A stretch of 64,000 nt of DNA from Pelagibacteraceae bacterium AG-349-O05 (GCA_003281005.1 QCDE01000005.1:5829-69828); one strand, 5' to 3'; counted from the stretch's first letter, positions 1 to 64,000 are shown. The notes: generated by a model not told the origin, from the sequence alone. A program made the numbers and translations.

Positions 1-1
1 T

Positions 2-307
2 TTTACAGGAAATATCGCACTGAAAACTGCTGAAGGTACAGCAAATTTTATTACTAGCGAACTTAAACAAGCAATGACAGGTTCGATGCTGGGTAAAATA
101 TCTTCTTTATTAAATATTTCAAACTTAAAAAAGTTTAAGAAAAGACTAGATCCAAGATTATACAATGGAGCTATATTTATTGGTTTAGATTCTCCAGTTG
201 TTAAAAGTCATGGAGGTACTGATTACATTGGTTTTTCAAATTCTTTGGATGTTTGCAATAGAATTGTTAAGGGTAATTTGATAGAAAAGATTAAGCAAAA
301 TATTTAA
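2..307 (+). CDS. plsX: Phosphate acyltransferase PlsX, C-terminal part (5' end outside window)
   Basis: Frame open from base 2: FTGNIALKTAEG...YNGAIFIGLDSPVVKSHG, typical PlsX C-terminal motifs; sits upstream of ihfA as in other alphaproteobacteria. Confidence 0.92.
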   Translation, partial: FTGNIALKTAEGTANFITSELKQAMTGSMLGKISSLLNISNLKKFKKRLDPRLYNGAIFIGLDSPVVKSHGGTDYIGFSNSLDVCNRIVKGNLIEKIKQNI

Positions 308-308
308 T

Positions 309-608
309 ATGAGAATAAATTTAACTAAAAAAGACTTAGTTAATTTAGTTTATATGCAGCTTGGTTTCTCAAAACAAATTTCTGAAAATTTAATTGAAGA
401 TTTTTTAATAACTATTGTTGATAATATTAAGAATGAAAAAAAATTAAAATTATCAAAATTTGGTACTTTTTCTATTAGAAAAAAAAAATCTAGAATTGGA
501 AGAAACCCCAAAACAAAAGAAACTAAAGTAATTTCAAGCAGAGATGTTGTATTGTTTAAGCCCTCAAAAGAATTTAAAAAATTTGTTAACTTGAAGGATG
601 ATGGATAA
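309..608 (+). CDS. ihfA: Integration host factor alpha subunit (HU/IHF family)
   Basis: KLSKFGTFSIRKKKSRIGRNPKT...VVLFKPS HU/IHF signature; plsX-ihfA-merR order. Confidence 0.9.
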   Translation: MRINLTKKDLVNLVYMQLGFSKQISENLIEDFLITIVDNIKNEKKLKLSKFGTFSIRKKKSRIGRNPKTKETKVISSRDVVLFKPSKEFKKFVNLKDDG

Positions 609-984
609 ATCAGATAGTGCATATAAAACTATTGGTGAAGTAGCTAAAATATTAAATCTTAAATCAAATGATAAAGGAGCTTTACCGACTCATGTCATTA
701 GATTTTGGGAAACTCAATTTAAACAAATTAAACCAAAGATATTAAATTCTAATAGAAGATATTATGATGAGAAAACAATAAATCTTCTAAAAAAAGTTAA
801 ATTTTTACTTAAAGATCAAGGTATGACAATAAATGGTGTAAAAAAAATATTAAATAACGAAGATTCTTTAAAGCTTGACGAAATTGCAGATAAATCTATA
901 AGAGCTGAAAATTTAAAAAATAAGTTATTAAAAATTTCTAATAAACTTAAAGAATTAAAATATGGCAAAAAAAACACACGTTAA
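601..984 (+). CDS. MerR-family transcriptional regulator
   Basis: YKTIGEVAKIL...HVIRFWETQF...RRYY...GMTINGVKK MerR HTH; follows ihfA; ATG at 601. Confidence 0.88.
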   Translation: MDKSDSAYKTIGEVAKILNLKSNDKGALPTHVIRFWETQFKQIKPKILNSNRRYYDEKTINLLKKVKFLLKDQGMTINGVKKILNNEDSLKLDEIADKSIRAENLKNKLLKISNKLKELKYGKKNTR

Positions 985-1153
985 AGTAAGAATGGTTCCT
1001 GAGGCTAAACCTGATAGTCCTTACTTCTATTATGTCAAAAAACCTGCCGGAGGTGAGAAAGCTAAAGTAAAACTTTCAGCAAAAAAATATAATCCAGATA
1101 CAAGAAAACATGAAATATTTGTGGAGAAGAAACTTCCACCGCATAGTAAGTAA
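962..1153 (+). CDS. rpmG: 50S ribosomal protein L33 (cysteine-free type)
   Basis: MAKK..VKVRMV...YFYYVKK...KLSAKKYNP..RKHEIFVEKK. Confidence 0.85.
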   Translation: MAKKTHVKVRMVPEAKPDSPYFYYVKKPAGGEKAKVKLSAKKYNPDTRKHEIFVEKKLPPHSK

Positions 1154-1444
1154 TTACTTTTTTTTAAAATTTCTCTTTTCGTAATCGATATAAGACAAAA
1201 TCATATTTTTCCATATACGATTAGTAATTTTAGGATCAATTTTTAGTTTTTTTGATTTAAGGTGGATTTTTTTAAGTATAAAATTGATACGTTTTTTATC
1301 TACAATTTCTTTTTTAAATTCTTTAAGTTTTAAAACATCTTTAACAAGATTTGTTCTATATTTAATTAAGGATAACAACTTGTTGTCTAACCTATCTAAT
1401 TTAGATCTTATTATTTCTAATTTTTTTTTGTTTTTAGGCGACAT
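1154..1444 (-). CDS. Chorismate mutase (AroQ type II)
   Basis: LEIIRSKLDRLDNKLLSLIKYRTNLV...K..IVDKKR AroQ pattern. Confidence 0.8.
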   Translation of the reverse strand: MSPKNKKKLEIIRSKLDRLDNKLLSLIKYRTNLVKDVLKLKEFKKEIVDKKRINFILKKIHLKSKKLKIDPKITNRIWKNMILSYIDYEKRNFKKK

Positions 1445-1487
1445 TTAATTTATTGGTTTAATTAATAATTATTATATTTATCTATTC

Positions 1488-2513
1488 ATGTACAGTCAGA
1501 ATTATTCTTTAAATTCTCAGTTAAAAATATGGATGATCACTTTATTATTAATGATCGTGCTTATAATTTTAGTAGGGGGCCTAACCAGATTAACTGACTC
1601 TGGCCTATCTATTACTACTTGGGAGCTTTTTGTTGGTACATTACCTCCTTTAACAAGTGATAAATGGATAGAATATTTTGATCTTTATAAAACAATACCT
1701 GAGTTTAAAGAACAAAATTTCAATATGACTTTAAATGAATTTAAAATAATTTTTTGGTGGGAATGGGCACATCGTCAATTGGGTAGATTAATTGGTCTAA
1801 CTGTTCTTTTGCCGATGATTTATTTTACATTTAAAAACGGTGTTTGGATTTTGAGAGAATATTCAATTATTTTTTTCTTAGTATGTTTTCAAGGATTTAT
1901 TGGATGGTACATGGTTTCAAGTGGTTTAGTTGATAGAGTTGATGTTAGTCATTATAGATTGTCACTACATTTATTTACTGCTTTTGCCATTTTATCTTTA
2001 GTTTTCTGGAAGTTTTTAAAACTAACAAATATAAAAATTAATCAAATTGATATTAAATTAAACTTAATTAAATTCTTTCTTTTATTATTATTTTTACAAT
2101 TAATAATTGGAGCATTTGTCTCTGGTATGGATGCAGGAAAAATTTATAATACATGGCCTTTAATGGGCTCTTCATTTTTTCCTGATGACAGTATGATCAG
2201 TGATATTTTTAGTCTCACACTATTTGATGATCAATCACTTGTTCAATTTATTCATAGGAATTTAGCTTATTTAATTGTCATAATATATTTTTATATGCTC
2301 TATTTTGTTTTAAAAAGTAGAAATGTAAATTTGAGAATACCAATTTTTATTATTGGAATTAGTTTACTTTTTCAAATTTTTTTGGGAGTTCTTACTATTT
2401 TATCTGGAGTAAAAATGCTCTATGCATCTCTACACCAGATAAATTCTATTTTAATAATACTTTCAACTTTATATTTTCTTTATATTGTAAAATATAAAAA
2501 AACTATTTATTAG
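1488..2513 (+). CDS. ctaA: Heme A synthase (COX15/CtaA)
   Basis: VGGLTRLTDSGLSITTW, WWEWAHRQLGR, QFIHR and LHQ His motifs; multiple TM segments. Confidence 0.93.
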   Translation: MYSQNYSLNSQLKIWMITLLLMIVLIILVGGLTRLTDSGLSITTWELFVGTLPPLTSDKWIEYFDLYKTIPEFKEQNFNMTLNEFKIIFWWEWAHRQLGRLIGLTVLLPMIYFTFKNGVWILREYSIIFFLVCFQGFIGWYMVSSGLVDRVDVSHYRLSLHLFTAFAILSLVFWKFLKLTNIKINQIDIKLNLIKFFLLLLFLQLIIGAFVSGMDAGKIYNTWPLMGSSFFPDDSMISDIFSLTLFDDQSLVQFIHRNLAYLIVIIYFYMLYFVLKSRNVNLRIPIFIIGISLLFQIFLGVLTILSGVKMLYASLHQINSILIILSTLYFLYIVKYKKTIY

Positions 2514-2542
2514 TTTCTATTTGTAGACATTAAAACCTCAAA

Positions 2543-3871
2543 TTAGCTTACAGCTTTTAAATTACCCTTTGAGGATTTATTCAATGCTTGATCTAAATCC
2601 TCAATTATATCATCAATGTGTTCAATACCTATACAAAGTCTTACATAACTTTGTGTGACACCTGATGCGGCTAGTTCTTTCTCATTTAATTGACTATGAG
2701 TTGTACTTGCTGGGTGAATTGCTAAACTTCTAGCATCACCAATATTAGCAACGTGATAGAACATTTTTAAAGACTCGATAAATTTTTTACCAGCCTCGAT
2801 ACCACCTTTAAGTTCAATACCAATCATTGGTCCATTTCCACCTTTAAGATATTTTTTTGCTCTATCAGCAATTGGTTTATCGTGTTCTGTAGAATAAATA
2901 ACTTTTGTAACTTCTTTATGTTTTTTAAGAAAATCAACAACATACTCAGCATTAGCACAATGTTGTCTCATTCTTAAAGCAACCGTCTCAAGTCCTTGAA
3001 TTATTGCAAAAGCATTATCTGGGGCCAGAGCTGATCCCAAGTCTCTCAATAAACAAACTCTTGCTCTAACTGCGAAGGGGACATTAGCACCAGTTAATTC
3101 CGGTACAGCTTTTCCCCAAACAACACCACCATAACTTGCATCTGGTTCGTTAAATAATGGTTGTCTCTTAGGATTTGCAGTCCAATCAAAGTTACCACTA
3201 TCAACTATACTTCCTGCAACTGCTGTACCATGCCCACCTATATATTTTGTAAGTGAGTGAATTACTACTGCGGCTCCGTGTTCAATTGGTCTGCATATTA
3301 CTGGTGCAGCTGTGTTATCCATTATTAGTGGAATGTTATATTTTCTTCCAATGTCAGAAACCTCTTTTATTGGAAAGACTCTTAAATATGGATTAGGAAG
3401 AGTTTCACCGTAAAAAGCTCTAGTTTTATCATCTATTAACTTTTCAAAATTTTCAGGATTACTTGGATCTGCATATCTTATCTCTATACCAAGTTTACTA
3501 AGTGTATGTGTGAATAAAGATACTGTCCCACCATAAAGATCGGTTGAGCTTACTATATTATCACCAGCTTGGGCTACATTTAACACAGCAAACGTTGATG
3601 CAGTTTGACCTGAAGATACAGTTACACATGACAGACCTCCTTCAAGAGCGGCAACTCTTTTTTCCAGGACATCATTTGTAGGGTTCATTATACGAGTGTA
3701 TATGTTACCAAATTCTTTAAGAGCGAAAAGGTTAGCAGCGTGCTCTGTGTTGTTAAATTGGTACGAAGTTGTTCTATAAATCGGAACAGCTACTGCATTC
3801 GTTGCTGGATCACTCCTATAGTCACCACCATGTATGGCAATAGTTTCAGGGTTATTTCTTTTTTTAGTCAT
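2543..3871 (-). CDS. metY: O-acetylhomoserine aminocarboxypropyltransferase (sulfhydrylase)
   Basis: YTRIMNPT, HSLTKYIGGHG (PLP lysine), ANIGDARSLAIHPASTTHSQL; SAM riboswitches upstream. Confidence 0.93.
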   Translation of the reverse strand: MTKKRNNPETIAIHGGDYRSDPATNAVAVPIYRTTSYQFNNTEHAANLFALKEFGNIYTRIMNPTNDVLEKRVAALEGGLSCVTVSSGQTASTFAVLNVAQAGDNIVSSTDLYGGTVSLFTHTLSKLGIEIRYADPSNPENFEKLIDDKTRAFYGETLPNPYLRVFPIKEVSDIGRKYNIPLIMDNTAAPVICRPIEHGAAVVIHSLTKYIGGHGTAVAGSIVDSGNFDWTANPKRQPLFNEPDASYGGVVWGKAVPELTGANVPFAVRARVCLLRDLGSALAPDNAFAIIQGLETVALRMRQHCANAEYVVDFLKKHKEVTKVIYSTEHDKPIADRAKKYLKGGNGPMIGIELKGGIEAGKKFIESLKMFYHVANIGDARSLAIHPASTTHSQLNEKELAASGVTQSYVRLCIGIEHIDDIIEDLDQALNKSSKGNLKAVS

Positions 3872-3875
3872 TTTA

Positions 3876-3932
3876 CTCCTTTTTTAGTGCTTCAACATTA
3901 TGTTAGGCGCACAATACAGTTCAAATGCCTAC
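3876..3932 (-). ncRNA. SAM-V riboswitch overlapping the metY ribosome-binding site
   Basis: Minus strand GUAGGC-AUUUGAACUGUAUUGUGC-GCCU-AACAUAAUGUU-GAAGCACUAAAAAAGGAG: P1 AGGC/GCCU, pseudoknot UUGUGC/GCACUAA, ending at GGAG 4 nt before ATG; matches the SAM-V consensus as I recall it. Confidence 0.9.
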
Positions 3933-3956
3933 CGACTTTATCAATTTTGTGAAATT

Positions 3957-4003
3957 TCCTTTTTAGCAGTTATAAGCCCGCAATAGGATCAAATCGGCAA
4001 CTG
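3957..4003 (-). ncRNA. SAM-II riboswitch (5' member of tandem)
   Basis: Minus strand CAGUUGCCGAUUUGAUCCUAUUGCGGGCUUAUAACUGCUAAAAAGGA: GAUUU..AUUGC core and GCUAAA 3' strand typical of SAM-II. Confidence 0.8.
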
Positions 4004-4083
4004 TTTTTTAGCATATTAGCTACATATTTCAAGCTAAATATAAAATTGACTTTGTAATTATTAATAGTATTAATCCACGCACA

Positions 4084-4542
4084 ATGACAAAATTCACTAA
4101 AAAAGACCAATTAAATTCATCTTGGTATGAAATAGACGCGAAGAATGCAGTAGTTGGAAGATTAGCAACTATTGTTTCCAATATTATAAGAGGTAAGAAC
4201 AAAACTACATACACACCTCATATGGATGATGGTGACTTTGTTGTTGTTAAAAATATTGAACAAGCAAAATTTACCGGAAAAAAATTTCAAGATAAAAAGT
4301 ATTACAGACACACTGGTCATCCAGGTGGAATTAAAGTTACAACACCTGAGAAACTTCATGAAAAAAAACCTGGAGAAACTTTAAAAATGGCAGTTAAAAG
4401 AATGTTACCTGGTGGGGTATTGGGGAGAAAGCAATTAACAAAATTAAAAATTTATACAGGAAATGAACATCCACATTCAGCACAAAATCCGACTGTAATA
4501 GAGTTAGATAAATTAAACAGTAAAAATATAGCTAGAAACTAA
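4084..4542 (+). CDS. rplM: 50S ribosomal protein L13
   Basis: WYEIDA..VVGRLA, YTPHMDDGDFVVV, YYRHTGHPGGIK. Confidence 0.97.
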   Translation: MTKFTKKDQLNSSWYEIDAKNAVVGRLATIVSNIIRGKNKTTYTPHMDDGDFVVVKNIEQAKFTGKKFQDKKYYRHTGHPGGIKVTTPEKLHEKKPGETLKMAVKRMLPGGVLGRKQLTKLKIYTGNEHPHSAQNPTVIELDKLNSKNIARN

Positions 4543-4543
4543 G

Positions 4544-4981
4544 ATGGAAAATACTCAATCAGCATCAAAATCCCCAAAATTAAAATTAGATTTTAAAGAT
4601 AGTAAATACGCTACTGGTAGAAGAAAAACATCAATTGCAAAAGTTTGGTTAAAAAAAGGTTCTGGCAAAATTTATGTAAATGGTAAATTATTTAGTGATT
4701 ATTTTGCTGACGAAACTCATAAAATGCAAATTACAAGACCTTTTGAGATTATTAATCAGGCTACTGATTATGATGTAAGATGCAGTGTAAAAGGAGGAGG
4801 ACCTACAGGCCAAGCAGGGGCTATGGTTCACGGTATTTCAAAAGCTTTAGTATTATTTGATGAAAATCTAAAAGCCACCTTAAAAACAGAGAAACTTACT
4901 ACCAGAGACTCAAGAGCAGTTGAAAGAAAAAAACCTGGTAGAAGAAAAGCTAGAAGAAGCTTCCAATTCTCTAAAAGATAA
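4544..4981 (+). CDS. rpsI: 30S ribosomal protein S9
   Basis: YATGRRKTSIA, GGGPTGQAGA, TRDSRAVERKKPG...QFSKR. Confidence 0.97.
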   Translation: MENTQSASKSPKLKLDFKDSKYATGRRKTSIAKVWLKKGSGKIYVNGKLFSDYFADETHKMQITRPFEIINQATDYDVRCSVKGGGPTGQAGAMVHGISKALVLFDENLKATLKTEKLTTRDSRAVERKKPGRRKARRSFQFSKR

Positions 4982-5014
4982 TTTTTTTTTAATTTTTAAC
5001 TGTTATAATAAAAA

Positions 5015-6037
5015 ATGTCTAAGCTTAACGCATTAGTTGCTGGATCAACTGGATTTATTGGTGTTCAATTAATTAAATTATTAGTTAAACACAAATATAT
5101 TAATATTAAACACCTTTGTGGAAACTCTTCTGTGGGTAAACACGTCAAATTTTACGATAAATCTTTATCTAAATATAAATTACCAAAAATTTTAAAATTT
5201 AATAAAAAATTATTAAAAGACGTTCATGTTATTTTTACAGCACTTCCAAATGGGGAAGCACAGGATATATCTAAACATTTAAGCAAAAATCATACTCTAA
5301 TAGATCTTGCTGCAGATTTTAGATTAGAAAAAGCTTCTGATTATTTAAAATGGTATAAACAAAAACATCGAGCAACTAATTTAATAAAAAAAAGTATTTA
5401 TTTACTTCCTGAAATTAATAGAAAAGAGATAAAAAAATATAATATTATTTCATGTCCGGGATGTTATCCAACATCAATATTGCTTCCTCTATTTCCTTTA
5501 TTTAAGAAAAATTTGATTAAATTTAATAATATTATAATTGACTCAAAATCTGGATATTCAGGTGCTGGTAGAGGAGTTCACAAAAAATATAAAGATAAAA
5601 ATCTATATGAGTCTTTAAGCGCATATGGAGTTGGTTTTCATCGTCACAATTCTGAAATAGATCAAATGTTAAGAAAATTTACTAAGAAAAAATTTCAATT
5701 TAGTTTTACTCCTCACTTATCACCAATGTTTAGAGGCATTCTGAGTACTATATATGTTGATTTAGAAAATAATATTTCACAAACAAAAGTATTAAAAACT
5801 TTAATTAGTTTTTATAAAAACGAAAGTTTTGTAAAAATATTTAAGACTGGCACATTGTTAAGCACCAATGACGTAATAAATACTAACAATTGTTATATTT
5901 CAGTGTGCAAATCTAAATATAGTAATAAAATAATCATTCTATCTGCTATTGATAATTTGATTAAAGGTGGGGCAGGTCAAGCTGTACAAAATTTAAATAA
6001 TAAATTTAATTTTCCTGAAAAGACAGGGTTAAAATGA
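5015..6037 (+). CDS. argC: N-acetyl-gamma-glutamyl-phosphate reductase
   Basis: GSTGFIG, DLAADFRL, PGCYPT catalytic Cys, DNLIKGGAGQAVQN. Confidence 0.95.
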   Translation: MSKLNALVAGSTGFIGVQLIKLLVKHKYINIKHLCGNSSVGKHVKFYDKSLSKYKLPKILKFNKKLLKDVHVIFTALPNGEAQDISKHLSKNHTLIDLAADFRLEKASDYLKWYKQKHRATNLIKKSIYLLPEINRKEIKKYNIISCPGCYPTSILLPLFPLFKKNLIKFNNIIIDSKSGYSGAGRGVHKKYKDKNLYESLSAYGVGFHRHNSEIDQMLRKFTKKKFQFSFTPHLSPMFRGILSTIYVDLENNISQTKVLKTLISFYKNESFVKIFKTGTLLSTNDVINTNNCYISVCKSKYSNKIIILSAIDNLIKGGAGQAVQNLNNKFNFPEKTGLK

Positions 6038-6261
6038 GAAAATTTATAATAATTTTTTTTTCATTAATATTATCCAATTGTTCTTTAAACAAAGATTCTC
6101 AATATTGGACAGAAAATTCTATTGAAAATAAAAATAATCAAAAAAAATTAAATCAAATATTAAAAAAGGCAGACGATATAACGTCAATGACATTAGAGGA
6201 ATATGAGATTTATATAGATGACTATACAAAAAAAAGTAAATATCCAGATATAAGTAAATGA
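6034..6261 (+). CDS. Small hypothetical lipoprotein
   Basis: MRK + hydrophobic core + LSNC lipobox; overlaps argC and hom by a few bases. Confidence 0.7.
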   Translation: MRKFIIIFFSLILSNCSLNKDSQYWTENSIENKNNQKKLNQILKKADDITSMTLEEYEIYIDDYTKKSKYPDISK

Positions 6262-7550
6262 GTAAATTAATTAATATTGCAGTAGTAGGACTTGGTCAGG
6301 TTGGTAATTATTTGCTAAACGAACTTAATACAAAAAAGAAAGATATTGAGCTTAAAACAGGTAAGAAAATAAATGTAGTGGCTGTATCCGCAAGAAGTAT
6401 TAATAAAAAACGAAAATTTAAAGTTAATAAAAAAATATTTTACAAAAATCCTTTAGAAATTTTTAAAAAAAATAAAATTGACATATTGTTTGAAGCCATA
6501 GGTTTATCAGATGGAATTTCTAAAAAAGTTGTAGAAACTGCTTTAAAAAGTAAAATCCACGTTATTACACCTAATAAAGCTTTAATATCAAAACACGGTA
6601 ATGAGTTAGCAAAACTTGCAGAAAAAAATAAAGTTAATTTGGAATTTGAAGCATCAGTTGCTGGAGGCATCCCGATATTAAGATCTATTAAAGAAGGATT
6701 AGCAACAAATAAAATATCTAAGGTTTATGGAATTCTGAACGGTACCTCAAATTATATTTTATCTGAAATGGAAAATTCAAATCAAAATTTTGCTGACGTT
6801 TTAAAAAAAGCACAGATACTTGGTTATGCTGAACCTGGTAATCCAAAATTAGACTTAAATGGTTTTGATGCATTTGCAAAAGTAAGAATTTTGTCTGCTT
6901 TAGCCTTTAACAGTAAAATTTCAAAACATAAGTGTTTAATGGAAGGAATAGAAAAAATTGAATTAAAAGATATTAAAATTGCAAATCAATTAGATTTAAG
7001 AATAAAGCTACTGGGAATTTCTGAGTTAAAGAATAATCATCTTTTTGAAACAGTTCATCCATGTTTGGTTAGTAAAAAATCTTATATTGGTAATGTTAAC
7101 GGTGTAATGAATGCAGTTATTCTCCAAGGTAAACCAGTTGGAGAAAGTGTATTACAAGGGGAGGGAGCTGGACCAGGTCCTACTTCTTCATCATTACTAT
7201 CTGATTTATTATCGATTTTGCGTGGTAATATAAAAAAACCTTTCGGTGTTAGTGTTTCTAAGCTTAAATCTTTAAAGCAATATAATGTAAATAATTATGT
7301 AAATTCATTATATTTAAGATTTGAAGTAAAAGATAAGCCTGGTGTATTATCCGAAATAACTAATCGTTTAGCTAAATACAAAATTTCAGTTAAAAGGCTA
7401 ATTCAAACACCTGATAAGAAAAACAATAAGGCAACAATAGTTATTATAACTCATAAAACAACTGAAACTAATATTCATAATTGCTTGTCTATTTTCAAAA
7501 AAAATAAAAATATTTTAAAAACACCAACATTAATTAGATTGCTTAGTTAA
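6258..7550 (+). CDS. hom: Homoserine dehydrogenase with C-terminal ACT domain
   Basis: GLGQVG, EASVAGGIP, GILNGTSNYIL, GYAE, GAGPGPT; DKPGVL ACT start. Confidence 0.95.
   Translation: MSKLINIAVVGLGQVGNYLLNELNTKKKDIELKTGKKINVVAVSARSINKKRKFKVNKKIFYKNPLEIFKKNKIDILFEAIGLSDGISKKVVETALKSKIHVITPNKALISKHGNELAKLAEKNKVNLEFEASVAGGIPILRSIKEGLATNKISKVYGILNGTSNYILSEMENSNQNFADVLKKAQILGYAEPGNPKLDLNGFDAFAKVRILSALAFNSKISKHKCLMEGIEKIELKDIKIANQLDLRIKLLGISELKNNHLFETVHPCLVSKKSYIGNVNGVMNAVILQGKPVGESVLQGEGAGPGPTSSSLLSDLLSILRGNIKKPFGVSVSKLKSLKQYNVNNYVNSLYLRFEVKDKPGVLSEITNRLAKYKISVKRLIQTPDKKNNKATIVIITHKTTETNIHNCLSIFKKNKNILKTPTLIRLLS
7158..7165 (+). other. KOPS-type octamer GGGGAGGG (within hom)
   Basis: Exact GGGNAGGG match on + strand, pointing towards the putative terminus. 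Confidence 0.35.
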
Positions 7551-8449
7551 TGGAAATTTATTTAAAACTTTTTGAAGTTTTATTTCCAGTATTCCTAATA
7601 GTAGGTCTTGGATATCATTTGGGTAAAAAAAATCCTGATTTCGATACATCATTTATAACTACATATGCTGGTAATTTTGGAACTCCAGCTCTCGTTATTT
7701 TTGCTATTACAGCTGGTGGAGTAACTTTTGAGTTATTTAGTGAATATTTTGGTTACGCAATTATCTTATTAACATTATTTGGGATTGTAGGTTTAATTTT
7801 TCTTGTTCTCATGAAGAAAGATTATATTCGTGAATTACCAACTTTTATCTTACCAAATACTGGAAATATGGGTATTCCGATTTGTTTATTTGCTTATGGG
7901 GAACTTGGAATGGGAATAGCAGCTACAATTTCATCTCTAATTGTTTTACTTCACTTTACTTTAAATATTTTTTTAGCAAAACGAGCCTTTGATTTTAAAA
8001 CTATATTAAAAAGTCCATCATTTTATGCAATTTTAATAACAGTACTATTTTTGTATTTTGAAATTCCATTTCCTCAATTTGTATTAAATACTGTAATGCT
8101 TTTAGCTTATGGAATGATTGTAATGATCCTTATGTCGCTAGGTGTTGCTCTTACACAAATGAAAGTATTTTCTTTTAAAGATGCATTAATAACTTCTTTC
8201 GGAAGAGTAATATTAGGTCCTATTATAGGATTTGCTGTTATAAAATTTTTTAATTTATCCGGAATACCAGCTGGTGTTCTGTTGATTCAGTCTTGTATGC
8301 CTAGTGCAATTTTGTGTTATTTGATCGCGCACATGTATTCTCCTAAAGAAATTGTAGATAATATATCTAGCACAATTGTAGTATCCACAATCATGTCATT
8401 ATTCACTATTCCGATTACATTATTCTTTGCTTTAAAATACTTCTATTAA
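7550..8449 (+). CDS. AEC (auxin efflux carrier) family membrane transporter
   Basis: PNTGNMGIP, MPSA motifs; about 10 TM segments. Confidence 0.85.
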   Translation: MEIYLKLFEVLFPVFLIVGLGYHLGKKNPDFDTSFITTYAGNFGTPALVIFAITAGGVTFELFSEYFGYAIILLTLFGIVGLIFLVLMKKDYIRELPTFILPNTGNMGIPICLFAYGELGMGIAATISSLIVLLHFTLNIFLAKRAFDFKTILKSPSFYAILITVLFLYFEIPFPQFVLNTVMLLAYGMIVMILMSLGVALTQMKVFSFKDALITSFGRVILGPIIGFAVIKFFNLSGIPAGVLLIQSCMPSAILCYLIAHMYSPKEIVDNISSTIVVSTIMSLFTIPITLFFALKYFY

Positions 8450-8465
8450 GAGATACCCTTCTTTT

Positions 8466-9314
8466 ATGAAGGCTATAATTTTAAATGCATCTGCTTGGAT
8501 GATTGTTCCTGTAATGGATGCTTTTGCCAAATATTTAAGCTCATCTATGGATGTTTTACAGATAACATGGGCAAGATATTTTTTTACTGTAGTCTTTACA
8601 TTATCCCTAATGCTTATCTTTTATAGGCATTCATTAGTTTGGACGAAAAAACCAGCCCTTCAATTAATTAGAGGATTAATTTTTGTTTTTTCTACTTATT
8701 TGTTCTTTTATGCAATATCGGAAATTTCACTTCCTAAAGCCTTAACCTTGGCTTTTGTTGCACCAATTTGTGTTACAGCCTTATCTCCATTTTTTTTAAA
8801 TGAGAAAGTAGGTGTGAAGAGGTGGACTGCTGTATCATTAGGTTTTATTGGAACTTTAATTGTGATTAGACCTGGTTTTATTGAGCTTAACTTGGCTACT
8901 ATAGCTGCTTTAGGTAATGGAATTTGCTATGGATTTTATCTTATTATAACTAGGAAGCTCAGTAACTCTGATAGTCCTCTTTTGACTCTTTTACTATCTG
9001 GCTTGATAGGAACTATAATAATTAGTTTATTTATGCCCTCTGTTTGGGTTAATCCTACGTCAAATCAGTGGTTTTTGATGGCTTTAATCGGTCTTATAGC
9101 CTCTGTAGCGCATCTTTTTCTGATATTATCACTCAAATATGCTGATGCCTCTAAATTAGCTCCTTTAGGCTATACAGAGATCATTACAAACATACTTATT
9201 AGTTACTATTTCTTTCATGAGTTGCCTGATAATTGGACATATTTAGGCTTGTTCATTATTGTTCTTAGTGGTTTATATATATCCAGAAGAGAATATTTGC
9301 TTCGTTCTAATTGA
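8466..9314 (+). CDS. DMT/EamA family transporter
   Basis: Two EamA-like repeats (FLNEKVG..RW, ADASKLAP.GY); hydrophobic throughout. Confidence 0.88.
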   Translation: MKAIILNASAWMIVPVMDAFAKYLSSSMDVLQITWARYFFTVVFTLSLMLIFYRHSLVWTKKPALQLIRGLIFVFSTYLFFYAISEISLPKALTLAFVAPICVTALSPFFLNEKVGVKRWTAVSLGFIGTLIVIRPGFIELNLATIAALGNGICYGFYLIITRKLSNSDSPLLTLLLSGLIGTIIISLFMPSVWVNPTSNQWFLMALIGLIASVAHLFLILSLKYADASKLAPLGYTEIITNILISYYFFHELPDNWTYLGLFIIVLSGLYISRREYLLRSN

Positions 9315-9574
9315 TAGTAAATAAATAGTTACTAATATATAATTTAATACTTTAGATTATTTAATTAAACTATTGTAATTATTAAGTTTTTTATTATATA
9401 ATATAAAGATAAATTAATACAAAATATCCAATTAATAACTATTATTTTAAATAGTTAAAAGCAAAAATAGCAATCATAATACAGAAAATAAACCATAATA
9501 CTTAAAAGTGTTTAATACCAATGGTTTTATTAGCAAATTAAACACAAAATTTAAAAATTCTTATTTTAATAAGT

Positions 9575-9582
9575 GGGTAGGG
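9575..9582 (+). other. KOPS-type octamer GGGTAGGG
   Basis: Exact GGGNAGGG match inside a very AT-rich intergenic region, 150 bp before the dif-like site. Confidence 0.45.
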
Positions 9583-9731
9583 GGACAAAAATTTTTAAAA
9601 TTCAATGAAATTTGACACTAAATTTAGCCCTGGGATCATTGAAAAGTAGAGCAATGCAGTTATAGAATATATGTTTTAAACGCCCATAGAGGTGCTTTAT
9701 TTTGTTATATCTCGATATATAGCACAACTGA

Positions 9732-9759
9732 AGCGTGCATAATACCATTTATGCTAAAA
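9732..9759 (+). other. dif-like tyrosine recombinase site (11-6-11)
   Basis: AGCGTGCATAA-TACCAT-TTATGCTAAAA vs E. coli dif GGTGCGCATAA-TGTATA-TTATGTTAAAT; GCATAA/TTATGC inverted core; located near the gene-orientation switch. Confidence 0.55.
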
Positions 9760-9828
9760 TACGCTTAAATATTGAAAAAACGTTGATTTTACAAGTATTT
9801 TTGACCATAAAATAGGCCAAAAAAGCCA

Positions 9829-10098
9829 CTAAATATCAACTTTTTCAGATCTCAATAAGCGCACCTTTGTCTTAATTCCGCCTCTGCCTGAGTATCCACC
9901 AAGGCCTCCATCGGACCGTATTACTCTATGACATGGTATTTTGGGGGCATAAGGGTTTTTTCCACATGCATTAGCTACAGCACGCGCTGATTTAGGGCTT
10001 TTTATAGCTATTGCAACCTGTTTATAGGTTTTAAGAGTGCCTTTTGGTATAGTTTTAAGGTAATTCCAGACTTTTAATTGAAATTTAGTTCCTTTCAT
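9829..10098 (-). CDS. Minimal methylated-DNA-protein-cysteine methyltransferase (MGMT/Ogt C-terminal domain only)
   Basis: FQLKVW...IPKG..KTY, ARAVANAC..NP, IPCHRVI (active-site Cys), GGYSG; ATG at 10098 overlaps the upstream TGA. Confidence 0.9.
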   Translation of the reverse strand: MKGTKFQLKVWNYLKTIPKGTLKTYKQVAIAIKSPKSARAVANACGKNPYAPKIPCHRVIRSDGGLGGYSGRGGIKTKVRLLRSEKVDI

Positions 10099-10301
10099 CA
10101 ATAAAAATTTAATATAATGAAGCAGATTAAAAAGAAAACAGTTAAAATTGAAAGATAAATAGTTTCCAGTGTTTTTCCAGATTTTCTATAATTAATAAAG
10201 CTTAATATTGCAAAACCTAAAGATGTTATTAAGAAATATATCGGTTCAATTACTCCGTCTATGCCCATATTTAAATAATATTTCATACTTATTGTCCACA
10301 C
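10098..10301 (-). CDS. Small hypothetical membrane protein (2 TM); start may be 10286 or 10268
   Basis: Two hydrophobic segments; TGATG stop/start overlap with the MGMT gene suggests translational coupling. Confidence 0.55.
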   Translation of the reverse strand: MWTISMKYYLNMGIDGVIEPIYFLITSLGFAILSFINYRKSGKTLETIYLSILTVFFLICFIILNFY

Positions 10302-10341
10302 AATGCCATTAATTGTCCTTTAAATTTATAAATTATTTTAT

Positions 10342-10370
10342 TTGACATTATAAAACACTTGATATATTAC
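10342..10370 (+). promoter_or_regulatory. Putative sigma70 promoter of the recombinase
   Basis: Perfect TTGACA at 10342-10347; AT-rich -10-like region at about 10363-10370 overlapping the inverted repeat. Confidence 0.45.
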
Positions 10371-10400
10371 TAACGATAATTAATTGTTATCAATAATAAT
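10366..10400. repeat. Imperfect inverted repeat; candidate cognate site of the adjacent recombinase
   Basis: ATTACTAACGATAA-TTAATTG-TTATCAATAATAAT: 11 of 14 arm positions complementary, GATAA-N7-TTATC core, ends 3 nt before the ATG. Confidence 0.6.
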
Positions 10401-10403
10401 GAT

Positions 10404-11357
10404 ATGAATGAATTAACTACAGACTTAAAAATCCTTCATGAGGCTACATTAGAAAATTTAAGGAGCTCAAAGGCTAATAATACATTAAGAGCTTATAAAT
10501 CTGACTTTAAAGACTTTGGAGCTTTTTGTTCTAAGCATGGATTAAGCTCATTACCAACTGAGCCCAAAATAGTTTCACTATATATGACCCATCTTTCTAA
10601 AAACTCAAAATTTAGCACACTAAGAAGACGTCTTGTGTCAATTAGCATGTTTCATAAATTAAAGGGGCATTATTTAGACACAAAACATCCGATAATTGTT
10701 GAAAATTTAATGGGTATAAGAAGGGTTAAAGGTAGCATTCAAAAAGGTAAAAAACCTATATTAATCAATCATTTAAAATTAATAATTAATTCAATTAATG
10801 ATCAAAATATAAATGAAAATAAGAAACTAAGAGATAAAGCGATAATGCTAATTGGTTTCGGAGGTGGTTTTAGACGAACAGAGCTAGTATCTATTGATTA
10901 TGAAAATTTAGAATTTGTTCCTGAAGGTCTTAAAATTACTATCAGTAAATCAAAAACAGATCAATTTGGTGAAGGAATGATTAAAGCGCTGCCCTATTTC
11001 AGTAATGAAATTTATTGTCCCGTTAAAAACTTACAAAAATGGTTAGAAATTTCTAAAATAAAATCTGGACCTATATTTAGAAGATTTTCAAAAGGTTTAT
11101 TACTAACGGAAAAGAGACTAACTGACCAAACTGTGGTTTTATTAATGAAAGAATATTTAAATTTAGCAGGTATAGAAAATAAAAATTACGCTGGTCACAG
11201 TTTAAGATCAGGTTTTGCAACAGTAGCGGCTGAGTCGGGTGCAGATGAACGAAGTATAATGGCAATGACAGGGCACAAAACAACACAAATGGTTAGAAGA
11301 TATATAAGAGAAGCAAATTTATTTAAAAACAATGCGTTAAGAAAAATTAATATTTAA
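10404..11357 (+). CDS. Cre-like tyrosine recombinase/integrase
   Basis: N-terminal NTLRAYKSDF..F core-binding domain; catalytic R (GGFRRTEL), K (KSKTDQ), HxxR (GHSLRSG), H (TGHK), Y (VRRY); SKTDQ.GEG is typical of Cre-like integrases. Confidence 0.92.
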   Translation: MNELTTDLKILHEATLENLRSSKANNTLRAYKSDFKDFGAFCSKHGLSSLPTEPKIVSLYMTHLSKNSKFSTLRRRLVSISMFHKLKGHYLDTKHPIIVENLMGIRRVKGSIQKGKKPILINHLKLIINSINDQNINENKKLRDKAIMLIGFGGGFRRTELVSIDYENLEFVPEGLKITISKSKTDQFGEGMIKALPYFSNEIYCPVKNLQKWLEISKIKSGPIFRRFSKGLLLTEKRLTDQTVVLLMKEYLNLAGIENKNYAGHSLRSGFATVAAESGADERSIMAMTGHKTTQMVRRYIREANLFKNNALRKINI

Positions 11358-11363
11358 AAATTA

Positions 11364-12965
11364 TTATTTTTTAACAATAAAATCGTTTAAAACTAAAAAA
11401 TCTATATTAAATTTTCTAAAAGTATTTAATGCATCACTGGGTGTTTCGACTATTGGTTCTTGTTTGTTGAATGAAGTGTTGAGCAAAACTGGTATACCAG
11501 TTTTAAAATAAACTGACTCGATCAATTGATATAAAAAAGCATCGTGCTCTTTTTTTATAATCTGTGGTCTTGTAGAATTATCTATATGATTAACAGCATC
11601 TAATTTTTTACGCCAGTTTTGTTTAATATATGCGCTAGTTGTCATATAGGGTGAATTTTGGATATAATCATCAAGAATTTCATCTGCAAACTTATCTAAA
11701 ATAATTGGGGCATAAGGTCTATACCATTCTCTATTCTTGATTTTAAAATTTAAATAATCTCTACCTTTGTTGCTATCTGGAACACACATAATACTTCGAT
11801 GTCCTAGTGCTCTAGGACCACTTTCACTTCTACCTCTAAACATACAAATAACTTTTCTTTCAGATAAATAATCAGAAATTTTATCCACAGAAGATTTCTC
11901 AAAATTTAGTTTTTTTTCAAATTTTAAAATTCTTTTAATAAAAAAATTATTCCTCTTAATAGCCTTTAATGTTTGTGAACTGTTATAATTTGGACCTAGA
12001 TAAGGTGAAAAAAAATTTGTCTTTTTTGTATTATTTAAAATAACATGCCAATGATATAATCCCATACCTACAGCTAGACCAGTGTCATTTGGAAATGGAG
12101 GAATATGCAATTTTTTATAATTAGATTTTACCCTAGAATTTGCAACACAATTTAGGGCAATACCACCCGCGAGACATAAATTATTATTAGGATAGATTTT
12201 ATATATATTATCATAAATTTTTTTAAGTTCTTTCTCGGTTATTGATTGCAACGAAGCAGAAACATCCTTACTTCGTATACTTTTGTCATCAGATAAATCC
12301 TCATCATAATTAAATGCAGAGGCTCTTTTATCAGTATATTTTTTATTTGGTCCTAATTGCATTGTTTTTTTAAGCAAATTTTCAATAATGTTTGATGGCT
12401 TTCCATAAGCAGCTAAAGCCATTATTTTACCAGCGCCCGAACCAGGGTCCCATTTATGTATACGCTTCATTCTAAAATTATTAAGGGTTATACTTGACCA
12501 CCAATCTGCTATATTGGTAACAATTTTAGTTTCAAATACATTTATTTTATTGCCAACTGCTGTTGCAACAGAAAAATTTTCACTATCCCCTCCTCCGTCC
12601 TGAGTTATTATTGTTGCGTCTTGAAATGGAGAAGTAAAATAAGAGGAAGATACGTGACAAAGATGATGATTTAAAGCAAAAGCAGTTTTGTTGTTTATTT
12701 TGAATTCGACGCATTTATCATCATTAGTACTTGGAACTTTCCATGGGGGTTTTCTTTTATAACATTGTTTATTAGTTATAATAAAATCAATTTCTTCAAA
12801 TTTTAAATTACACAATTTTAAACTTTTGTTCAAAAATTTTTGATTAAATCCATAATCGTGTTTAATTCTGGAAAATCTTTCTAATTCCCAATTTAATATA
12901 ATTTCACCATTCTTAATTATACATATTGCAGCATTATGACCATTATATAAAGATAAGGAAATCAT
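11364..12965 (-). CDS. Carbamoyltransferase (NodU/CmcH/TobZ family)
   Basis: ELERFSRIKH, HHLCH, DGGGD, GKIMALAAYG, AGGIALNCVAN, ESGPRALGHRSI, IKNREWYRPYAP, LLNTSFN..EPIVETP. Confidence 0.93.
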   Translation of the reverse strand: MISLSLYNGHNAAICIIKNGEIILNWELERFSRIKHDYGFNQKFLNKSLKLCNLKFEEIDFIITNKQCYKRKPPWKVPSTNDDKCVEFKINNKTAFALNHHLCHVSSSYFTSPFQDATIITQDGGGDSENFSVATAVGNKINVFETKIVTNIADWWSSITLNNFRMKRIHKWDPGSGAGKIMALAAYGKPSNIIENLLKKTMQLGPNKKYTDKRASAFNYDEDLSDDKSIRSKDVSASLQSITEKELKKIYDNIYKIYPNNNLCLAGGIALNCVANSRVKSNYKKLHIPPFPNDTGLAVGMGLYHWHVILNNTKKTNFFSPYLGPNYNSSQTLKAIKRNNFFIKRILKFEKKLNFEKSSVDKISDYLSERKVICMFRGRSESGPRALGHRSIMCVPDSNKGRDYLNFKIKNREWYRPYAPIILDKFADEILDDYIQNSPYMTTSAYIKQNWRKKLDAVNHIDNSTRPQIIKKEHDAFLYQLIESVYFKTGIPVLLNTSFNKQEPIVETPSDALNTFRKFNIDFLVLNDFIVKK

Positions 12966-12995
12966 AAAATAAAATAATTAATTTTAATTTAAACT

Positions 12996-14441
12996 TTAAG
13001 GAAAATTAATGTGTTCAACATTATTATCTAATTTAATTTTATTTTTATCATAATTATAATTAATTAGATCTTTAACTTTTTGATTATTTTTCATAAATAA
13101 ACATGCTGAACAATTATCCTTTGGATCAAAAAATTTTTTCCATTTTTCAGTATAAAGTTTTTCAACCTCATCATTTGTAACAGTCCCCCATTTGGATGGA
13201 TTAAATTTTCTTTCTGCATCACTATTTGAATTTTCTTCCTCTAAAACAGTTACAGAATCGCAAGGATAACAGTATGATTTTTTGTTTGTTTCATGACCTG
13301 TGGTGTCCCAAAAAACATTATAAGTTTGAAGAAAACATTTACCTTCATCCCATAAAATATTAGCTTCATCTTGGGTACCATGAAATTTCAACTGATGAAA
13401 AAACCTATCAATATTTTTACCATCTTGGTCTATAAAATTTAAATTTCTTAATTTTTTTGATAATTCTTTATGTGATTTAAGTTGTTCAGTTCTGCCCAGA
13501 TTACAATCTGTTAAAAATCTCACATAATTTACATCCCACTTCAAAGAAGTGTCTCTCAATCTTTTTAAAAATTCTTCAGATGTCCAAGCACCATAAACAT
13601 AAGAAAGACCAAATGTAACATCTGAGTCTAAAATATTTTCTGGTATTCTTTGTAAATTAAATTTTTGCTCAGGATAGAATGGTGATGCATCTTCAGGAGT
13701 TATAGATAATCGAATCCATTTAAATTTGTTATAAATTTTATCTTCAACTTTTGCTGGGAAACCGTTAGTAATTAACCCTAGATCTATATCTAATTTACTT
13801 AACCATTCTACAAATTCTGAAAAATGAGGCCATAAATTTGGCTGACCCCCACCCGAAAGAATTAAACCTTTTAATCGAATACTTGAGCCATGAATTTTTT
13901 TATACTCGTTATTATATTTTTTGAAATGCTTTTCATTAAAATCTGCTTGATGAAAATACAGTTTTTTCACAAAGTCTTTTGCCTCATCAAGTGATATACT
14001 ATCTTTTTTATTTCTATTGATTGTTGAGCAAAATTGACATCTAGATGAGCAAACTTGATGCAGTGTAAGTGTTGCTCTAATTATGCTTGAATAACCAGTG
14101 TCTTTTAATTTTGAAAAGATTGGCCAATGATGATCTAATTTATGGCCTGTGCTAGTAAAATTAATTTCTTTTTCTTGAAGTTTATGAGTAATATCTCTAG
14201 GTGAAATGGGAACATTGTCATTATTATCTACAACTATAAATCCTTCAGTTATACCTTTTTTTTGAATAGACCTAATTATTTCATTGGAATTATGCTCAGT
14301 AATATTATGTCTTTGTGTTATTCCATTTTTATCTCTTTTTAAAAAAGTACGATGTATAGCAAAATGTTTTGCTTTATTTAAGGATCTTACTCTAATAAAA
14401 AAACCTTTTCGGTCTGTATCTTTAATTATTTCATATTTCAT
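12996..14441 (-). CDS. Radical SAM protein with C-terminal Cys-rich (SPASM/twitch-like) region
   Basis: CSSRCQFC (CxxxCxxC), ILSGGGQP, LITNG; C-terminal C...CYPC...CSAC. Confidence 0.85.
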   Translation of the reverse strand: MKYEIIKDTDRKGFFIRVRSLNKAKHFAIHRTFLKRDKNGITQRHNITEHNSNEIIRSIQKKGITEGFIVVDNNDNVPISPRDITHKLQEKEINFTSTGHKLDHHWPIFSKLKDTGYSSIIRATLTLHQVCSSRCQFCSTINRNKKDSISLDEAKDFVKKLYFHQADFNEKHFKKYNNEYKKIHGSSIRLKGLILSGGGQPNLWPHFSEFVEWLSKLDIDLGLITNGFPAKVEDKIYNKFKWIRLSITPEDASPFYPEQKFNLQRIPENILDSDVTFGLSYVYGAWTSEEFLKRLRDTSLKWDVNYVRFLTDCNLGRTEQLKSHKELSKKLRNLNFIDQDGKNIDRFFHQLKFHGTQDEANILWDEGKCFLQTYNVFWDTTGHETNKKSYCYPCDSVTVLEEENSNSDAERKFNPSKWGTVTNDEVEKLYTEKWKKFFDPKDNCSACLFMKNNQKVKDLINYNYDKNKIKLDNNVEHINFP

Positions 14442-15103
14442 TTAATATATTTCGAATTTAGAATAAAGAATCCATTACCTAATTTATTGTACTTGTACCA
14501 TTTGTCTTTAATACCATCAACTTTGTAATTAATTTCTTTAAGTTGAAATCCATTATCTTCAAATAATTTTGTCCACCATTTTTCATTTTCAATAATTATG
14601 TGCGTTTTATCCATATGGTATTGTTTTATTCTATATTTTGAATTATCTCCAAGTGGTACTATTACAAATAAATTTTTTGAAATTTTTGACAATTGATTGA
14701 TAATAAATTTTAGATCTTTTTTATTAATATGTTCAAAGACATCTTTGGATATTGTCCAATCAAAGTACTTCTTTTTTAAATTTAATTTTTTTAAAGCATT
14801 TTTTAATTTATTATCTTTTATAACAGCTAATCTTCTTTTAATATCTACTGGACAATTATTAATTGCATAATTTGAAATATCAACACCATAAGAATTAACA
14901 CCGAAATCTTTTAGACATTTAACTAAATATCCATTGGCACAACCATATTCTAGAATGTTCGAATTTCTTTCAAGGTTTAGAAAATCATAAAAAGCGTGAG
15001 CCATTGGATATGTTAATTCTGGTATCCATCTGTAGTTCTCATAACAGCTTATACCTTTGGCTATTCCATCTGTAAAATAATCTTTATTGAATAAATTTTT
15101 CAT
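14438..15103 (-). CDS. Class I SAM-dependent methyltransferase
   Basis: ILEYGCANG motif I, GVDIS, DVFEHI. Confidence 0.88.
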   Translation of the reverse strand: MKNLFNKDYFTDGIAKGISCYENYRWIPELTYPMAHAFYDFLNLERNSNILEYGCANGYLVKCLKDFGVNSYGVDISNYAINNCPVDIKRRLAVIKDNKLKNALKKLNLKKKYFDWTISKDVFEHINKKDLKFIINQLSKISKNLFVIVPLGDNSKYRIKQYHMDKTHIIIENEKWWTKLFEDNGFQLKEINYKVDGIKDKWYKYNKLGNGFFILNSKYIK

Positions 15104-15931
15104 CTATTTTAAAAATTGAAAGTATTTATAAGGTATTTTATACCTAAAAGCTCTTTTGATCTTATGTTGAAATCCTTTGCTAATTTCTAAATTTTCTAGA
15201 TTCTCATTCCAATTTAACCATTTTTTTTCATACCAATTTTCATCAGGTTCAGAGTCACCAATAACTTTGGAAAATGTTATAGCCATTAAATGCTTATAAA
15301 ACATAGTATTTTCATTAATTGAAAAACCAAGATTCAAAGTAGTTACAAAAGTTGAGAGTCTTTTTGATCTACAAGATGGTTCACCACCAAAATGAGTATT
15401 TATTTTTTTATTATTTTTAATTTTCCACAAGACTGGACCTACTCTTTTTTTTCTTAAGGGAATTCTATAGGATTTATTTGATTTTAAAGATTTATTAAAT
15501 TTCCAAATTTCAATCTGTCTTGATGAAATATGATTTGTCCAAAATTTTAAGTTCAATTCAAGTTTTAATAAATTAAATTGATTTTTTCCAAAAATCATAT
15601 CAGGTTCGATAAATAATATATATTTTGGTTTAATCTTAAATTTTTTGATAACAATTTCAAAAAGTTTTCCAAACTGATTTTTAGGACTATTACATTCATA
15701 ATTAAAAGAAAAAATTTTTTTGTGCTTCAGTTTATTAATGATAAATTCTTTAACATTTTCAGGATTTTTTGGAAAATTAATGTATTTATTTTTATATTTT
15801 ATTTTATCAACCACTACCCATGGTTTTTCAGAATAAAAAATTACTATCTTATCAACATCATTTATTATTGAATTAATTGACTCCAATAAAAAATCTATAC
15901 CATAATGAATTCTATAAATTGCAATTTTCAT
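15104..15931 (-). CDS. Hypothetical protein, probable GT-A-fold glycosyltransferase
   Basis: N-terminus YRIHYGIDFLLESINSI..VDKIVI resembles GT2 strand/helix 1; YILFIEPDM at the DxD position. Confidence 0.5.
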   Translation of the reverse strand: MKIAIYRIHYGIDFLLESINSIINDVDKIVIFYSEKPWVVVDKIKYKNKYINFPKNPENVKEFIINKLKHKKIFSFNYECNSPKNQFGKLFEIVIKKFKIKPKYILFIEPDMIFGKNQFNLLKLELNLKFWTNHISSRQIEIWKFNKSLKSNKSYRIPLRKKRVGPVLWKIKNNKKINTHFGGEPSCRSKRLSTFVTTLNLGFSINENTMFYKHLMAITFSKVIGDSEPDENWYEKKWLNWNENLENLEISKGFQHKIKRAFRYKIPYKYFQFLK

Positions 15932-16026
15932 TCAAATAAGTTTATAATTTTACTTTTTTAAATTAATAAATTAACTCTTAAACTTTGATTTAAACAGATA
16001 TCTCTATTATCAATAAAATACTAAAA

Positions 16027-17277
16027 ATGAAAAAAAAAAATAAACTTATTCTTATTGAAAGTGAGATGATAGGTCCACGTGGCCATTTTCTAGACAATTT
16101 AATTGAAACAACTAAAAATTTTGAGAAAAAATTAGATGTATATTGGATTGTAAATAAAAGATTTAATAATGAAGGGACTTATTTACCAAAAAATATTAAA
16201 ATTATTAAAACTATAGAAAGTAACTTTTTCAAAAGAAAAATTAATAAAATATTTTACGTTTTTGAAGAAATATTTTTTTTTATAAAAAATTTTTTTTGGA
16301 TAGTTTATTTTTTAATTCTATTTTCAATAAATGGTAACTTTAAATTATTTTTAAAAGCTCTTAGATCAAATTATTTTATTTTACCAAGATATTTTAGTTC
16401 CTTTTATAAACAATACAAAATATTGAAACTTTCACCTAATGATAACGTTTTTTTTCAAACCGCGAGAAGAAAGGATATTGCATTAGTTAATTTTCTTATA
16501 AAAATTGATAAAAATCATCCAAAGTTTCACATAAGAGTTATGCTGCCTCCTAAAATTAAATTTAAAGGTTTTTTTTATTATTTAAATTTATTGAAAAATG
16601 AAATGATAAATAACAAACTATTTATTTATACCTGGAGTACTTATAATTATAATTATTTTTTAAAAAACAGTTTAACTAAAAAAGGTATTTATAAATCAAA
16701 TATTCCCTGGTCTTTTCACAAAAGGAATTCAAAAAATAAAAATCTTGTGATTGGTTTCATGGGTGATGCAAGAAAAGCTAGAGGTTTTCATCAATTACCA
16801 AAGATAATTAAAATTTTAAAAAAAAAAAAATATAATTTTAATTTTATAATACAATTTTCTAAAGTTACCGATGATTTATTAAAAACTAAAAAAGAATTAC
16901 TAGATTTATCAAAAAAAGATAAAAGAATTCATATAATTGAAAAATATTGTGATTATAAAGAATTTAGAAATATTCTTAAAAAAATTGACATAATGCCAAT
17001 TATTCATAGTGCAAAAGAAATTAACAAAATCACATCTGGCACAATGTACTCATGTATATCTAATGAAATAGCTATTGTTATACCGTCTGGTACAAGTTTT
17101 ATGAGTGAAATTATGAAATATAAATCTTATGAAAAAGCAAAAAATATAAATGATTTTGCAAAAAAAATTATTAAAATTTCTAAAAATTACAATTTTTACC
17201 GAAGAAATGTTAAGCAAAATTCTTTAATTTTAAAAAAACTTTTAGAAAAAGATCCTCTTAGAAAATATATTACTTAG
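16027..17277 (+). CDS. Probable GT-B-fold glycosyltransferase
   Basis: N-terminal GPRGHF; C-terminal GFMGDARKARGF, ILKKIDIMP, TSG; glycan-gene context. Confidence 0.6.
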   Translation: MKKKNKLILIESEMIGPRGHFLDNLIETTKNFEKKLDVYWIVNKRFNNEGTYLPKNIKIIKTIESNFFKRKINKIFYVFEEIFFFIKNFFWIVYFLILFSINGNFKLFLKALRSNYFILPRYFSSFYKQYKILKLSPNDNVFFQTARRKDIALVNFLIKIDKNHPKFHIRVMLPPKIKFKGFFYYLNLLKNEMINNKLFIYTWSTYNYNYFLKNSLTKKGIYKSNIPWSFHKRNSKNKNLVIGFMGDARKARGFHQLPKIIKILKKKKYNFNFIIQFSKVTDDLLKTKKELLDLSKKDKRIHIIEKYCDYKEFRNILKKIDIMPIIHSAKEINKITSGTMYSCISNEIAIVIPSGTSFMSEIMKYKSYEKAKNINDFAKKIIKISKNYNFYRRNVKQNSLILKKLLEKDPLRKYIT

Positions 17278-18535
17278 TGTTTTTTCCTATTTGAACCAGT
17301 TCATGATCGATGTTTGTTGATGGCATATATCTCCATGGATCTATTACTAAAGCACCTTTTAAAAATTTCATTTTTGTAAAATAATCATGTTTTGTAGCTA
17401 CAAAAAAGGTTTGTGGAATTGTTTCCCAGTTGTATAGCTTGGAATATTTTTCATAGTCACCATCTGTATATGGATCCCATTGGTTAACATTGGCTCCTTT
17501 TTCTTCTAGTAGATTTTTTAACAAAATTGCTGGACTGCCTAATGTTAAATTAGTTTCTGCTTTAAAGGTTTTACCCAGAATATTTATAGTTTTACTATTT
17601 GTTTTTTCCATGATTAATTCAGCTAACCAGTTAGTTTGATTTTCTCGTTGTAGCATTATGTTTTCAAACCAATTATGTGATATGTTGAATTTTTTGGATA
17701 AATAGCTCATTGCAATATTATCACGAGGATGACAACCACCACCATCACCCATTCCTCCCGACATATAAGCTCCAGAAATCAATCTAGTATTAGCCATTTT
17801 TAATGCATTAGTTACTTCATCTACGTCAGTATTTGGAAGATGGTAGCACATTTCCATTAGAGTATTAGTAAATGATATTTTAGTAGATATCATTGTATTG
17901 TATGAAACTTTTATTAGTTCAGCGTTTTCTATTGTTGTATCATATATTGGTGCTGAACTTATTGTCTTATAAAAGTCCTTTCCTATTTTTAAAGCTAACT
18001 CATCATCACGTCCAAATAACACAAATTCTGGATTTAAAAAATCTCGCATTGTCGAGCCCATCGCTATAAAGAAAGGATTGTATACTAGTTTGGTGTACTT
18101 TCCTAATAGAGGCTTAATTTCTCTAGTGATTGTTCCAGGTAATACTGTGGATATTATTATAACCACCTTGTCTTTTTTTTGTTTTTCTATTTCATCACTT
18201 AAAGTTTTAACTCCTTTTTTTAGAAAACTGTAATCAAAATCAGCCCTTTCTTCAGGTATTCTTGTTATACCCTCATACTTTTCATGATGTGGTGTTTGTA
18301 TTGGTACAAAAATAATATCTGATTTTTTAACCAAATTTTGTATATCTAAAATTTCAATTTTAGAATTTGGCAGATAATCTTCAACCCAAATCTCTTTGTA
18401 ATCAATAACTTTATTTTTAATATTTTTAATTGTTTTTTCAGATATATCGTATCCAAACACGTTATGACCTTTGCTTTCAGTGGCTAATGCAACTGGTAAA
18501 CCTAATTTACCTAATCCTAAAAAACCAATATTCAT
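17270..18535 (-). CDS. UDP-glucose/GDP-mannose dehydrogenase family protein
   Basis: GFLGLGKLGLP, ISTVLPGT, AELIKVSYN, GGGCHPRD catalytic Cys, LGKTFK. Confidence 0.9.
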   Translation of the reverse strand: MNIGFLGLGKLGLPVALATESKGHNVFGYDISEKTIKNIKNKVIDYKEIWVEDYLPNSKIEILDIQNLVKKSDIIFVPIQTPHHEKYEGITRIPEERADFDYSFLKKGVKTLSDEIEKQKKDKVVIIISTVLPGTITREIKPLLGKYTKLVYNPFFIAMGSTMRDFLNPEFVLFGRDDELALKIGKDFYKTISSAPIYDTTIENAELIKVSYNTMISTKISFTNTLMEMCYHLPNTDVDEVTNALKMANTRLISGAYMSGGMGDGGGCHPRDNIAMSYLSKKFNISHNWFENIMLQRENQTNWLAELIMEKTNSKTINILGKTFKAETNLTLGSPAILLKNLLEEKGANVNQWDPYTDGDYEKYSKLYNWETIPQTFFVATKHDYFTKMKFLKGALVIDPWRYMPSTNIDHELVQIGKNTK

Positions 18536-18638
18536 AATTAATTTCTAATTTTTTAATATTTACTAATTTTACAGTGCATCTATCAATTAAAATTATTAAA
18601 AACAAGTAAAAGATTTTTTTTATTTCTCAATTAGTGGA

Positions 18639-20747
18639 TTATTTATTTTCCCAAAAAAATTTTTCTTTATTTTTTAGATGAAAAGTTTTGTTAATTATAT
18701 AAGAAGCAACTTTAATTGAATTCATATATTTATGGTATTTAATCATGCCTCGTTTAGAAATAGTTTCTCTTTGTTTGTCCAAATTTTTATATTTCATTAT
18801 TTTTTTAGACAGATCATTTAAATTTTTATAGAATACAACTTCTTTATTTGTAAATATTTTATTCAAGCCGGTTTTTAAGTCAATAAAAGTTAAAATTCCA
18901 TTACCTATTAGTTGAGCAATCCTATCACTTGAATAAAATTTTAATGGTTTGCCCTGACTTAAATTTAATGCCATTTTAGATTTATTTAATTCTGATCTAA
19001 AATTTTCTGCCCATACAGGTTGTTTATTATTTAAACCGAATAAATTAAACCTTACTTGATCATTTAAATTAACTAATTTTTTTACAAATGTTTCCCTCAA
19101 GTCAATTTTACCTTTTTTTAAAGTTCCTCTATGAACACCGTGTGATAAGGCAAAAAATAAATCATATTTGAAATTTCTATTTTTATAAATTTTTAAATTT
19201 TCGAATGAACTATCAACTGGATTAGGGATAAATTTAATATTACGTCCTTTAAAACCATCGATTATTGATGGGTGAGTTGTGCAGAAACTAGCATCCATTA
19301 AACTAAGTTTTTTTTCAAATCTTTTTTTATTAACTAACCATTTATTATTGTCCATCTTATCTAAAAACCACTGACAAAATTTTATACTAGGATAGAATTC
19401 TCTAATTTTGATTATTGTTTCATTTAAAATCTGATCTGCGTGACCAAAAATTATAAGATCTGGATTAAAATTTCCAACCAATTCTATTAGTTTGCTATTT
19501 AATGATCTGGATCCTGTTATATCAAAAACCTTTCTTTCTCTACTTACCACATCTCTATCACTTAAAGTTTGAATAGTATGCCCAAGTTTTAAGATACCAT
19601 TATTTATTCTACGTCCTGTGTTATAGAATAGTCTTCCATTATGTCTTTCATTAAAATTTGTTATATGAATTATTTTTAATTTTTCTTTATTAATCTTAAT
19701 ATCACCACGAAGTTTATTTCTATAATTATCTATTTTAGAAGAAATAAATTTGTTATCTAAATAAAAATTTTTTAAAGAGTTTTTTTGAATTTTTTTCATT
19801 TTTTTTTTATTTACAATTAAATCTTTAATTGACCTGTAAAGTTCAATTGTAGTTAATTTTTTTAAAATTATACCGTCAGTAATAGTTTCAGGTAATCCAC
19901 CTCTATTACTAATTATTACAGCACAACCTCTGCTACTCGCTTCTAAACTAGATCTACCAAAAGGCTCATCCCATCTTGCACAAGAGATTGATATAGAACT
20001 TCTTTTCAAAATATTTAATACTTTATCATGGGGCTGGTATCCTAAATTTTTTAAACGACTATGTTGAAATGTTATTCTTTCCCTTGGTTCATCACCAAGT
20101 ATTAAAGCATTCCACTCTTTAAATTCATTTAAAATTTTTAAAATTGATGTGCCAAACAAATCATACCCTTTTGATTTATTTAATTTTCCTACAAATGTTA
20201 TAATTTTTTCCTTTTTTGATAAATTAATTTTTGCTTTACTAGTGGATTGAGGTATTACCTCAACTTTTTCACTATTATAGTAGAATTTACTCAATTCTGA
20301 AAAAAACCTATTTTTCGTCCATTCACTATTAAAAATAATTTTCTTGCAAAATTTTAATATAAAAATTCTTTCTGAAACACTTATGGAGCCACTCATTGTT
20401 AAAGGATCATTATGAAAATAAAAAACAAATTTTCTATCTTTCAATTCTGAAAAATACTTTAAATATAAAGGTCTATTATGTATTTCTATTATATCTGATT
20501 TTCTTTTTTTTTCTAACTCAATAAAATTATTTACATAAATTTTAGATGAGCTTTGGTATATTTTTTTTTTATAAGGAATATTTACATAATTTTTTGATAG
20601 ATAATCTTTATAATTTGTATTTCCATAAATTTTTATAGATGATTTAAATATACTCTCTTTATTAACACTATGTACAAAAATGGACACCGCACCTGCATAA
20701 TTTTTTGTAAAATTCTCTTTATAAGGAAGTAAAATAGATATTTTCAT
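18639..20747 (-). CDS. Two-domain glycosyltransferase (GT4 plus second GT-B/CgeB-like domain)
   Basis: FVGKL..SKG and EPFGRSSLEA (EX7E) in N-half; LNLSQG....YSSDR in C-half. Confidence 0.85.
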   Translation of the reverse strand: MKISILLPYKENFTKNYAGAVSIFVHSVNKESIFKSSIKIYGNTNYKDYLSKNYVNIPYKKKIYQSSSKIYVNNFIELEKKRKSDIIEIHNRPLYLKYFSELKDRKFVFYFHNDPLTMSGSISVSERIFILKFCKKIIFNSEWTKNRFFSELSKFYYNSEKVEVIPQSTSKAKINLSKKEKIITFVGKLNKSKGYDLFGTSILKILNEFKEWNALILGDEPRERITFQHSRLKNLGYQPHDKVLNILKRSSISISCARWDEPFGRSSLEASSRGCAVIISNRGGLPETITDGIILKKLTTIELYRSIKDLIVNKKKMKKIQKNSLKNFYLDNKFISSKIDNYRNKLRGDIKINKEKLKIIHITNFNERHNGRLFYNTGRRINNGILKLGHTIQTLSDRDVVSRERKVFDITGSRSLNSKLIELVGNFNPDLIIFGHADQILNETIIKIREFYPSIKFCQWFLDKMDNNKWLVNKKRFEKKLSLMDASFCTTHPSIIDGFKGRNIKFIPNPVDSSFENLKIYKNRNFKYDLFFALSHGVHRGTLKKGKIDLRETFVKKLVNLNDQVRFNLFGLNNKQPVWAENFRSELNKSKMALNLSQGKPLKFYSSDRIAQLIGNGILTFIDLKTGLNKIFTNKEVVFYKNLNDLSKKIMKYKNLDKQRETISKRGMIKYHKYMNSIKVASYIINKTFHLKNKEKFFWENK

Positions 20748-21007
20748 TTAAAACTTTTAAGATATTTTTTTTTAATATTTGATCTTTTTTTATAATCTTT
20801 TTTTAATAAAAACTCATTTTTCATAGCAACTGATTTAGAACTATATACTGAAGTGTATGCTAAGCTCCATTTTCTTCCTTTTGTAAATTTAGCACCTTTT
20901 GATTTATTATGTAATTTTAATCTTTTGCTGAGATTGTTGGTATAACCAACATAAGAAATTACTCTATTATTTGACTTACTAACTAATAAGTAAACGTAAT
21001 AATTCAT
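20744..21007 (-). CDS. GIY-YIG nuclease family protein (YhbQ/UPF0213-like)
   Basis: YYVYLL...SYVGYTNNLSKRL.LHN..KGAKFT.GR.W, AMKNE. Confidence 0.9.
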   Translation of the reverse strand: MNYYVYLLVSKSNNRVISYVGYTNNLSKRLKLHNKSKGAKFTKGRKWSLAYTSVYSSKSVAMKNEFLLKKDYKKRSNIKKKYLKSFK

Positions 21008-21010
21008 TAA

Positions 21011-21085
21011 TGGCGGTCCCTAGGGGAATCGAACCCCTCTTTCGAGGATGAAAACCACGTGTCCTAACCGATAGACGAAGGGACC
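21011..21085 (-). tRNA. tRNA-Glu(TTC)
   Basis: GGTCCCT acceptor stem, anticodon loop TT-TTC-AT, GGTTCGATTCC T-arm, encoded CCA. Confidence 0.96.
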
Positions 21086-21132
21086 AAGAAGCTGCTTTTT
21101 ATTGCAAAAAAGTTGATTAATCAAGCTTATCA

Positions 21133-22074
21133 TCATATTTTTTGTTTCAATTTTATTACTTTTTTGAGATCTGCATATTTATGAGTAACTAATGTTTCTG
21201 AAAAAAATTCATCGCCTTTAATTTTTATACCTGAAACTAGATCTCCAGAGGTAATTCCTGTAGCACAAAAAATTGAATCACCTGAAATAATTTCATTTAT
21301 TTCATATTTTTTAGAAAAATCTTTTATATCCATCTCTATAGCTCTTTTTTTATCTTCGTCAGTTTCAAATAAGAATCTACCTTGAAAACTACAACCAAAG
21401 GCATCCAGAGCTGTTGCTGCCAAAACACCCTCTGGCCCACCACCTATACCTAAAAAAATATCAACACCATATTTATTATCAGTTACCAATAACGCTCCGG
21501 AAATATCACCGTCAGTAATTAATTTAATTTTAACTTTTAATTCTTTTAAATCTTTAATTATTTCATTATGTCTAGGTCTATCCATAATACACGCTGTTAT
21601 ATTTTCTGGTTTTTTATTTAGGAACTCACTTAAATTAAAAATATTTTTTTTAATTGAATAATCTAAATCAACAACTTTTTTTTCATTTGCTTTAGTTGAA
21701 ATTTTTTCCATATAAGTTTCAGGTGCTTTAAATAATTTATTTTTTTCTGCAATAGCTATAACAGATAATGCACCAGGAAGATTATTTGCTGCAAAATTAG
21801 TACCTTCTAAAGGGTCAACAGCTATATCAAATAGTGGACCATTATTTTTTCCAAGTTTTTCACCAATATAAAGCATTGGTGCTTCATCTAACTCGCCCTC
21901 ACCTATCACTATTTCACCTATCATATTCAGATCGTTTAGATCAGATCTCATTGAATCTACTGCAGCTTTATCAGCTGCTATTTTATCTTTTTTTCCAACT
22001 AAATATGATGCTGCTAATGCTGCATTTGATGTAACTTTTACAAATTGATCAACAAATTTTTTATCTATCGGCAT
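21133..22074 (-). CDS. glpX: Fructose-1,6-bisphosphatase class II
   Basis: VIGEGELDEAPMLYIGE, DIAVDPLEGT, DRPRH, GIGGGPEGV, ATGIT. Confidence 0.95.
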   Translation of the reverse strand: MPIDKKFVDQFVKVTSNAALAASYLVGKKDKIAADKAAVDSMRSDLNDLNMIGEIVIGEGELDEAPMLYIGEKLGKNNGPLFDIAVDPLEGTNFAANNLPGALSVIAIAEKNKLFKAPETYMEKISTKANEKKVVDLDYSIKKNIFNLSEFLNKKPENITACIMDRPRHNEIIKDLKELKVKIKLITDGDISGALLVTDNKYGVDIFLGIGGGPEGVLAATALDAFGCSFQGRFLFETDEDKKRAIEMDIKDFSKKYEINEIISGDSIFCATGITSGDLVSGIKIKGDEFFSETLVTHKYADLKKVIKLKQKI

Positions 22075-23066
22075 TAAGCTTTTTCATCTATTAAATCTTC
22101 TTGTTTAATCTTAGTTTCAAATTCTCTCAAACGTTTATAAACACTTGCTAGCTCTATAATTGTTGGCCAAGCTTTTAATAAATATTGCATAGATCCCTCA
22201 ACTCTTCCGAAAGCTCTTATAATCTGTTGCATAACACCCAATGTAACCACACCTGCAACTATAGCTGGAGCTAAAAAAACATATGCAGATAAAACATTTG
22301 CTTGTAAATAAGCAATTCGACCAATGTTAAAATATAGATATCTTAAATAACTTAAAAAATGAATTTTACGAACATCATCAAATAATTCATCTATTGTTTT
22401 TGGTCTTACATTTCCATCATCCTCTGCAATAACTAAAATTTTTCTATATGCAGCCTCTTGTTTTTGTAAATCATATTCGATACCAACTAGTCTTAATATT
22501 AATCCCAGAACAATTAAAAAAACAGTTCCACCAATAGTCCAAATCAATGCTCCTACAATTAGTCCATATTCCCATTCTCCAAAAAAGAAAATTGGGATAC
22601 CCACACTTAAACCAAATAATATGGGAATAAATTGTATCAAAATCATTATAGACTCTATTAAACTTGTGCCTAATCCCTCCATTATTCTTGTAAATTTAAT
22701 TGTATCTTCTTGAACCCTTTGTGATGCACCCTCAATTTTACGTGCTTTGTCATATACAGAGTGATACCACTCTACCATCGATGTTCTCCATCTAAATAAA
22801 TAATGAGCTGTAAAGAAACTAATAGCTACATAAACAGCAATATACATTCCTGCTAAGGTAATAAATGAAAATAGGCTTGCAAAATATTCTTCAATCGAAA
22901 CTGCATTTGGCTCTGCAAGGGCTTTCTGAATCATGTCATAGAATACACCAAACCACTCATTTATTTTGACATCTATTTCAACTTGAACCCAAAGTGATGA
23001 AAGAATAATAAAGGAACCTATCCAAGACCAATAAAACCAATTCTTTTCTGTGAAAAATCTAAACAT
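22074..23066 (-). CDS. SbmA/BacA-like peptide transporter
   Basis: FRWRTSM, IEGASQRVQEDT, EAAYRK.LV.AED, W.TIIEL.SVYKRL. Confidence 0.85.
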   Translation of the reverse strand: MFRFFTEKNWFYWSWIGSFIILSSLWVQVEIDVKINEWFGVFYDMIQKALAEPNAVSIEEYFASLFSFITLAGMYIAVYVAISFFTAHYLFRWRTSMVEWYHSVYDKARKIEGASQRVQEDTIKFTRIMEGLGTSLIESIMILIQFIPILFGLSVGIPIFFFGEWEYGLIVGALIWTIGGTVFLIVLGLILRLVGIEYDLQKQEAAYRKILVIAEDDGNVRPKTIDELFDDVRKIHFLSYLRYLYFNIGRIAYLQANVLSAYVFLAPAIVAGVVTLGVMQQIIRAFGRVEGSMQYLLKAWPTIIELASVYKRLREFETKIKQEDLIDEKA

Positions 23067-23069
23067 TTT

Positions 23070-23351
23070 TTATTTAAGAAAATTATCAGCGTAAGATTTT
23101 TTTACAGTTTTTCTTTTTCTTGGTTCAATTAATTCAAAATCAATTTTCTTTTTTTTTGCATAATTGATTGCAAGTTCTTTAGAAGAAAATTCTAACTTTA
23201 GCTCTGTATAAGTGTCAGAAGAACTTTCCCAACCCATCAAAGGATTTTTTGTAGGATCCTCAGTTTTATACTCCAATATCCATTTATTGTTTTTAGCTAA
23301 GCCTGACTGCATTGGATTTTTGTTGGGTATGTAAATAATTGCTTTTTTCAT
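23070..23351 (-). CDS. ETC complex I subunit (NDUFS4-like)
   Basis: IY.P....MQSG, W, NPLMGW.SS.D, L.F, KSYADNF. Confidence 0.9.
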   Translation of the reverse strand: MKKAIIYIPNKNPMQSGLAKNNKWILEYKTEDPTKNPLMGWESSSDTYTELKLEFSSKELAINYAKKKKIDFELIEPRKRKTVKKSYADNFLK

Positions 23352-23357
23352 AATTGA

Positions 23358-23434
<77 letters not shown>

Positions 23435-23528
23435 ATCCGAGTACTAATACAGCAGTTATTGATAATTTCAATGTATAAAGAAGGCAAAATTAAAAGAAAT
23501 TTGATAAAAATCTGGTATATAACGAAGC

Positions 23529-24014
23529 ATGATAATTACTTGCCCAAATTGTAACAAGCAATTTAAAATTGAAAATTCTTTAATACCAGAAGAAGGTAGA
23601 GATTTACAATGTGGATCATGTAATCATGTTTGGTTTTTTAAGGTTGAAAATGAAATTGAGGCCCCATTAACATTAAATGAAAATATTTCTGTAATCAAAG
23701 TAGAAGAAGATGTAGAGGCTAGAAATAATAATGAAGAATTTAGTAAAAAATTACAGCAAGAAAAAACAATTAAACCTGAAATAAATAAGAAAACATCAAA
23801 ACAATCTCTCAAGACAGTTAAAAAAACTGCGAGTAAAGGATCTAAATTTTTCTCTTATTTAATAGTATTTATTATATCTTTTGTAGCATTAATTATCTTG
23901 CTTGATACTCTAAAAACTCCACTAATTAATGTGTTTCCTGAATTAGAAATTATACTATTTAACCTTTTTGAAACATTGCAAGACATAAAACTATTTATTA
24001 TAGACCTAATTTAA
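23529..24014 (+). CDS. Zinc-ribbon (MJ0042-type) membrane protein
   Basis: MIITCPNC...LQCGSCNHVW zinc ribbon, charged linker, C-terminal TM. Confidence 0.8.
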   Translation: MIITCPNCNKQFKIENSLIPEEGRDLQCGSCNHVWFFKVENEIEAPLTLNENISVIKVEEDVEARNNNEEFSKKLQQEKTIKPEINKKTSKQSLKTVKKTASKGSKFFSYLIVFIISFVALIILLDTLKTPLINVFPELEIILFNLFETLQDIKLFIIDLI

Positions 24015-24020
24015 TTTTTT

Positions 24021-25202
24021 ATGATTAATTACATATCTAAACCTTTTAGGTGGTTCTTTAAATTAGAAGCTGCAAGTGGCCTTGTGCTATTGTTTGCTGC
24101 AATAATTGCTTTATTTATAAGTAATTCTGAGCTGGCAGATTTGTATTTTGATACCCTAAATAATTATTTATTTATAGGTATTAATAATTTTGGATTAAAG
24201 CTTTCAGTATTGCATTGGATTAATGATGCTCTGATGGCAATTTTCTTTTTTTTTGTCACATTAGAAATTAAAAGAGAATTTTTACAAGGTGAGCTTTCAA
24301 ATATAAAGCAAGCTTTATTACCAATAATAGCTGCTGTAGGAGGAATGTTAGTTCCAGCATTATTTTATGTTTTCATAAACTTAGGTGATAGTGAAACTTT
24401 AAATGGATGGGCTATTCCTTCAGCAACTGATATTGCTTTTTCTTTAGGAGTTTTATCTTTGCTAGGTAAAAGAGTTCCTTTATCATTAAAAGTATTTTTA
24501 ACAGCATTAGCTATAATTGATGATTTAGGAGCCATATTAATTATTGCCCTTTTCTACTCTAGTGATTTGAGCATTAAATATTTAACTTTAATGTTATTAG
24601 CTTTTATTGTTTTGTTATTAATTAACAAGTTTAATATTAAAAAGTTTCTACCATATTTAGTTGTTGGTCTTTTCCTTTGGGATTTTACACATAACTCAGG
24701 AATACACGCTACTATTGCAGGTGTTTTATTAGCAATGACAATTCCTCATAGAAAAAAAGAAAAAGATTTTTCTTTATTAATAAAAATTGAACATGCAATT
24801 AGTCCATATGTTGCTTTTGGAATAATGCCTTTATTTGCATTTGCAAATGCTGGTGTATCTCTAGAGGGTTTATCGTTTGCTTCATTACTTGATAAGGTTC
24901 CTCTAGGAATCGTATTAGGACTATTCATTGGTAAACAATTAGGTGTTTTTGCATTCTCTTATGTATCTATAAAATTGAAAGTAGCACAAATGCCAAACGA
25001 CACAAGTTGGTACAACTTTTATGGTGTAGGGGTCCTCACTGGTATTGGTTTCACAATGAGTTTATTTGTTGGAAATTTAGCTTTTGCTGAAAACATGCAA
25101 TATATGGATGGTGTAAAAATAGGTGTATTAACTGGATCGTTGTTATCGACTTTATTTGGTTATTTTTTGATATTACTTACGCCAAATAAACCTAGCAAAT
25201 GA
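24021..25202 (+). CDS. nhaA: Na+/H+ antiporter NhaA
   Basis: WINDALM, GWAIPSATDIAF, LAIIDDLGAI, GIGFTMSLF. Confidence 0.96.
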   Translation: MINYISKPFRWFFKLEAASGLVLLFAAIIALFISNSELADLYFDTLNNYLFIGINNFGLKLSVLHWINDALMAIFFFFVTLEIKREFLQGELSNIKQALLPIIAAVGGMLVPALFYVFINLGDSETLNGWAIPSATDIAFSLGVLSLLGKRVPLSLKVFLTALAIIDDLGAILIIALFYSSDLSIKYLTLMLLAFIVLLLINKFNIKKFLPYLVVGLFLWDFTHNSGIHATIAGVLLAMTIPHRKKEKDFSLLIKIEHAISPYVAFGIMPLFAFANAGVSLEGLSFASLLDKVPLGIVLGLFIGKQLGVFAFSYVSIKLKVAQMPNDTSWYNFYGVGVLTGIGFTMSLFVGNLAFAENMQYMDGVKIGVLTGSLLSTLFGYFLILLTPNKPSK

Positions 25203-25741
25203 GAAAAATAATATTTCTATTAACTATAATTATGCTTTTCTTTAAAACATCAGCAACTTCGAACTATGAAAAAATAATTTATGAATTCAGTATAGAGAGC
25301 ATAACTGGAGAGACAATTAATTTTAAAGATTATAAAAATAAAGTTATTTTAGTTGTAAATACAGCCAGTTACTGTGGATTTACAAAACAATATGATGAAT
25401 TACAACAATTGTGGGAATCATATAAAGAAAAAGGTTTAATTGTTCTTGGTGTTCCATCTAATTCATTTAATCAAGAGAAAAATAATAATAAAGATATCAA
25501 AGAATTTTGTGAAGTAAATTTTAATATTAACTTTCCTCTGACAACATTAACCGAAGTTAAAGGTAAAAATGCTCATGAACTTTTTAAATGGGCCCAAAAA
25601 AATTATGGTAAATCAGCTGAACCAAAGTGGAATTTTCATAAAATCTTGATAAATAAAGAAGGCAAAGTTCAAGATACATTTGCATCATTTACAAAACCAA
25701 CTTCAAAAAAAATAATTAAAGCTATAGAAAATATCTTATAA
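25199..25741 (+). CDS. Glutathione peroxidase family protein with signal peptide
   Basis: VNTASYCGFT.QY, GVPSNSF.QE, PKWNFHK. Confidence 0.92.
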   Translation: MRKIIFLLTIIMLFFKTSATSNYEKIIYEFSIESITGETINFKDYKNKVILVVNTASYCGFTKQYDELQQLWESYKEKGLIVLGVPSNSFNQEKNNNKDIKEFCEVNFNINFPLTTLTEVKGKNAHELFKWAQKNYGKSAEPKWNFHKILINKEGKVQDTFASFTKPTSKKIIKAIENIL

Positions 25742-26506
25742 GTTTATTGTTAATCCATCGTGTGCTGGAATAACATTTTTAGGCAACATTTTTTTAAGAA
25801 CTTTATAATCTAATACTGGTGATAAATTTGTTAAAATAGCTTTCTTTGGTTTGAATTGTTTAATTACAGCTAGTGATGTTTCTAAATTAAAATGTGATGG
25901 ATGAAAATTGTACCACAAGCAATCAATAATCAAATATTGAATATTTTTAAAATATTTGTGATCTTTGTTATAAATTTTACTTACATCACTTATATAAGCT
26001 AATTTTTTATTAATAATAAAGCAATTTGATTTTACTTTTCCATGCTCAACAATAATTGATTGAATACAAATTTTTTTATTTTTATTTTTTGTAAATATTT
26101 TTTTTGGCAGTTTATTAAGTTTAAGTGTTGCAGGATATTCTTTAGAATAGCTTTTAAATATATAAGAAAATGTAGAATTAAGATATTTAGAAGTATATTT
26201 ATCAGCATAAACATCAAGTTGCTTTCTGCTGTTTATATAAAAAGATCTCAAATCGTTTATTCCATGAGTTTGATCACCATGCATATGAGAATATAATACT
26301 TTATTAATTTTTTTTATTTTATGCCTTAAAAGTTGTTGCCGCAGATCTGGAGATGTATCTATAAGAATATTTTCATCTGTTGTTTTAATTAAAGCTGAAC
26401 ATCTTGTTCTATAATTTTTTTTATTATCAGGATCACAATTTCCAAAAAAACCATCTGGTCTCGGTACACCCATTGAACTACCACATCCTAAAATAATAAA
26501 TTTCAT
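25736..26506 (-). CDS. Metallo-beta-lactamase fold hydrolase (PhnP-like)
   Basis: LGCGSSMGVP, DTSPDLRQQLL, SHMHGDQTHG, YISD; ATG at 26506 preferred. Confidence 0.88.
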   Translation of the reverse strand: MKFIILGCGSSMGVPRPDGFFGNCDPDNKKNYRTRCSALIKTTDENILIDTSPDLRQQLLRHKIKKINKVLYSHMHGDQTHGINDLRSFYINSRKQLDVYADKYTSKYLNSTFSYIFKSYSKEYPATLKLNKLPKKIFTKNKNKKICIQSIIVEHGKVKSNCFIINKKLAYISDVSKIYNKDHKYFKNIQYLIIDCLWYNFHPSHFNLETSLAVIKQFKPKKAILTNLSPVLDYKVLKKMLPKNVIPAHDGLTINL

Positions 26507-26511
26507 TAATT

Positions 26512-27273
26512 TCAATTAAAAAAAAGTTTATTAAAGTTATCTGTAGTTTTTTTAACAAGATCTTCTTTGGATAGATTTTTAATCTCAGCTAGCTTTGCAG
26601 CAGTAAAATCAATAAAGGAAGGTTCATTTTTTTTTCCTCTTTTAGGAACTGGAGCTAAAAACGGACTATCAGTCTCAATTAAAATATTATCCATTGGAAT
26701 TGACTTGAAAGTATCTTGTAAATCCAACGAGTTTTTAAAAGTAATGATACCACTAGCTGAAAAGAATGAATTTAAAGTCAGTAGTTTTTCTGAAAACTCT
26801 TTAGACCCGGTAAAACAATGCATCAAAATTTTAAGGTTTTCATTTTTATATTCATTTAAAATCTCAAAAGTCTCTGATTCAGCTTCTCTTGAATGAACAA
26901 TTAATGGAACATTGGTTTTGATCGATGCATCTATATGTTCTTTAAAACTTGCAATCTGCTTGTCTTTTTCACTATTATTATAATAAAAATCTAAACCAGT
27001 TTCTCCAATTCCAATAATTTTTGAATTTTCGTTCAAACTTTCAATGATCTGTTTTGAAGTGATAATATTTGTGGAACTTTCATGAGGATGAATACCAATA
27101 GTACCATAGATCATCTCATCTTTATTAATTAATTCTTTTACTCTAGAAAAACTTTCAAATGAAGTTGAGATAGTTAATAATTTTTCTATACCTACTTCTT
27201 TTGATCTTTGTATTACGTTTGACAAGTCACTTAATAACGTTTCATGATCTAGATGGCAATGTGAGTCAATCAT
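26512..27273 (-). CDS. tatD: TatD family hydrolase
   Basis: MIDSHCHL, GIHPH, IGETGLD, HSR, HCF, ETDSPFL.P. Confidence 0.93.
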   Translation of the reverse strand: MIDSHCHLDHETLLSDLSNVIQRSKEVGIEKLLTISTSFESFSRVKELINKDEMIYGTIGIHPHESSTNIITSKQIIESLNENSKIIGIGETGLDFYYNNSEKDKQIASFKEHIDASIKTNVPLIVHSREAESETFEILNEYKNENLKILMHCFTGSKEFSEKLLTLNSFFSASGIITFKNSLDLQDTFKSIPMDNILIETDSPFLAPVPKRGKKNEPSFIDFTAAKLAEIKNLSKEDLVKKTTDNFNKLFFN

Positions 27274-28807
27274 TGTTTTTTTCTATTTTTTTAAAAAGTA
27301 TGTCTATTTTATTTATATTATTACCTTTTGTTAGATAATCATTATTTGAAACTGTATCTAATTTTATGTCTTTTTCTTTAATGTCAAAAATCTTTAAAGC
27401 CTTTAGGGAAGATTTAGGAATAATTGGATACAACAAAAAACTTATTTTTCTTACAATTTCTAATGTAGTGTAAACAATAGTATTTAATCTAATTATATTA
27501 GCTTTCTTTTTCCATGGTTCTTGATCATTAAAATATTTGTTAGCTTCAAAAAGTGAATTAACAATATAATCGATATAAAAATTAATATTTTGATTGTCAA
27601 TTTGCTTCCTTATATTATCTAGATTATTTTTATACTTATTTAGAATTAATAAATCCTCATCATTAAATTTAACTTCAAATGGAATTTTTCCATTACAATT
27701 TTTTATTGCAAAAGTAGTTACACGCTGACATAAATTTCCATAATTGTTAGCTAAATCACTATTTATACAATCTTCTAGTCTTTCTTGAGATATATTTCCA
27801 TCATTCCCAAAAGAAACTTCTTTAATTAAATAATATCTTAAAGGGTCTAAACCATACTCTTTAATTATTTCAAGTGGATCAAGAATATTTCCTTTAGATT
27901 TAGACATTTTTTCATCTCCTGATAATATCCATCCATGCCCGTAAACTCTATTTGGTAAATCAATTTTTGCTGCTAATAAAAAAGCAGGCCAATAAACAGC
28001 ATGAAATCTTAGTATATCTTTTCCAATTAAATGTATTGAAGCTGGCCAAAATTTTTTAAACAAATCGTCATCTGTATTGGGATAATTTAATGCACTTAAA
28101 TAATTCGTTAAAGCATCAAGCCAAACATATATTACGTGGTTTTTATTATTTGGAACAGGTATACCCCATGAAAAACTTTTTCTACTCACAGAAAGATCTT
28201 TAAGACCACCTTTTACAAAACTAATAACTTCATTTTTTCTAGATTCTGGATATATAAAATCTGGATTAGCTTCATAATAATCTAATAAAGGTTTTTCCCA
28301 CTTTGAAAGTCTAAAAAAGTAAGATTCTTCTTCAATCCATTCAACAGGAGATTTTGAGGATATAGCAATTTTTTTTCCATCTACTTCCTCGATTTCATCA
28401 TCGTTGTAGAAGGCTTCATCTGATACCGAATACCATCCAGCATAATTTGATAAGTAAATATCATCGTTTTTCTCAAGCTCATTCCAAAGATGTTGAACTG
28501 TTTTTTTATGTCTAGCCTCAGTAGTTCTTATAAAATCAGTATTTGATAAATTTAAAGTATCCGAAAGATCTCTAAAAGTTTGACTAATTTGATCACAAAA
28601 TATCTGTGGTTCCATTCCTGCTTTTTCCGCAGATCTTTGAATTTTTAATCCATGTTCGTCTGTACCGGTAAGAAAATTAACATGATAATCATCAATCATT
28701 TTAAATCTTGCAAAAAAATCTGCTATAATGCTTGAATATGCATGACCCATATGAGGCTTTGCAGATGGGTAGTATATAGGTGTTGTAATATAATAAGTTT
28801 TATCCAT
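27266..28807 (-). CDS. metG: Methionine--tRNA ligase
   Basis: ITTPIYYP..KPHMGHAY (HIGH), GTDEHG, YVWLDAL, KMSKS. Confidence 0.96.
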   Translation of the reverse strand: MDKTYYITTPIYYPSAKPHMGHAYSSIIADFFARFKMIDDYHVNFLTGTDEHGLKIQRSAEKAGMEPQIFCDQISQTFRDLSDTLNLSNTDFIRTTEARHKKTVQHLWNELEKNDDIYLSNYAGWYSVSDEAFYNDDEIEEVDGKKIAISSKSPVEWIEEESYFFRLSKWEKPLLDYYEANPDFIYPESRKNEVISFVKGGLKDLSVSRKSFSWGIPVPNNKNHVIYVWLDALTNYLSALNYPNTDDDLFKKFWPASIHLIGKDILRFHAVYWPAFLLAAKIDLPNRVYGHGWILSGDEKMSKSKGNILDPLEIIKEYGLDPLRYYLIKEVSFGNDGNISQERLEDCINSDLANNYGNLCQRVTTFAIKNCNGKIPFEVKFNDEDLLILNKYKNNLDNIRKQIDNQNINFYIDYIVNSLFEANKYFNDQEPWKKKANIIRLNTIVYTTLEIVRKISFLLYPIIPKSSLKALKIFDIKEKDIKLDTVSNNDYLTKGNNINKIDILFKKIEKNND

Positions 28808-29729
28808 TTAGTATTTTATCCTCAAATTCCATAAACAATGTTTCCTCATCTAAATTATAAATTTTAGTATTATTAATTTTTTCTAAAAAATGATGGTATG
28901 ACTTTAGTAAACTAATATTTTTACTAGATATATTGCTTCTAAAATAAAGTTCAATAAAAGAATAAATAATTTCAATTATTGATTTATCTTTTTTATAAAT
29001 TTTATCTTTAATTATAATTTTTAGAGTAGTATTTAAATCAAAATTAACAAGATCAAAGTTATAATTTTCAGATAACTTAATTACTTTAAATATTTTTCCA
29101 GGAGTGGAATAATAATCAAATAACTTATTATTGATAATAGTATTTATATCATCGTTTATTAATTGATTAACAATTCTAATAGACTGATCTTTTGTTAAAA
29201 AAATTTTGAAATTTAAACATCTAGATTTAAGAGTTGGTAACACTTTTTTATTGTTATTAATTAAAATAAAATTTATATTTTCATTAGGTTCTTCTAAAAT
29301 TTTTAACAAAGCATTAATAGAATTTAAGTTTAATAATTCAATATTATCAATTAAAACAAATCTTTTTTTTTTATTAAATGATGATTTGTTTAGATTTATT
29401 ATCAATTCTCTAATCTGATTTATATCAATATTTTTCTTTTCTTCTAATACATCGATTAAATAGAAATTTGGGTTAGATTTATTTAGTATAAGTTTGTATG
29501 ACTTATTATCTGGATTAATTTTATTATTTTTATAATCATAGGGATGCTCTTCATTTTCTGACAATACAAAATTAATTAAATGGTATGCTAATGTTGATTT
29601 TCCAATACCTTTTTCACCAGATAAAAGAATTTTATTAGGCAAAGTATCGTTTGTAGATAGTTTGCATAATTGATTAAAAATTTCTTTGTGCTCAAACAAA
29701 CTTATTTGAGTTAAGGGATTTAAATTCAT
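28800..29729 (-). CDS. holB: DNA polymerase III subunit delta'
   Basis: GEKGIGKS, NALLKILEEP, LKSRC; tmk-holB-metG-tatD order. Confidence 0.9.
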   Translation of the reverse strand: MNLNPLTQISLFEHKEIFNQLCKLSTNDTLPNKILLSGEKGIGKSTLAYHLINFVLSENEEHPYDYKNNKINPDNKSYKLILNKSNPNFYLIDVLEEKKNIDINQIRELIINLNKSSFNKKKRFVLIDNIELLNLNSINALLKILEEPNENINFILINNNKKVLPTLKSRCLNFKIFLTKDQSIRIVNQLINDDINTIINNKLFDYYSTPGKIFKVIKLSENYNFDLVNFDLNTTLKIIIKDKIYKKDKSIIEIIYSFIELYFRSNISSKNISLLKSYHHFLEKINNTKIYNLDEETLFMEFEDKILNG

Positions 29730-30340
29730 TTAATTAATTTTTTAATTTGATTTATTATTAAATCTTCATTTTTTTTTATATCGAAATTGGAATCAATTAT
29801 TTTGTATGATTTTTTATTCGATTTAGCTAATTTTAAAAAACCTCTTTGAACTTTATTATAAAAATTCATATCAAATTGATCGTACCTATTTAAAGATTTT
29901 CTGTTTTTTAATCTTTGAAATAGATTTTTTTTATTTACAACATTAATAAAAGTAAAGTTGACTTTAATGTTTTTTAATAAAAATCTATTTATGATGTTTA
30001 TAATTTTTAAATCAACACCCATACCATAATGCTGATATGCAATAGTTGAGTCTATAAATCTATCTATCAAAATAATTTTTTTTTTGTAGGATTTTTTTAT
30101 AAGATTCATGTTTTCACTACGAGCTGCTAAATATAAAAGTAAATCAGTATAAATGTTAAAATTAGATTTTTTATTTAAAATTAATCTTCTTATTTTTTCT
30201 GAATTAAGACTTCCACCTGGTTCTCTTATCTTTATATAATTAATTTTCTTTTTATCCAAATATTTAGATACTTGATTTATATGATGACTTTTGCCACTGC
30301 CCTCTATACCCTCAAAAACAATGATGGGTTTTTTAGACAT
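29726..30340 (-). CDS. tmk: Thymidylate kinase
   Basis: FEGIEGSGKS, REPGG, DRFIDST.AYQ. Confidence 0.95.
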   Translation of the reverse strand: MSKKPIIVFEGIEGSGKSHHINQVSKYLDKKKINYIKIREPGGSLNSEKIRRLILNKKSNFNIYTDLLLYLAARSENMNLIKKSYKKKIILIDRFIDSTIAYQHYGMGVDLKIINIINRFLLKNIKVNFTFINVVNKKNLFQRLKNRKSLNRYDQFDMNFYNKVQRGFLKLAKSNKKSYKIIDSNFDIKKNEDLIINQIKKLIK

Positions 30341-31484
30341 CACCCCAAATTAAATAATTTATTGATTTTATTAATCTTGTAAAAAAATTAACTTTTTTAA
30401 TTTCTTTCGATGAAAGTAAATCATACTCACCAACAAGTTCCTGATCATAAACAACTCTTAGAGTGGCTATTTTTTGATCTTTTTTAATTGGTGCTTCAAC
30501 TGGTCCGTCATACTTAACAGCAACTTTTAAAAGTTTTTTTTTCGCTTTTTTGATTGTTTTGTAAATATCTTCCTTAGTGTATGCTTTTACACTATTCTCT
30601 TTTCCTAACCAAACATCGATTTTGTGTAATGGTTTATTGGCTTTAGCTATTTCAACAAGATCATAGTTGGTAAGACCAAATGTAAGTAATTTTGTACTTT
30701 CTTTAGATCTAGCATTTTTTGAATTAAAACCGCTTCCAACAGCAATCAATCTTCTGCCATTTCTATCTATTGATGATGCTAAAGAATATTTCTCAACAGC
30801 TAAATAACCAGTTTTTATACCATCTGCTCCAAGATTTTTATAAAGCAAAGGATTTCTATTTCCTTGAGTTATTGGATCACCTCCTGTTCTATCCCACGTA
30901 AATTCTTTTTCAGCAAACATTTTGTAAAATTCAGGATGTTCTTTAATTAAATATCTAGACATTTTTAAAATATCTCTAACAGTTGAGTAATTATCCGGGT
31001 CATTTATTCCCGATGAATTAGAAAAGTTTGTATTTTCCATCCCTAATTCTTTAGCTTTAGTAGTCATTAAAATTGCAAATTCTTCTTCAGTGCCAGCTAC
31101 ACCTTCGGCTAATGCAATACATGCATCATTACCAGAAGCAACGATAATGCCTCTCAATAAATTTTCTACAGAGACCTGATCACCTACCATTATAAACATC
31201 GATGAATATCCAGATGTAGATAATCTCCAAGCTCTCTCAGATATTATAAATTTTTCTTCTAAACTAAGATCGCCCGATTTTATTAAATCAAAAGCAATAA
31301 TTGTTGTCATTATTTTTGTCATAGAGGCTGGATAAATTGAAATATCTGGATCTTTTTCATAAAGAATTTCTCCGGAATGATAATCTTGTAATATTGCAGT
31401 TCTTGCCTTTACATCAAAATTAGCTTTTGAAATATTTACCAAAGTAAAACTTAAAACGATTACAATTAACAATATCCTAAACAT
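30333..31484 (-). CDS. D-alanyl-D-alanine carboxypeptidase (PBP5/6 family)
   Basis: PASMTK (SxxK), SGN, KTG motifs; signal peptide. Confidence 0.93.
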   Translation of the reverse strand: MFRILLIVIVLSFTLVNISKANFDVKARTAILQDYHSGEILYEKDPDISIYPASMTKIMTTIIAFDLIKSGDLSLEEKFIISERAWRLSTSGYSSMFIMVGDQVSVENLLRGIIVASGNDACIALAEGVAGTEEEFAILMTTKAKELGMENTNFSNSSGINDPDNYSTVRDILKMSRYLIKEHPEFYKMFAEKEFTWDRTGGDPITQGNRNPLLYKNLGADGIKTGYLAVEKYSLASSIDRNGRRLIAVGSGFNSKNARSKESTKLLTFGLTNYDLVEIAKANKPLHKIDVWLGKENSVKAYTKEDIYKTIKKAKKKLLKVAVKYDGPVEAPIKKDQKIATLRVVYDQELVGEYDLLSSKEIKKVNFFTRLIKSINYLIWGDV

Positions 31485-32238
31485 CTTTTAATATTTCTAT
31501 ATTTTCAAAATTTAATATTTTTATTTCATTAAATGATTTTTCTAGTTTTTTTATATCATTAAATGGTCCTAATAATACCCTATATTTAGTTTTAGATAAT
31601 TTCTTAATGATAGATTTTTTTATATTTGTCTCATCTTTTATTCTATTAACCATATTTTCTGCTGAGTCTCTGTAATAAAAATCTGCGATCTTGATTGAGT
31701 ATAAAAATTTGTGTTTTTTTATTTTGATTTTATTTTCTTTTTCTTTACCAAGATTATCGATAGTAATTCCATCAACAGGAGCTTTTTCAGCTACTTTTTT
31801 CTCTTCATCAAAAGTCTTTGCTTTTTTTGCAACAAATGTTGAATTTTTAGAAATTAGAACAAGATCAATATAAGGTTCTTTTGGATCAAGAGATAATTCT
31901 TCAGCAATTCGTTGAGTAATTACAGAATTATAAAAAGAAGAGAATTTAGCATTATTAGAGATTACCTCTGCTATAATTGACTTATCATTAACTGGATTGG
32001 TAATTTTAACAAATGAATTTTTTTTAATTTTATTATGAAAAATCAATAGAGACCTATTGTCAATTTTTTTAGTTATTTTTTTTTCTTTTTTTAATTCATC
32101 ATCATAAATTAAAGCAAATCCAGTATTACTATACTTTTGATCACTAATATAGACTAAGGATTTATTATTTTGATCAAATTGATTACATGCTGAAAAAAAA
32201 AATATAGAAATAATTAATATGAGTTTTTTAAAGTTCAT
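31477..32238 (-). CDS. RlpA-like lipoprotein with C-terminal SPOR domain
   Basis: FSAC lipobox; VKITNP.N..SI degenerate DPBB-like segment; YRVLLGPF SPOR motif; mltB-rlpA-dac order. Confidence 0.7.
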   Translation of the reverse strand: MNFKKLILIISIFFFSACNQFDQNNKSLVYISDQKYSNTGFALIYDDELKKEKKITKKIDNRSLLIFHNKIKKNSFVKITNPVNDKSIIAEVISNNAKFSSFYNSVITQRIAEELSLDPKEPYIDLVLISKNSTFVAKKAKTFDEEKKVAEKAPVDGITIDNLGKEKENKIKIKKHKFLYSIKIADFYYRDSAENMVNRIKDETNIKKSIIKKLSKTKYRVLLGPFNDIKKLEKSFNEIKILNFENIEILKDV

Positions 32239-33229
32239 TTTTAAATTTATCTTTTAATGTACAAACAGCTAAAGCAAATCGCAATGACCTATTCCATTTT
32301 AATATTATCTCATAGTTATCAAAAACTATGTAAGCTGGATTTAAAGTTTCGGCATCTGGTATAATATCCTTATCTGGGGTTATAATTGCTACATTAAAGG
32401 AATTATACTTGTTATCAATTTGATCATTATTTTTGATATATTTTCTAAAATATTTTAATTTTTTTTTATCATGTAGTTTTTTTGCAGAAATATTTAGATA
32501 TTTACTTGGGATGTTGTCTGATAAATCAATTCTATAAAAACAAGGATTCTCACTTATCCAACCTATTTTATTTAAATAGTTTGATGCAGAAGCATAAGCA
32601 TCATTATTATTTTTTAAATCAATATAACCGTTGCCATCATAGTCAATTGCATAATTTTTCATTGTTGAGGGCATAAATTGAAAAAATCCAAAAGCCCCTG
32701 CCCAAGATCCATATAATGATTTATAATCTATTTGTTCATTTTCTATTAATCGTAAAAGTATTAATAATTCGTTTGTAAAAAATTCTGATCTTCTTTTGTC
32801 AAAACTTAAGGTTGCTAAAGAGGATAAAATATCCATTTTACCAACATAGGTTCCAAAATTAGTTTCAATTCCCATTAAAGCTAATAGTAACTCTCTATCT
32901 ATACTAAATTCGTTTTCAATAGAATTTATTAATTTTGAATTTTTTTCATAGAATTTTTTTCCTGAGGAAACTTTTTTGGAGGATGTTCTTTTTGAAATAT
33001 AAGTTTTAGTATCCTCGTAAAATTCGGGTTGGTATCTATCGTATTTTATTACATCTGATAAAAATTTAGTATTGGACATAGCAATATTAAATGTTTTTTC
33101 TGAAATATTATTTTCTAGTGCTATTTTCTTAAAATTTAGTTTCCAATTTTCAAATTCTTTATTAATATCTGCAAATGAGCTGTTGATAGAAATTATAATA
33201 AAAACTAAAAAATAATTAATTTGTTTCAT
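32228..33229 (-). CDS. Lytic murein transglycosylase (MltB/Slt35 family)
   Basis: DRYQPEF, GIETNFG catalytic Glu, GSWAGA.G..QFMPS, WNRS. Confidence 0.92.
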   Translation of the reverse strand: MKQINYFLVFIIISINSSFADINKEFENWKLNFKKIALENNISEKTFNIAMSNTKFLSDVIKYDRYQPEFYEDTKTYISKRTSSKKVSSGKKFYEKNSKLINSIENEFSIDRELLLALMGIETNFGTYVGKMDILSSLATLSFDKRRSEFFTNELLILLRLIENEQIDYKSLYGSWAGAFGFFQFMPSTMKNYAIDYDGNGYIDLKNNNDAYASASNYLNKIGWISENPCFYRIDLSDNIPSKYLNISAKKLHDKKKLKYFRKYIKNNDQIDNKYNSFNVAIITPDKDIIPDAETLNPAYIVFDNYEIILKWNRSLRFALAVCTLKDKFKNEL

Positions 33230-34094
33230 GTAAATCTCTCAAATATATAATTACAGCAATCCAAATAAAAATAAAACTAACTAATTTTGTGATTGAAAAA
33301 GGCTCGTTGTAATAAAAATAACCTAATAAAAACTGAAATGAAGGAGTTATATAAAATATCATACCAGTAGGTCCTAAACCACATAGCTCAACACCCCTTA
33401 CATATAAAAATAAAGGTATAACGGTCATAGGTCCTGCAAGATAAATCAACATCATCATAGCTGGATCTGATAATTTAAAATCATTATATCCTTTGCTTGA
33501 TATTAAATAAAAAGCTAATAGTGCAAATGGTAAAATAAATAAACTTTCGATAAGAAGGCCTATATCAGTATCAACATTAATTTTTTTTCTTACAAGATTG
33601 TAAAAACCCCAACTTAATGCAACCATCAAACCAACCCAAGGTAATGATTTAATACTTACTATTACTAAAAAAAGAATCGATAGAATAACTAACAGAATTG
33701 AAAAGACTCTTTTTCTATTAAGTCTTTCTTTAAAAAAGAGATAACCAAGCATTACACTTAAAATAGGCATTATAAAATAGCCAAAACTTGCATCTATAAT
33801 TCTATTTGTTGCGATAGCATATATCCAGACACCCCAATTTATAAAAATTAAAAAACCTGATGTAAACAAGTGAAATAAATTTGATTTATTTTTTATAATT
33901 TCAAAAAAGATACTCCATTTAGAGAAAAAAAAAGTAGTTAAAATTAATGTAAAGGCTGTCCATAAACATCTATGAACTACTAATTCGATATAACCAATAA
34001 AAGCAATATATTTAAAATAAATTACACCAAAAAATCCCCACCAAAAAGATCCTGAACCAGCAAGTAATAAGCCTTTGTTAAATTCTTTGTTCAT
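33216..34094 (-). CDS. rarD: EamA family transporter RarD
   Basis: HRCLW, INWGVWIYA, DASFGYFI.P, YITPS.QF. Confidence 0.88.
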   Translation of the reverse strand: MNKEFNKGLLLAGSGSFWWGFFGVIYFKYIAFIGYIELVVHRCLWTAFTLILTTFFFSKWSIFFEIIKNKSNLFHLFTSGFLIFINWGVWIYAIATNRIIDASFGYFIMPILSVMLGYLFFKERLNRKRVFSILLVILSILFLVIVSIKSLPWVGLMVALSWGFYNLVRKKINVDTDIGLLIESLFILPFALLAFYLISSKGYNDFKLSDPAMMMLIYLAGPMTVIPLFLYVRGVELCGLGPTGMIFYITPSFQFLLGYFYYNEPFSITKLVSFIFIWIAVIIYLRDLHETN

Positions 34095-34180
34095 AGGAAA
34101 TCATGGTAGTTGTAATTAATAAGTTTATTAGACTATTTTATGGTTGAATTAAATAATTATAATTATAAAACCTTGCTCAC

Positions 34181-34270
34181 GGAGAGATGGCTGAGCGGTT
34201 GAAAGCACCGGTCTTGAAAACCGGCAAAGGGGCAACTCTTTCCTGGGTTCGAATCCCAGTCTCTCCGCCA
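34181..34270 (+). tRNA. tRNA-Ser(TGA)
   Basis: GGAGAGA acceptor stem, CCGGT-CTTGAAA-ACCGG anticodon arm, long variable arm, GGTTCGAATCC, CCA. Confidence 0.96.
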
Positions 34271-34534
34271 TCATTTTTTTGAATAATCAAAATTTTTATA
34301 TAAGAAATTGATATTATTATTTTCAAATTCAATATCGGTTTTAAAACCATTGTAAAAATTATACAAATTTGTGTCATCAATATTCAGTAGTTTTTCTAAA
34401 TCAAGAAGATCATTTTCATTTAAATTATTTATATATTTTTTTGTAAATGCACCCAAAAGATTATCCATTTCTTTTGTGCCTCTATAATTAGATCGGTAAA
34501 TAATTTTTTTTTTTAATTCATCTATATTGATCAT
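34271..34534 (-). CDS. sdhE: Succinate dehydrogenase assembly factor 2 (SdhE)
   Basis: YRSNYRGTKEMD (RGxxE) motif; divergent from recG as in other alphaproteobacteria. Confidence 0.88.
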   Translation of the reverse strand: MINIDELKKKIIYRSNYRGTKEMDNLLGAFTKKYINNLNENDLLDLEKLLNIDDTNLYNFYNGFKTDIEFENNNINFLYKNFDYSKK

Positions 34535-34559
34535 AATTATTAGAATATATTAGTTGTTG

Positions 34560-36611
34560 ATGAATAATAAAACAAATTATGAATATTTATTGTCAGATTT
34601 AAGTTCTTTAAAAGGTGTAGGGACTAAAACAAAAAATTTATTAAAGAAGAAAAATATTAATAATCTATTTGATTTGCTATGGAAACTTCCAAAATCTTAT
34701 ACAGATAGAAGTTTGTCTTCAAAAATTAAAGATTTAAAAATTGGTGAAATACAAACAGTTACAATAATCCCTCAAAAATATAACTTCCCAAGAGTAAGAA
34801 AATTACCTAACAAAGTCCTGTGCACTGACGAGACAGGGGAAATAAATTGTATTTTTTTTAATAGTTATGAAGGTTATATTAAAAAAATCCTGCCTTTGGG
34901 GAAAGAAATTACTGTTAGTGGTAAAATAGGTCATTTTAGGAATAAATACCAAATTACAAATCCAAAATATGTTTCTGAAGATTCTGCTTTGATCAAACAG
35001 ACTCATAATAAATACTCATTGACTGAAGGTATTTCTGAAAAAATATATAATAAAATCTTAAAACAAATAATCAATAGTTTACCTGTTTTTAATGAATGGC
35101 ACTCTAAAAGTATTTTATCTAAATTTAAAAATATAAGTTGGAATAGCTCAATTAAAGAACTGCACAAACCTGAAAATATTGGAAATTATAAATCAAATTT
35201 CTATCAAAGACTTGCTTTTGATGAAATATTTTCAACATTTCTTGTTAATTCTGAAATAAGAAAAAAAATAAAAAAAATAAAAAAAAAAAATAAAGTTATT
35301 AATTTAAATAAACAAAATACTATAATAGGTAAATTAGAATTCTCTTTGACAGGTGATCAACAAAAATCACTTAACGAAATCAACAAAGACTTAAGTTCAC
35401 CAAATAAAATGTTTAGACTTTTGCAAGGAGACGTTGGTAGTGGAAAAACAATAGTGTCTCTTTTAGCAGCAATAAATAGCATAAATTCTGGTTTCCAGGT
35501 TGCTTTTATGGCTCCTACTGAAATTCTAGCAAATCAACATTTTATTCTTGCAAAAAAAATATTTCCTAAAAGTATAAATATAGATCTTATTTCTGGAAAA
35601 TCTGAATATAAATTAAAAAAAGAAATTCATAAAAAATTAGAAAATAATAAAATTGATATTATCTTTGGAACACATGCATTATTTCAAAAAAAAGTAATTT
35701 TTAAAAAATTAGGATTAATAATTATAGATGAACAACATAAGTTTGGAGTGAGTCAGAGAAAAAGATTGTCAGATAAAGGTGGACCAAATTGTGATATATT
35801 ATTAATGACAGCAACACCTATACCTAGAACTCTAACAATGACAATTTATGGTGATATGGATATTTCAATAATTAGAGAAAAACCTAAAAATAGAAAACCA
35901 ATTAAAACGTATAGTAAATTAGAGGTTAAAATTGAAGATGTTTTAAAATTTATAAAAAAAGAAATTAACATAGGAAATCAAATTTTTTGGGTTTGTCCAT
36001 TAATTGAAGAATCTAAAAAATTAGATCATTCATCAGCTGTAAAAAAGTATGAATATTTGGAAAGTAAGTTTCCAAATCAAGTATGTTTGCTTCATGGAAA
36101 AACTGATGCGAACGAAAAAAATGAAATACTAAATAATTTTTTAAATAATAAATTTAAGATTTTGGTTTCTACAACGATTATTGAGGTTGGGATAGATTTT
36201 CCAAATGCAAATACAATTATAATTGAAAATGCTAACAAATTTGGTTTATCTCAACTTCATCAATTAAGAGGCAGAGTTGGACGTGGTAATAAAGATTCGA
36301 CATGCATATTAATGTTTAAATCTAATCTAAGCGAAAACGCAAAAAAAAGAATTAAAATTTTAAAAGACACTAACGATGGTTTTTTAATATCTGAAGAAGA
36401 TATGAAATTACGAGGGTTTGGTGATATTTTAGGATTTAAGCAAAGTGGTGTAAAAAACTTTAAGTTAGCAGATCCAATTCAGAATAGTGATCTTTTCTTA
36501 TTAGCTGAAAAGGAAATAAGAAGAATAGAAAAATCAAATGAAGATATAAGTAAATTTAAACCTTTGATAAAATTGTACGATAGGGCTGATATAATAAATG
36601 ATATTGCCTAA
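34560..36611 (+). CDS. recG: ATP-dependent DNA helicase RecG
   Basis: QGDVGSGKT, DEQH, TATPIPR, QLRGRVGRG; ATG at 34560 (ORF track starts at TTG 34554). Confidence 0.96.
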   Translation: MNNKTNYEYLLSDLSSLKGVGTKTKNLLKKKNINNLFDLLWKLPKSYTDRSLSSKIKDLKIGEIQTVTIIPQKYNFPRVRKLPNKVLCTDETGEINCIFFNSYEGYIKKILPLGKEITVSGKIGHFRNKYQITNPKYVSEDSALIKQTHNKYSLTEGISEKIYNKILKQIINSLPVFNEWHSKSILSKFKNISWNSSIKELHKPENIGNYKSNFYQRLAFDEIFSTFLVNSEIRKKIKKIKKKNKVINLNKQNTIIGKLEFSLTGDQQKSLNEINKDLSSPNKMFRLLQGDVGSGKTIVSLLAAINSINSGFQVAFMAPTEILANQHFILAKKIFPKSINIDLISGKSEYKLKKEIHKKLENNKIDIIFGTHALFQKKVIFKKLGLIIIDEQHKFGVSQRKRLSDKGGPNCDILLMTATPIPRTLTMTIYGDMDISIIREKPKNRKPIKTYSKLEVKIEDVLKFIKKEINIGNQIFWVCPLIEESKKLDHSSAVKKYEYLESKFPNQVCLLHGKTDANEKNEILNNFLNNKFKILVSTTIIEVGIDFPNANTIIIENANKFGLSQLHQLRGRVGRGNKDSTCILMFKSNLSENAKKRIKILKDTNDGFLISEEDMKLRGFGDILGFKQSGVKNFKLADPIQNSDLFLLAEKEIRRIEKSNEDISKFKPLIKLYDRADIINDIA

Positions 36612-37222
36612 GTTTTGGTAGAAGTTCCTGCTGAAACTATAAATTTAGACGCTTCTTCAAAAGACATGTTTAAATAAATTACATCTTCTATTGGGAACAT
36701 TAATAAAAAACCACTAGTAGGATTTGGAGTTGTTGGCACAAAAACATTAATCAAATTTTTTCCTGTTTTTTCTGCCATCTCTCCTTTGTTTTCTTTTGTA
36801 GCAAAACCGACGGCCCAAACTCCTTTTCTAGGATATTCAATTAAAACAACACTCTTTTTACCATCATCTTTTTTTGAAAAGGTTTCGGTCATTTGAACAA
36901 TTGCTGAATAAACGGTTCTTAAAAATGGAATTCTTTTAAACAAATCATCAATCAATTTTAAAATTCTTCTACCAAAAAATGATAATGAAAGTCCGCCAAC
37001 AATAGTTATTAATAAGATTGAAATAACAATTTCAACTCCAGGAATATTAAATGGCAAATAACTATTTGGATTAATATTTTTAGGAATTAAATTTGATGAA
37101 ATACCTATTAAAATTTTAGTTAAATAAAGTGTAAAACCAATTGGAATCAAAACAACAACACCAGTAATAAAATAATTTCTTAAAGTTAATGAAAAAGATT
37201 TTTTTGAGCCTTTTTTTGCCAT
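36608..37222 (-). CDS. DUF502 domain membrane protein
   Basis: RIP..RTVY, VLIEYPRKG.W, VFVPTTPNPTSG, SAG. Confidence 0.88.
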   Translation of the reverse strand: MAKKGSKKSFSLTLRNYFITGVVVLIPIGFTLYLTKILIGISSNLIPKNINPNSYLPFNIPGVEIVISILLITIVGGLSLSFFGRRILKLIDDLFKRIPFLRTVYSAIVQMTETFSKKDDGKKSVVLIEYPRKGVWAVGFATKENKGEMAEKTGKNLINVFVPTTPNPTSGFLLMFPIEDVIYLNMSFEEASKFIVSAGTSTKT

Positions 37223-37339
37223 ATTTAAAATTAACTATAACTAGCGTATACAACAAAAACAATTGCAATGATAAATAATACAATTAAAATTTTGTTATTA
37301 AGATTCATGTTAAAATACTATTATCAATTTTAGGTAGAT

Positions 37340-38167
37340 ATGGATAGAAGAAAATTTTTGACATATATAGGTTGTGGATGTGGAAGTATACTTTTGCACT
37401 CTTGTTCTAGTGCTCCAATAACTGATCGAAAACAATTAAAAATTATACCTGAGGCTAAATTAAATGCACAGGCAGCTGAAATTTATGAAAAAGTTAAAGA
37501 AAAAGAAAAAATGAGTGATGACTTAAAAACATTAAATCAAATAAAAGAAATTGGTAAAAAAATGGAAGATTCTATTAGTGAATATTTTTATAGATCTAAT
37601 TTGAAAGATCCAACAGCAAATTTTGATTGGGAATATATTTTAATTGATAATAAAAAAGTAAGAAATGCTTGGTGTATGCCAGGTGGTAAAATAGCAGTTT
37701 ATACTGGTATTCTTGATGTTACTAAAAATACAAATGGTTTGGCTGCTGTTATGGGTCATGAAGTAGCTCATGCAGTTGCTAAACATTCTGTGGAAAGAGC
37801 AAGTCGAGGAGTGTTACTAAATACAGGTGCTAGAATAATTGATATAGCTAGTGGAGGTGTATTATCTGATATTAATAGAACAACAGGTATGGATACCGTG
37901 GGCATGTTGGCTCAATTAGGAATAATGAATCCATTCAATAGAAAACAAGAAAGTGAAGCTGATTATTTAGGTATGATTTTTTCATCTTTATCTGGTTTCG
38001 ATATTAGAGAGACAGTTAAAATTTGGGAAAGAATGAAAGAATTTAATAAAGGTAAAGAGCCACCTCAATTTATGAGTACTCACCCCTCATCAGACACAAG
38101 AATAAAGCAACTCAATGAATGGATGAATGAGGTTATTTTAGATTATCCACCAATTAATTTAAGTTAA
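37340..38167 (+). CDS. M48 family metallopeptidase, probable Tat-exported lipoprotein
   Basis: NAWCMPGGKI, HEVAH, ESEAD, STHP; N-terminal RRKFL and LHSC. Confidence 0.92.
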   Translation: MDRRKFLTYIGCGCGSILLHSCSSAPITDRKQLKIIPEAKLNAQAAEIYEKVKEKEKMSDDLKTLNQIKEIGKKMEDSISEYFYRSNLKDPTANFDWEYILIDNKKVRNAWCMPGGKIAVYTGILDVTKNTNGLAAVMGHEVAHAVAKHSVERASRGVLLNTGARIIDIASGGVLSDINRTTGMDTVGMLAQLGIMNPFNRKQESEADYLGMIFSSLSGFDIRETVKIWERMKEFNKGKEPPQFMSTHPSSDTRIKQLNEWMNEVILDYPPINLS

Positions 38168-38176
38168 TTGAATTAG

Positions 38177-38252
<76 letters not shown>

Positions 38253-38336
38253 CCAAATTATTCAAATTGAATAGTTGTTATATACAGAATTATTATTTTT
38301 TTTCAAATGACAATTTTAACCAAATCTATAAAGCCT

Positions 38337-39449
38337 CTACAACTTATCAATGTATTTATCGTGAAATTCATCAAAAGTACCTTCATTAATATTTTTTCTG
38401 ATGGAGGCCATTAATTCTTGATAAAAATTAATATTATTTAGCGTCAATAACATTGAGGCTAAAATTTCATTAGTATTAAATAAGTGATTTAAATAATTTT
38501 TTGAATATTTATTTAAATTGAGATTTTTGCAATTTGGATCAAGTGGGTTGTTGTCATTTTGATATTTCTTATTTTTAATATTGATTCTTCCCTGCCATGT
38601 AAAAGCCAAACCTGTTCTACCAGATCTAGTTGGCAATACACAGTCGAACATATCTATACCTCTTTTTACAGCACCCAAAATATCTGATGGAGTTCCAACA
38701 CCCATTAAATAGTGTGGTTTTTCAAAAGGTAAGTTTTCTTTAATATCATCTAAAACGTTAAACATTTCATGTTGAGTTTCTCCTACAGCTAATCCTCCGA
38801 GTGCATACCCATCAAAACCAATTTTAATTAACTCTTGAAGAGATTTTAATCTTAAATCTTTAAACAGACCTCCTTGGACTATACCAAATAAAGCTTTATG
38901 TGGATTTTTTCCAAATGCTACTTTAGATCTTTCTGCCCAGTAAAGTGATAAATCCATAGATTTTTTTATTACATTATAATCATTAGTTTTTTTTGGACAC
39001 TCATCCATAATCATCACAATATCAGAATTTAAACCCAACTGAATCCGTATACTCTCTTCTGGACTTAAGTAAAATTTTTTTCCATCAACATGAGAGTTAA
39101 ATATAGCACCCTTCTCTCTATCAATTTTATTTAATTTTGACAAAGACATGACTTGAAATCCACCAGAGTCAGTTAAAATAGGTAAATCACAATTCATAAA
39201 TTTATGGAGACCGCCAGCTGATTTAATTCTTTCAACACCTGGGCGTATCATTAAATGATATGTGTTTGAAAGTATTATTTCTGATCCAGTTTTTTTTATA
39301 TCATCTATCGTGCAAGCTTTTACCGTAGCTTGTGTTCCAACAGGCATAAATGCTGGGGTATGTATATTCCCACGATGAGTCTTTATTAATCCACACCTAG
39401 CAAAATTGTTTTTTTTTAAAACGTTAAAGGCAAATTTTTTTAATGCCAT
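38337..39449 (-). CDS. tgt: tRNA guanosine(34) transglycosylase
   Basis: TPAFMPVGT, NTYHL, TDSGGFQV, MDECP, GIVQGG, GGLAVGE, DMFDCVLPTR. Confidence 0.96.
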   Translation of the reverse strand: MALKKFAFNVLKKNNFARCGLIKTHRGNIHTPAFMPVGTQATVKACTIDDIKKTGSEIILSNTYHLMIRPGVERIKSAGGLHKFMNCDLPILTDSGGFQVMSLSKLNKIDREKGAIFNSHVDGKKFYLSPEESIRIQLGLNSDIVMIMDECPKKTNDYNVIKKSMDLSLYWAERSKVAFGKNPHKALFGIVQGGLFKDLRLKSLQELIKIGFDGYALGGLAVGETQHEMFNVLDDIKENLPFEKPHYLMGVGTPSDILGAVKRGIDMFDCVLPTRSGRTGLAFTWQGRINIKNKKYQNDNNPLDPNCKNLNLNKYSKNYLNHLFNTNEILASMLLTLNNINFYQELMASIRKNINEGTFDEFHDKYIDKL

Positions 39450-39457
39450 TAAAAAAA

Positions 39458-40018
39458 TTATTGAGATTTGAAACTAATAATTTTATCTGGATCAGTAACA
39501 GCACCATTATTGTTTTGGTCACCTCTTTTGATTTTATCAACAAATTCCATTCCTTCTATTACTTTTCCAAAAACTGTATATTGTCGATCTAAAAATGGAG
39601 CTGGCTGAAAACAAATAAAAAATTGACTATTTGCACTATCAGGATCTTGAGATCTTGCCATTGATAAAGTCCCTCTATCATGTGGTAAGCTATTAAATTC
39701 TTGCTTTAAATCTGGGAAGTCAGAACCACCCATACCAGCTCTTCTTAGGTCAAAATCTTTTGACACTGAATTGCCAAATTTTACATCTCCTGTTTGAGCC
39801 ATGAAACCATCTATAACTCTGTGAAAAACAACGTTATCGTATTTTCCACTATTTGCTAATTCCTTAATTCTTTTTACATGATTTGGTGCAACATCTTCGA
39901 ATAATTCAATTTTAACATCACCATCTTTTAATTTTAATATCATTATATTCTCCTCAGCTATTGATTGATTAGTAATTAAAAAAAACAAAATCAGTATTTT
40001 TATAAAAATTTTATTCAT
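39458..40018 (-). CDS. Cyclophilin-type peptidylprolyl isomerase with signal peptide
   Basis: FHRVIDGFMAQTGD, SMARS..P.SANSQFFI, YTVFGKV. Confidence 0.93.
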   Translation of the reverse strand: MNKIFIKILILFFLITNQSIAEENIMILKLKDGDVKIELFEDVAPNHVKRIKELANSGKYDNVVFHRVIDGFMAQTGDVKFGNSVSKDFDLRRAGMGGSDFPDLKQEFNSLPHDRGTLSMARSQDPDSANSQFFICFQPAPFLDRQYTVFGKVIEGMEFVDKIKRGDQNNNGAVTDPDKIISFKSQ

Positions 40019-40505
40019 ATTTATCTTTTAAAGATTTAATTGTACTTTTTGTAGTAAATTTTTTTATATCACCTTTTAATTTAACAATCTCTTTAACAAA
40101 TCTTGATGAAATGATTTGATTTTCTACATCAGACATTAAAAAAATTGTTTCTATATTTTGGTTCAATTTTCTATTCATACCAGCTAATTGAAATTCGTAC
40201 TCAAAATCAGATACAGCTCTTAATCCTCTTAAAATTATGTTTGAATTATATTTTTTACACAAATCAGTAGTTAAAGATCCAAAAGAAACAACTTTTATTT
40301 TTTTTCTATTTAACTTTAGATCTTTAAATAAAGCTTTATTTACTATTTCTATTCTTTCATCAGAACTAAATAAATAATCTTTGTTACTTTCGTCTGAGAC
40401 ACCTACTACTACTTTATCAAACAATTTTAATGATTTTTTTATTACATCTATATGACCAAAAGTAATTGGATCAAATGTTCCTGGATAAATTGCTATTTTA
40501 CTCAT
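40011..40505 (-). CDS. coaD: Pantetheine-phosphate adenylyltransferase
   Basis: YPGTFDPITFGH, RGLRAVSDFEYE, ISSRFVKE. Confidence 0.96.
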   Translation of the reverse strand: MSKIAIYPGTFDPITFGHIDVIKKSLKLFDKVVVGVSDESNKDYLFSSDERIEIVNKALFKDLKLNRKKIKVVSFGSLTTDLCKKYNSNIILRGLRAVSDFEYEFQLAGMNRKLNQNIETIFLMSDVENQIISSRFVKEIVKLKGDIKKFTTKSTIKSLKDKYE

Positions 40506-43084
40506 TAAATTAAATTATCATCAATTTTAATTGCCGAAACAACTTTTTCTTCTCCTGATAACTTAATTATTCTAACACCTTGGGTATTTCTGCCTGCAGT
40601 TCTAATTTCTTTAACCGCAACTCTTATAACCCTACCTTTGTTAGTAGAAATTAAAATTTCATCACCTTCAAAAACAGGGAAGGATGAAGTAATATTCCCA
40701 TTTCTTGGTGAATTTACTATTCCTATAATACCCTTTCCACCTCTGTTAGTAACTCTGTAATCTGTATGTGAGGTTTTTTTACCATAACCATTCTCACTTA
40801 TTGATAAAACAAATTTCTCTCTTGCTTTTAATTCAGATTTTTCATCTTTTGATTTTTTTCCGTTTTTATTAATTTTATCATTATCAATGACTGATAAAGA
40901 TACTATTTGATCATTTGATGCTAACTCTATTCCTTTAATTCCTTTAGAAGATCTGCCTTTAAAAACTCTTAGCTTCTTAGCTTCAAATCTAATACATTTT
41001 CCAAATTTTGTGCTTAAAATTACATCTTGATCATCTTTACAAATTTTGACACCTACAATTTTATCATTATTATCTAATTTCATTGCAATTTTTCCAGATG
41101 CATTAATTGATGAAAAATCTTCTAAACTATTTTTTCTTACTTTTCCCTGCGCTGTAGCAAAAATTATTTGATAATTTTTTAGGTCTGTTTCATCTTCAGG
41201 CATTGGCATAATTGAGCTTATTGCTTGGTGACTTTTTAAAGGTAAAATATTAAATAAAGACTTTCCTTTAGATGATGATGAGCCCTCTGGAATTTTCCAT
41301 GCCTTAATCTTATAAACTAAACCTTCGGTAGAAAAGAAGAGTACTGAAGTATGAGTATTTACAGATAATGTTTGAACAACAGAATCTTGATCTCGAGTTG
41401 TTATGCCTGATTTTCCCTTACCACCTCTTTTTTGTTTTTTTACTCCATCTAAAGAGCCTCTTTTTATGTATCCTTGTAATGTAACCGTAATTATTACTGA
41501 TTGTTTTTGTATAGTTTCTTCAATATCGTAATTTAAAACAGCATCTATAATTTTAGTTCTTCTTGGAATAGCAAATTTTTCTTTAATATTTTTTAATTCT
41601 TCACTGATTACTTTTAAAAGTTCTTTTTTTGATGAAATAATCTTTTTATATTTAATGATTAGCGCAGCTAATTTTTTAATTTCAACTTCGATCTCATTTA
41701 TTCCTAATGCAGTTAATTTTTGAAGTCTTAATTCTAAAATAGCTAAAACTTGTTGTTCAGATAAAGAATAAAGGTTTTTACCCTTTTTTCCCTCTACTAA
41801 AGAAATTAATTTTTGTGATTTGTTTATTTTCCATTTAGTTTTTAGAATTGCTATTTTAGCATCATCAGGTGTTTTAGATGATCTAATAATTTTTATTATT
41901 TTATCTAAATTTTCAACTGAAACTGATAATCCTATTAGTATATGAGCACGTTCCTCTGCTTTTTGAAGATCAAATTTAGTTTTCTTAATAACCAAATCTT
42001 CTCTAAATGTTAAAAAATTAGATAAAAAATCTTTTAGTGTGCAAGTTTGAGGTTTTCCTTCAACAATTGCTAAAGTATTAAAACCAAATGAGCTCTCTAT
42101 TTGAGTGTTTTTATATAATTGTCTCTTTATAGTTTCTGGTTCTACACCGTTTCTTAAATCTATTGCTACCCGAATACCTTCTCTGTTAGACTCGTCTCTA
42201 ATATCTCTTATTCCTTCTATCTTTTTTTCTCTTACTAACTGAGCAATCCTTTCGTTTAAAACGGATTTATTAACTTGATAGGGTATTGAAGTTATTACCA
42301 GTCTTTCACGTCCATTTTTTTGTTGTTCAATTGAGATTTCACCTCTTATCTTAAAGGACCCTCTTCCGTTTTTATACCCTTGTTTAATTATATCTTTACC
42401 TATAATTACACCACCGGTTGGAAAATCTGGACCAGGTATATGTTTCATTAACTCTCTAATTTTAATATCTTTATTATCTATTAAGGCCAAAGTACCATCT
42501 ATAATTTCACCTAAATTATGAGGAGGTATACTTGTTGCCATACCAACAGCAATACCACCTGCACCATTTACTAATAAATTTGGAAACTGTGCTGGTAAAA
42601 CACTTGGTTCTTTCTCAGTTTCATCATAATTGCTTTTGAACGTAATTGTATTTTTTTCAATATCATCAATCAGATATTGAGAAACTTTAGATAAACGAGT
42701 TTCGGTATATCTCATTGCAGCAGCAGGATCGCCATCTATAGAACCAAAATTTCCTTGGCCTTGAATTAACGGTAAACTCATAGAGAAATCTTGCACCATC
42801 CTAACCAAAGCATCATAAACGGATTGATCACCATGTGGGTGATATTTACCAATAACATCTCCGACTATTCTTGCAGATTTTCTAAATTGTTTAGACCAAT
42901 CATATCCGCCCTTGTACATTGCATATAAAATTCTTCTGTGAACGGGTTTTAATCCATCTCTTACATCAGGGAGAGCACGACTAACAATTACACTCATTGC
43001 ATAAGAAAGATATGATGAGCTCATCTCATCATGCATTGAGATTAATTTTATATTTTTATCTTTAAACTCTTCGGTATTTTTCAT
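40505..43084 (-). CDS. gyrA: DNA gyrase subunit A
   Basis: [25 protein letters not shown], GyrA-box QKRGGKG. Confidence 0.97.
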
Positions 43085-43089
43085 AGAAA

Positions 43090-43539
43090 TTAAAATGGAA
43101 TTTCATCATCCATATCTGACAATTGGGAAGAATCCTCAATGTTATTTTGTTGAGTTGTGTCATTTTGAATTCCACCACCAGAGTTTCCTCCACCCAACAT
43201 TGTCAGTGAAGAATTGTATCCTTGTATAACTATTTCAGTTGAGTATTTATCTTGTCCTGATTGTTCGTCTTTCCATTTTCTTGTTGTAAGTTGCCCCTCA
43301 ACATAAACTTGAGCACCTTTTTTTAAATATTGTTGAACAACATTTACTAAACCCTCGTTAAATACAACTACACGGTGCCACTCAGTTTTTTCTTTTCTTT
43401 CTCCTGTATTTTTATCTTTCCAGGATTGACTTGTTGCAAGGCTTAATCTGGCTACACTTTTACCATTCACCATTTGCTTAATTTCGGGATCTGCGCCCAA
43501 ACGACCAATTAATAATACTTTATTTAAACTTCCAGCCAT
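43090..43539 (-). CDS. ssb: Single-stranded DNA-binding protein
   Basis: [21 protein letters not shown]-terminal DDEIPF. Confidence 0.97.
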
Positions 43540-43627
43540 AATATTTAATATTTGTTAAATTAGTTAATTAGAATTATACCACAATTCTTCTGAATATTAA
43601 TTTTATTAACTCAAAGCAACTAAAATT

Positions 43628-46480
43628 ATGATGAAAAAGATAGTTATTAAGGGCGCTAAAGAACATAATTTGAAGAATGTTACTGTAGAGATTCCAAAAA
43701 ACAAATTTGTGGTCATAACGGGTCTATCAGGGTCTGGAAAATCGTCTTTAGCTTTTGACACTATTTATGCAGAAGGTCAAAGAAGATATGTTGAAAGTTT
43801 ATCTGCATATGCACGTCAGTTTTTAGATAAAATGAAAAAGCCAAATGTTGATTTAATTGAAGGATTAAGTCCAGCTATCGCAATAGAGCAAAAAAATACC
43901 TCAAAAAACCCAAGATCTACTGTTGCAACTGTAACTGAAATATATGATTACATGAGGGTATTATACGCTAGAGCGGGTATCCCTTACTCACCATTTACTG
44001 GTAAACCAATAACCTCTCAAACAATTACACAAATAGTAGATTTAGTTAAAAAATTACCAAAAAAATCAACTATATATATTTATGCCCCAGTAGTTAGAGG
44101 TCGTAAGGGTGAATATAAAAAAGATATTTTAAGTTATAAAAGAAGAGGATTTAGAAAAATTAAAATTGATAATGTTTTATATGATATAGAAAAATCACCT
44201 AATCTAGATAAAAAGCTTAAACATGATATTTCAGTCTTAGTCGATAGAATAGTTTTAAATTCAAAACTTGGAAACAGATTAGCCGAAAGTATTGAAACAG
44301 CTGTAAATTTAGCTAATGGTTTAGTTTTTGTCGAATATGAGGATGAAACACTTCCACAGAAATTTAGAAAAATTGAAAAGTTAATTTACTCTACAAAGTT
44401 TGCTTGTCCTGAAAGTGGTTTTACAATTGAAGAAATTGAGCCAAGACTATTTTCATTTAATAGCCCCTATGGAGCTTGTGAAGAGTGTGAGGGAATTGGA
44501 ATGAAATTAAATGTTGATCCAAATTTAGTTGTTCCTGATGAAAGGAAAAGTTTAGCTGATGGAGCAATCGAACCTTGGTCAAAATCAACTACATTGTATT
44601 ATGCTCAAACTTTAGCATCTTTAGCAAAACATTATGGTTTTTCTTTAGATGAAAAATGGAAAAAATTACCAAAAAAAATTAAAGATATTATTCTTTATGG
44701 CTCAGATGAAGATGAGATTAAATTTAATTATGATGATGGATACGAGAAATATTCTTACAAAAAAACTTTTGAAGGTGTAATTAATAATCTTGAACGAAGA
44801 TTTTTAGAATCTGATAGCGAATGGAAAAGAGAAGCTATTGCTGAATATCAATCTGACACCGCATGTGAAGCATGTAATGGTGACAGATTAAAAGAAGAGG
44901 CATTATGTGTTAAAATCAATGATTTAAACATTAGTGAAGTAACAAAAAAATCTATTTTAGATGCAGCAGAGTGGTTTAAAAATTTAGAAAATAACCTTGA
45001 TAAAAGACAATTTAAAATTGCTGAACATGTTTTAAAAGAAATTAATGAAAGATTAAATTTTCTTCTTAACGTTGGTTTAGATTATTTAACACTATCAAGA
45101 GAATCTGGGACATTATCAGGTGGTGAAGCACAAAGAATAAGATTAGCTTCGCAGATTGGATCTGGTTTGACAGGTGTATTATATGTGTTGGACGAACCTT
45201 CAATTGGTTTACATCAAAAAGACAATGTAAAACTAATTAATGCATTAAAAAGATTACGAGATCTTGGTAATACTGTCATTGTTGTAGAGCATGACACTGA
45301 GACAATGGAAAATGCAGATCATATTATTGATCTTGGCCCTGAAGCTGGAAGTAATGGAGGAGAGATAACAGCACAAGGATCATATGAAGAAATTAAAAAA
45401 GATAAACATAGTATTACTGGACAGTATCTTGCTAACAAAAAAACAATTGAAATTCCAAAATCACGACGTTTAGCTAAAAATGGAAGATTTGTTGAAATCA
45501 ATGGTGCAAGTGGAAATAATTTGAATAATGTTAATCTTAAAATTCCAACCGGGACCTTTACATGTGTTACTGGTGTTTCTGGAAGTGGAAAATCTACACT
45601 AATATTACAAACATTATTTCATGCCTTAAATTTAACTTTAAATAATAAAGCAAGAAAAACGCCTAAATCATTTAAAGGTTATAAGGGGGTAGAATTAATT
45701 GATAAAATAATTGATATTGATCAGTCTCCTATCGGTAGAACTCCAAGATCTAATCCAGCAACATATACTGGTGCCTTTGGGCCTATAAGAGATTGGTTTA
45801 CAAGTTTACCAGAATCAAAAACGAGAGGTTATAAACCAGGAAGATTTTCCTTTAATGTTAAAGGAGGCAGATGTGAGGCTTGTGAAGGTGATGGTGTAAT
45901 CACATATGAAATGCATTTTTTACCTGATGTATATATACAGTGTGATGAATGTAAAGGAACAAGATATAATAGAGAAACTTTAGAAATCAAATTTAAAGGC
46001 AAAAGTATTGCCGATGTTTTAGATATGTCAGTTGATGAAGGATGTGAGTATTTTGAAAATATATCTAATATAAAAACGAAATTGTTAACTCTTAAAAAAG
46101 TTGGATTGGGTTATATAAAAATTGGTCAGCAAGCAACTACACTATCAGGAGGTGAAGCGCAACGAATTAAGCTTGCAAAAGAACTATCAAAAAGATCAAC
46201 AGGAAGAACAATGTATATATTAGACGAACCAACTACAGGATTGCATCAACATGATATTAAAAAACTTTTAGAGATACTTCATACATTTGTAAAACTTGGA
46301 AACACAGTAGTTGTCATTGAACATAATTTAGATGTAATTAAAACAGCAGATTACATAGTGGATATGGGTCCTGAAGGTGGTGTAAAAGGTGGTAATATTG
46401 TCGCCGAAGGAAAACCTGAAGAAGTATGCAAAGTTGAGGGAAGTTATACCGGACAATTTTTAAAACCTCTCTTGACCTAA
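43628..46480 (+). CDS. uvrA: Excinuclease ABC subunit A
   Basis: [18 protein letters not shown], two LSGGEAQRI signatures, GVSGSGKS. Confidence 0.97.
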
Positions 46481-46529
46481 ATTTAACAACTTAAAAATAT
46501 TCAAAAATTAGTGTATAGTTTAAAGAATC

Positions 46530-47132
46530 ATGAGTAATTTATTATCATCGTTATCAAAAACAGTTCATGCATCACTAGCAATTGCTATTTTGTTGTTTTT
46601 AGGATTGTTTTATTTAAATGATGGAATAGCTTTTGATACACTATTTTGGAGCTGGTTGTTTAGATACATACATGTAATTGTTGCAATTATGTGGATTGGA
46701 TTACTTTGGTATTTTAACTTCGTTCAAATTCCAAATATGGGAAAAATTCCAGATGAACAAAAACCAGCTATTGGTAAAGTAATAGCACCAGCTGCATTAT
46801 TTTATTTCAGATGGGCAGCTGCATTTACTGTTCTTTCAGGTTTAATTCTTGCTCTTCTAAATGGATATCTTCATGATGCAATGATTCTAAGTATTGGTTC
46901 AGGTGTTCCTAAACATACTGCAATAGGTATTGGAATGTGGCTAGGAATTATAATGGCATTTAACGTTTGGTTTGTAATTTGGCCAAATCAAAAAAGAGCG
47001 TTAGGAATTGTCGAAAGTGATCCTGATACAAAAGCAAAATCAGCAAAAACAGCGATGCTATTTTCAAGAACAAATACTTTATTATCTTTACCAATGTTAC
47101 TTACAATGGTAATAGCTCAAAACTTATATTAA
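46530..47132 (+). CDS. Urate hydroxylase PuuD-like membrane domain protein
   Basis: RYIHV...MWIGLLWYFN, FRWAA..T..SG, IMAFNVWFVIWPNQK, SRTN. Confidence 0.75.
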   Translation: MSNLLSSLSKTVHASLAIAILLFLGLFYLNDGIAFDTLFWSWLFRYIHVIVAIMWIGLLWYFNFVQIPNMGKIPDEQKPAIGKVIAPAALFYFRWAAAFTVLSGLILALLNGYLHDAMILSIGSGVPKHTAIGIGMWLGIIMAFNVWFVIWPNQKRALGIVESDPDTKAKSAKTAMLFSRTNTLLSLPMLLTMVIAQNLY

Positions 47133-47136
47133 TTAA

Positions 47137-49098
47137 TTAATTTTGTAGCTCTAAAATATCTTTATATTGGTTTAAACTTTCTGGGTTAGCCAAAGCTTCT
47201 TTGTTTTTTATTGTAATTCCTTCAATTATATTTTTGACTGCTAACTCAACAATTTTACCACTTTTAGTTCTTGGTATATCATTTACTTGAATTATTTTTC
47301 TTGGAACATGTCTAGGTGATGCGTTTTTTCTAATTTGTAATTTCAATTTTTTTAATAAATTATCATCAAGTTGATACTCTGAATTTAAAATTACAAATAG
47401 AATTATTCGAACATCATTATCCCAAGATTGTCCAACAACTAAAGACTCTTTAATTTCTGTAAACCGCTCTACCTCAGAGTAAATTTCAGCAGTACCAAGT
47501 CTTACACCACCAGGATTTAAAGTTGTATCTGATCTTCCTGATATTATTAATCCATTATTATTTGTTATTTGTGCGTAATCACCATGGTGCCATATATTTC
47601 TATATTTATTAAAATAAGCTTTTTTAAATTTAGTATCTTTACGATCATTCCAAAATTTTGAGGGCATTGATGGAAAAGGATTAACACAAACCAATTCCCC
47701 TTTCTGATTTAAAATAGACTTTCCCTTTTCGTTAAATACTCGAACATCCATACCTAAACCTTTGCTTTGTATTTCTCCTGCATGAACAGGTTGATATAAA
47801 TTACCCAAAACAAAACAAGAAACAATATCTGTTCCTCCTGAAATAGATGCCAAATGAACATTTTTTTTAATATTCTTATATACAAATTTAAAACAATCTG
47901 ATGATAATGGAGATCCAGTAGAGCAAATAGTTCTAAGTTTTTCTAGCTTATAAATTTTTTTAAGGTTTTTTTTTGTTTTTCTTAATGCATCTATATATTT
48001 AGCACTAACTCCAAATAAGGTTATATTTTCTTTATTGGCTATTTTTACAAGAAGATCATCACGTTTATACATAGGGAAACCATCGAATAATACAATTGAT
48101 GCTTTTGAGGCTAGAACTGAAATTAACCAATTCCACATCATCCACCCACATGTTGTAAAATAAAAAACATTATCATTTTCTTTAATATTACAATGTAGTT
48201 GATGTTCTTTTAAATGCTGAATTAATACACCACCATTTTTATGGCAAATACATTTAGGTTTGCCTGTTGTACCACTAGAATAAAGAATTGCTAAATCATG
48301 TTCAAAATCAAATTTAGGAAATTTAAATTTTGAAACATTTTCTTTAATAATATTGTTCCAATAATGTGTTTTGATATTTTTATATTTTGGTTTTTTTTTT
48401 AAAACAGGCTGACCTGGATAAATGGATATAATTACATGCTTTATAGAAGGAATTTTTTTTATTATTTCAGGAATTCTCTCTAAAATATTAATTTTTTTTC
48501 CATTGTAAAAATATTGATCAGTAACAATTAAAATTTTCGGTTTAATTTGAGAAAATCTCTCTATAACACCATTAATTCCAAAATCTGGCGAACATGAAGA
48601 CCATATAGCTCCAATAGCAACAGAGCCCAAAAATGCCTCTACTGTTTCAGGTATATTTGGCATATAAGCTGCTATTCTATCTTTTGGCTTAACATTTAAT
48701 TTTTTAAAATTATTTGAAATATTTTTTACATTTTCATTTAATTCATTCCAATTTCGTATTTCGCGATAACCATTTTCACTAATAAAAGTAATTGCTTTAT
48801 CTTTTGTATTTTTTGAAAGTAAATTTTCAGAAAAATTTAATTTTGAGTATGGTAAAAAAATATTCCTAAAAAAAATTTTTGATTTTTTAATTTTAGTATT
48901 ACCCTTTACCCCCTTTACATTTGTGAAATCCCACACACTACTCCAGAAATCACCTTGGTTTTTCACCGACCAATCATGAATTTTTTTAAAATTTTCATTA
49001 AATTTTTTATTAAATTTTTTGGATATAAATTTTTCAAATTTGAATAAATTTGATTTTTTTTTTGTTTTATTGGATGGATACCAAAGTTTTGTATTCAT
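47137..49098 (-). CDS. Acetoacetate--CoA ligase
   Basis: WSSCSPDFG, YSSGTTGKPKCI, TTCGWMMWNW, SISGGTD, GRSD.TLNPGGVR.GTAEIY. Confidence 0.92.
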   Translation of the reverse strand: MNTKLWYPSNKTKKKSNLFKFEKFISKKFNKKFNENFKKIHDWSVKNQGDFWSSVWDFTNVKGVKGNTKIKKSKIFFRNIFLPYSKLNFSENLLSKNTKDKAITFISENGYREIRNWNELNENVKNISNNFKKLNVKPKDRIAAYMPNIPETVEAFLGSVAIGAIWSSCSPDFGINGVIERFSQIKPKILIVTDQYFYNGKKINILERIPEIIKKIPSIKHVIISIYPGQPVLKKKPKYKNIKTHYWNNIIKENVSKFKFPKFDFEHDLAILYSSGTTGKPKCICHKNGGVLIQHLKEHQLHCNIKENDNVFYFTTCGWMMWNWLISVLASKASIVLFDGFPMYKRDDLLVKIANKENITLFGVSAKYIDALRKTKKNLKKIYKLEKLRTICSTGSPLSSDCFKFVYKNIKKNVHLASISGGTDIVSCFVLGNLYQPVHAGEIQSKGLGMDVRVFNEKGKSILNQKGELVCVNPFPSMPSKFWNDRKDTKFKKAYFNKYRNIWHHGDYAQITNNNGLIISGRSDTTLNPGGVRLGTAEIYSEVERFTEIKESLVVGQSWDNDVRIILFVILNSEYQLDDNLLKKLKLQIRKNASPRHVPRKIIQVNDIPRTKSGKIVELAVKNIIEGITIKNKEALANPESLNQYKDILELQN

Positions 49099-49152
49099 AA
49101 AATAATTATAATATTGTGAAGTATTATAATGTAATTTTTAAATTTTTAATGA

Positions 49153-50052
49153 TTAATTTAATTTATTTTGATCGTCTTCTCTCAAAACTGTTTTTTGAGA
49201 AACTCTTAATCTTACTAGAACAGTATTCGCTATATAAATAGAGGAATAAGTTCCAAAAACAACACCCAATATCATAGCAAGTGAAAATCCTTTAAGTATC
49301 TCACCACCAAAAAAATAGATAGCTAATAAAGCTAGTAAAGTAGTTGCTGAGGTTATTATTGTTCTTGATAAAGTTTCATTAATTGAAATATTTGTTAATT
49401 CAAAAATTTTAATATCTGAATATTTTCTCAAATTTTCTCTTACACGATCGAAAATGACCACTGTATCATTCATAGAATATCCTACTATTGTTAATACAGC
49501 TGCTATAATTGATAAGTTTATTTCTAAACTAAATAATGAAAAAACTCCTAGAGTTACAATAACATCATGAAACAAAGCTAAAATTGCACCTAAACTAAAC
49601 TGCCATTCAAATCTTATCCAAATATAAATCAGCATTAATGCTAATGATAAAGATATTGCTATTACACCTGATTTTAATAACTCAGCACTAACTTTTGGAC
49701 CAACATTTTCAACTCTTCTAAAATCATAGTTGTTTCCAAAAGATTTATCTAAATTAGCTTTTATTTCTTCAATGATGTTCTTCTTATTGTCTTTATTTTC
49801 AAATTTTACCAAAAAATCAGTATCATTACCAAATTTCTTAACTGAAACATCTCCTAAATCCATTTGGTTAAATCTATCTCTTAATGAACTAACATTTATT
49901 TTAGAATCTGAAGCTCTTAATTCAATTAATGTCCCACCTTTAAAGTCTATACCAAAATTAAGTCCTTTAAATATTAATAATAATAATGAAACAACAATTA
50001 AAACTGATGATAGTAAATTAAAATGATTATAATATTTATTAAAAGCAATCAT
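49153..50052 (-). CDS. secF: Protein translocase subunit SecF
   Basis: GIDFKGG, VGPKVS, GYSMNDTVVIFDRVRE. Confidence 0.96.
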   Translation of the reverse strand: MIAFNKYYNHFNLLSSVLIVVSLLLLIFKGLNFGIDFKGGTLIELRASDSKINVSSLRDRFNQMDLGDVSVKKFGNDTDFLVKFENKDNKKNIIEEIKANLDKSFGNNYDFRRVENVGPKVSAELLKSGVIAISLSLALMLIYIWIRFEWQFSLGAILALFHDVIVTLGVFSLFSLEINLSIIAAVLTIVGYSMNDTVVIFDRVRENLRKYSDIKIFELTNISINETLSRTIITSATTLLALLAIYFFGGEILKGFSLAMILGVVFGTYSSIYIANTVLVRLRVSQKTVLREDDQNKLN

Positions 50053-51605
50053 TATATCAATTTTTCCTTATTTTTATTTCTTGATACATAAATGCTAGTG
50101 AATAATCTTGCTATAAAATAAACTGAAAATAATGTTGTAAATATTCCAACTCCCAAGGTTACAGCAAAACCTTTGACTGGGCCTGAACCCATGAAAAATA
50201 AAATAATTGCAGCTAATAATGTAGTAATATTAGCATCTAAAATTGCTGTTCTGGATTTAGTATAACCACCATCAAAAGCCAAAATATTATTAGTCTCGTC
50301 TTTTAATTCTTCTTTTATCCTCTCAAAAATTAAAACATTTGCATCAACAGCCATACCTACCGTTAGTATAATTCCTGCAATACCAGGTAATGTTAAAGTG
50401 GCCTCAAATAAAGTTAAAACACCTAAAAGTATAAACAAATTAACTATTAGTGTTACATTGGTAATTAATCCAAAAATTTTATATTTTACAAACATAAAAA
50501 TTATCACCAACATAAAACCTATCGCCAAAGCAATCATTCCTGCGTTAATTGAATCTTGCCCAAGATCTGGACCAACTGTTCTTTCTTCAATTATTTCTAA
50601 TGGAGCAGGTAATGCTCCTGATCTTAACAATAAAGCTAAATCAGTTGCTGTTTGAAAAGTAAAGCCACCGCTTATCTGACCAGATCCACTGGCAATAGTA
50701 TCTCTAACTACAGGTGCGCTAATAATTTTACCATCTAAAACAATTGCCAATTGCTTACCAATACCTGTTGAAGTTGCTTTACCAAATCTTTTTGCACCTA
50801 CTCTATCTAATGTAAATGAAACAATTGTTTGGTTTGTTTGTGTATCCATTTTTGGTTGAGCATCGAGTAAATTTTCACCACTTATTATAATTCTTTTACT
50901 AACTGTGGCTTCTTCTAGACCATTTTCAAATTTTAACTTTTCAACACCAAAACGATCATTTTCGTCATTTGTTACAAATCGAAATGTAAGGTTTGCAGTT
51001 TTTCCAAGTAATGATTTTATTCTCATTGGATCATCTAATCCAGGAAGCTCAACTAAAATTCGGTTATTCCCTCTTTTAAGTATATTGGGTTCATTAGTTC
51101 CAACCTCATCTACCCTTCTTCTAACTATTTCTATAGCTTGGTCTTGAGAGGAAGTTTTAAGTTTAATTAAACCCTGTCTTGAAAAATTAACTTTAAAATT
51201 TAATCCTGTATCTTCAATTTCTAACTGATGTGATTTAAATCTTGGGTAATAAGGATTAAGATCACTATTTTCATCCTGAAAAATATCTAAGACAGATTGC
51301 TTATCATTATCTGATACATTAAAAAAAATATTTTGATTATCTATTTTTATGTTGTTTATTTTAATATTTTTTTCTTTGAAGTAATTTCTGATTGTTGTTG
51401 TTAGGTTTTGTAATTTTTGTTCAATTACAGGTTCATTATCAATTTCAAGTAACAGATATGATCCACCCTGGAGATCTAATCCTAAGTTAATTTTTTTATC
51501 AAAAAAACTATCATCAAACTTAAAAAGATTTGATGAAGCAATTAAAATAAATAAAACTGAAAAAAGAATTATAAATATTATTCTTAACTTAGAGAAATAA
51601 AGCAC
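50052..51605 (-). CDS. secD: Protein translocase subunit SecD
   Basis: LGLDLQGG, LRSGALPA, VGPDLG, GMAVDANVLIFERIKEE; GTG start. Confidence 0.96.
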   Translation of the reverse strand: MLYFSKLRIIFIILFSVLFILIASSNLFKFDDSFFDKKINLGLDLQGGSYLLLEIDNEPVIEQKLQNLTTTIRNYFKEKNIKINNIKIDNQNIFFNVSDNDKQSVLDIFQDENSDLNPYYPRFKSHQLEIEDTGLNFKVNFSRQGLIKLKTSSQDQAIEIVRRRVDEVGTNEPNILKRGNNRILVELPGLDDPMRIKSLLGKTANLTFRFVTNDENDRFGVEKLKFENGLEEATVSKRIIISGENLLDAQPKMDTQTNQTIVSFTLDRVGAKRFGKATSTGIGKQLAIVLDGKIISAPVVRDTIASGSGQISGGFTFQTATDLALLLRSGALPAPLEIIEERTVGPDLGQDSINAGMIALAIGFMLVIIFMFVKYKIFGLITNVTLIVNLFILLGVLTLFEATLTLPGIAGIILTVGMAVDANVLIFERIKEELKDETNNILAFDGGYTKSRTAILDANITTLLAAIILFFMGSGPVKGFAVTLGVGIFTTLFSVYFIARLFTSIYVSRNKNKEKLI

Positions 51606-51619
51606 TTAACTAAAAATAA

Positions 51620-51913
51620 TTATTTTTTAACTTCTTGAGTATTTGTATTAACAAGACTTTGAATACCGGTAGATTTAACTATCTCAACTTTTACATTTTC
51701 AGCAATTTCTACTTCAACTTTATCATTGTCAATTAGTCTCTCAACTGTTCCTGTAATACCACCAGAAGTGACAACCTTGTCACCTCTTTTTAGACTTTCG
51801 ACCATAGCTTTATGCTCTTTAACTTTTTTTTGCTGTGGTCTGATTAAGAAAAAATAAAAAATAACAAAAATTAAAATTAACGGTATAAACTGTCCTATTC
51901 CCGAACCTTCCAT
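51620..51913 (-). CDS. yajC: Preprotein translocase subunit YajC
   Basis: FYFFLIRPQQK, GDKVVTSGG. Confidence 0.95.
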   Translation of the reverse strand: MEGSGIGQFIPLILIFVIFYFFLIRPQQKKVKEHKAMVESLKRGDKVVTSGGITGTVERLIDNDKVEVEIAENVKVEIVKSTGIQSLVNTNTQEVKK

Positions 51914-51968
51914 AAATCTCCTTATAAATTATGTGAATACTTATACTATCTATGTAATTAAAACAACT

Positions 51969-53228
51969 TTATTTAGCTGAAATCAATTCCAAATTATTCA
52001 TATACGGTCGCAGCACCTTAGGAACAATAATCGAACCATCTTTTTGTTGATAGTTTTCTAGTACGGCAATTAATGTTCTGCCCACAGCTAAGCCACTACC
52101 ATTTAATGTTCCAACAAAAACAGTTTCTTTGTTTTTATTTTTATATCTTGATTTCATTCTTTGTGCCTGAAATGTTGAACAAGAAGAGCATGACGATATT
52201 TCGCGATACTTGTTTTCTGATGGTAACCATACTTCAATATCATAGGTTTTTTCTGCACTAAAACCCATATCACCAGAACATAAAATTATTTTTCTATAAG
52301 GCAACTCTAACTTATCTAGAATATCTGTTGCACAATTAGTCATGCGCTCTAATTCATCTAAACAATTTTCTTTTTCGACAATACTTACCATCTCAACTTT
52401 ATAAAATTGATGTTGTCTTATCATTCCTTTTGTATCTTTTCCATAGCTACCAGCTTCTTTTCTAAAACATGGAGTTGAAGCAACAAATCTCATTGGTAAT
52501 TCTTTTTGATCAACAATTCTATCTTTAACAATGTTTGTTAAAATTACTTCTGCAGTTGGAATTAAAAATTTTCTATCAGATCCTTCATCAAATTTTATTT
52601 CAAATTGATCGTTTTCAAATTTTGGTAATTGGCCAGTTCCATACATTGTATTATCAGAAGCAATCAATGGAGGTGAAATCTCTTGATAACCATTTTGAAC
52701 AATATGGGTATCTAGCATAAAGTTAGATAATGCTCGTTCCAGTAATGCTAACTCTTTTTTAACAAATACAAATCTTGACCCAGTTGTTTTTGTTGCAAGA
52801 TCAAAATCAAGCATACTTAAATTTTCACCAATTTCGTAATGTGATTTGGGTTTAAAATCAAAATCTGGTACTTTCCCAGATTTTAAAACTTCTACATTAT
52901 CATTTTCATCTTTCCCATTTGGAACATCTTGATGAGGTATGTTTGGTATATTTGATAAAATATTATCTAATTCATTTTTAGTATTTTTTTGTTGCTCAGT
53001 AATCTTTTCTAATTCTGCAGATATTTCTTTAGATTTTTTGAATAAGCTTTCGTCTTTAGATTTTGAAATATCTTTTTTTTCTTTTTCTAAATTTTCTTTC
53101 TTCTGAATTAAATCTCTATTTAATTCATCAAGCTTTTTTAAGTTATTAAAATTAATTTTAACTGAACGTTTTTCAAGATCTTTTTCAAATTTTGAAAAAT
53201 CTTTTCTAATTTCTTTCAAATTATGCAT
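51969..53228 (-). CDS. serS: Serine--tRNA ligase
   Basis: [39 protein letters not shown]. Confidence 0.97.
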
Positions 53229-53991
53229 CAGTCTTTTCTAAATTTTTGTTTTCTATAAATTTTACTGAAAATATTGATAATTCATATAAAATTAATAAAG
53301 GAATAGCTAAACCTATTTGGGTAATTGGATCTGGTGGCGTAAGTAATGCGGCAGCAGCAAATATAATTACTACTACATACTTTCTTCTTTCTTTTAGAAA
53401 TTGACTGTCAACAACACCAATTCTTGCTAATAAACTTAAAACTATTGGGAGTTGGAAACTTATTCCAAATGCAAAAATTAACTTCATAACAAGTGATAAG
53501 TATTCATTTACCTTGGCTTCTAATTGAATTGGTAAACTTGTAGACATTCCTGTGCTTTCAAATGATAAAAAGAATTTAATAGCTAGAGGCATTATCAAGT
53601 AGTAAACAAGCATGCCTCCTAAAAAGAAAAGAATAGGTGTTAAGATAAGATATGGAAGTATGGCAACTTTTTCATGCTTATATAAACCAGGTGCAATAAA
53701 TTTCCATATTTGCATAAGAATAAATGGGCAAGTCACGAAGAAAGCTGTGAAAAAGGATACCTTAATATAAGTTAAAAAAGTTTCTTGTAAGGCTGTAAAA
53801 ATAAGCCTTCTGTCAGATCCATCATTTTTTACAGCTTGAGCAAATGGATCAACTAAAAAACCGTATATGTGTTCTGCAAATATATAACAAATAACAAAAA
53901 AGATTATTAGAAATATAAAACTATGTATTAATCTTTTTCTTAATTCTGTTAGATGGCTAACAAATCCACCTTCATTTTCTTCATTGCTCAT
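53221..53991 (-). CDS. tatC: Twin-arginine translocase subunit TatC
   Basis: [21 protein letters not shown]. Confidence 0.96.
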
Positions 53992-54202
53992 CTTTTTTAG
54001 TTTCTTTTTTTATTTCATTATCAATTTTTTGTTCATCAATTTCTAAATTAGAAACTTCATTTTGAATGTTGCTTACATATCTTTTTGCTGTTCCTATCCA
54101 AGAGCCTGCTTTCTTTAACATAATTGGAAAATCTTTAGGACCAAGAACAACAATTGCAATACCAACAACAATTAATATCTCAAACCAACCAATAGTAGGC
54201 AT
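53981..54202 (-). CDS. tatB: Twin-arginine translocase subunit TatB
   Basis: IGWFEIL...VVLGPKDFP; lies between tatA and tatC. Confidence 0.9.
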   Translation of the reverse strand: MPTIGWFEILIVVGIAIVVLGPKDFPIMLKKAGSWIGTAKRYVSNIQNEVSNLEIDEQKIDNEIKKETKKDEQ

Positions 54203-54207
54203 GTGAT

Positions 54208-54408
54208 TTAATCTTTATTTTCTGAGTCTTTATTTTCGTCGGATATATTTTTTGGCTCTGTATCGTCAGTAACATCTGACGCCATTCCTTTTTTGAAACT
54301 TTTAATTCCCTTAGCTACATCACCCATCAGACTAGAAATTTTACCTCGTCCAAATAATAAGACTACTAATATAACTACGATTGCTATTTGCCAAATTCCT
54401 ATGCTCAT
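54208..54408 (-). CDS. tatA: Twin-arginine translocase subunit TatA
   Basis: [24 protein letters not shown]. Confidence 0.95.
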
Positions 54409-54455
54409 GAAAAACTTATAACCTTTTTATGGTTAATTTAAAAGTTACTTTTTTG

Positions 54456-55157
54456 TTAATCTTTCTCTTCTGTATCAAGAGTGCTGTTTAACATCTCATC
54501 AATATTGGAATAAATATCCTCTTTTTTTTCTTCTTGTTTTTCTTTGTAGAATTTACCAGTTCCAAATATTGCATTATCAATACTAGAACTATCAATTAAT
54601 CCAGCTGCACCTAATTCATCAATTGTTGGTAAATCAGATAATTTTTGAAGATTAAAATGACTTAAAAATTCATCAGTTGTAACATATTGAATTGGTCTAC
54701 CTGGTACATCTTTACGACCACCTGGCTTAACCCAGTTAAGCTCCATCAATATTTCGAGAGTATTTGTACCAAAGGCTACACCTCTTATTTCTTCAATCTC
54801 TGCTCTAGTAACAGGCTGATGATATACAATTATAGCCAAAGTTTCTACTGCAGCTCTAGAAAGTTTTTTTTCAACCGTTCTTTCTTGTGACATGATGTTT
54901 GACAAGTTAGGAGAAGTTCTGAAGGACCACTTTTCTTTTATACAAACCAGATTAATTCCACGTTTAGAGTATTCTTGCTGCAACTTTTCTAATGATTTAG
55001 AGACGCTACCTTTTTTAGTAACTTTACTTTCAATTGTATCAACATCTAATGGTTCAGCAGCAGCAAAGATAATTGCTTCGATTTCTTTTTCTAAATCAGT
55101 TAACTTAGATGGAAATTTAACAATATTATCTTTTGCAATTTTTTCTTTTTTAATCAT
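54456..55157 (-). CDS. scpB: SMC-Scp complex subunit ScpB
   Basis: EAIIFAA.EP, LSRAAVETLAII.YHQPVTRAEIEEIRGV, FL.HF.L..L.DLP. Confidence 0.94.
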   Translation of the reverse strand: MIKKEKIAKDNIVKFPSKLTDLEKEIEAIIFAAAEPLDVDTIESKVTKKGSVSKSLEKLQQEYSKRGINLVCIKEKWSFRTSPNLSNIMSQERTVEKKLSRAAVETLAIIVYHQPVTRAEIEEIRGVAFGTNTLEILMELNWVKPGGRKDVPGRPIQYVTTDEFLSHFNLQKLSDLPTIDELGAAGLIDSSSIDNAIFGTGKFYKEKQEEKKEDIYSNIDEMLNSTLDTEEKD

Positions 55158-55894
55158 TTTTTTTCCTTTACATAAATATCATCAAATAACCTATCTTGTT
55201 TCATAGTTAAATTTCCTTCTTTAACTAACTCCAACGATCCAGAAAATATTCCTGCTTTACCAGTACGTTTATATTTTGAACCACTTTTAAAATTTTGGGG
55301 AATTAAATCATCTAATTTCTTCCAATCAATTAATTTGCCAAAAAATTCTCTTATTGTTTTAATTCCATTTTCTGTTGTGAATACAGGCAATTTAGGAATA
55401 TTCATTTTTTGAAAGTCCTTTGTCATTATAATTGTTGAATATGACTTAAGAAGCTCAAATAAACTTAAATTATATTCTGTGCTATAGATTGATCTTATAT
55501 TCCCTTTCATTCCTCTTGATCGAATTTCTCTTCCCAATCTCTTCCTTTTAAGCATTTGTTCAGAGAGCAATCTTATTAATTCTAGTTTTTTAAGTTGTAA
55601 TTTTAATTTTTCAGCAACTTCTTGAACTTTAAATTCTTCTTCTGGTGTTCCTGGAAGTAATAATTTAGATTTTAAATAAGCTAACCAAGTTGCCATCAAT
55701 AAATATTCTGACGCAATTTCTAAATTTAAATCTTTTTCGTTTGTAATATAATCGTGAAACTGATCTGCTAACTTTGTAATTGATATCTCTTCAAGATCTA
55801 CTTTTTGAGCTTTTGCTAAATCTAAGAGGACATCTAGAGGGCCATTATAATTATTAATATCAACATTAAATAATGCAGAATCGTAAATAGTCAT
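55154..55894 (-). CDS. scpA: Segregation/condensation protein ScpA
   Basis: GPLDVLL.LA, EYLLMA.WLAYLKS.LLLP, LELVKEG. Confidence 0.93.
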   Translation of the reverse strand: MTIYDSALFNVDINNYNGPLDVLLDLAKAQKVDLEEISITKLADQFHDYITNEKDLNLEIASEYLLMATWLAYLKSKLLLPGTPEEEFKVQEVAEKLKLQLKKLELIRLLSEQMLKRKRLGREIRSRGMKGNIRSIYSTEYNLSLFELLKSYSTIIMTKDFQKMNIPKLPVFTTENGIKTIREFFGKLIDWKKLDDLIPQNFKSGSKYKRTGKAGIFSGSLELVKEGNLTMKQDRLFDDIYVKEKK

Positions 55895-55903
55895 GCTCAG
55901 ATA

Positions 55904-56854
55904 TTAACTTAAAATTTTATAAAATAACGATGTTTTTTTTATAATAAAATTACTTACCTTTGGTGAATTATCACCAACCACCTTCATTTCAGACAATTTA
56001 CCATTACAATGAAGAGCAAGATTACAACCTGCACTAAACGTTTTAATAGTATTAGTTTTTAAATCATCTTTTAAACTTTTCATTGATAAATCATCTGAAA
56101 TTAAAATGTTTTTAAAGCCAATTATCTTTCTAATTAAATCTATAATTTTTTTAGAGTGTGTAGCTGTATTTAACTTATCAATGCTTCGATATATTACATG
56201 TGCTGTCATTGCAAAATAACTCTGTTTTTTCTTAAATGGAAAAAAATCATTTTTGATCAAATAATTTAAGTTTTTTTTAACTACAGGTGTAAATTTATGA
56301 CTATCTACCTTAGCTAATCCATGCCCTGGTATGTGTTTCATCACAGTTCCAATAGAATTTTCTTGAAAATAATCAATACAAATATCTCCAATTTTAGAGA
56401 TATTTTTTTTATTTTTTGAAAAAGACCTATCACCAATTATGTTACTAGCTCCTTTAACTCGAAGATCTAAAACAGGAACAGTATTTATATTAACACCAAT
56501 TGATTTTAGTAAATACGAAGTCTTATCAATTAATAATTTATAAATAACATTAAATTTTCTCTTATCTTTGGTGAATAAATTACCAAAATATTCAGAAGTT
56601 AAATTATCAAATGAAATAATTTTACTTAATCGATTTACTCTTCCACCTTCTTGATCAATTAATATTGGGTATTTTTTGTCTTTAAATATCTTTCTTATTT
56701 TATCAGTTAATTTTTTAGTTTGTTCAATTGAACTAATATTTCTTGAAAATAAAATAACACCCCATGGTTTATATTTCTTTAAAAAAATTATTTCTTCCTT
56801 TGATAATTTCGATGATTTTAAACCAACAATAAAGGCTCGTCTGTTTTTAATCAT
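55904..56854 (-). CDS. nagZ: Beta-N-acetylhexosaminidase (GH3)
   Basis: ILFSRN, IDQEGGRV, KHIPGHG...DSH, SDDLSM. Confidence 0.93.
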   Translation of the reverse strand: MIKNRRAFIVGLKSSKLSKEEIIFLKKYKPWGVILFSRNISSIEQTKKLTDKIRKIFKDKKYPILIDQEGGRVNRLSKIISFDNLTSEYFGNLFTKDKRKFNVIYKLLIDKTSYLLKSIGVNINTVPVLDLRVKGASNIIGDRSFSKNKKNISKIGDICIDYFQENSIGTVMKHIPGHGLAKVDSHKFTPVVKKNLNYLIKNDFFPFKKKQSYFAMTAHVIYRSIDKLNTATHSKKIIDLIRKIIGFKNILISDDLSMKSLKDDLKTNTIKTFSAGCNLALHCNGKLSEMKVVGDNSPKVSNFIIKKTSLFYKILS

Positions 56855-57107
56855 TCTCTAAAAGTTTCCAAAAATTAAACTTTTTTTTCTTTTTTTTGTT
56901 TGTTTGTTTAACGTACTCTATTACATTTTGTGTGTCGTTTTCCAAAACAGGTAAATTTTTCGAATATAATTTAATTTTTTCATCGTTATTTTTATAAGAT
57001 CTGTATGATTTCTTCTTATTTTCATCTGAAAAGTAATATCTACCAGTCAAAAAAATAAATAAAGCAATTACAATAATAAAGATTAAATACTTAATTTCTT
57101 TTAACAT
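56847..57107 (-). CDS. Small bitopic membrane protein of unknown function (ftsN position)
   Basis: N-terminal TM; stop/start overlaps with argS and nagZ. Confidence 0.7.
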   Translation of the reverse strand: MLKEIKYLIFIIVIALFIFLTGRYYFSDENKKKSYRSYKNNDEKIKLYSKNLPVLENDTQNVIEYVKQTNKKKKKKFNFWKLLEND

Positions 57108-58840
57108 TACATTTTATCTGGTGTATCTACACCAACTATGTCCATTCCTGATTTTACAACGTTAGATATTGCTTTTAAAAAAATTAATTTATCTGGTGAA
57201 ACTGTTTTTTGATCATTAATAAATCTTTTTTCTGGGTTATGTTTACCAAGATTCCAATACGAGTGAAATTCTGAGGCTAAATCATATAAATAAACAGGTA
57301 TTCTATGTGGTTCTAATTTTGAGCTAGCTGCATCAATGCATTTAGGCCATTCTGAAATCTTTTTTAAAATTTTGATCTCATCATTAGAATATTCAAAACT
57401 AAAATCATCCAATTCAATTTTTGAATTTAAATCTTTATCAATATGTCTAAAGACAGATGAAATTCTGGCATAACAATATTGAACATAATATAACGGATTA
57501 TCTTTTGATTTTTCTTTTACAGCATCAAAATCAAAATCTAATTCCACATCACTACTTCTGTTAAGCATAATAAATCTAGTTGCGTCTTTTCCAACCTCTT
57601 CGATTAAATCATCAACAGTGATGTAGTCTCCCTTTCGTTTAGACATCTTAAAAGGTTTGTTATCTTTAATTAATTTTACAAGCTGACTAATTTTACAGAT
57701 TAATTTATCTTTTTTTCCAGACAAAGCTTCAACTGAGGATGAAATTCTTTTGATGTAACCAGCATGATCTGCACCAAGAATATTTATTAGATAATCAAAT
57801 TTACGATCTACTTTATTTTTATGATAAGCAACATCACTTGCAAAATAAGTCCATGCTCCATCTGATTTTTGTAATGCTCTATCTTTATCGTCACCAAAAT
57901 CAGTAGATTTAAAAAGTAACTGTTCTCGTTCTACCCAGTTTTTATCGTCTTCTCCAGCTGGAGCTTTAATTTTTCCTTTATATACAAATTTATTTTTTTC
58001 TAAAAATTTAATTACACTCTCTACTTCTTTGTTTGAAACAATGCTTTTTTCACTAACAAAATTATCGTGGTTAATTCCTAGGCTCTTAAGGTTTTTTTTA
58101 ATTAAAAGTAGCGCCTGTTCAATAGATAAAGCTGTTAACTTATCGCTTATTTCCTCATAATCATCAAAATTCAGTTCTGAATTATCTGAAACTATATTTT
58201 TTGCAAAATCGATAAGGTAATCACCTGGATATAGATCAGGGTTATCTTTAGGGAATGTTTCGTTAAATTTTACCTCCCTAATTCTAAAGTATACAGATTT
58301 TGTGAAATTTATAATCTGATTACCATAATCATTTACATAATACTCTTTTGTAACCTTGTGTTTATTAAATATTAATACATTAGATATAACATCACCTAAA
58401 ATAGCTCCTCTACAATGACCAACATGCAAAGGTCCTGTAGGATTAGCTGATACAAATTCAACTAAATAATTATTTTTTTTTTCTTTTTTATTAATTCCAA
58501 ATTTTTCAGCACTATCAATAATTTCTTTAATAAAGTTTGACCAAAAAGATGGTTTAAATTTAATATTTATGAAACCAGGTTTAGCAACTGATATGTTTTC
58601 TATTTGATCATCACTATTTTTTATTTCAGGTGCAAGTTTTTCTGCCAATTCTATTGGAGAGGTTTTGTTTAGTTTCGATAAAACCATTGCAACATTAGTT
58701 GAAATATCACAATCAAATTTTGGAGGTGGTATTTCTGCATTAATACCATTGAAACTTTCTGGAACGATGAGTTGATTTTTTTTACTAAGCTCAACAATAA
58801 TAGATTTAATTTTATCTAAATATAATTCAAAAATATTCAT
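57107..58840 (-). CDS. argS: Arginine--tRNA ligase
   Basis: EFVSANPTGPLHVGH, GADHAGY, KMSKR.G, YVQY.YAR. Confidence 0.97.
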   Translation of the reverse strand: MNIFELYLDKIKSIIVELSKKNQLIVPESFNGINAEIPPPKFDCDISTNVAMVLSKLNKTSPIELAEKLAPEIKNSDDQIENISVAKPGFINIKFKPSFWSNFIKEIIDSAEKFGINKKEKKNNYLVEFVSANPTGPLHVGHCRGAILGDVISNVLIFNKHKVTKEYYVNDYGNQIINFTKSVYFRIREVKFNETFPKDNPDLYPGDYLIDFAKNIVSDNSELNFDDYEEISDKLTALSIEQALLLIKKNLKSLGINHDNFVSEKSIVSNKEVESVIKFLEKNKFVYKGKIKAPAGEDDKNWVEREQLLFKSTDFGDDKDRALQKSDGAWTYFASDVAYHKNKVDRKFDYLINILGADHAGYIKRISSSVEALSGKKDKLICKISQLVKLIKDNKPFKMSKRKGDYITVDDLIEEVGKDATRFIMLNRSSDVELDFDFDAVKEKSKDNPLYYVQYCYARISSVFRHIDKDLNSKIELDDFSFEYSNDEIKILKKISEWPKCIDAASSKLEPHRIPVYLYDLASEFHSYWNLGKHNPEKRFINDQKTVSPDKLIFLKAISNVVKSGMDIVGVDTPDKM

Positions 58841-59955
58841 TTATTATCGTTATAAAGGTTAATTGCATATCTATCTGTCATACCAGATATAAAATCTGAA
58901 ATAGCTCTATATTTGTCTTTAGTCAATTGCTCTTTAGTAAGAAATTTTCTAGGATTTGATTTAATTATTTTAAATAATTTCTTAATTATCCTTTTACCTC
59001 TTTGATTCTTATTAAGCACAGATTTATTGTCGTACATTCTATGTCTTAAAAATGATCTGATTTCTTGTTCTGAATTTTCTATTTTATCTGAAAAAGAAAC
59101 TATTAATTGATTTGATTTTGATACATCTTTTAATGACTTAATTTGAAATTTTTTAATATTTTTTTCTGTATTACTTAGTAAATCTCTTATCATAATATCT
59201 ATTGAATCTCTTATGATTTGGTAAATAGCAATTTTATAATTTTTTTTATTTATTTTGTTTTTATATTTTTGGTAAATATTTTTGAAAAATTCTAATTCAA
59301 CTAATTCCTCAAGTTTAAATAAGTTTGCTTTAATTCCATCCTGAATGTCATGATTATTATATGCAATATCATCTGATATAGCTGATATTTGAGCCTCTAA
59401 TGATGGATAAGTATTAAAATTAATTTTATTTTTAAAAACTTTTAAACCAATTAGTTTTTTGATCATGCTTAGATCATCTACAGGCCCGTTATGTTTTAAA
59501 AGTCCTTCTAAAGTTTCAAGAGTTAAATTTAGCCCAGCAAATTTGAAATATTTGTTTTCTAAAAACATTACAATTCTTAGTGTCTGAAGGTTGTGATCAA
59601 AACCACCATAATTTTGCATACATTCATCTAAAGCATCCTCTCCTGCATGACCAAACGGTGTGTGACCTAAATCATGAGCAAGACTTAAGGTTTCTGCTAA
59701 ATCTTCATTTAATTTAAGGTATTTTGCAATTGATCTTGCTATTTGAGCAACTTCAATTGAATGAGTGATCCTTGTTCTAAAATGATCCCCTTCTGTGTTT
59801 ACAAAAACTTGGGTTTTATGCTTTAGTCTTCTAAATGATGCGCTATGAATTATACGATCTCTGTCACGTTGAAAAGGAGATCTATATTTTGAATTAGCCT
59901 CTTTATTAAGTCTACCTTTACTTTTAAATACGCCTAACAAAGTGTCTTTTTTCAT
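58837..59955 (-). CDS. dgt: Deoxyguanosinetriphosphate triphosphohydrolase (HD domain)
   Basis: FQRDRDRIIHS..FRRL.HKTQV, RTRITHS, HDLGHTPFGHAGE, DDIAY..HD. Confidence 0.93.
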   Translation of the reverse strand: MKKDTLLGVFKSKGRLNKEANSKYRSPFQRDRDRIIHSASFRRLKHKTQVFVNTEGDHFRTRITHSIEVAQIARSIAKYLKLNEDLAETLSLAHDLGHTPFGHAGEDALDECMQNYGGFDHNLQTLRIVMFLENKYFKFAGLNLTLETLEGLLKHNGPVDDLSMIKKLIGLKVFKNKINFNTYPSLEAQISAISDDIAYNNHDIQDGIKANLFKLEELVELEFFKNIYQKYKNKINKKNYKIAIYQIIRDSIDIMIRDLLSNTEKNIKKFQIKSLKDVSKSNQLIVSFSDKIENSEQEIRSFLRHRMYDNKSVLNKNQRGKRIIKKLFKIIKSNPRKFLTKEQLTKDKYRAISDFISGMTDRYAINLYNDNK

Positions 59956-60005
59956 CCTTTAATTTAAATAATTAAGTATTATATTAGTAATACCAGTGTT
60001 CAGAC

Positions 60006-60323
60006 ATGATTAAAGAAATTAAATTTACGGATAAAGCGTTAAAACAAATAGATAATTTGTTATCAAAAAAAGACAAAGGATCATTCTTCAGAATCGCTAT
60101 TAAAGGTGGGGGATGCTCTGGTTTTCAATATGAATTTACGTTTGATAAATCAAAACAAGATGATGATTTAAATTATCAAAATATTTTAATTGATAAAACT
60201 TCAGCTGATTTACTCAAAGGGTCTGAAGTTGATTATGTTTCTGAACTAATTGGTGAACAATTCAAAATTTCTAATCCACAAACCAAATCTTCATGTGGTT
60301 GTGGAGTTTCTTTCTCGCTTTAA
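60006..60323 (+). CDS. erpA: Iron-sulfur cluster insertion protein (HesB/IscA/ErpA)
   Basis: GGGCSGFQY, SCGCGVSF. Confidence 0.88.
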   Translation: MIKEIKFTDKALKQIDNLLSKKDKGSFFRIAIKGGGCSGFQYEFTFDKSKQDDDLNYQNILIDKTSADLLKGSEVDYVSELIGEQFKISNPQTKSSCGCGVSFSL

Positions 60324-61099
60324 TGCTCATTTCATCTTGGAATGTGAACTCGGTTAGAGCAAGAATTGAAAATATCAAAAGCTATTTATTAAAATATAAA
60401 CCTGATATTTTAATGATGCAGGAAATCAAAACTGAAGATGTAAATTTTCCATATGATGATTTTTCATCAATGGACTATGAAAGTCATGTATTTGGTCAAA
60501 AAAGTTATAATGGTGTAGCAATCATTTCAAAAAATAAATTAAAAAACGTCAAAACAGATTTAATTAAGGATAAGTTAAAACAATCAAGAATAATTTCAGC
60601 TGAATTTGAACATAAGAAAAAAAATATACAATTAATAAATATTTATACCCCTAATGGTAATCCTGTGGATACTGAAAAATATGATTATAAAAAAGATTGG
60701 CTTGATCAATTAATAAAACAATTAAAAACTTTATCTAAAAAAAATTCAAACATTATTCTAGCTGGTGATTTCAATATAATCCCATCAGCAGAAGATGTTT
60801 ATAATGTTAAAAGTTTTGAAGATGACGCATTATACCGACTAGAAATAAGAAAAAAATTTAGAGAAATGATAAATCTTGGTTTTAATGATGTCTACAGACA
60901 TTTTTATGAAGATAAAGAAGGGTATACATTTTGGGATTATATGAGAGGTGCATGGCAAAAAAATAATGGTATGAGGATTGATCATTTTTTAGTTTCAAAT
61001 TCTATAATTGATCAAATTAAAGATATTAATATTAATAAAGATCCACGTGGAAGAGAAAGGCCCTCTGATCACACACCAATTGAGATTAATTTAGCTTAA
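60323..61099 (+). CDS. xth: Exodeoxyribonuclease III
   Basis: SWNVNS, QEIK, YNGVA, GDFN, RIDH, SDH; ATG at 60323 overlapping the erpA stop is the likely start. Confidence 0.95.
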   Translation: MLISSWNVNSVRARIENIKSYLLKYKPDILMMQEIKTEDVNFPYDDFSSMDYESHVFGQKSYNGVAIISKNKLKNVKTDLIKDKLKQSRIISAEFEHKKKNIQLINIYTPNGNPVDTEKYDYKKDWLDQLIKQLKTLSKKNSNIILAGDFNIIPSAEDVYNVKSFEDDALYRLEIRKKFREMINLGFNDVYRHFYEDKEGYTFWDYMRGAWQKNNGMRIDHFLVSNSIIDQIKDININKDPRGRERPSDHTPIEINLA

Positions 61100-62089
61100 A
61101 GATTTAATTTTATTTACTAATTCTTCGTTAATATTTTTTGGACCAGTGTCCATTCTATTCTTATGACGTCTTTCTCCAGGTAATCTTACTTCACCCATTG
61201 ATTTCATTTTTTCAAAAAATTCCTCAGCATGTTTTTGCCAATCAGTACCTGCTGTTTTATCTGGGTTAATGGCTAATATAAATTCACCACCACTTGGAGG
61301 ACCACCATCATTATTATCTTTAGCAGCAGTTTCAAAACTAAAATTATCTCCAACTAATGCACCTGCCATTAATTCTACCATCATTGCAATTGCAGATCCT
61401 TTGTAACCACCAAAAGGTAATAAAACTCCACCATCAGCAATTTCTCCTGGATCAGTTGTTTCTTTACCATCTTTAGTTAAACCAGTTCCAAGTGGAACTT
61501 TGTGCCCTTCTCTTTTGGCAACTTGAACTTCGCCCATTGCCATTGAAGCAGTTGCCATATCATAAACAACTGGTGTTTTACCTGGACGTGGCCAAGCAAA
61601 AGAAATTGGGTTTGTTCCAAATAATGGTTTTATGGCACCAGCAGGTGCAACTGCAGGCTTATAAGATGTACAAGCAAATGCTACCAAACCTTCTTCTGCT
61701 AACTTTTCTGTTTCAGGCCACATAGCAGCCATATGGTGAGAATTATTTATTGCTAATACCGCCACACCATTTTCTTTTGCAGCTTTTGCTAATTCTGGCA
61801 AACCTTTGTTTAATACAACAGGTGCTAAACAATTATTTCCTTCAACTTTAATTACTGATGGAGATATTTTTTTTACTTCAGGTTTCCCTTTTCCATTTAT
61901 CTTTCCACCTTTAAGACCTGTTACATATGCTGGCAGCCTAAATAAACCGTGTGATACGGAACCATCTCTTTCAGCGTTTCTGATTAAGTCTGATAAAATT
62001 GATGCTGTTTCATCATCACAACCATTTGCTAAAAGAGTTTTTTTGGCTAGTTCAAATATTTCGTCTAAAGTTAAAGATACAGTACTCAT
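61091..62089 (-). CDS. Ldh_2 family NAD(P)-dependent oxidoreductase (type 2 malate/lactate, ComC/DpkA-like)
   Basis: SHGL.R, GTNPI, DMA.A, GGYKGS, RLPG.R. Confidence 0.88.
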   Translation of the reverse strand: MSTVSLTLDEIFELAKKTLLANGCDDETASILSDLIRNAERDGSVSHGLFRLPAYVTGLKGGKINGKGKPEVKKISPSVIKVEGNNCLAPVVLNKGLPELAKAAKENGVAVLAINNSHHMAAMWPETEKLAEEGLVAFACTSYKPAVAPAGAIKPLFGTNPISFAWPRPGKTPVVYDMATASMAMGEVQVAKREGHKVPLGTGLTKDGKETTDPGEIADGGVLLPFGGYKGSAIAMMVELMAGALVGDNFSFETAAKDNNDGGPPSGGEFILAINPDKTAGTDWQKHAEEFFEKMKSMGEVRLPGERRHKNRMDTGPKNINEELVNKIKSLS

Positions 62090-62487
62090 TATTTTGATTT
62101 ACATTTTTTACATAAACCAAAAAATTCTAAATTATATTTGCTGTATTTCATTCCAGAGTGATCTGAAAAATTAGATAAATATTTTGAAAGTTTTGAATTA
62201 CTTATTTCAGATACATTTTCGCAGCTTTCACAAATTGAAAATGCTGTCGCTTTTGAAATTTGACAACTAGAATTTTGGCAAGCAATAAAGGCATTTCTAC
62301 TTTCTATCTTATGAATTTTTCCAATTTCAACTAACTTATCTAACGCTCTGTAAACTTGTAGAGGTGCTTTAATTCCTTTTTTTTGAACATTAAAAAGAAT
62401 TGAATAAGCTTTCATAGGTCCACCAGATTTATCAATAAGATCAAAAATGATTTTTTGATTTTTTGAAAGGCTATGTACTTTTTGCAT
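62089..62487 (-). CDS. zur: Fur-family regulator, probable Zur
   Basis: AYSIL, P.QVYRALDKL, IHKIES.NAF..C, CESC and CKKC; follows znuCB. Confidence 0.88.
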   Translation of the reverse strand: MQKVHSLSKNQKIIFDLIDKSGGPMKAYSILFNVQKKGIKAPLQVYRALDKLVEIGKIHKIESRNAFIACQNSSCQISKATAFSICESCENVSEISNSKLSKYLSNFSDHSGMKYSKYNLEFFGLCKKCKSK

Positions 62488-62511
62488 CTTTAAATTCTTA
62501 TCAATATGTTA

Positions 62512-63315
62512 TCAGTTTTTCAATTTAATCGATTGTTTAATGTTAAGTAAAGATAATATAAATAAAATCAAAGAAGCCATTATAATTGAAGGCCCAGATG
62601 ATGTATTAAATTCTAAGGACGAAAATAGTCCTAATAATACTGACAACAATCCTCCAATTATTGAAAATAACACCATCTTTTGAGGACTATTAGAGATATT
62701 TCTTGCCATAGCCGCAGGGATAATCAGCATACCTGTAATTAGTAATAACCCTACCATTTTAATTGATATTGCTATTACAGCGGCCATAAGAATTGTAAAA
62801 ATAGCTTTTGCTCTATCAGGGTTTAGCCCTTCTGCCTCTGCTAACTCATAATTAACTGTAGATGCAAACAAAGGTTTCCAAATTAATTTTAGAACTAACA
62901 AAATTACAGCACCACCAGTCCAGATAATTAATAAATCATCAGTCGTCACAGCTAATATATCACCAAATAATAGACCCATAATATCAAAACGAATAAAGGT
63001 TAAAAAACCAATCACTACTAGTCCGACTGCTAATGATGAGTGAGCTAATAGACCAAGCAATGCATCACCAGGTAAATTAGTTTTCTTCTGTAATTGAATT
63101 AAAATCAATGCAATTAGAGATGAAATAATAAATACTGAAAGAGCAATGTTTAATTCAAACGAGTAAGCCAAAGTTACACCAAGTAAAGCTGAGTGAGCTA
63201 ATGTATCGCCAAAGTAAGATAATCTTCTCCAAACAACAAAACAACCAAGAGGTCCAGTTACTAAAGCTATTCCTAAACCTGCAATTAGTGCTCTTATAAA
63301 AAAATCATCAAACAT
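62512..63315 (-). CDS. znuB: Zinc ABC transporter permease
   Basis: GCFVVWRR..YFGDTLAH, LLFGDIL, VG.LLI..MLIIPA. Confidence 0.92.
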   Translation of the reverse strand: MFDDFFIRALIAGLGIALVTGPLGCFVVWRRLSYFGDTLAHSALLGVTLAYSFELNIALSVFIISSLIALILIQLQKKTNLPGDALLGLLAHSSLAVGLVVIGFLTFIRFDIMGLLFGDILAVTTDDLLIIWTGGAVILLVLKLIWKPLFASTVNYELAEAEGLNPDRAKAIFTILMAAVIAISIKMVGLLLITGMLIIPAAMARNISNSPQKMVLFSIIGGLLSVLLGLFSSLEFNTSSGPSIIMASLILFILSLLNIKQSIKLKN

Positions 63316-63316
63316 A

Positions 63317-64000
63317 TTAGTTTTTCTTTATTTCACCTTTATCTGAATGAACGTGATCATGTTTATGTTCATATACAGAAAGAATTTGAGATGCTTGTTC
63401 ACCAAATAAGGTTTTATATTCATTGTTTTTAGCAACATCCATTGGTGATCCAGAGCAACATACGTGGCCATTTAAACAAACCACATGATCAGTTGCAGTC
63501 ATAACCGTATGCAAATCATGTGAGATTAGTAGAATTCCACAATTTAGTGTGTCAGAAATTCTTTTTATTAATTCATACAAAGCAATCTCACCAGTATAAT
63601 CAACTCCTTGGACAGGTTCATCAAGAACTAATAATTCTGGTTTTTTTGAAATAGCTCTTGCGATTAAAACTCTTTGAAATTCACCACCTGATAAATTTCC
63701 TAAATTTTTATTCTTAAGATGGATAACACCTGTTAGTGTAAGTGCTTCATCAATTGCCTCATCTTTAATATTTTCAGTTAGAAGCATAAAATCATAAACT
63801 CTTAACGGTAAAGTCCAATCAATAGATATTTTTTGAGGAACATATCCAACTTTATTTGTGTATTTCTCAACACTTCCTTCTATGTTTTTGTAAATTCCCA
63901 ATGCAATTTTTGCGGTAGTACTTTTTCCAGAGCCATTAGGTCCAATAAGGGTAACAATTTTCCCTTTTTCAACAGTTAATGAAACACCTTCCACTAGCCA
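63317..64000 (-). CDS. znuC: Zinc ABC transporter ATP-binding protein (5' end outside window)
   Basis: GPNGSGKST, LSGGEFQRV, LDEP, His-rich C-terminus; frame open to the window edge. Confidence 0.92.
   Translation of the reverse strand, partial: WLVEGVSLTVEKGKIVTLIGPNGSGKSTTAKIALGIYKNIEGSVEKYTNKVGYVPQKISIDWTLPLRVYDFMLLTENIKDEAIDEALTLTGVIHLKNKNLGNLSGGEFQRVLIARAISKKPELLVLDEPVQGVDYTGEIALYELIKRISDTLNCGILLISHDLHTVMTATDHVVCLNGHVCCSGSPMDVAKNNEYKTLFGEQASQILSVYEHKHDHVHSDKGEIKKN

Follow-up and report, generated by a model that had tools for sequence, protein, structure and literature searches.

Replacement of the XerCD/dif system by one recombinase, acting on a terminus site next to its own gene, is known from XerS/difSL of streptococci and lactococci and from XerH/difH of Helicobacter and Campylobacter (PMC5357621). 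In Legionellales, XerL is a divergent single recombinase that was missed by homology; its dif site has long, near-perfect arms and is mimicked by a mobile element, and in L. pneumophila the gene and the site are more than 400 kb apart (PMC9765430). Active pairs of the Cre type combine palindromic arms, GATA beside the core and a site by the gene (PMC10250229). In E. coli with loxP in the place of dif, Cre/loxP recombination proceeds in the absence of FtsK, yet dimer resolution depends on FtsK-C, and where FtsK-C is lacking the recombination may create dimers (PMC2965235). PMC9865509 and PMC7111524 were also used for comparison.

For SAR11, a 2009 survey listed P. ubique as lacking dif/Xer and explained this by genome streamlining (PMC2731167), and a 2026 preprint reports XerC and XerD in Arctic Pelagibacterales (10.64898/2026.10.07.757358). 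Our literature search, with most subscription journals outside its reach, found no description of a Cre-like system in SAR11, and Pelagibacter is unnamed in the main texts of PMC3025954, PMC8138268 and PMC10250229. The last of these predicts about 500 pairs under a required 8-bp spacer, and its list could hold the SAR11 enzyme. The system described below is apparently undescribed.

We analyzed a stretch of 64,000 nucleotides (the window, to which all coordinates refer) from Pelagibacteraceae bacterium AG-349-O05, whose AT-rich genome of about 1.1 Mb is 87% complete. The original prediction placed here a Cre-like single-recombinase system for dimer resolution at the replication terminus. Our comparisons within the host family and with the other, sister family of the same order support such a system, with two corrections: its predicted site is an inverted repeat at the start codon of the recombinase gene, and not the 28-mer that had been proposed, and Cre is the enzyme's nearest solved structure but not its nearest relative.

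The recombinase and its relatives

The recombinase gene (10404..11357, + strand) encodes 317 aa with PF00589 and PF02899 domains, in a long-loop form that we call type A, and it is the sole PF00589 match in the 87%-complete genome. R157/R158, K184, H265, R268, H291 and Y300 are invariant in 24 of 24 aligned recombinases (56–100% identity), so that the description of a lone tyrosine recombinase with an intact R-K-HxxR-H-Y set holds.

The protein falls outside the XerC, XerD, XerS and XerH families. It scores 64 and 74 bits against the XerC and XerD models (cut-offs 335 and 330) and 40.7 bits against the XerS model (cut-off 267), and at 317 aa it is shorter than XerS (about 356 aa), whose 31-bp difSL has an 11-bp centre as opposed to the 7-bp core found here. 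A profile search of solved structures ranks Cre of phage P1 best (E 6e-13), ahead of XerH (E 1.7e-8). With the predicted model (pLDDT 83), the top Foldseek matches are all Cre (TM 0.75–0.77), and XerH reaches TM 0.55–0.61; the modeled protein has a Cre-like two-domain fold without an arm-binding domain. A single-sequence search instead places XerA and XerD above Cre. XerL resembles the present enzyme in being a divergent single recombinase, with long near-perfect arms and a site mimicked by a mobile element, but in a comparison by eye from part of its description it has 408 aa and seemingly no SKTDQ motif.

The likeness to Cre extends to the site, which also lies by the gene and has palindromic arms with GATA beside the core. 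The differences are nevertheless considerable: identity is 18–20%, the position of Trp315 is occupied by His, and 9 bp separate 13-bp arms where Cre-type sites have 8, an odd centre (7 bp, or 9 between 13-bp arms) being found in 69 of 69 loci. Moreover, Cre belongs to a phage or plasmid, whereas the SAR11 enzyme is encoded by a chromosomal core gene.

By sequence, the nearest proteins are uncharacterized plasmid integrases (34–45% identity; 1760 records at E<=1e-15) and TnpS of Tn4651-type transposons, a TnpS-like protein beside an annotated tnpT being 28% identical (E 4e-39). The prediction of a Cre-like enzyme is therefore right as regards the nearest solved structure, but its closest kin by sequence are integrases of plasmids and resolvases of the TnpS kind, not Cre. 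The TnpS locus differs in having a divergent tnpT helper and a transposase; in 20 SAR11 loci we find neither tnpT nor a Tn3-family transposase, the neighbors being an ogt-like gene, which takes the divergent position, and variable genes. A repeat similar to the SAR11 site lies upstream of the gene in three of ten plasmid loci, two of them with a 7-bp core, and none is present in the one tnpT–tnpS gap examined. Long branches meet in our quick tree, which leaves the plasmid donor unsettled.

We also considered whether the recombinase might be a phage gene, and rejected this: its seven matches in phage records are all at or below 30% identity, viral contigs yielded one fragment, and the gene is missing from the fetched stretches (not whole contigs) around 86 site-bearing viral loci.

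The predicted recombination site and promoter

Three bases before the ATG lies a 35-bp inverted repeat with 14-bp arms (10366..10400, + strand), which we predict to be the recombination site and the equivalent of dif. It consists of a left arm (10366–10379), an asymmetric 7-bp core (10380–10386; here TTAATTG) and a right arm (10387–10400), the arms being complementary at 11 of 14 positions in the window. We compared 72 loci, one per genome and with this genome included, which are best-scoring matches plus 20 chosen stretches rather than a random sample. The site is present in 69, and the other three have no upstream DNA; this bears out the repeat that had been noticed against the start codon. 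TTAATTG is the core in 34 loci and TTAATGG in 30, with other cores in five, and the core is as conserved as the arms. No site is interrupted among the 69 host loci. A weight matrix built from the sites finds a single copy in each of the two genomes scanned, G000 and the closed genome G094, with next best scores of -0.6 and 1.4 bits against about 51, and hence no second site in either.

The recombinase promoter is predicted at 10342..10370 (+ strand), with a -35 box TTGACA at 10342–10347, a 17-bp spacer and a -10 box at 10365–10370 that overlaps the left arm. TTGAC(A/T)-17-TA is found in 69 of 69 loci, with the same overlap in each, and column identity is 0.92 in the site as against 0.68 in the promoter spacer. 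No sequencing run contains half of the query words; contigs from three RNA runs match portions of gene and promoter with 85% likeness and are uninformative on transcription or its level.

Two forms of the enzyme go with two forms of the site. A loop of 12 residues, near positions 226–237, accompanies type A arms in 58 proteins, and the ten proteins without it all have TTCCGATAA (type B) arms, altered on both sides. There is no exception to this pairing in 68 proteins, one further locus giving no whole ORF, and the changes between types fall in the outer arm bases. This match offers the best, though indirect, indication that this protein reads this site. Both types occur within each of three genera (g1, g9 and g12), which suggests that the module has been swapped across genus borders. 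In the quick tree nine of the ten type B proteins form one clade, and the match may accordingly represent perhaps one or two events, not ten.

Position at the replication terminus

On the 74-kb contig, cumulative GC skew peaks at window position 11661. In the closed genome G094, the sole whole chromosome measured, the peak lies at 675,249 in the raw curve and 673,576 in the detrended curve, with the site at about 674,680; the skew maximum is hence 0.6–1.1 kb from the site, in keeping with the prediction of an inversion within a few kb. The gene is located 0.40–0.49 of the chromosome away from dnaA in 37 of 38 closed genomes of known length, the outlier (G086) having it at 0.14. Gene polarity changes at the same place, as had been claimed: among ORFs of at least 120 aa, nine are on the + strand and one on the - strand to the left (up to 11357), against 37 on the - strand and nine on the + strand to the right (from 11364).

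KOPS-type octamers converge on the locus. The two GGGNAGGG copies that had been reported to point towards it are at 9575..9582 and 7158..7165 (both + strand), the latter inside hom and common to three relatives. From the other replichore, two further octamers face the site in the opposite direction, one at 32696..32703 (- strand) and one past the window. GGGNAGGG was counted in 20 closed genomes out of 45, where 254 of its 305 copies are directed at the gene, as are 18 of 18 within 10 kb of it (4.6 expected); 21 near copies have 16 different flanks. For ten of these genomes, 97 of 110 KOPS (88%) are directed at the gene compared with 62 of 115 (54%) for the reversed octamer, a count that leaves out a shared word and in which p-values are overstated, the genomes being kin and not independent. 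When G094 is taken by itself, other G-rich octamers are no less polarized than KOPS. The repeat thus has the features expected of a site for single-recombinase dimer resolution: it is non-coding and palindromic, about 30 bp long, occurs once (two genomes scanned) and lies at the terminus (whole-chromosome skew of one genome).

Much of this bears on another view of the repeat, namely that it is an autoregulatory operator and nothing else, the enzyme having some other job at the terminus (help with decatenation, or stopping FtsK) or acting elsewhere. In all 69 loci the left arm overlaps the -10 box, which an operator alone would explain, and resolvase sites commonly hold promoters (PMC7157771). 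An operator does not account for a 7-bp core that is both asymmetric and conserved as the arms are, nor for an invariant active site in an enzyme with no second site in two genomes, and it need not sit at the skew maximum or at the position of dif in the sister family (see below). We regard an operator-only role as unlikely.

Neighboring genes

The absence of phage, transposase and conjugation genes from the vicinity is upheld, none being seen by eye among the ORFs of 1–24000; a Pfam scan of these surroundings covered six proteins, the remaining ORFs being judged by eye. A SAM-V riboswitch and two tRNAs are the sole Rfam matches in 1–30000; the riboswitch, the AT-rich genome and the likeness of the site to copies in phages isolated on Pelagibacter all fit a SAR11 host. 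Next to the recombinase gene is the ogt-like gene (PF01035; 9829..10101, - strand), which is not part of the module because it is missing in six of 20 larger loci.

On the other side, a set of strain-variable surface-modification genes (11364..18535; carbamoyltransferase, radical SAM and others named by eye) separates the recombinase from a gene that serves as a synteny marker (18639..20747, - strand) and is glycosyltransferase-like by eye; the names hom, glycosyltransferase and zapT are presumptive. In all 20 larger loci examined from the host family, the marker gene is opposite the recombinase, which it directly adjoins in seven. It is also the single match in G000 to the gene that adjoins dif in the sister family. 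Since the same glycosyltransferase gene faces the recombinase here and adjoins dif there, the module stands where dif stands in the sister family.

The first genes past the recombinase stop codon vary among nearly all relatives, and the distance from recombinase to marker gene ranges from 0.9 to 8.2 kb. A recombinase beside such a region might be the integrase of a surface-gene island, capturing or swapping its cassettes. The island and the site, however, are on opposite sides of the gene, the island is not bounded by another copy of the site, and the seven of 20 loci that lack the island keep both gene and site. It is thus quite improbable that the enzyme serves the island.

Distribution and the absence of XerC and XerD

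The PF00589 survey comprised 225 genomes of at least 90% completeness, with this genome added. In the host family, 195 of 211 genomes (193 of 209 without the unpublished G065 and G089) have a match, none better than 8e-27, and 149 of the 195 have exactly one by hand count. The 16 genomes without a match are all fragmented and may still carry the gene, seven of them also giving none by protein search. In the sister family, 13 of 13 genomes have matches at 2e-44 or better, two each in 12 of them. Among single-contig genomes of the host family, 45 of 45, from four genera, carry the Cre-like gene, with identity down to 56%; it is split in two pieces in two closed genomes (G116 and G122). The XerD model at 1e-26 matches none of these 45 but four of four sister-family genomes, twice in each, and in three sister-family genomes the pair is best assigned as XerD and XerC, albeit from partial sequences whose scores fall below the curated cut-offs. 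The Cre-like enzyme has no close counterpart in 24 sister-family genomes (at most 31% identity). The Cre-like gene and XerCD are thus mutually exclusive: the host family has one conserved tyrosine recombinase with intact catalytic residues and no XerCD. This conflicts with the XerC and XerD of the preprint on Arctic Pelagibacterales, which are probably annotation labels.

The wider machinery is in place. FtsK has its gamma domain in 16 of 16 genomes, ten of ten in the host family, and this domain is nearly alike in the two families, with no clear difference; recA is present. Sixteen sister-family genomes were searched for the canonical dif pattern and 11 have it. Nine of 12 pattern matches are one sequence, adjoining the homologue of 18639–20747, and skew flips across dif in four of four longer stretches.

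A gene whose nearest relatives are on plasmids, with two split copies, could conceivably be a stranded plasmid relic kept by hitch-hiking in cells that manage without dimer resolution, an assumption of the 2009 survey that listed P. ubique without dif/Xer (PMC2731167). Such a relic would scarcely be kept by 45 of 45 closed genomes of a streamlined lineage, down to 56% identity with catalytic residues invariant, nor would its site be conserved at 0.92, and we consider this reading very improbable.

The 28-mer and the conserved non-coding block

The dif-like 28-mer of the original prediction is present at 9732..9759 but does not stand above chance. It belongs to the variable tail of a non-coding block (9635..9830) that lies between the convergent eamA and ogt and is conserved with hardly any gaps. 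It is the sole genome match of its own tight pattern, a pattern picked after the 28-mer had been seen, and its side of the locus is the one on which a former dif might remain if the module was inserted by the marker gene; a crossover there, or continued use of the 28-mer as a remnant of the ancestral dif, is nonetheless hardly credible, given that ATAA-N6-TTATG is kept in four of 34 homologous stretches, that its 13 of 22 matches to the real dif arms of the sister family are equalled or beaten by 47 of the 72 ATAA-N6-TTATG matches in the genome, and that there is no XerC/XerD to bind it. A conserved 28-bp dif of 11+6+11 bp is accordingly not seen in the host family.

The block itself is found in 58 of 67 upstream stretches, in single copy, and is probably not part of the crossover site. 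It has no Rfam match, IMES-2 included, and a + strand alignment of 24 sequences gave no consensus fold, on which grounds an RNA was rejected. IHF-like words occur at 0.92 per kb compared with 0.52 genome-wide, which permits no conclusion.

Copies of the site in phages

Matches to both type A arms were found in 59 viral contigs and a type B site with a host-like core in 27, making 85 different contigs, of which 84 carry a marker common to these phage sets. The site-bearing contigs are mostly SAR11-phage-like. The terminase gene starts 188–1178 bp from the site (median 357) and is directed away from it in 73 of 73 contigs with a terminase within reach, and 47 terminases are at least 55% identical to those of HTVC010P, HTVC023P or HTVC027P. 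The two types often stand in tandem, a type B site neighboring 30 of the 59 type A copies. Taken by itself, the type B motif is not specific to SAR11: 50 of the 120 viral loci that bear it have a GC content of at least 0.38. Of nine matches to our first viral pattern, none adjoined the recombinase gene, and just one had a full-arm site adjoining.

Fourteen named Pelagibacter phage records were examined. HTVC100P, HTVC035P and Greip have clear copies (24–26 of 28 arm bases) and seven have weaker ones, while HTVC010P, HTVC023P, HTVC027P and the integrase-bearing HTVC028P show no copy by the patterns used; one of three control records gave a stray core match. Phage P1 circularizes by Cre/loxP, with its site near the packaging start, which is a parallel to the position of these copies. 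An integrase-free subgroup of Pelagibacter phages has been called obligately lytic, in passages that make no mention of such a site (PMC8477408). The packaging mode of the site-bearing phages was not found in our literature search.

IMEX elements (CTX phage, LME-1) offer a comparison, as phages without their own recombinase near the site that carry copies of the host terminus site. The present phages differ in that the host core occurs in only five of the 59 type A copies, and in that no phage–host junction was seen: none of the 85 viral contigs has a junction with the host promoter, and a metagenome scan returned two unrelated matches and is uninformative. Cores are 6, 7 or 8 bp long, and recombination may fail altogether in those of 6 and 8 bp. 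That the core sequence is free favors recombination of phage with phage, for circularization or to resolve concatemers, or else simple binding, over integration. Whether the phages use the host enzyme is, on this evidence, an evenly balanced question.

One may go further and suppose that XerCD/dif was replaced in place by a plasmid-born Cre-like enzyme of two swappable types, and that the most abundant pelagiphages of the ocean, HTVC010P-/HTVC023P-like and regarded as "strictly lytic", have hijacked it; as a whole, this extended scenario is tentative and we would not favor it. Under it, phages would hold one site per type by their packaging genes, and a host enzyme of either type would circularize or de-concatenate the phage genome or be titrated from the terminus. 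A host that switched type would thereby evade phage, in an arms race over the enzyme of chromosome segregation.

Proposed mechanism and significance

The combined results make it likely that a plasmid-derived Cre/TnpS-like enzyme was domesticated in this family as a single-recombinase dimer-resolution system. As with XerS/difSL and XerH/difH, one recombinase with a site by its gene at the terminus would replace XerCD/dif; we have good reason to think that the system works like XerS/difSL while belonging to none of the XerS, XerH and XerCD families, and that its origin is in all likelihood unrelated to XerS, XerH or XerL. Each of the checks suggested with the original prediction that can be computed came out in its favor; gene and site are conserved and syntenic, with the gene in 45 of 45 genomes, the site in 69 of 69 loci and the marker gene opposite in 20 of 20.

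We propose a plasmid origin for the module, which would have displaced xerC, xerD and dif in the ancestor of the family. RecA crossovers would fuse sister chromosomes, and FtsK at the septum would read converging KOPS and pump DNA until the sites of the two sisters are brought together. An enzyme tetramer, with two subunits on each site, would then cleave at both ends of the 7-bp core and exchange the strands in two successive steps, like Cre, with the asymmetric core setting the direction. Enzyme bound at the left arm over the -10 box would repress its own gene and so stay scarce, and such autorepression would limit the risk of FtsK-independent dimer formation.

If this is correct, the system fills a stated gap, Pelagibacter having been listed in 2009 as without a dif/Xer system, and single-enzyme dimer resolution has arisen independently once more. 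From the Cre/TnpS branch it would be the first such system that is natural and chromosomal. It would also be the natural counterpart of the engineered strain with loxP for dif. The site provides a precise terminus marker for SAR11 genomes, and enzyme and site together are a testable pair with a built-in specificity swap, the 12-residue loop against the outer arm bases. The family yields candidate odd-length-core recombinases that screens for an 8-bp spacer would miss, and, for very abundant integrase-free marine phages, a host dependency that can be tested.

Irregular loci and the variable island

The recombinase gene (window 10404-11357, +), its predicted site (10366-10400) and the facing glycosyltransferase-like marker gene (18639-20747, -) are still together in three loci, L079, L081 and L082, despite inversions near the site that have flipped the flanking core genes or shifted them to the opposite side. 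A strain-variable surface-modification island (11364-18535) separates the marker from the stop codon of the recombinase, and its gene content differs in almost all relatives. In one closed genome, G086, the distance from dnaA to the locus (L073, C1, ~662 kb) is only 0.14 of the chromosome length, and the polarity of the FtsK-orienting octamers (KOPS) is broken; the position of the locus probably reflects either rearrangement or a mis-ordered assembly. The recombinase gene is split in two pieces in two further closed genomes (G116:C1, 571 kb; G122:C1, 595 kb), probably through either a frameshift or a sequencing error.

Site copies in phages and candidate sites on plasmids

Copies of the site occur in pelagiphage-like contigs and isolates (L160-L245, L378, L379 and L394), where they lie directly 5' of terminase genes, frequently with arm types A and B in tandem. 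On plasmids, perfect 13-14-bp inverted repeats, with cores of 7 bp (L155 and L397) or 6 bp (L154), precede uncharacterised integrase genes; these integrases and repeats are candidate pairs of recombinase and site from the same family.

Other elements and the conserved block

A SAM-V riboswitch (3873-3939, -), a known family, lies directly 5' of a metY-like gene. An ihfA-like gene precedes a MerR-type HTH gene (309-984; names assigned by eye) 9.5 kb from the site, in an order that presumably matches that of zapT in Caulobacter, a divisome linker that binds the terminus.

Between ogt (9829-10101, -) and the recombinase promoter, a short unannotated stretch (10110-10310, -) is variable among relatives. 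The non-coding block between convergent genes at 9635-9830 is single-copy, almost gap-free and kept in 58 of 67 relatives; it had no match in Rfam, and no consensus fold was found. Another, more weakly conserved stretch lies at ~9320-9420. The block at 9635-9830 is a putative terminus element of this streamlined genome.
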